A stretch of DNA of 58,010 bases, counting the filler, from Barthelona sp. PAP020 (taxonomy: Eukaryota), in the NCBI GenBank assembly GCA_040182905.1. It is 4 parts of 4 records of this genome, joined end to end, with 100 filler letters (N's around TTAATTAATTAA, not from the genome) between each part and the next. Parts side by side here need not be neighbours in the genome. Positions count along the whole stretch, not along the records: positions 9,957 to 26,844 come from JARQWU010000014.1; 3 more parts are not named here. One strand, 5' to 3'. This document shows positions 1 through 58,010 of the stretch, in pieces. Below the pieces are notes generated by a model. That model made no database searches, was not told where the DNA came from, and saw nothing but the letters and a program-made list of their open reading frames with translations. The position numbers and the translations under genes are program-made. The number at the start of each line of letters is the position of its first letter. The stretch's first letter is position 1.

Positions 1-396
1 CATTCTGGCTAATTCAACATCATATTCAATTTCATCCATTTTATCAATAATCAACTTACGTAACTCACATTCTTCTTCATGATATTTCATAAATTCACTC
101 AAACAAGCGGAAGAACAACACCAAATTCCACAATCTGAACATCTATCTCCCGTGTGTTCAAAATCGTCCGGTGAAAATTGTTCTTCAGCTCTACCTTTTA
201 AACAATGAGCACAAAAGAAGTCAATAGACCCACTTTTAAGAATTTTTGAAAAGAAAGTATCCCTCAATATGGAGGTGTCAAGAGGAATTTTCTCCTTTGC
301 ATAAATACCATACTTCAAGAACACATCTGATTCATCTAATTTGCTTTTTAATTCAACTTTTGTGTTTCTTAAAGATTCAACTTCAATCGTTTCCAT
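1..396 (-). CDS. SET and MYND domain (SMYD-like) protein, copy 1, N-terminal part (runs off the window start)
   Basis: The reverse strand reads METIEVESLRNTKVELK...CAHC...CSDCGIWCCSSAC...HEEEC (MYND zinc finger). Near-identical to 8672-9052. Not in the ORF track because it is truncated by the window edge. Confidence 0.85.
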   Translation of the reverse strand, partial: METIEVESLRNTKVELKSKLDESDVFLKYGIYAKEKIPLDTSILRDTFFSKILKSGSIDFFCAHCLKGRAEEQFSPDDFEHTGDRCSDCGIWCCSSACLSEFMKYHEEECELRKLIIDKMDEIEYDVELARM

Positions 397-505
397 TAAA
401 AAAAAAATCACAAAAAAATAAAAATGAAAAGAATTTACAAATTCAATTCCAATGGAACGCATTTAAACATCATCTAAAATTCATAAAAGTCAAAGTAAAT
501 ATAAA

Positions 506-1140
506 TTACAACAAACTACAAAATCCTTCATCCCGTTTGACTTCAGAAACTTCCTTTGTGCCTTCAGTAGTGAAATTAATAGCAGCTGCAATAGCTTCAT
601 CAAAAACATTCTTTACACCAATGCATTTTAAAGCGGAACATTCAACATAAGTTAAAGCTCCAATTTCCTTTGCCTTTTCATTACCTTCAGCCATTGAAAT
701 CACAAGATTTTGATCAGTTCTTAAATCAATTTTAGTTCCAACAAGAATTATAGGAGCATCTGGACAATTGTGCCTAACTTCAAGAGCCCATCTGGTTGTG
801 ACATTTTCATAACTATCTCTAGAATTAGTATCAAAACAAATAAGAACAACATGAGCATTCTTATAAGACAAAACTCTCAATCTGTCCAATGTTTCTTGTC
901 CCGCAGTATCCCACAATCTTAAACGATAAATAACTCCATCAACTTCAACTTTTGTAACATAATTATCAAAAATTGTTGCATCATATCTTTCTGGGAATTG
1001 ATTGTTGGCATACATGTGGAGAAGACACGTTTTTCCAACCTGACTCGTTAGTTTTCACAGAATTAAAACTTTCGTACCGCACCGTCACCAACTACAACTA
1101 ATTTCAATTGATTTGCAGTTTCAGAAGTATTATTTTGCAT
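506..1140 (-). CDS. Rho-family small GTPase, copy 1 (intron 1040-1077)
   Basis: The spliced ORF gives KLVVVGDGAVGKT, TIFDNY, LWDTAGQE, VGTKIDLR, YVECSA and C-terminal CaaL (CSLL). The 38-nt intron reads GTACGA...ACTAACGAGTCAG. Confidence 0.95.
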
Positions 1141-1209
1141 CTATTCGTTCAAAAAAAGGACCAAAAGTTTGTTTCATTCATCTCAATTTTTTTTTTTTAA
1201 CCAATTTTG

Positions 1210-1920
1210 ATGAGTGCTTCTGATTTATCTGATTCAGAAATCTTTTCTGACAATGAATCTCTGTCAGATGAAGCTATTGTTTCTGATGTTGAACTTGATA
1301 CACAAGAGTTGCCAGTTGCCAAAGAACATAAGATTATTAATAGTGAAGCTGATGGGCCCACTGTTGTATACATTGGACATTTACCCCATGGTTTTTATGA
1401 ATTGCAATTAAAAGAATATTTTGAACAATTTGGTCATGTCAAAAATGTTAGGGTTTCAAGAAACAAACAAACAGGAAGATCTAAACATTATGCTTTTGTT
1501 GAATTTGATCACCCTGAAGTTGCAGCTATTGTCCAAGAAACAATGGATGGTTATTTTATTCACAGACGTTTATTACAATGTAGATTAGTTGATCCCAAAG
1601 ATGTTCATCCTTCTATGTTTATCAACAATAATCACATTTATAAACCAGCAAATCACAATCAAAAATATAGCGAAGTTCACAACAGACAAAGAACTCAAAC
1701 TGAACGAAAGAAAAGAGTGCAAAAAATGCTTGAAAGAGAAAGAAAACGTCAAGAGTTAATAGAAGCTAGTGGTATCAATTATACTTTTGAAAATGGAATT
1801 TCTAAATTAGTTAACAGTAGTAAGAAAGAAAATAATAAAAAATCAAAAAAAGTAGAAGTTGAAAAATTGAAAAAACCTGATTCAAAAAATGGAAAAAAGA
1901 AACTCAGAACAAGGCGGTAA
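1210..1920 (+). CDS. NIFK: Nucleolar RRM protein, Nop15/NIFK family, copy 1
   Basis: VVYIGHLPHGFYE...YFEQFG...RVSRNKQTGRSKHYAFVEF...VQETMDGY is the characteristic Nop15/NIFK RRM. Acidic N-terminus, basic C-terminus. Confidence 0.92.
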   Translation: MSASDLSDSEIFSDNESLSDEAIVSDVELDTQELPVAKEHKIINSEADGPTVVYIGHLPHGFYELQLKEYFEQFGHVKNVRVSRNKQTGRSKHYAFVEFDHPEVAAIVQETMDGYFIHRRLLQCRLVDPKDVHPSMFINNNHIYKPANHNQKYSEVHNRQRTQTERKKRVQKMLERERKRQELIEASGINYTFENGISKLVNSSKKENNKKSKKVEVEKLKKPDSKNGKKKLRTRR

Positions 1921-2119
1921 TAAATTAATAAATAAATAGATTTATTCATTTATCCATTTTATAAGAATTCATATAAATTTCAAACAAAAATAATTTTTTT
2001 GTTTCCTCCAATCGGAAGATATTAAAGCTCTCTCATTTTCAATTATTTATCGTTTAATTAATTTTAATAAATCTTGAAGAAAATCGATGCCATTTATTTT
2101 TTATTTATTTTGACACTAC

Positions 2120-2729
2120 ATGTTAACCAATACGTATATTGAAGAACCAAATAATGAATCGGATTCAGAATTGGACTCAGAATTAGAGGATTTATTAAGA
2201 GATGACAATGATGATGATATGTGGATTGCTTTGAAGCAGCAACGTCTTTCAATGATCAAAGCACAGTAATATTTCACATTTTATATATTTCTAATGTTAT
2301 AGGAGGGATTTTTTAAATCAATTTACAAGTAAAGGACATGGCCAATATCTTACAATCGATCAAGACGGATTTTTACCAGCTGTAACAGATTCAAAGTATT
2401 GTGTTGTTCATTTTTATGAACCAGAATTTGAGCGTTGTGCCATTATGGACAAACATTTAGGAATATTGGCCGAAAAATGGTTTTGTACAAAATTTTGCAG
2501 AATTCATGCATCTGCAGCCCCATTTTTTGTGGCTAAAATGCAAATTCGAGTTTTACCTTGTATATGTATGTTTGTTGACGGTATCACCAATGAGCGTCTT
2601 GTTGGTTTTGAAGAATTAGGAAATAGAGATGATTTTCCAACAAATTGGTTGGAAGCTAGACTTGAAAATGCAGGTGTTTTGAAGGGTTTGGAGGAATTTC
2701 TTCCGGGGGGAAAGTTAATCCCTGAATAA
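2120..2729 (+). CDS. Phosducin-like thioredoxin-fold protein (TXNDC9/Plp1 type); intron 2266-2302
   Basis: The spliced ORF gives GHGQY...VVHFYEPEFERCAIMDKHL...APFFVAKMQIRVLPC...RLVGFEELGNRDDF. The 37-nt intron reads GTAATA...CTAATGTTATAG. Confidence 0.9.
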
Positions 2730-2971
2730 ATTTAAATTATTTTTTATTGTGCAAAATTAATTGGTTTATTTCTACCTCAAAATGAAAAATTTGACAGATG
2801 TGATGACAATTTGAATATATTCTTTTCTTTTATGGTTTTATTGAAATTAAATCAACTTAATCAATGTTTACCATTAAATAAGTAAAAAAATCAAATTGGA
2901 AATGGGTAAAATTAACAAAAAAAATGGGTCCCTAATTTTTTTTTTAAACATCACACATTTGTTATTGTAGA

Positions 2972-4730
2972 ATGTCCATAGAAAGGTCAGTTCATTCTTT
3001 GAGTAATTATGATAGACTTGTAGAGCTCAGAGAAAAGTTTATATCGTCTGAACATGGTGATGTGTCAAAAAATTTTACTGTTGTTGTGAGAGTCAGACCT
3101 CCACTTGAAAGAGAACTGAACAAAAATGAACCGTTTCAATGTGTTGTCCACACTGATTCGAATACAAATGCTGTTACGATAAGTCGAAATTTATTTGATG
3201 ATGAATTAACGCCTTCTCATGTATTTACTTTTGATAAAGTCTATGCACAAGATAGTTCTCAAACGGATGTATATGAAAATACCGCAAAAACTGCAGTTTT
3301 GTCCACAATGTGTGGTTATAACAGTACTGTTATTGCTTATGGACAAACTGGTACTGGAAAGACTTATACCATGGAAGGATTTAATAATTATCAACAACAG
3401 GGTATTATTCCCCGTTCTATTGAAGAGATTTTTAATATTATTACTGAAACACGAAATGACCGTGTTACATGGTTAATTCGTGCTTCATATTGTCAAATTT
3501 ACAACGATTCAATTAGTGACTTGTTGAAGCCTGATCGAACAAATCTCAGCATCCGTCATAATGATCGCCGTGGGATTATGGTTGATGGCCTGTCAGAATG
3601 GGTTGTAAAAACTCCAGAAGAAATTTATTCCTTGATGAGAAAGGGTGCTAATAGGCGTACAACGGGAGAGACCATTATGAATGATTTTTCATCACGTTCT
3701 CATGCTATATTTATGATTGTTGTTGAACAAAGCGAGAAGATTGATTCTTCAAAGGAAGAAACAATTCGTAGGGAAAATGAAATGAACTTGGCGAATCAAA
3801 GTCATACACCTTCTCAACATCGAAGACAGTTGGTTTCAGTCACTAACGAAGGTGGAGATAAACATTCAATACGTATAGGTAAGTTAAATTTGGTTGATCT
3901 AGCTGGTTCGGAACGTGTTAGAGCCACAGGAGCAGATGGTGTTCGTATGCAAGAATCCAAGTCAATCAATACTTCTTTGATGACTTTAGGCAAGGTAATC
4001 GTAGCACTGATCAATCCCGATGCCAACTACATTCCATATCGAGACTCAAAATTAACTCGAGTTCTTCAAGATTCATTGGGTGGTAACTGTAAGACAACTA
4101 TGATGGCTATGATCTCACCTGCTGCTGAAGCATTCTTTGAAAGTTTATCAACTTTAAGATTCGCTAACCGTGCAAAGAATATTAAAAATAAGGCAACTGT
4201 TAATGAAGATCTTGATCAGGCTGGTTTGATACGCAAATACGAGAAGGAATTGAAAAGACTTAGATCTCTGTTAAAAGAGGATAAAAATCATGCTGCAGGT
4301 GTGAGTCATACTTATGAATCTTCTGAGAATGTCACACATTTAGAAGAACAGAGACGTAGAGCGGAAGCTGATAAGTTAGCAGCCCTTGAAGCTCTTGAAC
4401 AAAGATCTCGTGATTTCCTTGTTGAAAAACAAGCAAAAAGAAAATTAGAAGAAAAGATAGCTATGATGCAGTCCCAATTACTTTGTGGTGAACATGTTAG
4501 AAATACAACCAGTTTCAGAATGGCTTTGAAAGAGGAACGTTCCAGAATGCAACAAGAGTTCGACACAAAATTTNNNNNNNNNNNNNNNNNNNNNNNNNNN
4601 NNNNNNNNNNNNNNNNNNNNNNNNNNNNNNNNNNNNNNNNNNNNNNNNNNNNNNNNNNNNNNNNNNNNNNNNNGGTTATTATGGTAACCAAGAAGAATGC
4701 ATTAATGATCTCATTATGCGTATGAACTAG
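2972..4730 (+). CDS. Kinesin motor protein, probably kinesin-16 (cilium-associated) type; interrupted by N gap 4574-4673
   Basis: Motifs VVVRVRP, AYGQTGTGKT, NDFSSRSH, LVDLAGSE and IPYRDSKLT, plus coiled stalk AEADKLAALEALEQRS. A short open frame after the gap ends at TAG 4728-4730 (assumed C-terminus). Subfamily is an inference. Confidence 0.88.
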
Positions 4731-4800
4731 TTGTTTTCACATAAACGGTATTGTCCTTCTTATTTTTTTATTGTTGATAAAAAAGAAAGTTTTTTGTTTA

Positions 4801-5871
4801 TCAATTTGAAGAATATTGAGGGTCATCACGAACAGGATCAAAGAAGGAATGATTCATAGCCTCTTGAGCAGTTGGACGATCTTGTTGATCAAACCTCAAA
4901 AGTTGGTCAATAAGATCAATTGCTTCGGGTGTCACATTGTGTTGATTGTCTGGACCAATGAAACTCTCCCAAGATTTTCTTTCATGTACACCAATAGTTC
5001 TACGAATATTAAAATCAAGACTGATGGAATATTTATCAAGATATTCATTAAAAGCGTCAGTTCCTAAAACACGAACTATTTTTAATAATTGGTCTGGATT
5101 ACTTCTTCCTCTGAAAAAAGGCTCTTTGGAAAAAACTAATCCAGCCATAACACAACCAAAAGACCAAAGATCTAGTGAATAATCATAATATGCTTGTTGA
5201 GGATAAACAAGTAATTCAGGAGGTTTGAAAAATCTGGAAGCAACTCTTACATTATATTTGAGATTGGGGTGATAAAATTCTGCTAATCCAAAATCTAATA
5301 ATTTTAGTTCTCTTTCAGCAGGATTTATGATCAAATTATGTGGTTTGACATCTCTGTGCATGATGCCTTTGGAATGACAAAAATTTAAAGCTCTCAATAA
5401 CTGAAATAAGTAATGTCTCATATCAGTATCTGTTAATTCAGGCCATAATTGACGATATGGTACAGTATCCATAGTATCAAAAATTAATGCAGGAACTCGA
5501 CTTTGTGGATCACGAACAACATCAAGCAGTGATATAATATTGGGCCCCCCACGTAAATTTTCCAAAATTTTAATTTCGCGTTTAATTTTTTTCTTTTTAA
5601 CTGGTTTTAGTATTTTAATTACAACCTTTTCGTCTTTTTCAGCATCCCAACCATCAAATACATCCGAATATTTACCTCTACCAATCTTTCGGGTTATTTC
5701 ATAACGATCTTGATTTCTAAAAAGTTAGTTGATATTCATGATTATAAATAAATACCCCCATGTCAATTGGCAATTCTCATAATCCCAATAGCTTTCAGGC
5801 ATGTTTTCATTTACGTCCGCAAATACTCTAGCTTTCGATCTTAACACCTTGTCATTCGTTTTTGGTGGCAT
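4801..5871 (-). CDS. CK2A: Casein kinase II catalytic subunit alpha; intron 5717-5755
   Basis: [73 protein letters not shown]. The 39-nt intron ends ACTAACTTTTTAG. Confidence 0.97.
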
Positions 5872-6207
5872 ATCTGTTGAAATACTTTTTGGTTAGATTA
5901 TTTTGGGACAAAAGGAAATTACTTGTAACAAACGGAAAAAAGTGTTAATATCAAAATAAAGCCAAATTTCACATTCATCCTTTCAATAGTTGTATCCAGT
6001 TAAATAAATAACTTCTATTTGAATTTTATATTAATTTGAAATTACAACATCATTCAAATCAAATCACTTCAAAAAGCTCCATATTGATTTTTGGTTTCAA
6101 AAAATCAAGCCAATCAATTAGATATTTTATAAGTTAATAAAATGAATTAATATTTGAAGAAAATAAGCATGAAATGAAGATCAAAAAAAAGTGAATTTAT
6201 TCTTTTT

Positions 6208-6879
6208 ATGGACCTTTCAATTGATATACCCACAGAATTTGAAAAGGTTAAAGCGAAATTGAAACTAATAGAACGATCAATTGAAAATGAATTGAATAGC
6301 AGAATTTTGGAATTTGAAAAAGAAAAAGAAGCCTTACATGAACAATTATCTGATGCTAATATCGAATTGCAAACTTTAGAATTGGAAAAAGCAACGTTAA
6401 TTAATGATGTTGAGACTATCAAGAATAAAAAAGTGGAATATAAAAAAATATTGAATACTGTTGAAAATAATGTCAATCAATTGCAACAGCAAGAACAAGA
6501 ATTATTGCCAAACATTCAAAATTTAGAAAAAGAATTAAATGAATTGGAAATAAAAGTTTCAAAGGATTATTCTCTGCTTAATAAAGAAAGAAACTCTTTT
6601 ATTGAAGAAAAAAAAGATTTTAAACGAAAAATTGATTGTTTCGTTACAAATTTGGGCTTGTCAATCAATCATTCCAATTTTGGAATGATTATTGGATTTC
6701 ATGATTTAGGAAAGGAATGTTCATTTATACTTTCAGTTAATAAGGATGATCAATATGTTATTGTTGATGTTAATCCTTCGCTAGATGATAATGTTTTTAG
6801 AGAGGTTGTTGACGAATTAAATTTGACAAATAATTTTCCCCGTTTTTTGAGTAAAATGAGAGATTTATTGAAACATTAG
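6208..6879 (+). CDS. SPC25: Kinetochore Ndc80-complex subunit Spc25-like
   Basis: A long N-terminal coiled coil, then LGLSI...F..L....YVIVDVNPSL...VVDELNLTNNFPRFLSKMRDLLK, matching the Spc25 C-terminal RWD pattern. Confidence 0.75.
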   Translation: MDLSIDIPTEFEKVKAKLKLIERSIENELNSRILEFEKEKEALHEQLSDANIELQTLELEKATLINDVETIKNKKVEYKKILNTVENNVNQLQQQEQELLPNIQNLEKELNELEIKVSKDYSLLNKERNSFIEEKKDFKRKIDCFVTNLGLSINHSNFGMIIGFHDLGKECSFILSVNKDDQYVIVDVNPSLDDNVFREVVDELNLTNNFPRFLSKMRDLLKH

Positions 6880-7180
6880 ATTTGTTTGAAAAACAAGTGG
6901 TTGTAAATTATGTATTTTTCTTTTTTTGTTTAATTTGCATGAGGAACGTATTTTTTAATAATTTTTTGTTTTGCAATGTAAATTTGTTTGTTTAAAAACA
7001 CAAAATGAGAAATTTTCTGAAAATTAAATATTCTAAAAGTCTTGTCAAACCTTTTCAAAAATTGACACAAATCGTTTTTTCAAAAAAAATTCATGAATAT
7101 TCATAAGACTGTTAATCTTTTGATTCTTTGTAACAATAATTTGTCCATAAAAAAATAAATTGTCTGTTGTTTATGAAAAT

Positions 7181-7861
7181 CTACCGTACTGTTTTCAGTT
7201 TTTTTGTTCTCTTATTAGAACTTGCTTTTTTATTATTGTCTTTCTTACTACTATTGTTAACCAATCGTGAAATTCCATTCTCAAAATTATAATTGATCCC
7301 ACTGGCTTCTATTAAATCTTGACGTTTTCTTTCTCTTTCAATCATTTTTTGAACTCTTTTCTTTCTTTCTGTTTGTGTTCTTTGTCTGTTATGAACTTCG
7401 CTATATTTTTGATTGTGATTTGCTGGATTATAAATATGATTGTTGTTGATAAACATAGAAGGATGAACATCTTTAGGATCCACCAATCTGCATTGTAATA
7501 AACGTCTGTGAATAAAATAACCATCCATTGTTTCTTGAACAATGGCTGCAACTTCAGGATGATCAAATTCAACAAAAGCATAATGTTTAGATCTACCAGT
7601 TTGCTTGTTTCTTGAAACCCTAACATTTTTGACATGACCGAATTGTTCAAAATATTCCTTTAATTGCAATTCAAAAAAACCATGAGGCAAATGCCCAATG
7701 TAAACAACTGTAGGACCTTTAACTTCATTGTTAATGGTCTTGTGTTCTTTTGGAATTGGTAATTCTTTGGTGTCAAGTTCAATATCGGAAACAATTGATT
7801 CATCTGAGAAAGATTCATTGTCAGAAAACATTTCAGCATCTGATAACTCAGAACCACTCAT
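7181..7861 (-). CDS. NIFK: Nucleolar RRM protein, Nop15/NIFK family, copy 2
   Basis: The RRM is near-identical to copy 1. The start is set at ATG 7861 (MSGSELSD) by homology to copy 1. Confidence 0.92.
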   Translation of the reverse strand: MSGSELSDAEMFSDNESFSDESIVSDIELDTKELPIPKEHKTINNEVKGPTVVYIGHLPHGFFELQLKEYFEQFGHVKNVRVSRNKQTGRSKHYAFVEFDHPEVAAIVQETMDGYFIHRRLLQCRLVDPKDVHPSMFINNNHIYNPANHNQKYSEVHNRQRTQTERKKRVQKMIERERKRQDLIEASGINYNFENGISRLVNNSSKKDNNKKASSNKRTKKLKTVR

Positions 7862-7931
7862 CAGTTTAATAATAATAAAAAGAAAGGAAAAGAAAAAACC
7901 AAATTTTTCTTTTGTTCTTTTAAACAAATAT

Positions 7932-8567
7932 ATGCAAAATAACTCTTCTGAAACAGCAAATCAATTAAAATTGGTTGTAGTTGGTGATGGTGCGGTATGA
8001 AAGTTGTAATATATATGAAAACTAACAGCGTAGGTAGGAAAAACATGTCTTCTCCACATGTATGCCAACAATCAATTCCCAGAAAGATATGATGCTACAA
8101 TTTTTGATAATTATGTTACAAAAGTTGAAGTTGATGGAGTTATCTATCGTTTAAGATTGTGGGATACTGCAGGACAAGAAACATTGGACAGATTAAGAGT
8201 TTTGTCTTATAAGAATGCTCATGTTGTTCTTATTTGTTTTGATACTAATTCTAGAGATAGTTATGAAAATGTTGCAACCAGATGGGCCCTTGAAGTTAGG
8301 CACAATTGTCCAGATGCTCCTATAATTCTTGTTGGAACTAAAATTGATTTGAGAACTGATCAAAATCTTGTAATTTCAATGGCTGAAGGTAATGAAAAGG
8401 CAAAGGAAATTGGAGCTTTAACTTATGTTGAATGTTCAGCTTTAAAATGCATTGGTGTAAAGAATGTTTTTGATGAAGCTATTGCTGCTGCTATTAATTT
8501 CACCACTGAAGGTACAAAGGAAGTTTCTGAAGTCCAACGTGATGAAGGATTATGTAGTTTCTTGTAA
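7932..8567 (+). CDS. Rho-family small GTPase, copy 2 (intron 7995-8033)
   Basis: Same motifs as copy 1; ends CSFL. The 39-nt intron GTATGA...ACTAACAGCGTAG is at the identical position. Confidence 0.95.
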
Positions 8568-8671
8568 TTTATATTTACTTTGACTTTTATGAATTTTTAA
8601 TGATGTTTAAATATATGTTATTGGAATTAAATTTGTAAATTCTTTTCAATTTTATTTTTTATTATTTTTTA

Positions 8672-9856
8672 ATGGAAACGATTGAAGTTGAATCTTTGAA
8701 AAGCACAAAAGTTGAATTAAAAAGCAAGTTAGATGAATCAGATGTGTTCTTGAAGTATGGTATTTATGCAAAGGAGAAAATTCCTCTTGATACCTCCATA
8801 TTGAGGGATACTTTCTTTTCAAAAATTCTTAAAAGTGGGTCTATTGACTTCTTTTGTGCACATTGTTTAAAAGGTAGAGCTGAAGAACAATTTTCACCAG
8901 ACGATTTTGAACACACGGGAGATAGATGTTCAGATTGTGGAATCACTTGTTTGAGTGAATTTATGAAATATCATGAAGAAGAATGTGAGTTACGTAAGTT
9001 GATTATTGATAAAATGGATGAAATTGAATATGATGTTGAATTAGCCAGAATGATATCTAAATTATTGATTAAACAAGTACTTCAAGACCCTGGATTGGAG
9101 ACTTTTGAGTTATTGCCTTGGGATTATCGTTCTAAATTATCACCACAAACCATTGAAATGTATGAGGTTACTGTAAATGGAATGATTGCTTTGGGGACTT
9201 TTTTGCCTGATGGTCATAGATTTAAGCCATTTTTGAACACAGAGAATTTATGGAAACTACTATTGCGAATTAATCGTTATTCTGATAACCTTTGGGATTT
9301 AAATTTTACAAATCCCAATACAGCTGTTGCATTTATGAATTTACGAGGTTTAGTTCGTCATTCTTGTTATCCTAACTGTGAATGGATTCAGCTCAATAGC
9401 GAAGAATATTGTTTGAGACCTATTAGAGAAATTCAAGCAGGAGAAGAAATAACTTTATGTTTGATTCCACATATGTTGGCAAAATTTCAAAGAATTCAGT
9501 TGCTCCAAACACATATGAATTTGGATTCTTGTAGCTGTTGTCGTTGCAGTGATTTAGAGTGGATGAACCGAGATCGTGAACTTTCTGGCATTAAATGTCA
9601 AGCAGTTGGTTGCGGCGGAGTGTTCTATTTCGATAATGGTAATGTCTTGTGCAATAAATGTGGCAACACTGCATCTGTTGAATATATTACTGATGTGGCA
9701 CATCACATTCATGAATTGTTGGACAAAGCTCAACGTCTTTCTCAATCTTCTGAGTTTATGCAAACTCAAGGTCATGCTGCTGCTATGGAGCTAAAGGATT
9801 ACTTGGATGAAAAAGTTCATTCCAGACACAAATTTCATCAGAATGTTGACGATTTG
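8672..9856 (+). CDS. SET and MYND domain (SMYD-like) protein, copy 2; 3' end lost at the contig linker
   Basis: GIYAKEKIP (SET-N), MYND cysteines, RHSCYPNC, RPIREIQAGEEITLC, post-SET CSCCRC, and a further C-x-C...CNKCG zinc motif. Confidence 0.88.
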
Positions 9857-9956
9857 NNNNNNNNNNNNNNNNNNNNNNNNNNNNNNNNNNNNNNNNNNNN
9901 TTAATTAATTAANNNNNNNNNNNNNNNNNNNNNNNNNNNNNNNNNNNNNNNNNNNN
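9857..9956. other. Artificial contig-join linker (N44-TTAATTAATTAA-N44)
   Basis: An identical 100-nt construct recurs at 26845-26944 and 46898-46997. The 12-mer gives stops in all six frames. Confidence 0.95.
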
Positions 9957-10073
9957 TTTATTTGTTTTGGGAATTTTGTTTTATTTCCCCTTTTAAACAC
10001 CACATTAACAAAATAACTCTCTATATTATTATAAAAAAAAATTAACATCCAATTTTATTTTTCATTCTTTTTC

Positions 10074-11093
10074 ATGGATCAAAATCATTCATTGGTTCCT
10101 GATGAAATGAAACAGGAACGATTACGATTGACTCAACCATTGTATGAAGAGATTGCACAAAAAGTAAGACATTATATTAATTCTCCATTCTAATATCATT
10201 AGGATATCATAATAGCACAACTAAAATTACAAATTAACGAACTACGGGTGCAGTTAGCACAAACTCATCAATATTATCAATCAATTACTCAACAAATTGC
10301 ACAACAATCACAACATGCTCATGCGTCTCAAATATCACCTAGAACAACAAGATATTGGACAAATGAAGAACATACAAAGTTTTTAGAGGGAATTCAAAGA
10401 AACGGCAAAAGAAAAGTCAGAGAAATTTCTCGTCATGTTGGAACACGTACCACGGCACAGGTTCGCACTCATTTACAGAAATATCAAATGAGAATTGAAA
10501 GAGAAGCTGCAAGAGCAGAAGAGAAAAAAGCGAAAGCAAACGTTACTGAGGATTTTTCTTTAACTCGTGGTGAGTTATCTCTCTTACGTGATGCTATTAT
10601 TGTTTATAATATCAATGATGGTAACATTCAACAATATGCTGAACAAATTCATCAAGAGTTTTTGAAAGGAAGAACATTGAATGAAATTGTGGAAGCATAC
10701 CCAAAAGCTGTAAGCAGGCTACAAGATTTACAAGACGGTGATGATGAATATGGTAAATTAAATTCTCCCTCCATGTCACCAATGGGCATGGATATTTCTC
10801 CCTATAACTCTTCACCTTCAATGATTGGAATGACACCAACGTTATTTTCTCCGCCTGCTGTGGCAATTAGTCCCCAAATGTTGGCAATTAGTCCTCATTA
10901 TCAATATCCACCAATGTCCAATCAAACAAATATGGCTCTTTCACCCCAAAATCAATTAACACAATCACAAATACAAGGACAAGCTCAATTGCAAAATATG
11001 CAGTCCTTAAATATGAATATGGCTATTCCCCAAGAGTTTAATTCGAATGCATCAATACTTGCAAATTATCAAAACCAAATAATGAACGCTTAA
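10074..11093 (+). CDS. SHAQKYF-class single-repeat Myb transcription factor; intron 10164-10202
   Basis: RYWTNEEHTKFLEG...VGTRTTAQVRTHLQKY. The upstream exon MDQNHS... joins in frame via a 39-nt GTAAGA...CTAATATCATTAG intron. Q- and SP-rich C-terminus. Confidence 0.9.
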
Positions 11094-11243
11094 TTCAATA
11101 AATAGATCAATAAAGAACATAATTTTTATTTTATCTTGCACAATCTTGAATAAAAGAAAGAAAATTGAGATTCAAAATATTGAAAACCTTTATTCTCTTT
11201 TTTTTTAAACACGAAATTGTTTGTGTATGTGATATTCAGTTTC

Positions 11244-11295
11244 TTTTAGGATGAGTAACCACAGACCTGTTCTTAGGTCACTGACACCGGTGATT
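11244..11295 (+). ncRNA. Box C/D snoRNA, snR56/SNORD25-like (18S Gm guide); 3' end uncertain
   Basis: Box C AGGATGA 11248-54. CACAGACCTGTT 11260-71 is a 12-nt perfect complement of the conserved SSU sequence AACAGGUCUGUG. D'-like CTTA 11272-75; CTGA 11281-84. Confidence 0.75.
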
Positions 11296-11351
11296 TTTTT
11301 ATAATTTGATTATTCTTTGAATTTTCAAGAAAAAATTATTACCAACCGACC

Positions 11352-11392
11352 TGTGAGGATGAAACATTTCCACCACTCTTAGAAGCTGATTT
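11352..11392 (+). ncRNA. Second C/D motif pair (orphan snoRNA, or the 3' half of the preceding one)
   Basis: AGGATGA 11356-62 ... CTTA ... CTGA 11386-89, followed by a U-tract and then ACTAACATTGCAG. No target recognised. Confidence 0.45.
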
Positions 11393-11589
11393 TTTTCTAT
11401 TTTTTTTTCCAAAAATCGTGATTTTACTAACATTGCAGAAAAAAGAATTCCTTTTATCTACTCAGTATCTATATTTCAATCATAAATTCTTCTTTCATGG
11501 TTCCTTTTTGAATTTTTGGGGCAAAGTTTTGTTTTCTAAAAAAAATAAATTAATGTGAGGCTTTATCAAAAAACAGGATTTAAATTTTG

Positions 11590-12261
11590 TTATTCATCCT
11601 TACTTTTGTTTTCTAATGGTTCAGATTTGTTTGTTTCTTTCCTTTCTAAACGTTGCTTGAGATCATATTTGGTTAAACTTTCAAAAGCAGAGATAAGTTG
11701 AACCACATTAATAGATTGCTTTACAAACATAAAAGGTGCTGTAAAAATGCAAAGATAAGTGAAAATTTTGGCTTGAGTAATCGTTAAATATAAAAACAAA
11801 AAGAACAAATCATTGCATAAACACAAATATCCCAAAAATAATCTTGATTCGTAGTACAAACGAAGAATAAAATTCTTAGATTTGTCAAGTTTCTTGTGAG
11901 ATTCTTTACCTTCAAGCAAAGTAGCATACATATGTGCATAATGACTACAAATATCAAGTGCCACTTCAGTTTGGAAAAATATTGTATACTTAGGATAATA
12001 TGAAGCTAAACAAATTAACAAACAAGAAGTTCCAAAACGATCCGTGATCATATCCAAAACAGCTCCAAATCTGGTTGATTGATCGAATTTTCTTGCAAAA
12101 TAACCATCCAAAGCATCTAAACTGAAAGAACAAAAGTATAACAACCCAGACACAGCAGGTGATGTTTTTAAGGTAAAAAAGCAAGCAAAAGCAAGAATGA
12201 TTCTGGCAAAACCAATAATATTTGGTGCATAGAAGTAAATCTTTCTGTGAGATTCCATCAT
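11590..12261 (-). CDS. PIS1: Phosphatidylinositol synthase (CDP-diacylglycerol-inositol 3-phosphatidyltransferase)
   Basis: YAPNIIGFARI, the CDP-alcohol phosphotransferase motif DALDGYFARKFDQSTRFGAVLDMITDR, LDICSHYAHMY and SHKK. Confidence 0.95.
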   Translation of the reverse strand: MMESHRKIYFYAPNIIGFARIILAFACFFTLKTSPAVSGLLYFCSFSLDALDGYFARKFDQSTRFGAVLDMITDRFGTSCLLICLASYYPKYTIFFQTEVALDICSHYAHMYATLLEGKESHKKLDKSKNFILRLYYESRLFLGYLCLCNDLFFLFLYLTITQAKIFTYLCIFTAPFMFVKQSINVVQLISAFESLTKYDLKQRLERKETNKSEPLENKSKDE

Positions 12262-12672
12262 AAAACAAAAATGTTGGAAGAAAAATTGTTATCCAAAAGG
12301 TCTTCTGCTTTCATTTATTCATTGTGATTTCAAGCTTTTTTTTAATCAATGAATTAGCCAATCTTAATTGAAGAAATTGAATCGAATAATCTTCTCAATT
12401 TTCATATTTTCCTTTAATCCATATTTTCATAAATATATACACATATTTATATAATTGACAACAAATTTAATAACATTTGATTAATATTTTAAAACAAAAA
12501 GAAATTTCAACAGAATCACTCTTTTCTTCTCTTCTTGAAGTTATTGACACTTTAAACATTCGCGAAAGATTTAATTTGAAAACAATCTTTGAATAAACGT
12601 CAAAAGTGCAATTGAAGGAACTGTTCAACAACATTTTTAAATTTTATTCTACATTGCAAATGAATATGTACA

Positions 12673-14067
12673 ATGTCCAATGAATTGTTTGAATTATTAA
12701 AGAAACATCCCGATTATTTACTATTGAGACGAATGGTCAAAGATGCTGTGTTGAGTGAATATAGTTTTAAAGATTCATTAAACTTAAAATTAATGTTAAA
12801 CAAAGTATTTTCTCAAACTAACAATCAAGTTTTTTTGAAAAAACTGTTGTTATCACTTATTGTTGAAAACAAAAAAAAGAATGCACCGATTATTTGCAAT
12901 TCTGTTTATCAAAAACAAATAATTGAACAAGTGAATAATGGGTTAAACCATTTTTTTTTACAAATTGTTGAAAAATACAAAAAGAATGAACATTCCCCTT
13001 ATATATCTTTTAAAATATATTCCAAAGCATTAAAAACATTTTTATCTTTCAGTAAATCTGCTAATTCCAAAATTGAATTGTCAAAATTGAGTTTTCCCTT
13101 TCGTTTTCCATATAATGAGGTAAATTTAAATCAAAAGTATATCAAATTGAATTTTCAAACACCTAATCTTGGTGTTTCTGACTTCAAACTCAATAGCATA
13201 TGGAAAAATAATCTTTTATGTGTTTGTAAAAAGATTCTTTCATTCAAATCACCGGAATTAGCAAGAAGATTATGTATAAATGGAATACCTCCATCTTACC
13301 GATGCGGTATTTGGTCATTAATTTTGAATGTAGAGCCTTTAGAGGCCACAGACCCTTTTTTTTCAATTTATCAATCCATATGCAAACAATCTGATGAATC
13401 AGATTTGGAAAATCCTTATTTAATTGACAACTTTATTGCTAATTATACCCATGAATTCTTGAATGATCCAGTTTATTTTCCTTTTGTCGATTTAATTGGT
13501 GATTTATCGTTATGCATTATAAGGGACAGTAGGTTTTGTACCACAAAACCTACAATAAATGGGGAGTTTTTTCCACCAGGTGGAAATATTCCTACTTTTT
13601 CAATAGCATCTTTTGCAGGTTTACTTTGCTTTTTTGGCAAAACTGTTGAAGAGGTTTATCCTCTTGCAATTAAATTATTTCAAAATTATTTCAAATATTT
13701 ATTGGTTATTGATTTTGCTGAAGATCATTTTGTCGGCATTTGTTCAATTTTTGAAGGTTTGTTGAATTCAAAGGACCCTGAATTATTTTCTCACTTGATT
13801 AAATATGTTAATCCAAAAGACCTTATATTAGAATGGGTTTTAACAGGTTTTGTTGGCTATTTAGACCCCTCACAAGTATATCATTTGTGGGATCGTGTTC
13901 TTGGCTATGATTCTTTGGAGATTTTAGGGGTTGCTTGTGCTGCTATTCTAGTATTTAGAAGAGATGAATTGATTGATTGCGAAGATGATGATGAAATTGA
14001 TGGAGTTTTAGAAGACATTCATGAGATTAAGATAATTCCTGTGATTCAATGCTTAATTCACCTATAA
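12673..14067 (+). CDS. Rab-GAP TBC-domain protein (TBC1D19-like)
   Basis: GIPPSYRCGIWSLIL and FEGLLNSKDPELFSHL...WVLTGFVGYLDPSQVYHLWDRVLGYDSLEILGVACAAILVFR. Confidence 0.85.
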   Translation: MSNELFELLKKHPDYLLLRRMVKDAVLSEYSFKDSLNLKLMLNKVFSQTNNQVFLKKLLLSLIVENKKKNAPIICNSVYQKQIIEQVNNGLNHFFLQIVEKYKKNEHSPYISFKIYSKALKTFLSFSKSANSKIELSKLSFPFRFPYNEVNLNQKYIKLNFQTPNLGVSDFKLNSIWKNNLLCVCKKILSFKSPELARRLCINGIPPSYRCGIWSLILNVEPLEATDPFFSIYQSICKQSDESDLENPYLIDNFIANYTHEFLNDPVYFPFVDLIGDLSLCIIRDSRFCTTKPTINGEFFPPGGNIPTFSIASFAGLLCFFGKTVEEVYPLAIKLFQNYFKYLLVIDFAEDHFVGICSIFEGLLNSKDPELFSHLIKYVNPKDLILEWVLTGFVGYLDPSQVYHLWDRVLGYDSLEILGVACAAILVFRRDELIDCEDDDEIDGVLEDIHEIKIIPVIQCLIHL

Positions 14068-14937
14068 ATTAAAATATATTTTGATAAATAAACAATCAAA
14101 GGCATGTTTTGAAGTCTCATTGTCTCATTTGGTAATTCAGAATCAGAATCAGAATTACTATTTTTCAATGCATAAATAAAATACCTTTCTTCTTCTTGAA
14201 ACTAAAAATATTTTGAAATTTGCAATATTATGAATATGAGTTCACAAACGTAGTCTTTTTAAAATGATGATGACCAAAAGAGAAATTGAAATATGTGTTA
14301 AGGATCTAACAATTTTTAGAAGGAAAATGATGACAACTATTCAATTTATTTTGATGTTTGAAAAGATTAAATCTTATCTTTTCATGAGAAATGGAATATT
14401 CTATTCAAAACTATCCTTTTTGAATGAATCCTCCAGATTGTTTGAAATTTCTCATTTTATTCAGTTTCCTCATCATGATCACACCTTTAACAACAATAAA
14501 ATAATAAGTTCGTTTCTTTTTGAGAAGAAAGACTCCAAAAACAAGCAAAATCTCTTAATTCGTCTAGGAAACAGATTTTATTCTTTAAAAAGTCCTCATT
14601 TGTTAAATATAAAATCTTGGATTGTGAGGCCCTTCGTGAAGGCTAATATGATTGTTTGAACGATGATTCTGACCCATATAATCAATACTTTGATTCCCAT
14701 TCCATACGGTTAATTAAAATTCATTTTAATTGTTGGAACTGGAATGATCAAAAGATTTTCTGTCTTTTTAGAAATCTAACCCACCAAAAAAATAACACCC
14801 TAATTCAAAATTTTAATAAAAAATATTTAAAATGACCTTCAATTTATTGCTTAAATGTGTCAATGCATCATTTGAAAAAAAAAAAAAAAATGAAAATGTT
14901 CTTGTTTTTCTGGTAAATTTCATGTTGATGTTATTAT

Positions 14938-16539
14938 ATGAATGTATTACCTGTATTCTTTTTACTAATATTATTATTTAAGGGATGTTTATCTGTTGAT
15001 AGTAATTTATATGAATCCATACAAAACAATCTTAAAAATATTAATAATTATGATTTTACTCAGAGTTTTTTTGAATTTTATGATAATATAACAGATATTT
15101 TAGCTAATAGTGCCAAAATATATTATTTAGATGAAAATTATAATGAAAATTGTGAAATACTTTTTGGAATTGAAGAAAAATTTAACAATACTGCAAATTG
15201 TGTAACAGGCTTTTTCAATGAACAGCATTGCAATTGCAATGGTATGACTTTAAATGTTGAGCATCCAACATGTTTTTCTATATCTGGTAATTTATTGTCA
15301 AAAGAGTCGAGAAATTTAGCTTGCAAAATGAAACCTTTAATGAACATAGGAAAATCACTGTTGACTTATTCAAACGACATTTTTCTTGTAAATATGGCAA
15401 TACACACTGGATTTGCTTGGTTTTTTCCTGGTATTCCGCCTGATCTTTCAAATAATATTGGTTCGGAGAATGCCCCATGTTTTTATCGGACTGGTATAGC
15501 AGAATCTTATCCATTATTTCAGCGAAATTGGTACGCATCTGCTGCAATCAATCCCAGAACTATTGTATTCATTTTTAAATGTTCTGAATTGATGGGAAAT
15601 TTTCGAAATTTAATGGTGGAAATGATCAATCACATGATGATTTTTCTTTCTCCTCAAGACAGAATTTTTGTTATTTTTGAGGCAAAACAAACATATGTTC
15701 TATTTAATAAACCAGTAAATGTAGAAGAAGATGTTAAAAGTTTGATTGTTTCAACGATGAAAACAATTGAATTTTCAGGTCTAAATTTTGAAACTATGGG
15801 TTTAAATATTGCTGAAAGTGTATTTTCTAAAGCTGAAAATAAATTTATAAATTGTGCGTCCTTCATATACATATTTTCTGATGATTTGCCACCTAAATCC
15901 ACAGAATTTTCTTCATTTTTCATTGAAAATAATATTCGTATTATTGCATTCATTTTAACTGATATAGTTAATTTAGTGTTACATAAATGGACATGTTTAA
16001 CAAATGGATTGAGTTTTAATGTACCAACTATTGAACGTTTTGAAAAAAATTTTATAACTGTTCATCAGTTGGCTAAGATTTCTGGAGATGCATCGAAAAC
16101 ATACTGGACTTCACCATATTATTTTTGGAAATCTGATTTGTTGATTTCAACAGCTTCTAAATCAGTGTTTATTGATGAAAAAATGATAGGAGTTGTTGGA
16201 TTTGATATCATATGGGATGAGAACAAAGTGAAATTTGAAAATATTACAAATTATGTTCAAGAAAAAATATGCTTGGCAAACACGAACAGTTTTGCTGAAA
16301 TGGAAAGTTTACGTGAAAAATCTTGTGTTGCAGATGCTGTTTCAGTAGGTAGTGTTTTTTTTTCTGATAATCTAGATAAGAATTATTCAGTTGAATATTT
16401 TCTTTTCTTTTTGAGTTGCTTTTTCATCATTATTGTCATAAGTTTTGGTTTAAAAAAAATTGAACAATTAAATAATGTTCCAAATGTTGCTCATATCAAG
16501 TGTTATGAATTTAGAAAACAACAACATGAAAATGATTAG
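14938..16539 (+). CDS. Type I membrane protein with VWA + Cache-like domains (Ca-channel alpha2delta/CACHD1-like)
   Basis: Signal peptide, RNWYASAAINPRTIVFIF (cf. RPWY..A.SPKD.VIL.D), YWTSPYY, GVVGFDI and a C-terminal hydrophobic helix. Confidence 0.7.
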   Translation: MNVLPVFFLLILLFKGCLSVDSNLYESIQNNLKNINNYDFTQSFFEFYDNITDILANSAKIYYLDENYNENCEILFGIEEKFNNTANCVTGFFNEQHCNCNGMTLNVEHPTCFSISGNLLSKESRNLACKMKPLMNIGKSLLTYSNDIFLVNMAIHTGFAWFFPGIPPDLSNNIGSENAPCFYRTGIAESYPLFQRNWYASAAINPRTIVFIFKCSELMGNFRNLMVEMINHMMIFLSPQDRIFVIFEAKQTYVLFNKPVNVEEDVKSLIVSTMKTIEFSGLNFETMGLNIAESVFSKAENKFINCASFIYIFSDDLPPKSTEFSSFFIENNIRIIAFILTDIVNLVLHKWTCLTNGLSFNVPTIERFEKNFITVHQLAKISGDASKTYWTSPYYFWKSDLLISTASKSVFIDEKMIGVVGFDIIWDENKVKFENITNYVQEKICLANTNSFAEMESLREKSCVADAVSVGSVFFSDNLDKNYSVEYFLFFLSCFFIIIVISFGLKKIEQLNNVPNVAHIKCYEFRKQQHEND

Positions 16540-16736
16540 TTAATCTGATCTTTTTTTTTTTTTTTTGGCACACTTTTATCATCAATCAATGCTTGTATGA
16601 CAAAGAAATTTGAAATAAAAATAGTACAAATGAAGAAATTTTTTTTTAAAACTATTTTTTGCTTTTTATTTGATATTTTTATCAGGAAAAGAATTATTAG
16701 CAAAAAAGAATATTACAATTAATTTCTCTATTTTTC

Positions 16737-16967
16737 TTTGTTCGAAGCGCTTTCCAAACTTTCCAAACTTGAGAACTGGCCCCTCCGGTGATTTGTAAAT
16801 AATATACTCTTATCTTTATTCATATCTGAAGGTGATATTGGGGAGGGGGTGGGGGAACCTCTCAGGCTTAACTCTTTAATTTCAAATGCTGTCCCGTGGT
16901 AAGGGCGTCCTATGCAGTGTATTAAAGTTTTGCGGTACTAATTGTTCAGAAGACCCTTAAGTCTCCC
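16737..16967. repeat. Dispersed ~230-nt structured non-coding element, copy A
   Basis: A GC-richer intergenic island sharing collinear blocks with 33088-33313: TTTCCAAA(A)CTTTCC, AATAATA.AC, ATCTTTATTC, GGAACCTCTC, GCTGTC, CTATG and TACTAATTG.TCA.AAGA. Confidence 0.75.
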
Positions 16968-17413
16968 AAATTCTTAAAATTCATCCTAAATGTACAAAGT
17001 TTCTTGCGGTTCACTTGAAAAAGTTCAAAAATTTTGGGTAAAGTTTTGTATTCAAGGAACAATTGAAGAAAACAAAATTTCGATCTGGCAAAAATAATCC
17101 CTTACAAACAATTCTCAATTAATTTTTCTTATTTCTTTTATTTCAATCATCTTCATGTGTTAAACTTCTCATAATCTTTCTTATCTTTTTTTTTTTGTTC
17201 TTTTACTATCATTGAATTCAAAACAAAGAATTGTTTTTCACAATTGCTTCAGTTTATCTGAAAAGCTAACGTGGACATGCAAAATACATTAAATCAAAAC
17301 AAAAGACCAAGTATTTGTCAAAATAAAGAACTGAATATTTTTCAAAACACACATTTATCACATTAACAATATTTTTAAAATTCTTGAAGTTCAGATTGAA
17401 AAATACGGAAGAA

Positions 17414-20293
17414 TTAAACAATCATTAAACAACATGGGGACACTCTAGCGGGATATCCAAAAGGAGAGTCAGCAGAAATACCACCAATATTTCGAAGAGA
17501 CCAAGTACATTGTTGAACACTAGCTCTTTCAGCTCGTGATGACAGTAAAGTAAAAATATCCAAAACTTGACTGCTCCACAAACCTCTCATTTGACTGCTT
17601 GATAATTTAAATATGTCCACTTTTTCTTCCACTTCTGCAAATAAAATGAACTCTTTCTGAGTAATTATCGATAATTTTCGGTTATCTCCAGTTTTATAGG
17701 TTAAAAAATCATCAAATAACTTTGATTTTTTGTAAATATATTCAATTTCAGGAAGGGAAATGATGGTTTCCAATTTCATAAAGTTGATTTGCTCCATAAT
17801 TTCATCATACGTTGATTGCATGTCTAAAAGATACAATTGAACAGGCATAATTGAATTTAACGACAATATTACAATCTCAAAAAATTTATTCACAATGTTT
17901 GGGTTTTCTTTAAATAGACTATAAAATGGATTATTTGAATCATCAAAATTTTGCAAATCTTCAAAAAAATTTAAAGACTCAACATTCAACACACCTCTTA
18001 AATTATATGGGTTACAGATAATTATTGGGGTTTGCAACCAACTTACAACTTCACTTAAAGCTTCAATTGATGAAAATGAATCATTATTGAAAAGGTAAGC
18101 AACTAATTTTTTAAACCTTTGAATATGTGTTGAATCAGAAATGTAAGAGGAAACGTTTTCAAACAATCTATCTAAATCATCTTCAAAAAAATAATCAATT
18201 TCAAAATCTAATTGGTCTAAAAACAATTCAAACACTTTAGAAGATTCAAATTCTTCAAAAATATGAAATAATTGACAAACAAAAACGTTAAAAGTAACAC
18301 AAGCGGAATTAGATGTCAGTAATGATCTTGAAGATCTTACAACACCCGTATTATCAGAACAAATCAAAGAAAAATTGCTTAACCAATGTCTAAGAAAAAT
18401 TTCTTTCTTTGACAATAATGATCTCTTCTCAACAGATTGACAAATAGTCAATTTAGGTAATATTCTCAATTCAAAATGTACACATTGTGTCATGACATCC
18501 AAAAAATGTAAAATATAAGTATTTTGTTCAGTAAATAGTAAAAAGAAAGAATCAGCTGAAATATAAAACAATGATGGGTTCTTATTAATTATATGTGTGA
18601 CAAAAGCTTCATTAACAGCTAAATTTAACAGATTATTTGTTTCAATTACATCTAATTTTTCTTCAAAATTAGGCCAAAATCTTGTATTTTCAAATGTTGA
18701 GATTTCATAACTTAAAGATCCATTGGAAACTGAAAATAGTTCAAATTTTGGTAATAATAAACCTAACAACAATTTAATGTTAATAAACCCATTGTTAAAT
18801 ACACAAATTAAAAAATTTTCAGTATGAAAATCCTCATTAAACAATAATTTCAATTTTTCATTGGTTCTCAACCAAAATGTTAGCAAATTACGTAAAAAAT
18901 AAATTCTAACAATCATTGGTTGATTGGTGTTTGAAAAAAATTCAGTACCAAATCCAATATTTGCTAAAATTACACTTAAACAGAACATTCCTGTATCTGT
19001 TAATGTTTGTCTCATAATAAACATCGGTAAAGTAACTTTCCAAATAATATTCAAATATTCAATCATTTTTTCATTAAATAATACTGTAAATATAGGTGGC
19101 ATATAATACTGAGGTATATTACGCATCAAATATAAAATGTATAAAGGTAAAATAACTAATTTAATTATATGCATCCAACCACGTCTAATAATTCGATTTC
19201 CTTTAAAATATATTATTTTTTGATACCATTTCATTAACATAAATGGATTTGGAAATGGAATTAAGTTATTAAACATTTGATAAGAATAAATTAAATCATT
19301 AAATATAACAGTTACAACTAATATAGCAACAATAAACATTTTAGGATTAAAATTCACACAAGCAAATAAAGGATCAATCAAAAAAATTGTAACCAAAAAT
19401 ATTATGTCCAAACTATAGTCAAATTTAGTAAATTTAATCTTTTTGTACAGTTGTGTTTGAGATGGTATAATACTTAACCCATAAATAATTAAAAATAAAA
19501 TTCTTTCATGGTTTCGAATCAAAGAAAAATATGTTCCCAAACTTAAAAAGAATATTTTCATAATAAAAACTCTCCAAGAGCCAATATATCCACAACCCCC
19601 TAAAAAATAATGATCAAACGTTTCCAAAATAGAAACAACAATTTTAAACGGTGTTAAAGGTAAAAAGCCCTCAAAAACCAAAAAAGATAATAATGCAGCA
19701 AATATTATAAATGTTTTATTATACATAGCTATGAATAAAAATATTAACAAATACAAATTAAATGATACAGTGTACCACCAATTTGGAATGAACTTCTTCA
19801 AATTTTTTGGAAATTCTTCTGCAAAAAAATTGCTGTTAAAACCATAAAAAAAAGAATGATAAACGCCAATAACAATATATCGATTATCATGAAAAAATGG
19901 AATCAATTTTAGCAAAATACTGAAATTAATCAAACTTAATATCAAACCAAAAATACGTTTCCATTCACCAGTTCTTAATATAATATAATAAACTGATAAA
20001 CACATGACAATTTTTGTGTTAATTTGCAAAAATTTAGATTCATCGGTCAAATTAGTAATATGAAAAACTAAATTAAATATTAAAGTTAATCTTAACACCT
20101 TTTTATTATCAGGTGGAGGTGTGCTAAAACCAAATAAGAACCAAAAATATCTTTTGAAATAAAATTTTGTTTCAGGGGTATTCCATTGATATTTAAAAAA
20201 CCTTTCCAAAAAAGACCTGAAAAATGTTATTATACTGAAGGGAAACAACAACTGAAATAACCAAAAAAAATTCCACCAAACTAACTTCAACAT
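17414..20293 (-). CDS. Pecanex-like multipass membrane protein
   Basis: Many TM helices. The C-terminal QMRGLWSSQ...ERASVQ...LRNI...SADSPFGYPARVSP matches the pecanex C-terminal signature (VRGLWAGQ...ERGSIQ...LRNM...CDQPIGYP). Confidence 0.8.
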   Translation of the reverse strand: MLKLVWWNFFWLFQLLFPFSIITFFRSFLERFFKYQWNTPETKFYFKRYFWFLFGFSTPPPDNKKVLRLTLIFNLVFHITNLTDESKFLQINTKIVMCLSVYYIILRTGEWKRIFGLILSLINFSILLKLIPFFHDNRYIVIGVYHSFFYGFNSNFFAEEFPKNLKKFIPNWWYTVSFNLYLLIFLFIAMYNKTFIIFAALLSFLVFEGFLPLTPFKIVVSILETFDHYFLGGCGYIGSWRVFIMKIFFLSLGTYFSLIRNHERILFLIIYGLSIIPSQTQLYKKIKFTKFDYSLDIIFLVTIFLIDPLFACVNFNPKMFIVAILVVTVIFNDLIYSYQMFNNLIPFPNPFMLMKWYQKIIYFKGNRIIRRGWMHIIKLVILPLYILYLMRNIPQYYMPPIFTVLFNEKMIEYLNIIWKVTLPMFIMRQTLTDTGMFCLSVILANIGFGTEFFSNTNQPMIVRIYFLRNLLTFWLRTNEKLKLLFNEDFHTENFLICVFNNGFINIKLLLGLLLPKFELFSVSNGSLSYEISTFENTRFWPNFEEKLDVIETNNLLNLAVNEAFVTHIINKNPSLFYISADSFFLLFTEQNTYILHFLDVMTQCVHFELRILPKLTICQSVEKRSLLSKKEIFLRHWLSNFSLICSDNTGVVRSSRSLLTSNSACVTFNVFVCQLFHIFEEFESSKVFELFLDQLDFEIDYFFEDDLDRLFENVSSYISDSTHIQRFKKLVAYLFNNDSFSSIEALSEVVSWLQTPIIICNPYNLRGVLNVESLNFFEDLQNFDDSNNPFYSLFKENPNIVNKFFEIVILSLNSIMPVQLYLLDMQSTYDEIMEQINFMKLETIISLPEIEYIYKKSKLFDDFLTYKTGDNRKLSIITQKEFILFAEVEEKVDIFKLSSSQMRGLWSSQVLDIFTLLSSRAERASVQQCTWSLRNIGGISADSPFGYPARVSPCCLMIV

Positions 20294-20656
20294 TCGTCAC
20301 TTATATTATTATATTATTACTATTGCTCTCTCGTAAAGTGATTATTAACGTTATTTTTTAACCCTTCATTAAAAATATTAAAAAAAAGAGTCAACTAACA
20401 ATTTTAATTTATTATTTTTGTTTTCAATGAATTATTGGGAATAATATTTCATCAGTATAAAAATAAATTTGTAAAATAATAAAACAATACTAAAAAATGA
20501 ATTAGATCCATATTTTTATAAAATCAATACCATTATTTATGTACAAACTATATTTACGGTTAAATTATGCCAAAATTTGCCAGTTAAATTTGAGTTGGCA
20601 TTCAACATTTTTGGATGGCTCATTTCAAAAGAATTTAAAATTTTTTTTTCTGTTGA

Positions 20657-21388
20657 ATGATCCAAGATAATAACATAATTGATATCATAAGTGGAAAGCC
20701 ACTGGACTCACAACCTGTTAGAACTGGAAAAAGAGTTCAACCTCGAGAAAGTAGAAATTTTTTGTTTGATGGGGATACACCACGATATATTCGTGGGAAA
20801 AAACATATAATTCCCAAGGACTCTGATGAGTATCATTATAAAACTCGCACAAAACCCAAACCAGAATTCGACTCTTCCAGAGCTGGTATGAGCAGTGAAA
20901 GATTGACTCATTTTTCGGATGCAAAATATTTACATAGACGAAGAGTGAAAAATTTCGATGCAAAAGAAGAAATTAAGCCCTCAAGAAGAAAACCACTACA
21001 ACCAGCCTCATATGAGGATAGAAATGTAATTGATATTGCAAATGATACTGTAAAATATCGTTCTTTATCACGTATTGTTGAAAAACCAAAGCCATCACCT
21101 TCCAAAGAAAGATATAGAATGAATAGAGCACCTCCTTCCACTGTATTAGATTATGTCACATCAAATGTTGAACCTCTTTCCATAAAAACCAAAGAGCTGC
21201 CTGAATTTAGGACTAGTGATGTTTTCAGACTGGATAAAGTTGAGCCAAAGCTTTACAAGTTTGAATACCCCAAACCAAAACAAGCTGTATCTTTGAATTC
21301 AGTTCGTGATACACATGAATATGCAAAATTGATCAAACAAAAAATGACATCGACAAGTGTGGATGATCTTTTATTATTGAATAAATAG
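20657..21388 (+). CDS. Hypothetical basic, probably disordered protein (243 aa)
   Basis: Clean ATG-to-TAG ORF between AT-rich spacers. No family recognised. Confidence 0.7.
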   Translation: MIQDNNIIDIISGKPLDSQPVRTGKRVQPRESRNFLFDGDTPRYIRGKKHIIPKDSDEYHYKTRTKPKPEFDSSRAGMSSERLTHFSDAKYLHRRRVKNFDAKEEIKPSRRKPLQPASYEDRNVIDIANDTVKYRSLSRIVEKPKPSPSKERYRMNRAPPSTVLDYVTSNVEPLSIKTKELPEFRTSDVFRLDKVEPKLYKFEYPKPKQAVSLNSVRDTHEYAKLIKQKMTSTSVDDLLLLNK

Positions 21389-21419
21389 TCATTTGATGAC
21401 AATTATTTTATTGTGAATA

Positions 21420-21806
21420 TTAAAGAGGGACATAACTTGGTTGATCAGCTTTGCCTCCGGACAAAAAATGCTCAACAACAAAGATGACGCCAGTCAGGAA
21501 CGGAACACCGCTAATCAACAAAAAGGTGGCTACATGGCGATATGTGTTGAAGAAAAATGTGAACGCAACGGCAATTATGATGTAGAAAATTCCAAAGTAG
21601 AGCGATCTTCTCCAAAACAAAATAAGAACCAAAATTAATACGAAGGAAGGAATCATGTGGATCAAGAAGCCAATAATTTTATCTAAAAAGGGTTCGTTTC
21701 CCGAAAAAGCATCGAGAGCGAAAATCGATATGAACAGAATGTACAGGATATTTAGGATTCGAGGAGTGTAAAATAGTACCTTGTTCTTGGTTGTTTGTTC
21801 AGACAT
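21420..21806 (-). CDS. Small 4-TM membrane protein resembling a prokaryotic uncharacterised family
   Basis: YTPRILNILYILFISIFALDAF...FLIHMIPSFVLILVLILFW follows a pattern I recognise from bacterial/archaeal hypothetical proteins (W.PRIL.I....F.SLFALD.F...F..HL.P). No intron. Confidence 0.75.
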   Translation of the reverse strand: MSEQTTKNKVLFYTPRILNILYILFISIFALDAFSGNEPFLDKIIGFLIHMIPSFVLILVLILFWRRSLYFGIFYIIIAVAFTFFFNTYRHVATFLLISGVPFLTGVIFVVEHFLSGGKADQPSYVPL

Positions 21807-21871
21807 AAACTGTATCTAGCTTTCACAAAGAAAGCAAAACTAAAGTTGGTAATGGACAAAGACAAATCTAT

Positions 21872-22576
21872 TTACATGTTGACAATGTTCATGGTGTCAA
21901 ACAGCGTTGACTGCTTTTCCTTGGATTTCTTACGGAACAAATCGTCATGGAAGCACTTTTTCAAATTTCCTGCTAGCACATCGCCGACGTTCGGTATGGC
22001 GGTAAGATTGGTGGTGTGTTCGCAAAACTCGCTGAGGCTGACCAAATCGGTGTTTTTCTCAACTAACTTGTCAATCACTCTCTTTGACAGCGAGGGACAA
22101 CCAGCGGTCAGCATTTTATTCAAGCGTTCATCAAAGGACATCCGTGGCTGACTAATGGAAGCACTACTAACGTTATTGTAGACAGAGCAAAATATGTTGG
22201 CGGATTGACGCCCATTGTCGGACATGAGAAGCTGTATCTGATTAAAAAAGCACTGCTTATTCAGATCTGATAGAATTTCTGTGTCAAGTGGATATTTGGA
22301 CTCGATTTGAAACAGCAAAATGCATCGTTCATGTGTGTACTCCTTGCGGAAATTACTAATCAGCAAAGGAAGGTAATATGCAGCGGTTTTCAGGATTTTG
22401 GAATTACAAAAGAGCAGATACAAGCTGTTCGACAATTTGTAGTGATATGTGACGTTCTGCTGCATGACAAAGCAGAAGTTGACGAGGTATCGTTGAAACC
22501 TAACGTTTCTCTGCGACGGATGGCATTTGATTGAAATTTGTGAATCGGAGTTATCTCTTTTCAAAGAATCGGACAT
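21872..22576 (-). CDS. ERCC1: DNA excision repair protein ERCC1/Rad10, divergent
   Basis: IKCHPSQRN ~ IIVSPRQRGN; Y.L....YLLF; ILLFQIE; LSDLNKQCFFNQIQLLMS ~ LKELAKMCILADCTLILA; tandem HhH (CPSLSK..., LTAIPNVGDVLAGNL). Start moved to ATG 22576 to avoid overlapping CTU1. Confidence 0.72.
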   Translation of the reverse strand: MSDSLKRDNSDSQISIKCHPSQRNVRFQRYLVNFCFVMQQNVTYHYKLSNSLYLLFCNSKILKTAAYYLPLLISNFRKEYTHERCILLFQIESKYPLDTEILSDLNKQCFFNQIQLLMSDNGRQSANIFCSVYNNVSSASISQPRMSFDERLNKMLTAGCPSLSKRVIDKLVEKNTDLVSLSEFCEHTTNLTAIPNVGDVLAGNLKKCFHDDLFRKKSKEKQSTLFDTMNIVNM

Positions 22577-22616
22577 GCTGTTTCGAAACCATAAAAACAA
22601 GAATATTTTATCATTA

Positions 22617-23525
22617 ATGAAATGCGACAAATGTCATGAACACCGTGCTGTTGTCAAGACAAATGAGGGAAACCGTTTGTGCAAGCAGTGTTTTTGCCTT
22701 GAATTTGAAGAAACAGTTTACAACACCATAACGACATCCAAGATCATATCAAATGGCGAAAAAATTGGCATAGGTATCTCCGGAGGCAAAGATTCAACTG
22801 TGCTGCTCCACGTATTAGACCATTTAAACACATTGCATAATTGGAACTTGGATATCCATTTAATTTGCATTGATGAAGGAATTGCTGGGTATCGAGATGG
22901 TTCAATCGAAACAGTACGACAAAATGCAATCGACTACAAGCATCCGCTGACAATATTATCTTTTGACGAATTGTACGGATATTCGATGGACTCGATCGTT
23001 GGCAAGTGTGGAACTTCTCAAAGTTGCACATACTGCGGTGTGTTGAGACGGCAAGCATTGGATGTTGGTGCAAAGAAATTGGGTATTCCAAAAATTGTAA
23101 CAGGTCACAACGCCGACGACATGGCTGAGACAGTGCTGTTAAATCTCTTTCGTGGTGACACTCCAAGATTGCTCAGATGCACTTCACCAATCACAGGCAC
23201 CGATTTATCCAGAGTGAAACCTTTCAAATACACATCTCAAAAAGATATAGTCCTTTATGCGCATTACAAAGAATTGTTGTACTTTGTAACAGAGTGCAGT
23301 TATTCAACAGATTCATTTAGAGGATTTCCGCGGGTTTTGTTGGCATCTTTCATGCGAAAGCAACCTCTTATTTCTCAAAATATTATCAAAGCCAATGATA
23401 TTCTTTCAGATACAGCAAAAATCACACAATTAGAAACATCCCCAAAGCCTTGTTCCATTTGCGGTTATATGACATCCGGAGACATATGCATGGGTTGTCA
23501 GCTTCTTTCTCAGCTCCAGCAGTAA
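22617..23525 (+). CDS. CTU1: Cytoplasmic tRNA 2-thiolation protein 1 (Ncs6/CTU1)
   Basis: CxxC...CxxCF, PP-loop SGGKDS, IDEGIAGYR, CTYCGVLRRQALD, TGHNADDMAETVL and a C-terminal CxxC...CxxC. Confidence 0.95.
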   Translation: MKCDKCHEHRAVVKTNEGNRLCKQCFCLEFEETVYNTITTSKIISNGEKIGIGISGGKDSTVLLHVLDHLNTLHNWNLDIHLICIDEGIAGYRDGSIETVRQNAIDYKHPLTILSFDELYGYSMDSIVGKCGTSQSCTYCGVLRRQALDVGAKKLGIPKIVTGHNADDMAETVLLNLFRGDTPRLLRCTSPITGTDLSRVKPFKYTSQKDIVLYAHYKELLYFVTECSYSTDSFRGFPRVLLASFMRKQPLISQNIIKANDILSDTAKITQLETSPKPCSICGYMTSGDICMGCQLLSQLQQ

Positions 23526-23639
23526 ACAAATCTCTTCTTCTTTTCTTTTCTTTTTTGATTTATTCGACAACTATTAAAATAAAAACAAATATAACAATAA
23601 AAAGCATATACAAGGTATTTATTTTTGTGTGAAAAAAAC

Positions 23640-24149
23640 TTACAGTGTTCCATCGAATTTAACGGGAGCAGGAAGGAGATAATCCTGTTGGAGGGATGAA
23701 GGAGGGACGTCATTTCTCTTGAACATGTCGCTGACTTCACCTATTACGACTTTGAGGTTTTCATGTTTTTCGATGCGGATTACATAAATTTCCAAAATTA
23801 CAGAAGCTTCTGCTAAAGCTGGTAATCTCATTGATGGACTTGTAAGTATTGTTGCACGGCACATTGGGTTTGGTGGGAATTTGCCTGAACCATGAGAAGA
23901 AGCAAAATACTCTGCAATTTCTGCATGATGTGATTGTAAAAAGTTCAAACAGAATTTGCCTTTTTTTGTAATGACACGTAGTGTTTCTGAATTTTCATCT
24001 AAAATAATGGAGACTATAAAAGGATTCGTTGATACAACATTGAAAGTGGAAATTGGACATCCATATGGTTCTCGCTTGGTATAAGTGGTTGCGATGCATA
24101 TTGGACTCTTCAGTAATTTCGAAATTACATAGAAGGGATCGGTTTGCAT
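23640..24149 (-). CDS. Flavin reductase-like (split-barrel FMN-binding) protein
   Basis: PICIATT...PYGCPISTFNVVSTNPFIVSIILDENSETL...KFCLNFL...IAEYFA...LPAL...VVIGEV. Start placed at MQTDPF (24149). Confidence 0.8.
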   Translation of the reverse strand: MQTDPFYVISKLLKSPICIATTYTKREPYGCPISTFNVVSTNPFIVSIILDENSETLRVITKKGKFCLNFLQSHHAEIAEYFASSHGSGKFPPNPMCRATILTSPSMRLPALAEASVILEIYVIRIEKHENLKVVIGEVSDMFKRNDVPPSSLQQDYLLPAPVKFDGTL

Positions 24150-24202
24150 TAAAAAAAGTGTTTCTTTTTTTCCTTTTATGGGTTGAATTGTGAGCTTGTA
24201 CA

Positions 24203-25435
24203 ATGCCATTTCGAATCTTTTCTGATGTAATACGATTTTTTCAAACAAATGAATCAGATGAAATAGTTCTATTCACATCTGAATCGAATGATTATTTAAA
24301 AGATGCAATAAATGAATTGGATGAAACTACGTTATTGAATTTTAAACTGGCATATTCGAACTTGAAAAATATTTCTGTCGAGATATTTGACAAGTTCAAA
24401 ACTGCATTATTCAATTTGGATGAGGATTCAGTTCAAATGTACAATGATCTATGTATTAAAATGTTAGAGATGTCTACATTACCGCCGTATCAGTACTTGG
24501 ATGGATCTTTTATCGAACCTGATGTTGACCCTGTGAATAAGGTTGACGTTGTTCAAATAATTAAACCACATGTTTATCTTTTGGATAATATAAAGCCATT
24601 GGTCACGCAAAAAGTGACTATTGTTCTGGAAAATCCCTGCGATTTGCAAATAAGGTTTGGCATACCAAACGTTCAGATTAACACGTTAACCATTCAGTCA
24701 AACATCCAGCTGTGTGAGTTAGAACCTCACTCTACATTAGAAATCACGTTGGAAGTTGTTTCAATGATTCCTGGAAATCAGAAGTATCTTCTTCCGATAC
24801 CCATTGAATTAGTGGGTAAGAAAAGACCGATCGTTGGGCTTCCCATTTTTTTAGCCTTCAATATCAACACTCAGTCAGCTGTTTTCGGTCTTCCGTTGTC
24901 AGTATTGCCCATTAATGAAGAATGTGGTTTACCTGAAATATGTGTGTTGCTGAAGGAGTTATTTTACAATTCTGGTTGTCAAATAACAAAAGGCACATTC
25001 CGAGTTCAAGCGAATTCAGATGAACTCAAATCTATAATGAACAGCATTGACCAAAACGATATTCCTGCAGGTTGCTCTCCGCATGTGAGCGCCATGCTGA
25101 TTAATCAATTTTTGTCAAGGTTGCCGGATGATTTGATAGAAAATATTGCAATGCGGTCTTTGGCAGACGTTGAGTTTGAGTTGGCAAAATTATCGAAGCA
25201 AAAACAAGAAATTTTGTGGTGGCTTGCAAGGATTCTTGGAGATGTTGCATTCAATATCGAAAATACGTTGATGTCTTCAAAAAACCTGGCCACAATAGTT
25301 GCGCCAGTTTTAATAAGGGAAAAGAATAGCACAAAGATATTACAGGCCAGCCACAGATCTACAGCCATCGTTTATTGGATGACTGAATATGTATTAAGAA
25401 ATGAGTTAGGCTTTCAGGTGGAAGAAAATGTATAA
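24203..25435 (+). CDS. RhoGAP-domain protein
   Basis: VFGLPL, GTFRVQAN (arginine finger), QFLSRLPDDL and NTLMSSKNLATIVAPVL, preceded by an Ig-like beta segment. Confidence 0.88.
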   Translation: MPFRIFSDVIRFFQTNESDEIVLFTSESNDYLKDAINELDETTLLNFKLAYSNLKNISVEIFDKFKTALFNLDEDSVQMYNDLCIKMLEMSTLPPYQYLDGSFIEPDVDPVNKVDVVQIIKPHVYLLDNIKPLVTQKVTIVLENPCDLQIRFGIPNVQINTLTIQSNIQLCELEPHSTLEITLEVVSMIPGNQKYLLPIPIELVGKKRPIVGLPIFLAFNINTQSAVFGLPLSVLPINEECGLPEICVLLKELFYNSGCQITKGTFRVQANSDELKSIMNSIDQNDIPAGCSPHVSAMLINQFLSRLPDDLIENIAMRSLADVEFELAKLSKQKQEILWWLARILGDVAFNIENTLMSSKNLATIVAPVLIREKNSTKILQASHRSTAIVYWMTEYVLRNELGFQVEENV

Positions 25436-25477
25436 ATAGCTTTATTTTTATTTTATCATTTGTATAGTGTATTGTTG

Positions 25478-26824
25478 ATGAGCGACCATGATATTGCGAA
25501 AAAATATCTGTCTTTGAGTCAGATGTCCATGTTGGGCGGAGAAAAGAGAAAGAAGAAGACGGACAAAAGTGCGAATTTGAAAAAGTCCAAAAAACACACA
25601 AAAAAACACAAGCGAAATAGCCCTGTGAAAACTGAAAAAGGCAATGATATACCAAGGATATCTGTAGAAGAGAAGAATGGAAAATCGCCAATCATTTTTG
25701 AAGAAATCCAAAAAACAATTTCAAATGTCAATTCAATGGCCATGGATTTGTCGAACAAGACAATAAAGCTGTTTGAAGATGTGTATGTGGACATACAGAA
25801 CAAAAATACGGAGCCGTCGAATCACAATTTGCTCGAAATTTTTGAGGTCATATTTCAAAACATCGACACATTGCACAAGAATTATGAGACAGCGGATAGA
25901 AGGATGAGTGAAATCGTGGAGAAGAATGAACAGAATTTCAAGCTGTTTGAAAAGAAAACTAACCAAACAATAGATACAATCAACGATCAGACACATCGTT
26001 TGGAAGATGTAATACAAGCACAGACGTATTTCTTGTCAATCCAAAAAGAAAGTAAAGAGAGGTTGGATAATGTTGAGAGAATGGTTTCAACAAACAAACA
26101 ACTTATTAAAGAACTGAATGGAAACGATGAAATTATTCAAGAGCTTCTTGATGAACAAAAACAAACAGTCAACAACACAAATCAATTTTTACACAAAATC
26201 GAGAGCATCAGCACGCGCCTGGATCAAATGGACACATCTATTGATGCAGTTAGAAAAAGCATCAAGACGTTGAAGAAAGGAGAGAAGACGCAGTTAAATT
26301 TCGTCAATGCTGAAAACTTCGATGAATTTCAAAACACAGTTCAGAACAACTACACACACAGGGAACAATTCGATGATTTTGTAGAAAATCAACGGGCATC
26401 AACAAAGAGCATTCTGGAAGAACTGGAAAACATTTGTCAGAAAATTGATGAATTTCCAGTCGTGATCGATGAAAAAATTGCAAACACTGTTCCGTTGTTG
26501 GTTCGTGAGGATATTGCTTCTCATTTTGCAACCCAAAAAATTATGTCGAAGAGAGAGGCCTCAGTTCAAAGAACAAACACTGCAATCGAAAACCTTGAAG
26601 CAAGTTTGCACTCCCCTCAATTTTCCTCGTCTCCGTATCGTGGGCAATTTCCAGTTCCAATGAGCTATGTATCTCCCATTGTCGATGTTCGGCAATCCCC
26701 AGACCTCACCACAAGGAAATTCGACGACACCTTCAACAATTTGCAGGCAATGAATGAAACTGACACTCTTGAGGAAAAACTCTTCCAAATAAGACAGAGT
26801 CTCAAACAGCTCGACAATAAATGA
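25478..26824 (+). CDS. Coiled-coil protein with basic N-terminus, unknown function
   Basis: ~448-aa ORF from ATG 25478, with a heptad-rich E/Q/K/N composition and a lysine cluster near the N-terminus. Confidence 0.75.
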   Translation: MSDHDIAKKYLSLSQMSMLGGEKRKKKTDKSANLKKSKKHTKKHKRNSPVKTEKGNDIPRISVEEKNGKSPIIFEEIQKTISNVNSMAMDLSNKTIKLFEDVYVDIQNKNTEPSNHNLLEIFEVIFQNIDTLHKNYETADRRMSEIVEKNEQNFKLFEKKTNQTIDTINDQTHRLEDVIQAQTYFLSIQKESKERLDNVERMVSTNKQLIKELNGNDEIIQELLDEQKQTVNNTNQFLHKIESISTRLDQMDTSIDAVRKSIKTLKKGEKTQLNFVNAENFDEFQNTVQNNYTHREQFDDFVENQRASTKSILEELENICQKIDEFPVVIDEKIANTVPLLVREDIASHFATQKIMSKREASVQRTNTAIENLEASLHSPQFSSSPYRGQFPVPMSYVSPIVDVRQSPDLTTRKFDDTFNNLQAMNETDTLEEKLFQIRQSLKQLDNK

Positions 26825-26844
26825 AAATGTGTTTTATTTTTAAT

Positions 26845-26944
26845 NNNNNNNNNNNNNNNNNNNNNNNNNNNNNNNNNNNNNNNNNNNNTTAATTAATTAA
26901 NNNNNNNNNNNNNNNNNNNNNNNNNNNNNNNNNNNNNNNNNNNN
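26845..26944. other. Artificial contig-join linker
   Basis: N44-TTAATTAATTAA-N44. Confidence 0.95.
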
Positions 26945-28317
26945 TTCTGAATTATCTCTTCGACTATTGCATCTATTTTCAATTTAGCTTCTTCAACTGA
27001 ATTTGCTTTTGATTCACCATACCATTTTAATTTTGGTTCTGTTCCACTTGTTCTAAGAGTAAATTGGGAATCATTTTCAAATATAAACGTCAAGAATGGG
27101 GATGAACTGAGAGGGAACGTTGGTTTATTGTCTGTAGTGTCAGAATCATAAGGAGTATCAATATGTAAATCACGAACATAAATAACTTGTTGTCCATTCA
27201 CTTCTTTTGGGTATCTTCCAATATCTTCATAAACTTGTAAGATTTTTTCTTTGTCATCAGTCAATACATACCCATCGTTAGACTTAAAATATCCATATTT
27301 AGCATAAAGTGAATCAACATATTGTCCAAGGGTCAGTCCATCTTCATAAACATTTTGCACAATTTCTCTGAATAACAAGGAAGCAATAATACCATCCTTA
27401 TCATAAGAAGGAGGACCCATAGCAAAACCAATAGCTTGTTCATAACACATCAAAACATCAATTCCTTGTTCGACCAATTCATTAGCTTTGTTGGCCATCC
27501 ATTTGAAACCAACAAGGGTTTCAACAAATTGACAACCTTCTGCTTGCGAAAAATACTTGAGAAATCTAGAAGACACAACAGTTGTAACGAAAGCTGCTTG
27601 ATCTCTTGTTTTGTCAGGATTCATTTTGACCCACTTTTCCAATAAGAAAGGAGCAAATATAGCTGCAATTTCATTTCCACTGAATATCTTCCATTCCCCA
27701 TTTGTTTGTTTTTCAGCAAAAATAAATCTGTCTGCATCTGGATCATTTGCAACAACAATCTTCACATTATTCTTTTCAGCAGTTTCAATAGCTAATTTCA
27801 AAGCACCTTCACCCTCTTCAGGATTAGGGAACTTTACCGTGGGGAATTCAGGATCTGGTTGAACTTGTAATTCAGTTGGTATAACATCTGGAAAACCCCA
27901 ATATTCATGAATATCCTTGATAAACCTGTATCCAACACCATGCATAGCTGTATAAACAATGGGCACGTTGACCTTTTCTCTTTCTTCAGCAGTGAAAGAA
28001 CTATGACCAAGCATTTTAATTTTATACAATTCAAAAACATCACTAAAAATCTTAAAACATAAATGGTGATTCAGGACCTTTTCAAGGGAAATATTTGTTT
28101 CGAACAATTCAAGATTTTTCAGAATGCTTGCTTGAATATTTTTATCATGAGGAGAGATAATTAAAGCAGCATTATCCCAATATAATTTGTAACCATTATC
28201 ATCTTTGGGATTATGAGAAGCAGTGATCATGATACCACATGCAGCTTTATATTGTGAAACAGCAAAAGGAACAAAAGGTGTGGGACAATATTCTTCAATT
28301 AAAAACACTCTACCACC
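26945..28317 (-). CDS. PGM2: Phosphoglucomutase-2/phosphopentomutase (PGM2 family), truncated at both ends by gaps
   Basis: GIMITASHNPKDDNGYK, YTAMHGVG, FPNPEEG, NDPDADR, DKDG and RTSGTEPKLKWY. Confidence 0.93.
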
Positions 28318-28684
28318 NNNNNNNNNNNNNNNNNNNNNNNNNNNNNNNNNNNNNNNNNNNNNNNNNNNNNNNNNNNNNNNNNNNNNNNNNNNNNNNNNNN
28401 NNNNNNNNNNNNNNNNNNNNNNNNNNNNNNNNNNNNNNNNNNNNNNNNNNNNNNNNNNNNNNNNNNNNNNNNNNNNNNNNNNNNNNNNNNNNNNNNNNNN
28501 NNNNNNNNNNNNNNNNNNNNNNNNNNNNNNNNNNNNNNNNNNNNNNNNNNNNNNNNNNNNNNNNNNNNNNNNNNNNNNNNNNNNNNNNNNNNNNNNNNNN
28601 NNNNNNNNNNNNNNNNNNNNNNNNNNNNNNNNNNNNNNNNNNNNNNNNNNNNNNNNNNNNNNNNNNNNNNNNNNNNNNNNNNNN

Positions 28685-28835
28685 GTTTCACAACTGGACC
28701 AAAATTTTCATTCTTGATGACCAAGATTCAATTGCAGCCACTCATTTTCTGTGGCTGAGATTTAATGAAATGAGTTTTCTGAGTTTACTTTTTTTGCAAA
28801 TATAAAAATATTTGTTTCACAACTGAACCAATAGA
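28685..28835. repeat. Repeat family B abutting a 367-N gap; homologous (inverted) to 57884-57992
   Basis: GTTTCACAACTG(G/A)ACCAA at 28685 and 28814 (129-nt spacing). AATGAGTTTTCTGAGTTTACTTT is the exact reverse complement of a stretch near the window end. Confidence 0.85.
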
Positions 28836-29246
28836 TATTAACCAAGGGAAAAATTAGAAACTGTTTTTTGATATTCTGACTGTCAGTTAAAATACAGGGT
28901 TTTTAATGATATTGAAATAATTTTATTTTGTTTATTCATATGCGTGGTGTTTCTTATGGTCATAACTGCAAATTTTTGGAAATTCAAATGTTCACACAAA
29001 CTTCTTGGAAAAAAATACCAAACTGAAAACATTTTTTAAAGAATTCCAATGTCTGCAAAAATTTATATCAAATCTTTACAAATTTGAAAAAGTTTTGTTG
29101 TAAACTGATTGTTCTTGACCATATTTGTCACAAACAGAGATTCAGTTTGATTACCACCAGCAGAACAAAAATCAAATCGAACTTGTAATGAAAAATGTGG
29201 GGAAATGAATAAAAAAAATGTGAAAACAGATTCCTTTATTTTTTTG

Positions 29247-30113
29247 ATGAATCAACAGACAGATCCATCTTTAATGCTTTTATTGGAGCCATCACTAAAA
29301 TTGAAAAATGCCGTTGAATTGTTATTAAATGGATCAACTCGATTAGAAGGATTGAAAGAAATTGCCTCAACCAATTGGACACCAATTGAAATTGAACAAA
29401 TATTTTATACAAAAGGTGTTTGGACTATTATCACTCAAGAAATATTGGCAGAATATCCAAATTTTATTTATCCAAATTACATTGTTCCAAAACGTGTCCT
29501 TTGGATTATTTCTTTTTTCAGACATTTTATAAGAATTCCTCAATTCATTAAAACTCGTGTGTATGTATTAATTTTCCCAATTTTAATTAATATTAATTTG
29601 GACCACACTGATAACATCTATTTTGCCCATAGATCAATTCAACTGATTACTCATTTGATGAAGGATGGTAATTGGGAGGATGTGTCTCATCGTGATCTTT
29701 CTAAGGCTTTATTTAAAATGTTTTCCACAATATGTTCCAATCAGCTGCCCGATTTGCCTTCTTTGTGGTTTCCTATCTTATGTTCAACATTGAATGCTTT
29801 GACTTTATGGATCGGAAAAGAAAAATCTACTTTGATTCACAATCCTACTCTGGTTAGGTCTTTGCATAATTCGCTCATTTTATTATTGGAAAAAGCAATT
29901 GAAGAACCAAATCAACCCTTGTTATTCAGACACACTTATTCTTTTTGGTTTCTTCTCGCTTCTATACCAGAAATTTTTGATCAAGTTGCGATATTTCCAG
30001 ATTTCATATCTGATGAAGCTTTGGCATCATCAACTGATAATTTTCCCCTTGAAAATATTCGTTCATTTAAACATGGAATTCTGCATGCTACGGAACAAAT
30101 TCAAAACAAATGA
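29247..30113 (+). CDS. CNOT9/Rcd1(Caf40)-like armadillo-repeat protein, highly divergent
   Basis: LLNGSTRLEGLKEIA...GVWTIITQEILAEYP...RV...FIKTRVYVLIFPIL parallels Rcd1 L.NPETRENALLELS...GTIAALLQEIVNIYP...RV...FL.AHIPLFLYPFL. Confidence 0.6.
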   Translation: MNQQTDPSLMLLLEPSLKLKNAVELLLNGSTRLEGLKEIASTNWTPIEIEQIFYTKGVWTIITQEILAEYPNFIYPNYIVPKRVLWIISFFRHFIRIPQFIKTRVYVLIFPILININLDHTDNIYFAHRSIQLITHLMKDGNWEDVSHRDLSKALFKMFSTICSNQLPDLPSLWFPILCSTLNALTLWIGKEKSTLIHNPTLVRSLHNSLILLLEKAIEEPNQPLLFRHTYSFWFLLASIPEIFDQVAIFPDFISDEALASSTDNFPLENIRSFKHGILHATEQIQNK

Positions 30114-30285
30114 AATATTTCAGTTTAAAATTGTACTTGTAAAATTTAGTCTTCGTTTTTATTTGTTAAAATCGTTTGAAGAAGTTTGGAATGTAATATT
30201 TATTTTTATGATTAATAAAAACATGAAACAAAGACTAAAATCAATTTACAGAAGATATTTACCATCAAAACAAAACAAAAAAAAA

Positions 30286-31159
30286 TCATTTTTTCTGAAG
30301 AAATTCCTCCACTGTGTGTTGTTTTTTAAAATTAACACCTGCTGCACTTAATCTCTTCTTTAACGTAATGCGAGTAACACCAATAGCTTCTGCAATTTCA
30401 TCAATATTGCTACCATTACTTAACATTTCTTTAACTAACCCCCAGTCAATACCTTTCACAGGTCTTCCTCTACCGCGTGCTTGCAAAAGTTTTGGTGGCA
30501 TTTTAAGTGGCTCATCAATAGTATGTCGTACTTTTCTTTCAATAGGAAGGGAAACAGCAGAAGATGACGCGGTAAAACCATTAAAAATATCTTTTGAGTA
30601 AAAAAATAAATGTTTTAAATCTCTTTTGGTATCAGGTAAATATTGTGGGAGTCTAACATACAATTTTTGCAGTTTCGGTATCAAATCCAATTTAATTCCA
30701 AAACTAACTTGTGATCTATCGAATTCGTCAACAGAGAGAATAGTGTTAGCAACATTATTCAAATTGACTACAATATAATCATTGATATTATTGGTAAAAC
30801 AGCATTTAATCCCAAATTTTGTCGTAATTTCCACTTCATCTCCTCCAACATGAACTAAATACCGTTTGGGTAAATCAACAATGCCAAGAATTTTTGCAAC
30901 TTCAAATGAATTCTTCCAAAACAATTTAACATACAAACCCTTCACTAGTTGCCCAATATTATCAACGTATCTGAACGTTAAAAACATTTCTCGACTAATT
31001 ACGCACCATTTGGCTTCTTCAAATGACATTTCATGGATAGTATTTGCTTTCTAAAAATTAGTAAAGTTATCAATAGAACACTCAAACAATGTAGTTATTT
31101 GGTACAAAAATGTTTAAATTAGGAAGAAAAATACAATTTTCGGTGTGTTTCTCTTCCAT
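30286..31159 (-). CDS. Plus3-domain protein with C-terminal GRP + helix-turn-helix; intron 31051-31087
   Basis: ISRE.F......LVKGLYVKL...FEVAKILGI....KRYLV...NLNNVAN...DEF fits Plus3. The C-terminus is GRGRPVKGIDWGLVKEMLSNGSNIDEIAEAIGVTRITLKKRL. The upstream exon MEEKHT... joins in frame via a 37-nt GTTTGA...ACTAATTTTTAG intron. Confidence 0.72.
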
Positions 31160-31316
31160 TAAAATATATGTTGAAAGAAATAATTTTTGTTGTCACTCTT
31201 TCCCTTTTATCAAATGTATGGGGTTTTATCAAATGAAATGGAGCAATATAATATTTATCAAAGAAAATTAACAAGTAAATAAAATTGAATTTTGAATTTT
31301 TTCTGTTTAATACAAG

Positions 31317-33011
31317 ATGGATTCTTCCGAAAAAGCGGTTGCTCTTGAAGAGTTGAAACGTAGATACAAAATATTGGATAATGACAGAAAATCACTCACT
31401 GAAAAAGTTCAAGGTATTTTACGTGGACAGAGGTATAATATTATTTTCTACTATTAAAACTAACAATTTAGAGCTGTTATTGACAGATTAAAACGTGAAA
31501 GAGATCAACTTCGAGAATCTTTGGCTGAAGAAACTGTGCCATATTCAAGTTCCAATAGTGGAACTGATAATTCAGGAGTATCTAACGCTGACAAAAGACT
31601 AACTAATTTGAAAAATCAAGAGGAAGCTTTGATTCGTAAGGAAAAGAATCTTCAAAACAAAATTTCCGATTTGAAAAGATTATCAAAAGGCTTAGATTTG
31701 AGAGTATCAGAACAAAGAAAAAAACTTGGTGAAATGAAGAAAAATAGAAGAGATACTTCAGCTGTTCAAAGACAAACTGAAATATTGGAAAATCGTTTAA
31801 ATAGATTTACCATCCGATTTAATGAATGTCAAACAAAAAATGCCGAATATAAGGAAAAAATTAATAATTTAAGAAGAGAGAGGTATGTTTTTGATCAAAT
31901 ATATGAAAAGTTGGAAAGTAAATTAAATGAGTTACAAGGAGAAATGTCTAATATTATTCGAGAAGCTAATGAAAACTATGATAAACGCAATGAATGTCAG
32001 GAAGAATTGAGAAAAGCCAAAGAAGAAGTTTCAAGAGAAATGCAAAGTTTTGATAAAGAATGGAATGAGTTAGGTAGGCTAATTGAACAAGATAGAAAAT
32101 TACGAGAACTGTTACAATTTAGAGAAAGGGAAGAAAGGAAGAAAAAACAAGAAATGGGTCAGGATAATAATTTTTTGAAAAAATTAAATGAATTTCAGAC
32201 TGAAGAAAAATTGGGTCAACAATTTGCCACTGAGAAAGTTAATTTGTATGAAGCTGCCTTTTTAAAGATTCAAGAAGCTACAAATGTTGAATCAATTGAG
32301 GAATTAGTTTCTAAATTTATTGCAGCGGAAGATCGTAACTTCTCTTTGTTTAATTTTTTGAATGATTTGAATTCTGACATTGAAAAGAAAGGCAAGCGCA
32401 TTGCAGAAATGACTCAAGAATTACAAAAGTTGCAAAATAAACAAACTATTTTACAATCACAAAAAACTTCTGAATTACAATCTGTTGAACATGAAATTGA
32501 GCTTCAGACCCAACAAAAAGCTGAATTTGAGAATAATTGTGTAAAATATGGAGATATTCTTCAATCAATTAAAAAGCAATTGAAACAATATGTACAAGAT
32601 TCAAAAAGAAAGAATGGCATTGTTCCCAAATTGGAAAATTCAGATACTTTTACTGGACAAGATATTATGAGATTATTGGGTGTGGTTGAGCAAGATTTGT
32701 CAGATTGTATGTTGAAGCAAGGTATGTTGGCTGTTCCCAAGGATTTAAATGATCAATTAGAAACCAAAACTCCTCAAGCAACCCCTGATATTGGCTCTTT
32801 CAAAAATTTAGCAACACCTTCCACACATTTAAATTTAAACTTACCTTCACAAAACGATCTATCGGATGATGAAGAAAATCAAGCTGTTGAAGAAGATTTT
32901 ACAGTACCTCTGTCCAGAAAGGATTTGAAGGAGCGCGCTTTGAAATTCATGTCTGAATCATCTAAAAAACCTCTTGCTACTCCTTCAATGAAACAAAAGA
33001 AAAGACGTTAA
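31317..33011 (+). CDS. ODA1: Outer dynein arm docking complex subunit (ODA1/DC2, CCDC114/CCDC63 family); intron 31433-31471
   Basis: LEELKRRYKILDNDRK, ILENRL...FN....N..Y.E.INNLRRER.VF..IY.KL and FIAAEDRNFSLFNFLNDLN. The 39-nt intron ends ACTAACAATTTAG. Confidence 0.88.
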
Positions 33012-33087
33012 TGTGTATAAAAGAATTTGTAATTTTTATTTTCGAAATATATCCTCAAAATTTTTTTTATAATTTTTTTGTTTTTCT

Positions 33088-33313
33088 TCTTGTACGAACG
33101 TTTTCCAAAACTTTCCCAAATCAGAGACCAGGAATCTCAGTTGATTAATCAATAATAAACCTTAATCTTTATTCTTTTCGTGGGGCCCAGAGTTCCAGAA
33201 AGGAACCTCTCTTTTTTGAGACCTACTCTTTCATAGGCTGTCATAGGAGAGCTACGCACTATGTGGGGTGTGAAATATTGCCTTACTAATTGCTCAAAAG
33301 AGTTTAACGCTCC
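33088..33313. repeat. Dispersed ~230-nt structured non-coding element, copy B
   Basis: Collinear homology with 16737-16967, in the same orientation. Confidence 0.75.
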
Positions 33314-33379
33314 GATATTTCCAAAATATTCAAAAATATCAGCCTTGTTAACCCTTTTTTTTTTGTGCGAAGAGCCAAA

Positions 33380-34150
33380 ATGAGCACATCAATTGTTAGA
33401 TTTTCTGTCAATAGAAAAAGAGAAACTGGATGTGGTTATGACCAACAAAAGATTCCTTTCCCTTTGAATAATTCAATTGGAATGAACGAATATTTAAACA
33501 TTATCAATGAAATTGATCAAAATATACCAATGCCAAACACAGCTTTTGTTCTTGCTGTTTTTTGTTTGATTATGTTTCTTTGCCCAACGACAATAGGTAT
33601 TTTTCTTGTTGCAGCACCCAAATTCGTTTTTGTTCCTGTCATTACAGATGTGTTATGCCTAATAATGTTGTTTTATAAGTTGCAAAAAAACAACAAAAAA
33701 TTTAGATTCAATTTATCTGAAAGTGTTTCCAGGTTAAATCGTGAATTTCATGGTAAATTATCAATTTCATTGCCTGATTTAGCTTTGTTAGACACTGGCG
33801 TTAAAAATTATGCAGATTTTTCACGTGATGAATTGTATTACAATATTCACGTTTATTTTGAACATAAACCAACTCAAATTCGACCAAATCAGATGCAACA
33901 AAAACAATTATATGTTGATCAACAGAATAATCAACAAATCAATCAATCTTATGTAAATCAATCTTTTAATCAACCAGTATCTCAACCAATATATCAACCG
34001 CATGTGAGCGAACTCAATCAACAACAAAATGAATACCAAATTCAAACCACTGATGAACCAAATGTTTCAACCAAAAACAATAGCGATTCAAATTATTCAT
34101 ATGATCCTTCTTCCAGTTATGACTTTGGATACACTCCAAATATTTATTAG
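33380..34150 (+). CDS. Two-TM protein with Q/N-rich tail (weakly Erf4/Golgin-A7-like N-terminus)
   Basis: ATG 33380; P.PL...I...EY..II.EI, then a hydrophobic hairpin and a low-complexity C-terminus. The family call is weak. Confidence 0.65.
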   Translation: MSTSIVRFSVNRKRETGCGYDQQKIPFPLNNSIGMNEYLNIINEIDQNIPMPNTAFVLAVFCLIMFLCPTTIGIFLVAAPKFVFVPVITDVLCLIMLFYKLQKNNKKFRFNLSESVSRLNREFHGKLSISLPDLALLDTGVKNYADFSRDELYYNIHVYFEHKPTQIRPNQMQQKQLYVDQQNNQQINQSYVNQSFNQPVSQPIYQPHVSELNQQQNEYQIQTTDEPNVSTKNNSDSNYSYDPSSSYDFGYTPNIY

Positions 34151-34721
34151 TTCTTTTACTTTGGTGTTTAGTGCAATTCTTTATTGTTGCTAATAATTTT
34201 TGGTTTCAAATTTTGAATAAAATACCATCTGGATTTTTTTATTAAAATGTCTTTTTCCTTTTGTTAAAAAAAAAAAGAAAAGAAATTGCAACTTTATAAA
34301 ACATACTACATATTTCCAGACATTCATCAAGTTTGAGCACTCAAGATGGCAATTCAAAATTCAAATAAATAAATAAATAAAACAATTGACGACATTTTGA
34401 ATTCAAATTCAAATTGTTAAATTGTTGATGATGAAAATTCGTGTCATACCTTTATTAAACAAATTGCATGTTTTAAATTTATTCACATAAATAAATGCAT
34501 GTTGATATTTGCTGAAAAGATTAAAAAAATGAAAAAAATGAAAAAACTGTTAGCTGAGAAAACGTTTCTCCAAATTTAAACTTGAAACGGTGGTACTGGT
34601 GACCAATATAAAAGAAACAGAATCATTGCTATTTGAATTTCGCATTACATACCTTAGCATTCATAAAACAAAATTTCGCAATCAAAAATTGTGGATTTTG
34701 AGAGACAAAAGTTTAATGAAA

Positions 34722-36107
34722 TCACAAGAATCTTTCTAATTCCATTTCAAGTTCTTCTTCCTCTTCAGCAGATATTAATTCATGCAAAAATTGGGATTCC
34801 TCCGTTGAACCAATTATTTCTTCCGGTTCAATGGAATCACCATGTTCTCCAAATAATTCAGACAACTTATCCATATTAATTCTTGAAGAAACACGCGATT
34901 TCAACAAATCAATACCTTCTTTGGATTTTCTAGCTTTAGATGCCTTTTGTTCTTTATCTCTTTCTTTCAACTTTTCAAGATGTTCTTCATACCATTCCCC
35001 ATACAACTGATCGAATACCTGAGCATTCAACTGCACTTCCTCTTTTGAATAAATCATAGAAGCAATTTCTTGGTCATAATAAGAAAGATCTTCTGGTTCA
35101 TTTGCAAACTCAGCAGCTTGAATTTCCTGCAATAATCTCTCTTCAACATCTAAAAGTTCTGTTGTATTTGTACCTTCCATTATAGCATCAAATTCTTCTA
35201 AAACCTTTGCCATATGCTTTCTAAAGGTAGGATGAGTGAGTTGTTCAGCTAATTCTAATTTTCCATCTTCAAGTTGTTCACCAGTCATCGACGATGATGG
35301 AAGTTCAGTAAATTCAAGGGTGCGCTTATGTAGTGTTGTTGATGCAATCTTCACTATTCTTGTGATTTCTTCATAAGTTCTATTGTAACCATACATACGA
35401 GATGCCACAAATAAAGCTGCACCACAAACACCTGATGGCCTTCTTCCCATATGAAGCCAATTTCTTTTCATTTCAGCAACTAATTTTAAAGCAGCGTTAG
35501 CAATCATTCCAGTTTCTTTGCCAAAATTAAGTTGAGCAGCGAATCGATGAATATATAAAGAAGGATCAACGATAGGCATATCCAAATGTAACTGTTGAAC
35601 AAATTTTACAAAACAATTTCCTAAAACGTAAAGATTTACCCTCAAATGTGAAGAAAAATCAATTAACATGAATGGCTTTTTTTCTCGACGACACACAGTA
35701 TATAAACAAACAGCATATACATGTTCAGCTCTTCTACCTCTACAAAAACCATTGCTTAAAGCAAGCATATAAAATCTTTGAGCGGCTTCCACAACATGTT
35801 GGCCCAAACCAAAATTTTGAGCAATATCTTGAATTCTATGCTTCGCTTTTGCAATAGTTATATCTCGACTTTTCGAATTAAATAAAAACCCCTTGCCGTG
35901 AGATGAAGTGCCACTAGAACTGGTTGAACTAATAAACTGACCTGATGTGGAGGTTGATCCACCACTTTCAATAAATTGTAATTCATTAACAACAACATTT
36001 TCATCAATAACTTCACCACAATTTGCACAACAAGTCATTCCTTTTTGTTCAACTTGTGAAAGAGTTGTACTTCCACAATTTGGACATACAAAAGATTGAG
36101 AATTCAT
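34722..36107 (-). CDS. BRF1: Transcription factor IIIB subunit BRF1
   Basis: Zn ribbon CPNCG...CANCG, cyclin repeats with GRR..VYAVCLYTVCRREK.PFMLIDFS, DPSLYIHRFA and MKRNWLHMGRRPSGVCGAAL, and C-terminal SSRIN. Confidence 0.95.
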   Translation of the reverse strand: MNSQSFVCPNCGSTTLSQVEQKGMTCCANCGEVIDENVVVNELQFIESGGSTSTSGQFISSTSSSGTSSHGKGFLFNSKSRDITIAKAKHRIQDIAQNFGLGQHVVEAAQRFYMLALSNGFCRGRRAEHVYAVCLYTVCRREKKPFMLIDFSSHLRVNLYVLGNCFVKFVQQLHLDMPIVDPSLYIHRFAAQLNFGKETGMIANAALKLVAEMKRNWLHMGRRPSGVCGAALFVASRMYGYNRTYEEITRIVKIASTTLHKRTLEFTELPSSSMTGEQLEDGKLELAEQLTHPTFRKHMAKVLEEFDAIMEGTNTTELLDVEERLLQEIQAAEFANEPEDLSYYDQEIASMIYSKEEVQLNAQVFDQLYGEWYEEHLEKLKERDKEQKASKARKSKEGIDLLKSRVSSRINMDKLSELFGEHGDSIEPEEIIGSTEESQFLHELISAEEEEELEMELERFL

Positions 36108-36322
36108 TCAATCAAAACATGCAAACTAAAAAAATTTCAAATTAGGAAACAATTCAAAAAACAAGCATAAACAACATGAATATAACAAATACATTAAAAA
36201 TTTACAACCAATATGGGTTTTGTTGAATATTCTATAATAAGAGTATTAGTATTTTTTTAATAACTTTTCATGGTTTGAAAACTTGGTTGTTCTTTTGAGG
36301 CAAATTTTTGAATAATTTACAC

Positions 36323-38485
36323 ATGAATGAATTAGATTTAAAAAAAAGAAAAGACGAAGTCGAAAAATCTTCTTTGAAGTTTGTAACACATCGTTTGAAT
36401 CGAATAAATGAGAATTTTTCATTTGCAATTTTATGGATTATTTATATATTACAATTTGTGAGTTTAACTTTCAAATTTTACAGATCTTGGAGAATTCCTT
36501 ACATTTTTGTCAATGTTTCAAGGTTTTTTTCATTTTTCTTTTTCGATTTAACTATATTATTATCTCCTTTATCAAGTAACAGTACTTTTTTAGTTTTTTA
36601 TACTGTTCAATGTTTCATCATTGGATTAATCAATTTATGGTTAGAAATAGTACATCAGCATTCATTAAAATTGAAGCCATATTCTTTTAGTCATAAAATA
36701 ATTCCTTTAATACTTGAAATATCGACTGTATCTCATTTTTATCAATTTTTTTCCCTTTTGTCACATTTTTCGTTTCAAAATATTACATTATTCAATGTGA
36801 TTGTGTTGTTTGTGCAAATTTGTTTGTTATTTGTTTCAATATTTCATCTTTTTCGAGGGTTTTTGTATTCAGTCAGAGGACCTATTTTTTCAATAGAAGT
36901 TGATCACGAAGCGTATTTGATTAGTGTTGAGCTCGGATTTGCATGCTTTTTAGATCAAACTTATGGTTCTCGTGGTGTGGCATGGTTTCAACATTATAAG
37001 TTTAAAAATCATAATTTTCGAATCTTTTTAATAGCTATTAGAATCTTTTCTATTGGCACATGTTTTTGCAGCAGTTATTTTTCTAGTTTTCCAGACTACA
37101 TTGGACCACTTATCATTTTTTTGATGAATGTTCTTGTTTTTTGTTATTTGTTGGTTTCAAGACCATACAGAAGCAATGATTTGATGACTATTTCGTGCGT
37201 TTCTCTTTTTGGCATGTCTTTAATGTATTTTTTCTTCATTCAATGTGCTGTAGGCTATTCTTCATTATTTTTAATTGCTCCCATTTTTTTTGGCTTAAAT
37301 ATCATTATTGTCATCACAACTATGGTTGGTATTGTATTAGTTTGTATTTATGTTACAATCCCATATTTGTCTAACACAGGAACACCTGTAAAACAATCGT
37401 TGTTTGAGAGACCTGATATTTTATTCAAAATACATGATATTGCATCTGAAACAAAAATTATTAGGGAACAAATTGATTTCTCTCCTGAAATTGTTGATTT
37501 AAAGAGGATGAAATCCAATTTAGATTCTTTGTTGGCTTTGTTACATGAAGTCGTCATTGCACAATCACCTTTATTGTTATCCGTTCGGTCCTTTTACTTT
37601 GAGCAATTTAGTTTGTATTTGTACATTCTCAACAATAATATTTTGAATGCTGATCCTAACATTTTAAAACCTGTGAGAGGAATTTTTGGGTTATTTTCTC
37701 AAAGAAAAAGAAAACTATTGGACAAAGTTTTGTTTATTGATCATCTTGTCAAGGATTTGAGTTCAGTTGAATCATATCAATCACGCAATGATATTGCAGA
37801 GATCACCACCATTAATCAATCTGTTAGAGGACATGAAACAAATATTCAACAATTGAATGGCGTTTCAGAAAATGTGGAGAGTGATGACATCATGAATGAA
37901 GTTATTGATCAAGGAAAAGATTTTGATTTTGATATCAACTCTAATTTGGGCATGTTTGAGGAAGATGAAGAAGATGAAATTATCAGAGAAAAAAATAAGT
38001 TGTTTGGTTGTATTGATTATAACATCAGCGTTTTCCCTCGTAGTGTTGTTCCCAACATTATCAATCAAAGAATTATTTCATCTCCTTTCAATGTGCCATT
38101 CAACCCTTCAATGTTATCAGAAGCTGTTGGTGATGCTATTCTTATTTCCCAATTGTCATTTGACAAGTCTTTATTTGACCAATTAAATAAGTTTAACGAA
38201 GAATTTGAAGAAGTTGACAGTGGTATGAATTCTCCTTTGCGTCACATGAGTATAAACGGATTAGAACATTGTGATGATAATCAAAATGATGATGATGATC
38301 AATGGATGATTGAATATGTGTCTGCGAACAGTGAATCTTTAGATTCAGACAGTGATAGTGATGGTGATTCTGTGGTTGGTAGTTCCAGTTTAGTTTCATC
38401 ATTGGACAGAAAAAATTCTTCCAATAGACCCTCTTTTATTCCTTCATTGAAATTAAATGATATTGATAGTGAAGATGATGAGTAA
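36323..38485 (+). CDS. Multipass membrane protein with acidic cytoplasmic tail
   Basis: About 8-10 hydrophobic segments, an RPY motif after a TM pair and a D/E/S-rich C-terminus. No family recognised. Confidence 0.75.
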   Translation: MNELDLKKRKDEVEKSSLKFVTHRLNRINENFSFAILWIIYILQFVSLTFKFYRSWRIPYIFVNVSRFFSFFFFDLTILLSPLSSNSTFLVFYTVQCFIIGLINLWLEIVHQHSLKLKPYSFSHKIIPLILEISTVSHFYQFFSLLSHFSFQNITLFNVIVLFVQICLLFVSIFHLFRGFLYSVRGPIFSIEVDHEAYLISVELGFACFLDQTYGSRGVAWFQHYKFKNHNFRIFLIAIRIFSIGTCFCSSYFSSFPDYIGPLIIFLMNVLVFCYLLVSRPYRSNDLMTISCVSLFGMSLMYFFFIQCAVGYSSLFLIAPIFFGLNIIIVITTMVGIVLVCIYVTIPYLSNTGTPVKQSLFERPDILFKIHDIASETKIIREQIDFSPEIVDLKRMKSNLDSLLALLHEVVIAQSPLLLSVRSFYFEQFSLYLYILNNNILNADPNILKPVRGIFGLFSQRKRKLLDKVLFIDHLVKDLSSVESYQSRNDIAEITTINQSVRGHETNIQQLNGVSENVESDDIMNEVIDQGKDFDFDINSNLGMFEEDEEDEIIREKNKLFGCIDYNISVFPRSVVPNIINQRIISSPFNVPFNPSMLSEAVGDAILISQLSFDKSLFDQLNKFNEEFEEVDSGMNSPLRHMSINGLEHCDDNQNDDDDQWMIEYVSANSESLDSDSDSDGDSVVGSSSLVSSLDRKNSSNRPSFIPSLKLNDIDSEDDE

Positions 38486-38548
38486 TAGAATTTTTTTTAG
38501 CACTTTGACTTTTGTAAATTTTTTTTTTCATTTTTTTTACTGTTTCAA

Positions 38549-41500
38549 ATGGAAAGTCTTGTAAGTATAAGTGATAATTCAAGTTTATCTGCTTTATTTG
38601 CATCAATTTATGCATTAAAAAAAATGAGTTGTTCTCGATCCAAAAGACAAATTTTCCTAACACAATTAAGAGAAATTTGCGAAGGACAAAAACGATACTT
38701 ATATCAACAATTACCTATTATTCTTCAAATGTTGTCCAAATATGAGGATTGTGATAATTTCATTTTTGTCTTTTGTGAAATGTTTAAATATTTGCATATA
38801 CAAGAAATTTCTGATTATGATTTTGAAAAGAGTGTTCAAACAATATTGATAAAGACGATTTATGATGGATTTTTTGATATATTTTATTTTGTATCACAAT
38901 TTCCAAAAAAGATTAGAGAGTCAGCTCACCAAGCGATAAATGACTTTTTAGCACCCATAGCTGGAAATCATTTTATTAATTATTGTCATAAACATGCAAT
39001 TAAGGGATTTAAACAATGTGAAATGGAGGATAGGAATTTATTGCACAAGTCAATTGCCATAGTCAATTATTCTAAAGTTAATGATAAAGTTTTGAAAGTT
39101 ATTTTTGAAAATATTACACCTATTTTTGAAAGTTTATTGGAAGAAATTAGTTTTTTTTCAATGCATTTTGTCATGATTATTTTAAAGAATGTTGAACTTT
39201 TAAAATTTATAAATGCCAATTCATTCAGTAATTTATTCTATGATTTGTGTTTTAATTCTTGCAAAGTATTTCCATGTACTTCAACTAGTCTATTGTTGCC
39301 ATATTTGTTGATGACTTTAAAAGTTGATTTTTCTAGAACTCAATTTTTAGCGCTTGCTGACACTTCAATGACTTTACCCAGTTATTCTTTTGTTTTTGAT
39401 GATTTTGATATGTGTTTTATTGGTGTTATTCAATCAATGAAGATATGTTCAAAAAAAATTGCAATTAAAATGATACATAAATTGTTATCTTTGGAAAAAT
39501 TGTGCTCTGATGGATTAAAATTGGAGACATTATTGATGACGATACATTCTTTGCATTTAATTAAAGAAATAAAATTGAAAAAAATTTGTACTGCCATTAA
39601 TACATTGTATTTTGATGGAAGTGTAAAATCGGCGACTTGTTTAAAAATTGTTTTTTCTGCTTTTCAAGATTCAAATGATCAAAAGATGAATATTGTTCGT
39701 AATCTATTATCATTTGACAGAATTGATAACAATATTTTAATTACTTCCAGTCAAGCTGTTGGTTATGTGAAATTAATGCGTCCTTTTATTGAAGAGATCG
39801 AAGATTTTAAAGATTTGGAAACTGAAATACAAACAAAAGATAACGAGAAATATTTTGGAATGTTTGAAATTATTTTTGAATTTTTGGAACAAGCTTCCAT
39901 ATTTTTTGAACATTATTTACAAATTTTATATCATTTTCTTGTTGAATATCATGTTGAACCAAATGATACATATTGTTTTAGGCTATTGAAGTTAACCAAA
40001 AAGTTAACGAATGAGGATGTTATCTTTTTAAGATTGATATCTGATTGTTGTTTAATTTTAGTTGAAATTCAATCTATGGAACATTTATTAGCATTATTTG
40101 ATCATATTAATATTAATGAAGAATATCCTTTGTTATCTGTTGTTTTTTTGAATTTTAATCATGCTCTATTGAATAGATTTATTGATAATGATCAAATTCA
40201 TTGCAATGTAGACATGGGAACATTGGATGTAACTGACTTTATTGCGTTGTTTTCTTCTTCAACTTCTGATGAAACAAACACAGAAATTGAAAGATATGAC
40301 AAATTTATTCATATTGCAGAGCAAATAAACAATAACATCAATCCTAAAATTGTTGATTCTTTGTTAACTGCTTTAATTGAAGGAGAATATTGGAGATTAT
40401 GTGCTTATGTTATTAGAAAATATGCTTTGTCTTCATATTTTAAGGATTTATCCTGTTTTTCAAAAATTTCGACTGATTCATTATCTCATATTGTTAGGGA
40501 ATTGACTTTTATGCTTTCAGAGGATGATTTACAAATATTCTTTGCATTTTCAGATCTTGAACCTCGAATTTGTGAATGTTTCAATAATTATGGAATGGAG
40601 AAGATTTTGAAAGACATTTTAATGATGTTTGATGATGAAGAAGCATTCAGAGATGTTTGTTGTACAATTGGTGCTCACTCCATCGAAAATAATACAAATC
40701 AAATTATTAATTCAGTTATTGAAATATTTTGTTTGTGGCAAAATTGGCCAAATCCTTTTGAAAATGTCCAGAATATTGTTATTCCATTAACTTGGATTGA
40801 AACAATTATGAATTTATTGACGGATGATTTGGACAGGTTAATTTCTATTTTTTTGAGAACAACTGATCCAATTCAATTATGCAATATGTTCTTTTTGTTA
40901 TTAATGGTTGAGTTATATATTGACACAACCCAATATATGTTTATGCCATTTGATAATCCAAGTCATTTATTGATGGTCTTTTTGATGATAAACAATCCAG
41001 ATACAATAGATTGCAGTATTTATACTCAACAAATATCTGGTGCTATTGACAGTTGTTCCAAACATTACATAATGTCATCTTTGTTGTTACTGTCTTTGGA
41101 TGAAAAAATACATGTTCCACATAATGTTCATGGATTGATTGAAAGTGAGGATCTTGATGTTTTACTTGCTTTAACTTTGCTATCAAGTACTAGATATTAT
41201 TCTTTGTCATCACAAGTGTGTATGAATATGATATCTTTTATACTTAACGAAGGAATATCATTTGGTTCCAACGTTTGGTCAACATTGATGCCATTGCTAT
41301 TCAAATTATTGCATGTGTTTCCAAATCTTGAACATAATATTGAAATTGGAAAGCAATTTATGGCAGTTGCAAAATATTTCCCGGAGTCTTTTAACAATAT
41401 TGATATCAATTTGCCTAAGTTGAATACTCCAGCCTTTCCTTCAATTGATATGCTTTTGAATACTTTTAAGAAATCATTGACTGTTCAAACAGCCAGAAGC

Positions 41501-42454
41501 GTATTTGCTTGTGTATTTAGTGAGCCTTTATTTAATTATAATGATTATGAAGTAACAATGGAACATGTTATTGATACTATGGAATTGCTTAACGATCCTT
41601 GTTTGACGGAAACTGAATTGAAAATCATCATTCTGATGATATTATTGTTGTTGAAGAATTGTAACAATAAAGAAAGTATTGGCGATTTGATTTCTTCTCT
41701 ATTCAGTGAAGGGTCAATCATTGACAGATTTATTGCTTCAGTTGATTTGAGTTTATTGCCAAAAGTTGATAATATTGATTCAAGTATTTGCACCAGAGTC
41801 AACGGAATTGATTTATTGATTATTTTTATCATGTTTCAAGATTATTTGCCGAAAGTAACTCAAAATCCCAAATTTACGAAGCATTCCTCATATCTTATTG
41901 ATTTAATAAAAAAACCATTGATAAATGCCTCTTTTGACTCTTTGAAGAGTTGTATGAATGATGGAAAATTTGAATCAAACATTAGAATTGCATCTGATAA
42001 AATTTTCTTCACATTGAATTTGGAAGAAAAGAAATGTGTTGCCACATTGGCTATCCCTAATGATTATCCTTTATCTCCTTTGCTTTTTTCTCAAAATATT
42101 CCAAATTTAGGAATATCAGCAAATCCAAGATTTTTGTTGTTCAAGGAATTAAATATCAAAAGGCTGTTCAAAGCATCTTTTGCAGAAATGTATCCATTTG
42201 CCATTGGTGGCGAAAAAATTGAAAAAAGTAATGCCACTTTTGTTTTACCAATTAAGCTTTGGGAAACACAAATTGCAGAAAAATTTGGCAATTCCAACAT
42301 GTGTTTGATTTGTTATGGTGTTTGGAGAAAAGATCAATTGCCTTCAGAAGCCTGTCCACAATGTAACCAAAAATTCCACAAAAAATGTCTTCATGAATGG
42401 TTCTCTCATTCAGCTAATGTTCGTTGTCCTCATTGTGCCACTCCTCTTCAATGA
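38549..42454 (+). CDS. LTN1: E3 ubiquitin ligase listerin (RQC)
   Basis: N-terminal LKKMS...KR..L..L, a long helical body, RWD-like IPNDYPLSP and the C-terminal RING CLICY...LPSEACPQCNQKFHKKCLHEWFSHS...CPHC. Confidence 0.88.
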   Translation: MESLVSISDNSSLSALFASIYALKKMSCSRSKRQIFLTQLREICEGQKRYLYQQLPIILQMLSKYEDCDNFIFVFCEMFKYLHIQEISDYDFEKSVQTILIKTIYDGFFDIFYFVSQFPKKIRESAHQAINDFLAPIAGNHFINYCHKHAIKGFKQCEMEDRNLLHKSIAIVNYSKVNDKVLKVIFENITPIFESLLEEISFFSMHFVMIILKNVELLKFINANSFSNLFYDLCFNSCKVFPCTSTSLLLPYLLMTLKVDFSRTQFLALADTSMTLPSYSFVFDDFDMCFIGVIQSMKICSKKIAIKMIHKLLSLEKLCSDGLKLETLLMTIHSLHLIKEIKLKKICTAINTLYFDGSVKSATCLKIVFSAFQDSNDQKMNIVRNLLSFDRIDNNILITSSQAVGYVKLMRPFIEEIEDFKDLETEIQTKDNEKYFGMFEIIFEFLEQASIFFEHYLQILYHFLVEYHVEPNDTYCFRLLKLTKKLTNEDVIFLRLISDCCLILVEIQSMEHLLALFDHININEEYPLLSVVFLNFNHALLNRFIDNDQIHCNVDMGTLDVTDFIALFSSSTSDETNTEIERYDKFIHIAEQINNNINPKIVDSLLTALIEGEYWRLCAYVIRKYALSSYFKDLSCFSKISTDSLSHIVRELTFMLSEDDLQIFFAFSDLEPRICECFNNYGMEKILKDILMMFDDEEAFRDVCCTIGAHSIENNTNQIINSVIEIFCLWQNWPNPFENVQNIVIPLTWIETIMNLLTDDLDRLISIFLRTTDPIQLCNMFFLLLMVELYIDTTQYMFMPFDNPSHLLMVFLMINNPDTIDCSIYTQQISGAIDSCSKHYIMSSLLLLSLDEKIHVPHNVHGLIESEDLDVLLALTLLSSTRYYSLSSQVCMNMISFILNEGISFGSNVWSTLMPLLFKLLHVFPNLEHNIEIGKQFMAVAKYFPESFNNIDINLPKLNTPAFPSIDMLLNTFKKSLTVQTARSVFACVFSEPLFNYNDYEVTMEHVIDTMELLNDPCLTETELKIIILMILLLLKNCNNKESIGDLISSLFSEGSIIDRFIASVDLSLLPKVDNIDSSICTRVNGIDLLIIFIMFQDYLPKVTQNPKFTKHSSYLIDLIKKPLINASFDSLKSCMNDGKFESNIRIASDKIFFTLNLEEKKCVATLAIPNDYPLSPLLFSQNIPNLGISANPRFLLFKELNIKRLFKASFAEMYPFAIGGEKIEKSNATFVLPIKLWETQIAEKFGNSNMCLICYGVWRKDQLPSEACPQCNQKFHKKCLHEWFSHSANVRCPHCATPLQ

Positions 42455-42718
42455 ATCGTTGACAAGATATTTAGATCAGAAAGTTTGCAGCTGTGTTTTT
42501 GATACAGTCTTTATAAATTATCTTTTCATTTCGGGTTATTTTTTTCTTATTGTTTCGAAAGAAGAATGAATTCAATTTTATGCAACCAAACACCACGTCA
42601 AAATGTAGTTTACCGCTGTGTGAATAATATCCTAATCATGTAAATTCTTTCGCTCTTCAAAAGATATGTATTTCAGAAAAAAAAAAACTCTTCAATAAAC
42701 ACATTTTATAAACACAAA

Positions 42719-44890
42719 TTAAATATCATCCAATAAATCTTCTTCATTTTCACTTTCATTATCTTCATTTTCTTGAATACTATCTTGGACAGTTAATGAT
42801 TCTAATTTCATGCGTATTGAAGAAATGAATGATTCAGACAAATCACTATCATTTGTTGGTAACAAACTGACATTTCCATCCAACAAGGTGTTCCATAATG
42901 AAGGGGACTTTTCCAAAGATGTGTTCATCAATTTTGAATAGACAACATTGAATAACTCAACATTTGAAAACCTTAGACAGTACTTTTGTAAAGCCTTTAT
43001 CAAAGAAAATATGGCATCTTTTTGAAATGTAATTGGTTCTGAACAAAAAAGCTCAATTCGATTTGCAAATTGAGATAAGATAACATGATGCTGTTCTGGG
43101 GCTGTTTCTAACAGTACTTCAACGGATGGAAGAAGGTTTATGATGGTAAATGGCAAATTAATTTCAATTTTCTTTTCTTCGACTTCCACTTCATCAATTT
43201 CATCCATTTTTTTACGATAAAAAGCGGATTTGCTGTCTTCTTCAACAGCTTTCATTTCAATAGGATACAATTTTTTCAATTGAAGCATCAATTGATTCAC
43301 TCTCTCGTTGTTTTCCAATTCAATGAAACGCTCCCCCAACAATATTTTTTCGATCTCCATCTTTTTGATTGCATAATTCTCATCTCTCAGCTTGTTTTCT
43401 AAGTTGGAATATTTGTGAGCAAAAATTATGTCTGTAATATTTGCAACCGAAAAATCAGTTTCAATTTTTCCACTTACCATTGTTTCTTCAATTAGATTCT
43501 CAAAAATGGAAGTTCCTTCATTGAATTCCAAGTTTATTTTTTTTTGTTCATCATCGCTACAACTCATACAACGTTCATTTCTTGTTGCTTGATTTGCAGT
43601 TGAATTATATTTATCATTTGACAATAGTGGAACTAAGGGAAGGAAATTTGTCAATCTTATATCTTCGGCAAATGCCAAATGACTTGTTCTAAAATATATG
43701 ACATTATTTTCAACAACAGGTTCAAATAAACACAATTCAGGAGAACTATTCCGAGTTGAAAGCTGGCGTATTATCATCACATTACCACTTTGAATCAAAC
43801 TTTGAGCCAAATGAACAAAGCGACTTACATTCACTTCATCCGTTGTAGGCAAAGCTATTCGAGGTTTACCAATTTTCCAAGAATGATGAACAGCAATTTT
43901 AGGTGTGAAACCAATTAATCTCATTCCTTTCATGGCAATTGGGTCATTGTAACTCAAAAGTTGTCTTGAAATATCGTTTATTTCAACAACACCATCACCA
44001 TAAGCAAAATAATCAACATTGCTTATTTCTTCTTCATCAACTTCAGCAATTTCATCATCATGGTAGTATTTCTGTACTCTTTTAATGGATTCATCTTTAT
44101 TTTTCAAAGATATAATTTTAAATGAAGGTATCAGAGTTTTATCAATCAAAGAATAAGATTCAATCTCAATGGAATAATCAAAACCAAAGTCAATAGTAAA
44201 TTTTGTAGGAAAAGGAAAAGATATAAAATAATTTTCAACAACAGATGATATATTGTTGGTTATTAAATTGGAAAATCTGCAACATTTGCAAAAATCACGA
44301 ATTATTATTTGTGTTGTTATTTGGTCACGTAGAATGGGTTTGATGTCCCCATCATATTCATGCCCATCTTCTAATCCTGTTAACATATAATCATAACAAA
44401 AACAAGTGAATTCAATCCCAAAACTGTTGATATCTTCACAAAATTCTGATATATTAGATATCCTTTCATTCGATGGGTATGATCCATCTGTAATTAAACA
44501 TATTCTTTTACTTTTTTTGCCGCTTCCACAATAATCTATCAACAAATCACTAGCTGCAGTTATAGCATCCAAAATATTTCCATTAACTGTTCCTTCTGTT
44601 AATTTATCATATTTTAAAAAAGCTTCAACATCAATGACGTCAATTCCCTGAAAAAGAAAAATATGTGCTCCAAGTTTGTATAATCCTAACTCTTCACCAA
44701 TTTCATCACTAACACCACATACAATTATTCCAACTAAATTCGATTTTTTTGATGAATAGAAGTAATTGCGATATATTTTTAAAATGGAATCTTTTACATC
44801 CTTAAATCGATTCTTTTCGCATGTTGATTTGTTAAAATCGGCAATTAGTACTGTTACAACACTTCGATATACAGGCCAGCGTTCTTTCAT
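42719..44890 (-). CDS. KU80: Ku80 (XRCC5) DNA end-binding subunit
   Basis: vWA N-terminus (VGIIVCG, ILDAITAA.D.L, KRICLITDG), Ku core (FAYG, MRLIGF, LAFAEDIR..F.PL), a C-terminal helical domain and terminal EEDLLDDI. Confidence 0.85.
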   Translation of the reverse strand: MKERWPVYRSVVTVLIADFNKSTCEKNRFKDVKDSILKIYRNYFYSSKKSNLVGIIVCGVSDEIGEELGLYKLGAHIFLFQGIDVIDVEAFLKYDKLTEGTVNGNILDAITAASDLLIDYCGSGKKSKRICLITDGSYPSNERISNISEFCEDINSFGIEFTCFCYDYMLTGLEDGHEYDGDIKPILRDQITTQIIIRDFCKCCRFSNLITNNISSVVENYFISFPFPTKFTIDFGFDYSIEIESYSLIDKTLIPSFKIISLKNKDESIKRVQKYYHDDEIAEVDEEEISNVDYFAYGDGVVEINDISRQLLSYNDPIAMKGMRLIGFTPKIAVHHSWKIGKPRIALPTTDEVNVSRFVHLAQSLIQSGNVMIIRQLSTRNSSPELCLFEPVVENNVIYFRTSHLAFAEDIRLTNFLPLVPLLSNDKYNSTANQATRNERCMSCSDDEQKKINLEFNEGTSIFENLIEETMVSGKIETDFSVANITDIIFAHKYSNLENKLRDENYAIKKMEIEKILLGERFIELENNERVNQLMLQLKKLYPIEMKAVEEDSKSAFYRKKMDEIDEVEVEEKKIEINLPFTIINLLPSVEVLLETAPEQHHVILSQFANRIELFCSEPITFQKDAIFSLIKALQKYCLRFSNVELFNVVYSKLMNTSLEKSPSLWNTLLDGNVSLLPTNDSDLSESFISSIRMKLESLTVQDSIQENEDNESENEEDLLDDI

Positions 44891-45323
44891 TGAAAAAAAT
44901 AGTTTTTCATTTTCCTCTTTTTTTAATGAATTTCCTTTTTTTTATTATTGAATCTTTGGAAATGTTGTGGGTCAATAGACAGATAAACAAATAAATAAAT
45001 CTTTATTAATTCTCTTTTTTTTGTTCTTTTGAAAGAAAATTTAAGCAATTAAAATAATTTTCTGCTACAATTTCCAAAAATTATGTTGTTAAGAAGAATA
45101 ATGATCTTCAGAAATATTTATTCCTTTCTTGGTCGGATTTATCAACAATAATTCATAAAATTTGTTCTTCAAATAATAATAATAAACAAATTGAATATAA
45201 ATAAACTGCGAATCAGTATCAAATTGAAGTTTCTTTGGAAATTATCCCCAAAAAAGAATTTTGATATTTTTTTTTTTGTTTTTTTTTTGTTCAAAAAATT
45301 GTATGTATTCTTGTGTTCTTCAT

Positions 45324-45386
45324 TTTTATGATGAATTTATGTCATAGTTATCAGATTTTTAATGATGACAACAACATAACTGATTT
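45324..45386 (+). ncRNA. Box C/D snoRNA 1 (LSU helix 69 guide)
   Basis: C ATGATGA 45328-34; guide GTCATAGTTA 45341-50, complementary to LSU UAACUAUGAC; D' CAGA; C' ATGATGA; D CTGA 45380-83. Confidence 0.85.
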
Positions 45387-45452
45387 TTTGAAATTTTCCT
45401 TTAATTGCCAAATTCTAACCTATTGTCAAGAAAGTTTTTATTTTGATCATTT

Positions 45453-45523
45453 TTGTATGATGAAAACAAGTCATAGTTTCTGAATTGTTCTTTGGAACAT
45501 GAAGACAATTTTTTTTCTGATAT
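45453..45523 (+). ncRNA. Box C/D snoRNA 2 (LSU helix 69 guide)
   Basis: C ATGATGA 45457-63; guide AGTCATAGTT 45469-78; D' CTGA; internal hairpin TGTTC/GAACA; C' ATGAAGA; D CTGA 45517-20. Confidence 0.87.
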
Positions 45524-45622
45524 TTTTTTTTAATTTTTTGTGAAAGTTTTCTAATTTTTCAGTTTTTTTCGTTTTTGTTTTTTTTATACATTTTTTTTTG
45601 AAAGGTTTGTACATGTGTCTTT

Positions 45623-45682
45623 ATCAATGAGGAAACTTATCCTACGTTATCTGTTTTATGATGATGAAAAGATTGCTGATTC
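45623..45682 (+). ncRNA. Box C/D snoRNA 3 (probable LSU guide)
   Basis: C-like ATGAGGA 45627-33; ACTTATCCTAC, complementary to the conserved LSU GUAG(G/A)AUAAGU; C' ATGATGA; D CTGA 45676-79. Confidence 0.7.
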
Positions 45683-45745
45683 TTTTTTTTTAATTTTTTA
45701 AACAGTTTTCTAATATTTAGTATGTTGCGAAAATCTATAATTTTG

Positions 45746-45817
45746 GAAGCTGTGATGGTGACTAGAGTCTCTTAGGAAAACTGTGATTAGAACTGCTGTT
45801 TAGCCCCACTGAGCTTC
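45746..45817 (+). ncRNA. Box C/D snoRNA 4, snR78/SNORD52-like (LSU Um guide)
   Basis: Terminal stem GAAGC/GCTTC; C GTGATGG; guide ACTAGAGTC, complementary to LSU GACUCUAGU; D' CTTA; C' GTGATTA; D CTGA 45809-12. The +5 rule lands on the U equivalent to yeast Um2421. Confidence 0.85.
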
Positions 45818-46043
45818 ATTTTTTAATCAATACATTTTAAAAACTCTAACAAATAGGAAGTATTTATTCAGTAGATAATTCTTTTATTGACAAAGAATTT
45901 CATTCAATCATAACTTTTCAATTTTGATAAACTTTCACGTTGAAATATATCGTTTTCAATTTTCTTTTTAATCTTTTTGTTTGTTTTTGTTGATTTGAAA
46001 ATAATAAAGCAAAAAAGAAAAATGCTAAAAAGTTTACATCAAA

Positions 46044-46775
46044 TTAACAACTGCACGTGTCATTGGAAGAAATTGGATCAGACACATTTATAGGTATTTT
46101 ATCATTTAAATCTTCATTTGAACGTAAATCTTCAACCACATTGTCAATTAATTTAATGGTCAGCTCTTGGAAAGCTTCTTCAACATTTGTATTGGCTTTT
46201 GCTGATGTTTCAATGAACATCATATCTTGCGTAATCGCATATTGTTCAGCTTCAGCCATTGTTACTTGTCTTTCGGATTCATCTAAATCAGTTTTATTAC
46301 CAACCAAAATAAGAACAACTTCAGGTCTGGCAATCTTTCTAACACTTTCAACAAGCTCTTGAATCTTTTCAAAAGATTCATGAGAAGAAACATCATAAAC
46401 TAATAACAATCCATGTGCACCACGATAATAATTTGTAACAACTGCAGAAAATCTAACTTGACCAGCCGTATCCCATATTTGTAATTTAACATTTTTGCCT
46501 TTACATGTAATATTTCTAATTTTCTAGGGTCAGTATAAATACAATAAAAAAAAACATACAAAATCAACACCAATTGTTGAAACACATCTATCAGACCACT
46601 GATTTTTCTATAAATTAGTAAAATAACAAATTAATCAAACATACAGTAAATCTCCTGAATAGACATGATTTTCCAACACTAGTTTCTCCCAATAGAACAA
46701 TTTTAAAAATATAGTCACTATATATTAGAACAAATACTTTAAAATAATGTACAATTCTCCTTGTTCAATACTCAT
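46044..46775 (-). CDS. Rab-family GTPase (Rab1-like, divergent); introns 46718-46752, 46608-46644, 46524-46559
   Basis: Spliced: FDYIFKIVLLGETSVGKSC...STIGVDFKIR...KLQIWDTAGQVRF...YYRGAHG...GNKTDL...ETSAK...CSC. Removing three GT-AG introns of 35, 37 and 36 nt restores the frame. Confidence 0.95.
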
Positions 46776-46897
46776 AATGTAAAAAAATAAAAAATCAATT
46801 TATTTTTTTTGTTTTGGTAAACTTGTAAAAGGTCTTAAAGTGTCAAAATGTGAAACTTTTCCCGAATTACTTGATTTTGTGACTATTTTATCATTAT

Positions 46898-46997
46898 NNN
46901 NNNNNNNNNNNNNNNNNNNNNNNNNNNNNNNNNNNNNNNNNTTAATTAATTAANNNNNNNNNNNNNNNNNNNNNNNNNNNNNNNNNNNNNNNNNNNN
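46898..46997. other. Artificial contig-join linker
   Basis: N44-TTAATTAATTAA-N44. Confidence 0.95.
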
Positions 46998-47199
46998 GAA
47001 TTAATTGAACAAAACTTTTGTAAACAATCATAGAATTATTGTCATCTTCTATATCTTTTATCATACAATCTATTTGTAATAATAAATCATTTGATATTTG
47101 GTTAAGAATCGACAAATTGGAATGATATGTTTCAAATCGGGTCGTTTTTAGTTTAGATGCTAAATTCGCAAAGACTATCAATATCTGTGAATGATTCAT
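46998..47199 (-). CDS. 5' fragment of a hypothetical protein cut by the linker
   Basis: ATG at 47199, divergent from the E2 gene and open to the gap. No family recognised. Confidence 0.45.
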
Positions 47200-47285
47200 T
47201 CACAATTAGCACTACAAAATAATTTTTATTTTCTGTCTCCAAACTCCATTTTTTTTGTATTTTTTTTTTTCAAAACAAATTTTAA

Positions 47286-47771
47286 ATGGCTGCTCCTGCC
47301 AAAGTTGTTGCTGTATTACATTCTATATTTCCATTTTCTAATATTTTTTAGGAATTACGTGATCTTGTCGCTAATCCACTCCCCGGTGTTACCGTTCAAC
47401 CAGAAGGTGATAACCTTCTTTCTTGGTTCGCAGCCCTTCAAGGACCTGAAGGAACACCTTATGAAGAAGGATTGTTTAATTTGTCATTATCTTTCCCCAT
47501 CAATTATCCTTTCGCTTCACCCACTGTCAAGTTTTTAACACCAATTTTACATCCAAATATTTCAACTGAAGGACAAATTTGTCTTGACATCTTAACTGAA
47601 GATTGGTCTGCTTCCAGTAGTGTTCGTTCTGTATTTTTAGCTATTATTGGACTTCTCATTGATCCTAACACTTCGAATCCATTAAATGCTGATGCTGCTA
47701 GTTTATTATTGTCAGATCCTGAAAAATATGAAGAAACTGTTAGGGAACATGTTGATGATTATGCTTGTTAG
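47286..47771 (+). CDS. Ubiquitin-conjugating enzyme E2; intron 47313-47351
   Basis: Spliced: MAAPAKVVA|ELRDL...W...LQGPEGTPYEEG.F...FPINYPF..P.VKFLTPILHPNI...GQICLDIL..DWS. Confidence 0.95.
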
Positions 47772-47894
47772 TTCTTTTGAGTCTTTAAAAATAAATATAT
47801 AATAATTTTTTACATTCATGTGGCCACAATTCAAATACCAAGGGAAGGGTATTTGTAATTGAATACAGCACATGCCGTTTGCCTAACATTAGTT

Positions 47895-48734
47895 TCAATT
47901 GTCCTTTGAAAGATCTTTAACCTTTTCATACAATTTTGTTCCCCTATTGGTGGGAGAATGTAAAACAGATCCAGTTTGATACAAGGCTTTTTGACTCAAA
48001 GGAGGAGATTTAAATTCTAATTTGTGTGAATGATTCATTTCCAATTTTTGATTCTTTTTCTGTTGTTTGAGTGTATCTCTACGATTTGCCTGATTTTTCA
48101 ACAGATTTATTTTTCTTTTGTTCAATTTTTGCTCCAAAAATATGCTCTCTCTCTCATGTGTGTTTCTTACCCTTGCCATTTTTTTTTCTTTTTCTATTAT
48201 TAAACTGTCTTCATGTTTTTGACGTTCTTTTTCTTCTAGCTTTAGTCTTCGATTGCGTAATAATGCGCATTCAGAATAATTTTCAAGTTTTGCCAAATGC
48301 TTCTCACTTTTTTCCATTTCTAACAAACGAACACTTTTCTTTAATGTTCTTTGTGCTAATTTGTCATCCAATTCTTCCTCAAACTTTATCATTTCGTTTC
48401 TTTGAGTTCTAGAAAGCTCTTCTCTTTTATTGTTAATAAATAGTTCCAACTCATTCTTTTCCAAATTACATTCTTCTTCGAATTGACTTTCAATTTCATT
48501 GAACGCTTCATCAAAAAGAACTCTTTCGTTTTCTTGACGATAATGTTCAGCAGTGAGTTGTTCCTGTTTGGCTTGTTCCTTAATTTTAATGATCTGTGCT
48601 TTAATTACTTTCGCTTCTTCATATTCTGCATGTCTCAAAGCAATATCATGCCTTTGTTTCAAATCTTCCATCGTTTTTTGTAAGCTCGCACTTATATTAC
48701 CACGTGGAGTTCTTGACAAAGGGGAAGAACTCAT
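47895..48734 (-). CDS. Coiled-coil protein with UvrB/C-like helix motif
   Basis: ALRHAEYEEAKVIKAQI, then a long charged coiled coil. The start could also be at 48743 (TTG). Confidence 0.75.
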   Translation of the reverse strand: MSSSPLSRTPRGNISASLQKTMEDLKQRHDIALRHAEYEEAKVIKAQIIKIKEQAKQEQLTAEHYRQENERVLFDEAFNEIESQFEEECNLEKNELELFINNKREELSRTQRNEMIKFEEELDDKLAQRTLKKSVRLLEMEKSEKHLAKLENYSECALLRNRRLKLEEKERQKHEDSLIIEKEKKMARVRNTHERESIFLEQKLNKRKINLLKNQANRRDTLKQQKKNQKLEMNHSHKLEFKSPPLSQKALYQTGSVLHSPTNRGTKLYEKVKDLSKDN

Positions 48735-48938
48735 TTGTTTCAATAAAAATTAAAAATGGCTTTCATTGGTCACACATAATGCTCATTTCTCTTTTTTTCA
48801 ATATTTTCTTCGATAGAGTAGAATTTTCAAATTAAAAACTTGATTCAATTGGGTTAAAACATGTCAAAAATTATCGAAGAAATGAATATATGCAAATTAT
48901 TTATAGTTATTATTTTGGATGCAAAAGAATCAGCAATA

Positions 48939-49379
48939 TTATTGCATTTTAATAGATAAATCTGATATCTCCAAACATTCTTTATCTAATTCATGTATAT
49001 ATTTTTGGGCTTCTTGCTGAAGAATTTCAACACGCTGCAATGCATTCTTTTGACGAATCTCATTTTCTCTCAAACATTCTTCAAAGTTGGCGAGAGCTTC
49101 TAATTCTGTCTTAAAATCCTGTATATATTGAATATTTTTGGAGAGTAATTCCATTATTGATTTACCATTTGCTTTTTGAGATGAAAGAAAATTGTTCATT
49201 TGGGTTAAGTCATAGGATTTAATGGGTTTCGATGAAGGTTCTATATTTGCGAGTCTACTTGTAATTGAAGCAATATCTTGAAGTGTAACAGCCACTTGAT
49301 CGAGATTTCTCTGAACTTTCGTCAAAGGATCATTGGGATACCTTCCTTCCTGTTCTTTTGTTTCACTATGACTGTTCAT
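48939..49379 (-). CDS. Small coiled-coil hypothetical protein (146 aa)
   Basis: Clean ATG-TAA ORF with a heptad pattern. Confidence 0.65.
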   Translation of the reverse strand: MNSHSETKEQEGRYPNDPLTKVQRNLDQVAVTLQDIASITSRLANIEPSSKPIKSYDLTQMNNFLSSQKANGKSIMELLSKNIQYIQDFKTELEALANFEECLRENEIRQKNALQRVEILQQEAQKYIHELDKECLEISDLSIKMQ

Positions 49380-49652
49380 GGACTATTTAAAGTCATCTAA
49401 AATAAAAAAAAAATTGATATTACATTCTATTAACTTTTCAAAAACTTGGTCGTTTTCATTTATATAAATCTCAAAAGAAAAACAATGCAAAATTTGGGAA
49501 TAAATATTAACAAATACATTTTACACATGAAAATCAATATAAATTTGATCCTCAGCAATACACCTGCAAAATTGGTGTGATATGAGTCAAAAATTCCACA
49601 GTTCAACCGAGAAATCTCCCACGAATATTTTTTTGTTTTCACATTTTTTTTT

Positions 49653-52025
49653 ATGGCTGGTCTTGATTTTGGATCCAGAACTATTGTTCTATCTGTTGCG
49701 TTTCACAGAACAATGGATGTTGTTTTAAATGAACAAGCAAAACGACAAACACCCAATTCTGTTGCATTTACGCCAACTCAACGGTTTATTGGTGCTGCTG
49801 CTTCACAACAACAGCGTAAGCATTTAAAAACCACTGTTTCTGAGTATCGTTCTTTAATTGGATTGAAATATGATGATCCTGCAGTTCGCAGACACAAAAA
49901 AGAAATTTATTATCCGATAAAGAAGGGTGAAAATGGTGAAGTGATTATTCCTATTGATATTGCTGGAGATTCTCAAAATTATACCCCTGAACGTATTGCT
50001 TCAATGTTGTTGTCAAAAATCAATGAATTGAAGATTGAAAAGTTTCCATCATTACCAAATGAATATGTAATTGCTGTTCCTTGCTTTTTTACTCATGCTC
50101 AAAGAGTTGCTTTGTTGAATGCAACACGGATTGCTGGAATGAAATGTTTATCTGTAATTGATGAAACTTCTGCAGTAGCATTAACATATGGTCTCAGAAG
50201 ATACCGAACACTTCCTTTAGAGACAGAAGATCCACATTATCACATTTTCGCTGATATGGGTCATTCTTCCACTCAATTATGTGTGTGTAAAATGCGTCAA
50301 GGTCATTATGAGATTCTTGCTACTGCATGCGACAGCAATTTAGGTGGTAGGAATTTTGATCAAGCAATTATGAAGTATGCTGCTAAATTCTTTGAAGAAG
50401 AAACTGGGTTGGATATTTTTGAAAACCCCAAGGCTGTTTTAAAACTTGAACAGGCTTCTGAGAAAGCCAAACAGAATTTGACCACTTTGCCAGATGTTAC
50501 CATTGAAATCGAGTGTGTCATGGAAGATGAGGATTTGATCGTTGATCTTTCTAATGATGATTTTAATAATATTACAGATAATTTGATCAAGCGTTTTGAA
50601 GGTGTTTGTCATGCTTTAAAGAATAGCGAAAAAACTGCTGAAATTTGGGATAAATTGACATCAATAGTCATTACTGGAGGTTCAACTAGATTACCTAGAG
50701 TTCAACAGACCTTATGTGAGGTATTCAATGTTGAAAAAGTTCATAGAACTTTGAATCCGGACGAATCCATTTCCACAGGATGTTGTTTACTTTGTGCCAA
50801 TATGAGTGATTATCAAAAAATTACAAAGAAAATTAAATTGAAATTCCCTTTGAATAATGGTTACTTATTGACTTATCCTGAGATATCACCTGAAGGAGAA
50901 CTGATTAGTACTACTCATTGTTTTGATGTTTCAGAAATGGCACCCATCCGCAAGAATATTCCCATTTTTTATCATGAACCTTTTTCTATCATTGTGAGTG
51001 ATCCTAAAACAGAAGAGATCTATAACGTTGTTAATATCGGTGGGTTTCCTGAAGAAAATAAGGTGGAAGGTGTTAGAAAAGAGGGATTTAGACCATACGT
51101 TGCTATTACTTGTGGTATTGATTATTCAGGACTTTTTTATGTTAAAACAGGCACATTCCATGATTGTAGAATGGTTAATGTTGAGACAAAAGTTGAAGAA
51201 CCAATTGAAGAGGAGTTAGAAGTCAAAGCTGATGAAAATATTGAAGAACCTGAAGTGGTTGAAAACAATCAAGAGACTGAGTCTCCTAATATTGTTACAG
51301 AACCTACTCCTGAACCAGGAAAAACTCCTGATATTGGAAAGGAGGAAAAGAAAGAGCAAAAAGATTCCAATAAAGAAGAAATTGATTCAAAGACACCAAA
51401 AAAGCCTAAGACAAGAACTGTCATCAAAAATGAAATCAAAAAATCTTCAAAGAAGTATAATTTGAATATTCAAGTTGATATTGCAGGAGAATTACCTGAT
51501 AATGTTATCAACGAACATATTGAACATGAAGGAAGGTTGAAGGCTGCTGACCGTAAGGTTGTTGAAACCGCCAATGCCAAAGTTCATCTTGAATCTTTCT
51601 GTTATGATGCCAAAGCATGCTTGTTGGACGGAAAATGGGGTGATTTCATTGGTGACATTGATATTCAACCAATGCTTGTGAAATTAGATGAAATGGTTCA
51701 CTGGTTATATGAAGATGGTAAAAATACCACCAAGAAATCATATGATGCCAATTTGAAAAAGATAATGAAGGTTGTTGAACCTGTGAGAGGAAAATACTTG
51801 AATCATTTGGAAGAATTGAGAAAAGCAGAGGAAGAAAGAAAGAGAGCTGAAGAAGAAGCTAAAAGAAAAGCAGAAGAAGAGGCAAAGAAGCAAGCTGAAG
51901 AAGCAGCTAAGAAAAAGAAAGAAGAAGAGGAGGCAAAGAAACAAGCTGAAGAAAAGGCTAAAGAAGAACCTAAACTTGAAGAAGAAATTGAAGTTGATAA
52001 TGTTGAAAAGGATATTGAACAATAA
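49653..52025 (+). CDS. HSP110: Hsp110/SSE-family Hsp70-like chaperone
   Basis: GLDFGS, NE..KRQTP, DMGHSS, LGGRNFD, GGSTRLP, RTLNPDE, an acidic insertion, AK..LES.CY and WLYEDG. Confidence 0.93.
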   Translation: MAGLDFGSRTIVLSVAFHRTMDVVLNEQAKRQTPNSVAFTPTQRFIGAAASQQQRKHLKTTVSEYRSLIGLKYDDPAVRRHKKEIYYPIKKGENGEVIIPIDIAGDSQNYTPERIASMLLSKINELKIEKFPSLPNEYVIAVPCFFTHAQRVALLNATRIAGMKCLSVIDETSAVALTYGLRRYRTLPLETEDPHYHIFADMGHSSTQLCVCKMRQGHYEILATACDSNLGGRNFDQAIMKYAAKFFEEETGLDIFENPKAVLKLEQASEKAKQNLTTLPDVTIEIECVMEDEDLIVDLSNDDFNNITDNLIKRFEGVCHALKNSEKTAEIWDKLTSIVITGGSTRLPRVQQTLCEVFNVEKVHRTLNPDESISTGCCLLCANMSDYQKITKKIKLKFPLNNGYLLTYPEISPEGELISTTHCFDVSEMAPIRKNIPIFYHEPFSIIVSDPKTEEIYNVVNIGGFPEENKVEGVRKEGFRPYVAITCGIDYSGLFYVKTGTFHDCRMVNVETKVEEPIEEELEVKADENIEEPEVVENNQETESPNIVTEPTPEPGKTPDIGKEEKKEQKDSNKEEIDSKTPKKPKTRTVIKNEIKKSSKKYNLNIQVDIAGELPDNVINEHIEHEGRLKAADRKVVETANAKVHLESFCYDAKACLLDGKWGDFIGDIDIQPMLVKLDEMVHWLYEDGKNTTKKSYDANLKKIMKVVEPVRGKYLNHLEELRKAEEERKRAEEEAKRKAEEEAKKQAEEAAKKKKEEEEAKKQAEEKAKEEPKLEEEIEVDNVEKDIEQ

Positions 52026-52226
52026 TAAGAATTAAATAAATGGTTTCTTAACGTTTTATTTTTTTCATTCCAATAAAGCAATGATCTTTTTTTTTTGATT
52101 CAATGTTTTTGTTTCATGAGTTCAAATAATTATTAAAATTGTTTGGTTTTGGAGGTGATTCCACAAAAAAACAAACACAACAATTTTTCTTTTTTGTATG
52201 TGAAATTGTTGGTTTTTATTTAAATT

Positions 52227-55200
52227 ATGAGCCTGAAATGTATTGAATTAATAACATTTGAAGATATCTTAAATGGAAAAGAAATAGAATTGATAGACTT
52301 TTTTGAAAAATTGAATTTACAACAAATTCATTCAAAAAAGAAATATTTTTTACCATTATGGGCTTTATTGAGCGAGAAACTTGAATTATTTATATATTTA
52401 TGTTCTATTGGATTATTTCGTTTTGAATTTTCTGAATTTTCCACCTTTTCGATCAAATTTTTTTATGCTACGCTATGTTTTCAAAGTGATGAGAAATTAA
52501 ATTTGATTAAAAACAATATATATAATTTTTATACTGTTACAGCTTTAGAACCTTCAAATAAGAATTTTCAATATAAGGCATCCACATACAATTTATTTAA
52601 ATGTGATGAATTTATTGAAAGAAGTTTTTCTTTAATTGTTTTAGACAAATACAAAGGGAATTTTTTTGTTTTAAACGATTTTTCCTTATTCTTTTTTAAG
52701 GATTTTGTAAAAGATGTTTCTTTCAATACAAATTTTTTTATAGATAAAAAGAAAGATGTTTATAAAGGAATTTTTCTTAAAGAAAATATTGTGTTATTTT
52801 ATGATGATAGAAATATTTATATGTACAGGTTTATTGATGAAATATTACATTTGATTGCTGAACAAAATCTATCTGAAGTGTCTATGACTCCCATACAGAT
52901 GAAAGTTGTAAACAATAAGTTTTGTATTGTTTATCAACTTGATTATGATATACATTTTAAATCTCGTATTTTTATTGGAAAAATAAATGAATACGATGAA
53001 ATTGAAGTGTTAACTGATGAATTTATAAATTTTTTGCCAGAACAAATTGGATTCAGCTATGATGAACAATTTGTTCTTTTAAGTTGTGAAAATCGACTTG
53101 AATTTTTTGAACAAAAGTTTGATAATGTTTATTTTACTGAATATTATCACTTTGTTTCAGGAAGTACTATTGAATTTGCTGAAAGAATTAATCATTTTGA
53201 TTTACATAAAAGTTTAAATATTATGGTTATCTGTTTTACAAATGAAATGATTCAACAATACAAATTGAATGATGATAAAACGATTGATATTTTTTTACCA
53301 AAGAATTCAACAAGTTTAAAGAAAATCACTGGTTTCATTGAATCAACTAATAAAAAAAATGAACATTTACAAAAAGTCACAAAAATAACAAAAGTATCTT
53401 ATTTATTTAATTGTTTAATTGGTTATAGTTTTAATCATGAATTAAATAGAAATGTTCCTATTGGTTCTATTGTAAGAAAAGAAGAATATAATAAAATATT
53501 TTCTAATTTAAATTTAAATGAATCTGATGTATCAATGAAAGATTTTGATATATCAGATCGAATTATTGATTTTCAACTTTTTGAAACTTTTGAAATATAT
53601 TGCACTGAAAATGGTTCTTTACATTTGATAACACATACTCCTATAAAAAGTGTATGTAAAAAGGTATTTAATAATCCTACAGAAGCAAGATATAAGGTTT
53701 TTGCTGAAATGACTCGGTTTTTATTCAAATATTCATATACAAAAATTATAAAAAGATCATTCATTGAAACTCTTTTTAATGGAGGTTTTTCAATAACTCC
53801 TCTAAATATTGAACAATTAATACAATTTGGTTATTGTGATCTTAATAATCTATTTTTTTATAAATATGATATCACTATTGATAAATTATTGACTAATTTT
53901 TCTAATGGTGGTAATATGAAATGGATAAACGATTCTTCTATCATTGCAAATTGTGAAAATTATCTAAATGATTTTTTGGAAAAAATTAATTCACAAAATG
54001 ATCTTATCAATGTGATTGGATTGATTCCTTGCTTTAATTTCATAAAATTGATTGAAAAAGCTTCAAAACCTTTCATTGAAATGATTCATGATGAAAAGGA
54101 AAATTCAGTCATTCGAAATGAAGTGTTATCATTAATTGAACAGTTACAATTGTTTGATGAGGTCTATGAAGTTTTAGATTTTCAATTTTGGAAATATTTT
54201 TATGATTTTTCAAAAGTTAAGCCAGATATAAAAGTTTTAAAGTTCAAACTTATGAAATTTTTAAAAAACTTTAAAATTTCAACTGTAAATAATATTTATA
54301 ATATTTCTGACAATGATTTAAATTTGAAAAGTAATTGTATCAAAGATATTGATCCCTTGGATTTCTATTTTGAAAAAAATAGTCATTTTGAAGAACAAAA
54401 GAAGAGAGTATCCACACACATATCTAAATTTGTTGATGAAGTTGAAAAGAATGATATTTCTGAGGAAGAATTAAAAAGAGTATCGACTAATATTAATCGA
54501 CTTTCTATCAAAGTCGAGAAAGAATTAGAAGGTTTAAAAAAGAAAAAAGTTGATTATACATGGAAAAAAACAGATCTGTTTTATTATGTTAAAGAATGTG
54601 TATCAAAAGAGATCTTATCAAAATATTCAAAAATAGATGTTGATAGAGATAACAATTCTGAAATTGAAGTTAGATACAATGTTGATTCATTTGAAAGTTT
54701 TACTAAAAGTTTTGATGATGATTTTTTAAAGATTCAACAAAAACTTTCAAATTTTAAACAAAAAGTTGGAATGGAAACTTTTGAAGTTAACAATTTATTT
54801 AACAATCAATTGAAATTAATTGAACATGGAAATGATTTTAACAATCAAATCATTGAAAAATTGCAAAAAGATTTGAAACAATTGGAAAAGAATATTAATT
54901 CTATCAGAATAGAAGAGATTTCTAAAAATGCGATTAAAAAGTTGAATCAAACCGAAAAGAATACGCAAAAACAACTTCAATTGCTAAAAAGTCACATAAA
55001 TATGTTGGAAAATGAAACTTTTATTAATCCAAAAAATAAAATTTCTTACCTTCCTTTTGATTTGATTACACCTTATAAACTTTGGTATTTTGCATTTCAA
55101 AATTCTGATAACTCTAATTGGATCCCAACACCAGATTATTCATTAAAATACGTTGGACTTAATCAATATTTAATCGATTCTCAATTTTCTTTCTTATTAA

Positions 55201-56519
55201 ATAAAGATAGATTAAATACTGTAAAAGAATACGTAAGTTCAAAAAAAAATCTCACCAAATTTTTCTTTTCATTAGCTATTAATGTGCCAAACACCAAAAA
55301 TAATGAACCTTCTGAACGGTATAAACATTCAGTAAGTATGTCTTCACTTTTTCGCAGAAGTATTTATGCTTACACTTTATGTTCAAAAACTTCCATTCAA
55401 CAACCTCAACATGTTGAATTTGTATATGATTTCAAAGGTAATATCACACATTTGGTTTGTATTCTTGAAAAACCTTCAGGGTATGTTACTGAGGAATTGA
55501 TTAAACAATTGGATAGAGGCAACAGGATTTTATTAACTTTATCGATTATTTCAGCACTTTTACAATTAAACTCTATAAATTCTATCAATGCAAATGATGA
55601 ATCGCATATGATATGTTCATTACCACCTTCAAATATAGCTTATTGGGTTAATGAGGATAATTATATATCACGTTTTGCAATAAATCATGTTGATTTATGT
55701 TATGATTCTGTTAGCATTGAGCAAAATAAAATATTTAAAGAATGGATGGTGAAACGAAATAACTTTAATGCTAACGAAAATGTGTTATTTAAATGGATTG
55801 TTCATTTATTTGGAAACAAGTATAATGAACAAATAAATTATTACAAACAGAAAGTTCAAAATGTTTCTAAACCATTCATCTATTTTTATCATTTCTTTTT
55901 GTCAAAAATTAATGGTGCTTTAAAACCCGTTTCCGAGTATTTTTTGAACCATTTGGAAAAAGGAGGTAAATCTAAAAAGAAATTCACTTTTTCATCCAAA
56001 GAAAAATTTTTAGAAGAATTTATCGATTTTTTTGCTACAATCAAACCATTTTATTCTTACCGATATTCATTTGATTTGACAAATGTTGTAGAAAACTTTC
56101 ATCTTTCTGATTTTTCAAATTTAAGATCTCAAACTTTTGTTTTTCTGCTAAAAGATAAGAATTTATTACCTTCAATCTTTGAAATTGATTTAGATTTGCT
56201 AGAACCTTATGCCATTAGTATTGCTAAACTTTTTCAATATATTTTGATTAATGGTCTTTCAATTCCTTACAATATGTTCAATCAATTATTGTTTGAATTT
56301 TTAAGTGACCTAATTGCAACAGAAAAATTAATTGGTGACATTGAAAATCAAATTTATTTATTCTATAATTATGAAATAGATAAAACAGCTGTAGAAAAGG
56401 TTATTGATAATGTTTTAACCTTTAAAGAAGTTTTTCATCGTTCTTTTTTCAAAAATACAGCTTTTATTGAAATAGCTAATTTAGACATGAATAAAATTCA
56501 AAAACTATTTGTTAATTGA
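52227..56519 (+). CDS. Large hypothetical protein (1430 aa): beta-rich N-terminus, coiled coil, possible degenerate kinase and HECT-like segments
   Basis: An uninterrupted 4.3-kb ORF in very AT-rich DNA. Domain guesses are weak (see findings). Confidence 0.8.
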   Translation: MSLKCIELITFEDILNGKEIELIDFFEKLNLQQIHSKKKYFLPLWALLSEKLELFIYLCSIGLFRFEFSEFSTFSIKFFYATLCFQSDEKLNLIKNNIYNFYTVTALEPSNKNFQYKASTYNLFKCDEFIERSFSLIVLDKYKGNFFVLNDFSLFFFKDFVKDVSFNTNFFIDKKKDVYKGIFLKENIVLFYDDRNIYMYRFIDEILHLIAEQNLSEVSMTPIQMKVVNNKFCIVYQLDYDIHFKSRIFIGKINEYDEIEVLTDEFINFLPEQIGFSYDEQFVLLSCENRLEFFEQKFDNVYFTEYYHFVSGSTIEFAERINHFDLHKSLNIMVICFTNEMIQQYKLNDDKTIDIFLPKNSTSLKKITGFIESTNKKNEHLQKVTKITKVSYLFNCLIGYSFNHELNRNVPIGSIVRKEEYNKIFSNLNLNESDVSMKDFDISDRIIDFQLFETFEIYCTENGSLHLITHTPIKSVCKKVFNNPTEARYKVFAEMTRFLFKYSYTKIIKRSFIETLFNGGFSITPLNIEQLIQFGYCDLNNLFFYKYDITIDKLLTNFSNGGNMKWINDSSIIANCENYLNDFLEKINSQNDLINVIGLIPCFNFIKLIEKASKPFIEMIHDEKENSVIRNEVLSLIEQLQLFDEVYEVLDFQFWKYFYDFSKVKPDIKVLKFKLMKFLKNFKISTVNNIYNISDNDLNLKSNCIKDIDPLDFYFEKNSHFEEQKKRVSTHISKFVDEVEKNDISEEELKRVSTNINRLSIKVEKELEGLKKKKVDYTWKKTDLFYYVKECVSKEILSKYSKIDVDRDNNSEIEVRYNVDSFESFTKSFDDDFLKIQQKLSNFKQKVGMETFEVNNLFNNQLKLIEHGNDFNNQIIEKLQKDLKQLEKNINSIRIEEISKNAIKKLNQTEKNTQKQLQLLKSHINMLENETFINPKNKISYLPFDLITPYKLWYFAFQNSDNSNWIPTPDYSLKYVGLNQYLIDSQFSFLLNKDRLNTVKEYVSSKKNLTKFFFSLAINVPNTKNNEPSERYKHSVSMSSLFRRSIYAYTLCSKTSIQQPQHVEFVYDFKGNITHLVCILEKPSGYVTEELIKQLDRGNRILLTLSIISALLQLNSINSINANDESHMICSLPPSNIAYWVNEDNYISRFAINHVDLCYDSVSIEQNKIFKEWMVKRNNFNANENVLFKWIVHLFGNKYNEQINYYKQKVQNVSKPFIYFYHFFLSKINGALKPVSEYFLNHLEKGGKSKKKFTFSSKEKFLEEFIDFFATIKPFYSYRYSFDLTNVVENFHLSDFSNLRSQTFVFLLKDKNLLPSIFEIDLDLLEPYAISIAKLFQYILINGLSIPYNMFNQLLFEFLSDLIATEKLIGDIENQIYLFYNYEIDKTAVEKVIDNVLTFKEVFHRSFFKNTAFIEIANLDMNKIQKLFVN

Positions 56520-56862
56520 CTTTACACAAGTGTGTTATGTGTTATGTTTTTGTTGTGTTGATTTTTTGTGACAATTTCAATTATTTTGATTTTTCATTCC
56601 ATTCTACTTTTTACTTTTTATCAGTATTTATACATTTTTTAGAGTTTATCTCGTTTAAAATTATTGCTTTTTTGTTCCTAAAATTCATATTCTTTGTTTT
56701 ATAAAAAAAAACTTGAATTTTGTTTTATTTTTCTGTCATATAAACATGAAAAAACGTTTCTTTGACATTTAAAAATTCATTGTGTCAATTGCACAAAAAT
56801 TAAATCAGAATAAAAGAACAATTCTTTTTTTTTTTGTAATTTTTCCAAGTTTTATCAATAGA

Positions 56863-57726
56863 ATGTCTTCATTTGTTACACCTATGCGATCTGAACCGAT
56901 TGATGGAAAGAAAATAGAAAAAGAATGGAATTTCCTTCAAACAAAGACAAATCAATTACATTATAATTTTACCGGGAGTTTAAAATATCCTCAATGTAAT
57001 AGATATTTAAATGTTTATTCAGAAGAAAGAACTCGAGTTCCTGTTATTGATTCAATACCTTACTTCAATGCAAATTTCATTTTTGATAAAACAATGATAT
57101 TATCTCAAGGTCCTTTACCATTTGAATTTATTAGATTTCATAAAATGTTATTTCAACATGGAATTCACTTAGTTGTAAGATTAACTGATTTTGTTGAAAA
57201 TACTGTTCAAAAATGCGGTAATTATGAGTCAAATACAATTGAAGGCATGGAATTTCAAACTACAGAAATTGAAAACAATGATATATATCGAATTATAAAA
57301 AGAAAGTATAAAATTCTTGAATCTGGGAAAAGTGATTATTATTACACTTGTTTTTTCAAAAATTGGGCTGATTATAGTGCTTTAGACTCGTTTGATCCTT
57401 TGATCTCTTTATTAAATATTGTTTTTAGACTTTGTATTGCTTCAGAAAATGTTGTTCCTTCACAATTGGACGTTAATCTTATACAACATTGTTTACGTCA
57501 GAATCCTATATTGATACATTGTTCTGCTGGTGTTGGTCGATCGGGTTCATTTGCAGTTTTGTTCAAGTACTATTTGGATTTGATTGTGGGAAAGGTTCCA
57601 AAACCAATATTTAATTATGTATTGCAAGCAAGAAGAGACCGTAATGAACATGTTGTTTTTACAATCGAACAATATACTTACATCAAGATGTTTGTTGATG
57701 AAGTGTCTTCTGACAGCTTTGGATAG
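56863..57726 (+). CDS. Classical protein tyrosine phosphatase
   Basis: NRY, YFNANFI, ILSQGPL, KC..Y, NWADY (WPD-like), IHCSAGVGRSG and EQY. Start at ATG 56863. Confidence 0.93.
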   Translation: MSSFVTPMRSEPIDGKKIEKEWNFLQTKTNQLHYNFTGSLKYPQCNRYLNVYSEERTRVPVIDSIPYFNANFIFDKTMILSQGPLPFEFIRFHKMLFQHGIHLVVRLTDFVENTVQKCGNYESNTIEGMEFQTTEIENNDIYRIIKRKYKILESGKSDYYYTCFFKNWADYSALDSFDPLISLLNIVFRLCIASENVVPSQLDVNLIQHCLRQNPILIHCSAGVGRSGSFAVLFKYYLDLIVGKVPKPIFNYVLQARRDRNEHVVFTIEQYTYIKMFVDEVSSDSFG

Positions 57727-57883
57727 GCCTTTAGTTTATGTTTTTTTAAGTACCATGTTGCATATTACAGCGTATTAGGAAGATTTGTACAATAGTAAAC
57801 ATTTTCCTTTTTTTTTTTTTTTTTTTTGAAGTATTGATTTATTTGAAAATCGATTTTACAAAGAACCATTAATCTTTAATCAA

Positions 57884-57992
57884 TTGGTCCATTTGTGAAC
57901 CAACTATATTTATTTGGTCCAGTTGTGAAACAACTATATTTATTTACAAAGAAAGTAAACTCAGAAAACTCATTCTAGCAAATTTCAGTCAA
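57884..57992. repeat. Repeat family B copy containing a 2 x 30-nt tandem duplication
   Basis: TTGGTCCA(T/G)TTGTGAA(C/A)CAACTATATTTAT at 57884 and 57914, followed by AAAGTAAACTCAGAAAACTCATT, shared with 28.7-28.8 kb. Confidence 0.85.
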
Positions 57993-58010
57993 AATCCCAA
58001 GAGGGGAATT

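Follow-up and report, generated by a model that had tools for sequence, protein, structure and literature searches.

The 58-kb stretch of DNA from Barthelona sp. PAP020 analysed here (the window) is gene-dense. About 81% of it is coding and 19% non-coding, and the 37 of its 49 ORFs that were scanned against Pfam include genes for a kinesin, Ras-family GTPases, BRF1, Ku, Spc25 and an outer-dynein-arm docking protein. The best non-self matches of BRF1 are to Eukaryota sp. TZLM3-RCL and TZLM1-RC, at 39% identity and slightly ahead of other eukaryotes; the first of these is a Skoliomonas isolate according to the available part of PMC11316075. Judged from this one protein and from short introns whose branch point adjoins the 3' splice site, the host is probably a metamonad flagellate belonging or close to the clade of barthelonids and skoliomonads. 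Two related elements, copy A (16737-16967) and copy B (33085-33315), both referred to the + strand, lie outside ORFs in the non-coding part of the window.

Copies A and B are homologous. Their local alignment scores 183, which exceeds every one of 1000 dinucleotide shuffles (mean 72.9, s.d. 7.3, maximum 99), and identical nucleotides occupy 152 of the 229 aligned columns (66%), corresponding to a divergence of 34%. This comparison, which the original prediction had itself proposed as a check, bears out its description of the two copies as collinear homologues. Despite this divergence, the span between the predicted splice sites described below is retained at 213 and 209 nt with no truncation and no large indel, and the genes flanking A are unrelated to those flanking B. 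The portrayal of the copies as ORF-free, GC-richer intergenic islands also holds, with GC contents of 0.43 (A) and 0.40 (B) compared with 0.23 for intergenic DNA, and first and second rank among 608 non-coding windows of 120 nt. At the sites that vary between the copies, GC is 0.55 in A and 0.47 in B.

Several sequence features that had been described are likewise present in both copies, namely a T-rich tract upstream, a doublet of TTTCCAAA, whose pattern occurs at these two places only in the window, and the element TACTAATTG. Terminal inverted repeats and target-site duplications, already reported to be lacking, were seen neither by eye nor in the repeat lists inspected, which gave the 20 largest families of direct repeats and, out of 1246 inverted pairs, the 25 longest. 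The proposal of a dispersed, multi-copy family did not hold up, as just two copies were found in the 58-kb window searched. Smith-Waterman, nhmmer and a sequence-only Infernal model yielded no third copy there, and the next-best window match (E = 0.063) is a 48-nt AT-rich piece inside an ORF. The claim that short conserved blocks alternate with diverged sequence is true to a modest degree only; it is upheld by the number of runs (93 compared with 109.5 expected, p = 0.011) and not by the number of bases in runs of >=7 (p = 0.21).

Repeats of other kinds were also recorded. Positions 1-1842 and 7229-9052 form an inverted segmental duplication of SET-domain, Ras-family and RRM genes, with arms that are 88-100% complementary and with 12 of 69 four-fold sites differing in Ras exon 2. 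A second repeat, at 28686-28860 and 57880-57991, sits by an assembly gap and by the window end; short GTTTCACAACTG units are found in both places, which share a 51-nt inverted match (84%) and may represent a small mobile element. The N-run gaps at 9857-9960, 26845-26944 and 46898-46997 carry a central TTAATTAATTAA filler, an artefact that yields false repeats.

Predicted coding introns of the host are 37-55 nt long, start with GTA(T/C) and carry a branch motif that is followed after 6-9 nt by AG. Scored with a splice-site matrix built from nine of these predicted introns, both copies exhibit intron-like signals at their ends (Table 1), a frame that the original prediction had overlooked. The branch-point-like TACTAAT, which is included in TACTAATTG, is the best match of its kind in A and in B (8.1 bits) and recurs in two of the nine predicted host introns. 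The 5' signal of B has the same letters as the 5' splice site of a predicted Ras-family intron at 1077 (- strand). That of A reaches 4.1 bits, compared with a host range of 5.6-9.2, and ranks third within its copy, where two internal sites score higher. GT(A/T)CGAA occurs five times in the window, counting both strands; two of these occurrences form the first conserved block of A and B and one is the host intron start. By a rough, post hoc estimate, the chance of finding a 5' site of the grade seen in A within the first 15 nt together with a branch point and AG within the last 45 nt is about 7e-4. Splice-like frames are not rare when loosely defined, because a loose intron pattern picks out 38 candidate spans in the non-coding DNA of the window, among which A and B are the most GC-rich.

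Table 1 Features of copies A and B and of predicted non-coding introns elsewhere in the window.
Feature	Positions	Strand	Remarks
A, predicted spliceosomal intron	16740..16952	+	213 nt, or 210 nt with the AG at 16948-49; splice-like motifs, candidate RNA inside
A, 5' splice-site-like GTTCGAA	16740..16746	+	T at +3 departs from host GTA(T/C)
A, doublet	16750..16767	+	exact 9-nt CTTTCCAAA twice; version in B imperfect
A, predicted arm 1	16768..16866	+	stems 16768-74/16860-66 and 16780-86/16842-48; inner hairpin 16810-18/16827-35
A, predicted arm 2	16874..16927	+	stem 16874-80/16921-27; inner GCTG/CAGT stem
A, branch-point-like TACTAAT with AG	16936..16952	+	AG at +7 and +10; host spacing 6-9
A, similarity past predicted 3' splice site	16953..16966	+	TTAA..CTCC
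B, predicted spliceosomal intron	33092..33300	+	209 nt; paralogous candidate RNA inside
B, 5' site GTACGAA	33092..33098	+	8.8 bits, best in copy
B, homologue of arm 1	33123..33212	+	best fold of B itself differs: hairpin 33172-33205
B, homologue of arm 2	33229..33275	+	from alignment to A
B, branch-point-like TACTAAT with AG	33284..33300	+	AG at +10, one base past host 6-9; next AG at +12
B, similarity past predicted 3' splice site	33301..33314	+	from alignment to A
Predicted non-coding intron	11225-11438	+	214 nt; one or two box C/D-like RNAs
Predicted non-coding intron	45301-45562	+	262 nt; two box sets, best E 0.032
Predicted non-coding intron	45720-45856	+	137 nt; snR78-like guide (E 1.4)

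On these signals, A and B are likely introns that the spliceosome would remove from non-coding or 3'-UTR transcripts. The host transcript could be a read-through 3' UTR, because A, B and the 11.2-kb span listed in Table 1 each lie 80-200 nt downstream of a same-strand gene. For B, the stop codon of an ODAD1-like gene is 80 nt upstream and the next ATG is 79 nt downstream; the ORF that follows B (33380-34150, + strand) is an orphan, with neither a Pfam match nor a homologue at E<=0.001. The + strand orientation of both copies is drawn from the splice signals more than from the G-U pairs. Against the intron reading stands one off-consensus signal in each copy, a T at +3 in A and an AAG at +10 in B. 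Furthermore, similarity between the copies extends about 15-30 nt beyond the predicted 3' splice site, which this reading leaves unexplained. Two other constructions were rejected: a short internal intron starting from 16919/33268 would leave only some 18 nt before the branch motif and has a poor site in B, and in-frame stops rule out both the joining of a coding exon across B and a start of the IRES type.

The splice frame of A and B also surrounds box C/D-like RNAs at 11.2 kb and 45.3-45.9 kb, in spans of 137-262 nt. The first guide of the 11.2-kb span has the same sequence as the guide in the snR56 consensus of Rfam (E = 0.75), and about four box C/D-like RNAs cluster in the non-coding stretch at 45301-45856 (+ strand), at least three of them inside predicted introns. 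The Rfam matches of the three spans all fall below the gathering score and the RNAs are therefore given as predictions. This arrangement suggests that small RNAs are expressed from introns of non-coding or UTR transcripts in the host genome. For Giardia and Trichomonas, whose introns are few and short, intronic snoRNAs are judged highly unlikely in the accessible part of PMC3228867. An additional intron-like non-coding span of 141 nt, with a C-box-like motif, short stems and no useful Rfam match, lies just after BRF1 at 34512-34652 (- strand).

Both copies had been described as structured elements whose stems are maintained by compensatory changes. Neither A nor B folds better than its shuffles on either strand, with z values of +2.50 (A) and -0.44 (B) for the + strand and +0.81 and +1.20 for the - strand. 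The sequence allows all of the quoted stems to be drawn, although the GGAATCTC/GAGTTCC pairing of B requires a bulge, and the stems quoted for A belong to its best fold. When the stems of A are forced on B, the folds reach -31 to -39.5 kcal/mol compared with a best of -50.2, a cost of 11-19 kcal/mol, and the pair probabilities are near 0. The further long stems that had been listed are not homologous, as different alignment columns are paired (16957-64 in A and 33293-302 in B).

Blind covariation tests, in which the nulls kept mismatched columns as mismatches, were also non-significant, and the compensatory character of the stems is thus not upheld. Consensus folding over sampled alignments was equalled by 84 of the 90 nulls, a comparison that is somewhat conservative (alignment score 182 versus 170.5), and the shared-helix score was matched by 54-180 of 200 nulls on the + strand and 103-197 of 200 on the - strand; the A-side helix p-values from this second test are circular and were left out. 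For five helices that were picked in A and then examined in B, the sum gave p values of 0.27-0.93. The stem corresponding to CCCCTCC/GGAGGGG yielded p = 0.043 and 0.089 in B with a hand-anchored alignment and 0.44-0.63 with the automatic one, and a candidate pseudoknot between the loop of arm 2 and the 3' end gave uncorrected values of 0.035-0.10. No helix p-value survives correction for the number of helices tried, and RNAalifold produced weak, unrelated folds on either strand. Conserved structure in A and B is therefore unproven, not disproven, two sequences having little power. Within A, the stems of arm 1 have pair probabilities of 0.24, 0.88 and 0.76, and the arm contains the conserved TGATT, AATAATA, TCTTTATTC and GGAACCTCTC. 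The loop of arm 2 at 16900-05 could pair with 16954-59 to form the candidate pseudoknot, for which the counterpart in B is nominal.

The same splice signals, and the position of A and B 80-200 nt after a same-strand gene, could also come from an ordinary long UTR intron that was duplicated once, with pairing that merely shortens the distance between splice sites and with no product. Folded long introns of this type, including one in a 5' UTR, are described for diplomonads and parabasalids in the available part of PMC6679479. The long cis-introns of Giardia, Spironucleus and Trichomonas covered there resemble A and B in having a branch point near the 3' splice site, a length that stands out among introns of about 40 nt and a potential for pairing, and differ in that A and B lie outside coding sequence and form a homologous pair at unrelated loci. 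This explanation appears unlikely: with unrelated flanking genes the intron must have moved alone, it has stayed collinear and GC-rich compared with the 23% GC of other non-coding DNA, and its folding is no better than that of shuffles.

The explanation that we favour, at roughly even chances, is that A and B are paralogous intron-hosted RNAs that are freed by splicing and probably serve as atypical guides of the snoRNA type. The guide role is the weakest step, and a doubtful one, because neither snoRNA box set is complete. According to this model, the + strand would be transcribed either by read-through from the upstream same-strand gene or as part of a short host RNA. A U2-type spliceosome would excise the intron by using GT at 16740 or 33092, the branch A of TACTAAT and AG at 16952 or 33300. 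The lariat would then be debranched and trimmed by exonucleases until the two predicted arms remain (in A, about 16768-16930), giving a stable RNA of about 160 nt that would bind protein and act in the resulting complex on rRNA or snRNA. Folding of the intron may assist splicing by bringing the splice sites nearer to each other, as is reported for the long introns of Giardia, Spironucleus and Trichomonas in the part of PMC6679479 cited above. The second copy would have arisen when the gene was duplicated and moved, a behaviour that PMC3511168 (in part) reports for intronic snoRNAs within genomes.

A search for snoRNA boxes gave partial sets. A C-like TGATT is located at 16788 in A and 33141 in B, and CTTA at 16809 and 33161, and the D-box motif CTGA is found once in A and is absent from B. 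The aligned ATAATA at 16799 and 33152 fits an H box (ANANNA) in which the surrounding hairpins lack support, and no ACA trinucleotide is present in either copy. These absences, along with the lack of a statistically supported shared fold, count against an intron-hosted RNA. A and B nevertheless share with intron-hosted snoRNAs, and with the box C/D-like genes of the window, a non-coding position, the order GT, branch point and AG, a span within 137-262 nt and a spacer of about 25-30 nt from GT to the first helix or box. They differ in having no complete C/D or H/ACA set and no recognizable guide, in their higher GC content and in conservation that spans the whole unit and continues past the AG. 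The two copies would thus resemble an intron-hosted snoRNA gene in how they work, yet we do not class them as one because CTGA is missing from B and ACA from both.

Comparison with known RNA families gave no assignment. A search of the whole window against Rfam returned no match at E<=1, and each copy searched alone returned unrelated matches only, at E values of 5.3 (a weak snoR26 match in A) and 8.9. The covariance models of Rfam for small self-cleaving ribozymes and group II introns also failed to match either copy (group II at E<=10). We take the GGAA..CTC block and the 3' block to resemble CR-I and CR-V loosely. The shared-helix list contains no P4 helix from GGAACCTCTC to the 3' block that is common to A and B, and where B has a GAGAG loop the aligned loop of A differs. 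A GARAR pentaloop is a feature of RNase MRP RNA according to the available part of PMC13184271; relative to the RNase P/MRP RNAs treated there, A and B are similar in size, with a GARAR-type pentaloop in B alone, no P4 kept in both and no Rfam match. Within the reach of these tests, the original prediction of a non-coding RNA is supported to the extent of a + strand RNA that fits no known family, and its SINE-like or mobile, ribozyme and guide-RNA options gain no positive support.

Exact-pattern scans found 18, 0 and 0 matches in viral contigs, 3 in metagenome contigs and 1 in prokaryote genomes. The 18 viral and 3 metagenome loci were rejected as homologues, aligning to the copies at scores of 63-106 compared with 183 for A and B, and none of the 22 loci scored better than E = 3.8 with an A/B profile, so they were taken as chance matches. 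Searches with blastn returned nothing for B in the phage collection or for A in the plasmid collection, and a bacterial promoter scan, which is not applicable here, was at chance level.

As discrete units with terminal splice signals at two loci that are not related, A and B could instead be copies of a mobile structured intron, either introner-like or derived from a group II intron, that the spliceosome takes out and that has spread by transposition or reverse splicing. Introners and introner-like elements are homologous intron-like sequences at unrelated sites. A hairpin of roughly 34 nt that directly precedes the branch region is also in keeping with such an origin; by eye we take it to be loosely similar to domain V of group II introns. 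A and B differ from introners in showing no terminal repeats, no target duplications, no insertion in a coding gene and no near-identical copies in the window. Both are intergenic, although elements that can be spliced out should be tolerable in DNA that is 81% coding (chance about 0.035). Neither has a group II match in Rfam, and at 34% divergence the window holds no young copy. No genetic partner was seen either: the original prediction had suggested looking for copies next to reverse transcriptase, transposase or TnpB ORFs, and none of these domains was detected in the 37 of 49 window ORFs scanned against Pfam. A mobile intron of this kind is unlikely, and a more specific version, in which A and B belong to a spliceosome-excised, pseudoknotted, group II-like mobile family that yields RNAs of about 210 nt, is very improbable. 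If the units were truly mobile and their density (2 in 58 kb) held genome-wide, hundreds of copies would be expected.

The discrete unit with unrelated flanks may alternatively be a decayed, non-autonomous SINE- or MITE-like element in which the splice-like motifs occur by chance. This explanation accommodates the lack of covariation, the A-rich tract that ends the - strand and the GC content of the variable sites (0.55 and 0.47), which also fits AT-biased decay of a GC-rich ancestor. A tRNA-type internal promoter was not seen, nor were the terminal inverted repeats and target-site duplications that are hallmarks of such elements, features that old copies could lose. However, neither copy is truncated or has a large indel at 34% divergence, and the splice-like motifs are positioned exactly at the ends, leaving this origin rather improbable. 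Either a mobile intron or a decayed element should leave insertions in coding DNA, young copies, terminal repeats or a partner enzyme, and the fact that none of these was seen counts against both.

Similarity that reaches past the AG would be expected if A and B are stand-alone RNA genes, for example telomerase RNA paralogues. In these the doublet would be the template, and the core would be closed where the 3' end pairs with the 5' end and with the loop of arm 2. In A, the exact C/A-rich 9-mer doublet falls in a stretch predicted to be unpaired, and a possible pseudoknot can be drawn in both copies (p 0.035-0.10). The available part of PMC11316075 reports an unusual telomere repeat in one barthelonid, and that of PMC12133305 plant paralogues with different templates. 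The telomerase RNAs in the latter source are like A and B in size, in a short direct repeat near the 5' end, in a possible pseudoknot with a terminal helix and in the existence of paralogues, and differ in pseudoknot geometry and in lacking splice-like ends. The doublet is imperfect in B, TTTCC(C)AAA turns up often in the window (16 + 16 matches) and the terminal stem has a pair probability of 0.01 in A and 0.36 in B. Telomerase pseudoknots have a U-rich loop and an A-rich strand, and the candidate pseudoknot has neither by eye. With the splice-like ends also left unexplained, this possibility is slim. The 58-kb window contains no telomere.

A and B are a pair of paralogous non-coding units, and from their sequences they are most likely introns that would carry an RNA matching no known family. 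Together with the box C/D-like introns of the same window, they suggest that a probable free-living relative of Giardia and Trichomonas expresses small RNAs from dedicated non-coding introns, with one duplicated cargo, that of A and B, fitting no Rfam family. If this cargo is spliced out and stable, the two copies would constitute a new RNA family in the host lineage. Mobility would instead bear on the origins of introns, and a telomerase RNA on telomere maintenance in metamonads. No RNA studies of the host lineage were found in the literature searched; in the available part of the main text of the genome paper (PMC11316075), 'intron' occurs once and 'non-coding' never, and the supplements of that paper may hold repeat or RNA annotation.

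Two ORFs of the window carry weak matches to domains of other types. That at 30286-31029 (- strand) has a weak resolvase-type helix-turn-helix (Pfam HTH_7, E = 3.5e-05) and is probably preceded by another exon, separated from it by a predicted 55-nt intron at 31051-31105. The 533-amino-acid ORF at 14938-16539 (+ strand) weakly matches a PDC sensor domain of bacterial type (PF22673, E = 8.7e-07), which is unusual for a eukaryote, and has a hydrophobic stretch near its end.

Follow-up and report, generated by a model that had tools for sequence, protein, structure and literature searches.

How does an intron-poor protist produce its small nucleolar RNAs (snoRNAs), and could splicing be the route? 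The question is raised by a 1.1-kb stretch without long ORFs, flanked by a Ku-family gene and a Rab gene, in DNA of Barthelona sp. PAP020. The source organism is a barthelonid metamonad, and barthelonids together with skoliomonads form the sister group of Fornicata (PMC11316075). Metamonad snoRNA biology has so far been that of intron-stripped parasites, whose snoRNAs are described as non-intronic (PMC3228867, PMC11427974): Giardia snoRNAs are intergenic (PMC11427974, PMC3510501), and intronic snoRNAs in Giardia and Trichomonas have been called ‘highly unlikely’ (PMC3228867). An earlier note read the Barthelona locus as a non-coding host gene that carries its snoRNAs in introns. Sequence support for this reading is good, as the splice signals exceed chance expectation and a second locus repeats the layout, and all the motif coordinates that the note gave are confirmed.

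The window, that is the whole stretch of 58,010 nt that was analysed, is AT-rich, eukaryotic DNA in which genes are densely packed and few have introns. The best matches of a CK2-alpha protein agree with a barthelonid origin: an EukProt transcript protein that carries a Barthelona label (87%) and a Barthelona protein (65%). Both neighbours of the locus are on the minus strand, the Ku-family gene divergent from and the Rab gene convergent with the predicted plus-strand host unit. Gene order is uncertain across three joins (9857-9956, 26845-26944 and 46898-46997; 100 bases each, a 12-base linker with stops in all frames flanked on either side by 44 N), and neither snoRNA locus contains one. The window also holds an inverted 1.85-kb duplication (1-1846 against 7222-9052, 91% identity) with paralogous Rho-type GTPase genes and their neighbours.

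Four C/D-box units span 45328-45812 on the plus strand (Table 1) and measure 56, 64, 53 and 61 nt from box C to box D. Each has C and D boxes at its ends and C' and D' boxes inside, the arrangement of a methylation-guide snoRNA. Box D is CTGA in all four, D' reads CAGA, CTGA, CTGT and CTTA in sno1 to sno4, and box C is canonical in sno1 and sno2 and a one-base variant in sno3 and sno4. A clear terminal stem is present in sno4 only, and single-strand folding is not better than in shuffles (z of -1.47, 0.83, -1.62 and 0.28 for sno1 to sno4). At the gathering threshold Rfam returns no snoRNA match at the locus, which leaves the four units below the scores of curated families. Below that threshold, the guide and C' box of sno4 align in register with Rfam snR78 (18.2 bits against a gathering score of 48, E 0.7), and the sno3 guide aligns with snoR27 (16.5 bits, gathering 41); a search for an Rfam family carrying the sno1 guide found none. 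In the Neurospora table snR78, snoR37 and U52 are listed as equivalents (PMC2780460). A further C...D pair in the window, at 34428-34515, was rejected as a snoRNA, having no guide adjoining a box and no branch motif past D.

Table 1. Positions of the snoRNAs, predicted introns and exons and neighbouring genes, counted along the window
Feature	Positions	Strand	Remarks
Ku70/Ku80-family gene, upstream neighbour	42719..44890	-	Pfam PF02735 E 4.8e-17; ATG 44890
sno1, C/D snoRNA	45328..45383	+	C ATGATGA, D' CAGA 45352, C' 45362, D CTGA 45380
sno2, C/D snoRNA	45457..45520	+	D' CTGA 45480; likely sno1 paralogue
sno3, C/D snoRNA	45627..45679	+	C ATGAGGA, D' CTGT 45651, D 45676
sno4, snR78/U52/snoR37-type C/D snoRNA	45752..45812	+	C GTGATGG, D' CTTA 45771, D 45809, terminal stem
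Predicted intron A	45301..45430	+	130 nt; GTATGT consensus, branch CTAAC (A45418), atypical AAG
Possible 3-nt exon AAA	45431..45433	+	flanked by the two weakest sites, an AAG acceptor and a GTTTTT donor
Predicted intron B	45434..45562	+	129 nt; weak GTTTTT, branch CTAAT (A45554), CAG
Predicted U-rich exon	45563..45604	+	42 nt; ends in G45604
Predicted intron C	45605..45720	+	116 nt; AAG/GTTTGT, branch CTAAT (A45713), TAG (G = 45720)
Alternative sno3 donor GTACAT	45609	+	competes with GTTTGT
Shared G	45720	+	last base of the intron C AG and first base of the intron D GTATGT
Predicted intron D	45720..45856	+	137 nt; GTATGT, branch CTAAC (A45849), TAG, then G45857
Rab-type GTPase gene, downstream neighbour	46044..46775	-	three 35-37-nt introns
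Second predicted snoRNA intron	11225..11438	+	214 nt; GTATGT, C-like AGGATGA 11248, D' CTTA 11272, D CTGA 11386, CTAAC (A11430), CAG

What would these RNAs guide? A methylation guide is recognised by a 10-21-nt rRNA complement directly before D or D'. Here complementary stretches lie next to D', as judged on the rRNA of other eukaryotes. Seven rRNA loci were found in metagenomes by the pattern of three window guides at ribosomal spacing; one stretch, in locus L016, is confirmed as eukaryotic LSU rRNA (E 2.8e-155), and the six others were judged by common flanking sequence. The presence of guide matches in 7/7 of these loci is partly circular, because the loci were picked with three of the guides, and the Rfam LSU consensus therefore serves as the independent evidence of complementarity. 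It contains exact complements of the sno1, sno2 and sno4 guides (9-10 nt adjoining D') and a complement of the sno3 guide with one mismatch, in the stretches GUAACUAUGAC (sno1 and sno2), UUGACUCUAGu (sno4) and gAUAACgCaGg (sno3). The sno1 guide has a 10-bp complement both in this consensus and in 7/7 metagenome loci. Among 27,600 other non-coding 9-mers, complementarity to every one of the six longer rRNA loci is limited to 36. Guides next to box D fare differently: those of sno2, sno3 and sno4 have no conserved target in the rRNA loci, and that of sno1 has a 10-11-nt match in three of the seven. A two-guide pattern also matched nine loci in viral contigs; none of them had an Rfam match, and they were taken as chance matches.

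The target base of a box C/D guide is set by the fifth-base rule. On this rule the D' guide of sno1 is predicted to target the C that ends GUAAC, before UAUGAC, at position 2263 of the Rfam LSU model, and that of sno2 the next base, the U at position 2264, in a loop that we take to be helix 69. The snR63/U46 site, located through the 165-nt offset that separates it from the snR78 site in the Neurospora table, is followed directly by these two bases, and the guides predict measurable modifications at neighbouring helix 69 bases. The guide core GTCATAGTT is common to both snoRNAs, which resemble a duplicated pair, with guides offset by one base onto adjacent bases of the loop. Likeness extends to the sno2 and sno3 spacers, where it exceeds that of shuffles (0/1,000). 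The sno3 guide CCTACGTTAT(CT) pairs with LSU AUAACG(C/U)AGG, and its target base is uncertain, C2653 or A2649 of the model depending on which D' is used. For sno4, the predicted target is the U that ends GACU, before CUAGU, at model position 2427.

Are these snoRNAs intronic? The standard of comparison is a set of 10 coding introns, each of which, once removed, restores or extends a conserved protein frame. A pair of paralogous Rho introns is included, and two of the 10 are confirmed by spliced window proteins identical to transcript-derived proteins over 551/551 and 343/343 residues. All ten fall within the 35-39 nt that the earlier note had given for coding introns, all begin with GTA, and they carry a CTRAY branch motif and end in YAG 6-10 nt past the branch A. 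Two intron candidates lie outside this set. One, at 31051-31087 on the minus strand, has a GTTTGA donor and would be a coding intron with a GTT donor; relatives of the protein at 30289-31050 were sought to test it, and none was found. The other, at 37344-37379 on the plus strand, is in frame and stop-free within a long ORF.

Around each of the four snoRNAs lie a candidate donor and a branch and acceptor of the organism's own type. A GT precedes box C by 27, 23, 22 and 32 (or 28) nt in sno1 to sno4, a CTAAY stands 31, 30, 30 and 33 nt past box D, and an AG ends 12 (AAG), 8 (CAG), 7 (TAG) and 7 (TAG) nt past the branch A. The distance to the 3' splice site is reported to be important for intronic snoRNAs (PMC2780460), and the near-constant spacing between box D and branch fits this report. 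CTAAY has four copies on the plus strand within 45200-46050, all of them after the four D boxes. The repeated donor-box C...box D-branch-AG layout described in the earlier note is thus upheld in its spacings, and it is difficult to obtain by chance: dinucleotide shuffles of the four spacers, searched in a 20-50-nt window, reach three or four branch-plus-AG units in 0/20,000 cases and two units in 32, a result whose P value is overstated because the units are partly duplicates. The branch-plus-AG motif by itself has 22 copies in the 13,075 nt of non-coding DNA, counting both strands, and a pattern for the whole architecture, tuned on these units, matches four times on both strands of the window, always at this locus.

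How closely do these signals resemble those of coding introns? The match that the note had claimed for branch and acceptor holds for three of the four acceptors (YAG, 6-10 nt past the branch A) but not for the AAG of sno1, at 12 nt. Three of the note's donors begin with GTT, a start seen in 0/10 coding donors. Donors are consensus-like for three of the four units and weak for sno2. Scored with a coarse matrix built from the ten coding donors, which themselves range from -0.4 to 4.2 when left out one at a time, GTATGT (45301 and 45720), the commonest coding donor in the reference set, reaches 3.9, GTATTT (45860) 1.6, GTTTGT (45605) -1.0, GTTTTT (45434) -3.3 and GTTGCG (45724) -13.8. Matches to the U1-pairing consensus number 6 of 11 for GTTTTT, 4 for GTTGCG and 3-7 for coding donors. 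The pattern GTAYRT, chosen after the data were seen and fitting 3/10 coding donors, has three copies on the plus strand in 45250-45950, each 18-32 nt upstream of a box C, against a background of 0.00046 per nt.

Could the splice-like motifs be relics? An unspliced polycistron might be cut by endonucleases, as in S. cerevisiae after splicing loss, or by way of a 12-nt motif as in Giardia, where snoRNAs come from intergenic mono- and dicistrons cleaved at that motif (PMC3510501). Several donors do depart from the coding consensus, as relics might, but branch and acceptor motifs are intact in 4/4 units and at the second locus, and we find this account very unlikely. The Giardia-type motif has no exact copy in either snoRNA locus, which places neither in that type, and its occurrence in the window (25 against 20.9 expected, with four one-mismatch copies at the main locus) is at chance level. 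Four separate polymerase III genes, each terminated by a T-run past box D, have only the slightest chance of being the answer: a T-run does lie within a few bases of every box D, but there is also a T5 inside sno1 and a T8 inside sno2, internal runs of the kind that would stop polymerase III early, and the branch and AG motifs would go unexplained. On these signals, a spliced host transcript is highly probable.

If the transcript is spliced, how would the last two introns be separated? As drawn in Table 1, introns C and D overlap by one G, and this one-base AG/GT overlap is the only one after a branch motif in the window. The base before the donor of intron C is G45604 and the base after the acceptor of intron D is G45857; both outer neighbours are G, and therefore removal of either intron would rebuild the splice site of the other. 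By one route 45605-45720 would be cut first, and G45604 and TATGT would rebuild the GTATGT donor of the sno4 intron; by the other 45720-45856 would be cut first, and TA and G45857 would rebuild the acceptor of the sno3 intron, CTAATATTTAG. The junction has the sequence of a [D1,2]/[A2,3] arrangement (G45604/GT...TA-G45720-TATGT...AG/G45857), and the predicted product, GAAA-G-AAGTATT at this junction, is identical by both routes. Use of the alternative sno3 donor GTACAT would block the first route and leave the second as the one that works. At the edges of coding exons, G is found before 4/10 donors and after 5/10 acceptors; G being so common there, the flanking Gs alone are a weak sign, and the weight lies on the overlapped consensus donor. 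Given splicing, the shared-G step is quite probable.

A map in which introns C and D do not overlap is distinctly unlikely. In one form, GTTGCG opens the sno4 intron and leaves the exon TAT, so that the product would read GAAAG-TAT-GAAGTATT; in the other, one G was lost in assembly and the introns abut (AG/GT), to be removed by recursive splicing. Exons of 3, 1 and 0 nt are known from fungal clusters (PMC3596301, PMC5033589), and GTTGCG, 28 nt before box C, is inside the range of the other donors. However, its score and its 4/11 matches to the U1 consensus compare badly with the commonest coding donor, GTATGT, which stands 4 nt upstream, and both of the flanking Gs that nested splicing requires exist, which speaks against a TAT or a zero-length exon alike. 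A one-base assembly loss at 45720, with TAG/GTATGT read as TAGTATGT, may have occurred. The micro-exon map of the earlier note accordingly survives in part: the exon AAA and the 42-nt exon are possible, whereas TAT needs the poorly scoring GTTGCG, and GAA needs a fifth intron that finds no support. This ‘empty’ 36-nt intron, at 45860-45895 on the plus strand, has a consensus donor (GTATTT) but TTGAC instead of a CTRAY branch, 2 nt to the AG and an AAG end. We do not favour a [D4,5]-type reading either (GTAT+AA at sno1/sno2, GTTT+TA at sno3/sno4), as a tandem GT at +5 is inherent in GTATGT.

The weak point of the overlapping map is the sno1/sno2 boundary, where an AAG acceptor at 12 nt meets a GTTTTT donor scoring -3.3. 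That the weakest sites coincide with this boundary would suit a host that is spliced but lacks one intron per snoRNA: the donor at 45301 would pair with any downstream acceptor, or sno1 and sno2 would share a 262-nt intron (45301-45562), and multi-snoRNA lariats would then be separated by nucleases. In fungal clusters, stepwise splicing and the use of one donor with several acceptors are indistinguishable according to Luo et al. (PMC3596301), and exon skipping gives minor products in Candida (PMC5033589). But sno1 retains a CTAAC at 31 nt from box D and consensus-like donors precede sno3 and sno4, all of which a single-donor model would leave idle; we consider such a host unlikely. In 5/5 candidate spliced products the longest ATG-started frame has 22-26 codons, which bears out the claim that the implied exons encode nothing.

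We regard as fairly probable a spliced non-coding host with one snoRNA per intron whose last two introns overlap by one G. One polymerase II transcript would start in the divergent promoter region next to the Ku-family gene and be spliced four times, introns C and D being removed in succession. After debranching, each lariat would be trimmed as far as the proteins protect the snoRNA, and what remains of the transcript, the ligated exons, would be discarded. Debranching and trimming of lariats are established for intronic snoRNAs. For this locus we infer the whole course from the motifs: transcription as one unit, splicing, debranching, trimming and 2'-O-methylation of the targets.

Close counterparts of this arrangement are found in fungi, where snoRNAs are known to come from non-coding hosts whose exons are small, of zero length or negative (PMC3596301, PMC5033589). 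Candida-group cluster II (snR57-snR55-snR61) undergoes nested (exon size -1) and recursive splicing, as RNA-seq in three species shows (Donovan et al. 2016, PMC5033589). Like the Barthelona locus as predicted, it is a polycistronic non-coding unit where every intron bears a single C/D snoRNA, one G is shared by two introns and flanking Gs rebuild donor or acceptor, giving two routes to one product. Unlike cluster II, the Barthelona unit carries two helix-69 guides, a snoR27-like and an snR78-like snoRNA, belongs to a different supergroup, and has shorter snoRNAs (53-64 nt from C to D) and weaker donors; and nested splicing, shown by RNA-seq in Candida, is here predicted from DNA alone. The alternatively spliced [D1,2]/[A2,3] stwintron of Trichoderma reesei (Fekete et al. 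2017, PMC5587772) also has a one-G overlap of alternatively excised introns that disrupts the donor or acceptor of the outer intron, but it lies within a protein-coding gene, whereas the Barthelona introns bear snoRNAs in a non-coding unit. UHG/gas5-type host genes and snoRNA clusters I-V of Neurospora crassa (Liu et al. 2009, PMC2780460) are a further comparison. The predicted Barthelona host resembles UHG/gas5 and the Neurospora hosts in being spliced, without a meaningful frame, with one C/D snoRNA per intron and an snR78/U52-type guide aboard, and differs in that its array takes 556 nt and its internal exons 3, 42 and -1 nt. Its cluster partners differ from those of fungal cluster I, and no shared gene order is shown. 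In Ostreococcus, intronic snoRNAs have protein-coding hosts (PMC7671301). With Giardia and Trichomonas the locus shares short C/D guides, an intergenic spacer and a compact, intron-poor genome; unlike in those parasites, each Barthelona snoRNA has its own splice signals, and there is no exact 12-nt motif. Judged by its sequence, the locus is likely a known kind of gene, the fungal-type spliced snoRNA host, in a distant lineage.

Does this extend beyond one locus? We give even chances to the wider claim that in this metamonad C/D snoRNAs are made genome-wide from dedicated spliced hosts, among them hosts whose introns overlap by a single G and have to be removed in order. If true, it would have no precedent outside fungi and animals in the literature searched, which consisted mostly of open-access main texts and yielded neither an intronic snoRNA host in a metamonad nor, beyond fungi, any nested snoRNA introns; the word ‘snoRNA’ is absent from the main text of the barthelonid genome paper (PMC11316075). 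Either the architecture would be ancestral to metamonads and opisthokonts and lost towards Giardia, or intron-poor genomes would have arrived at it independently, the shared G included. A study of 44 genomes reports that the intronic position of snoRNAs does not hold steady as far back as the last eukaryotic ancestor (PMC3511168), which favours convergence. A free-living relative with snoRNA introns would provide a starting state for a change to the motif-cleavage system of Giardia, a change that would have its counterpart in budding yeasts, where splicing around snoRNAs was lost (PMC3596301, PMC5033589). Delivery of snoRNAs could be one reason why intron-poor genomes retain a spliceosome, and the shared-G junction offers a sharp and cheap test, in a lineage distant from fungi, of whether splicing is ordered.

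A search for longer introns gave 10 candidates, of which two belong to the main locus and one further candidate, the second predicted intron of Table 1, contains a guide-bearing snoRNA. Its GTATGT lies 23 nt before the C-like AGGATGA, its CTAAC 37 nt past box D and its CAG 8 nt past the branch A. The D' guide is of the snR56/U25 type, directed at SSU rRNA, with a 12-bp complement in locus L014, which was not selected with this guide, and keeps the same register as Rfam snR56. It is unrelated to the four guides of the main locus, and the D' variant CTTA is common to this unit and sno4. The unit is probably one 142-nt C/D RNA with a long internal hairpin, the D' guide and a second guide, CCACCACTCTTAGAAG, for which the rRNA loci examined hold no match; two very short RNAs are an alternative reading. 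About 130 nt separate the unit from the stop of the preceding plus-strand gene; its intron may lie in a 3' UTR or belong to a separate host. A relaxed scan of the non-coding DNA places 6/6 guide-plus-box matches within the two snoRNA loci, and all five guide-bearing snoRNAs found in the window lie between splice signals.

Two further observations concern sequences near or resembling these units. The 11-nt sequence TTCAATCATAA occurs on the plus strand at 11475-11485 and 45903-45913, in each case downstream of the last acceptor of a snoRNA locus, and TCAATCATAA is found at the two snoRNA loci and nowhere else in the window. Sharing of an 11-nt sequence also arises in 52/5,000 shuffles and in 20/465 pairs of gene 3' flanks, a weak significance, and TTCAATCATAA could be a 3'-end signal common to both loci. 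Within an 880-nt spacer, the GC-richer stretch 16740-16990 is possibly a structured RNA; Rfam over 11150-17050 returns nothing relevant for it or for 11225-11438. Its minus strand carries AGGATGA followed by a 10-nt complement, overlapping a CTGA, to an LSU site that is conserved in 7/7 loci.
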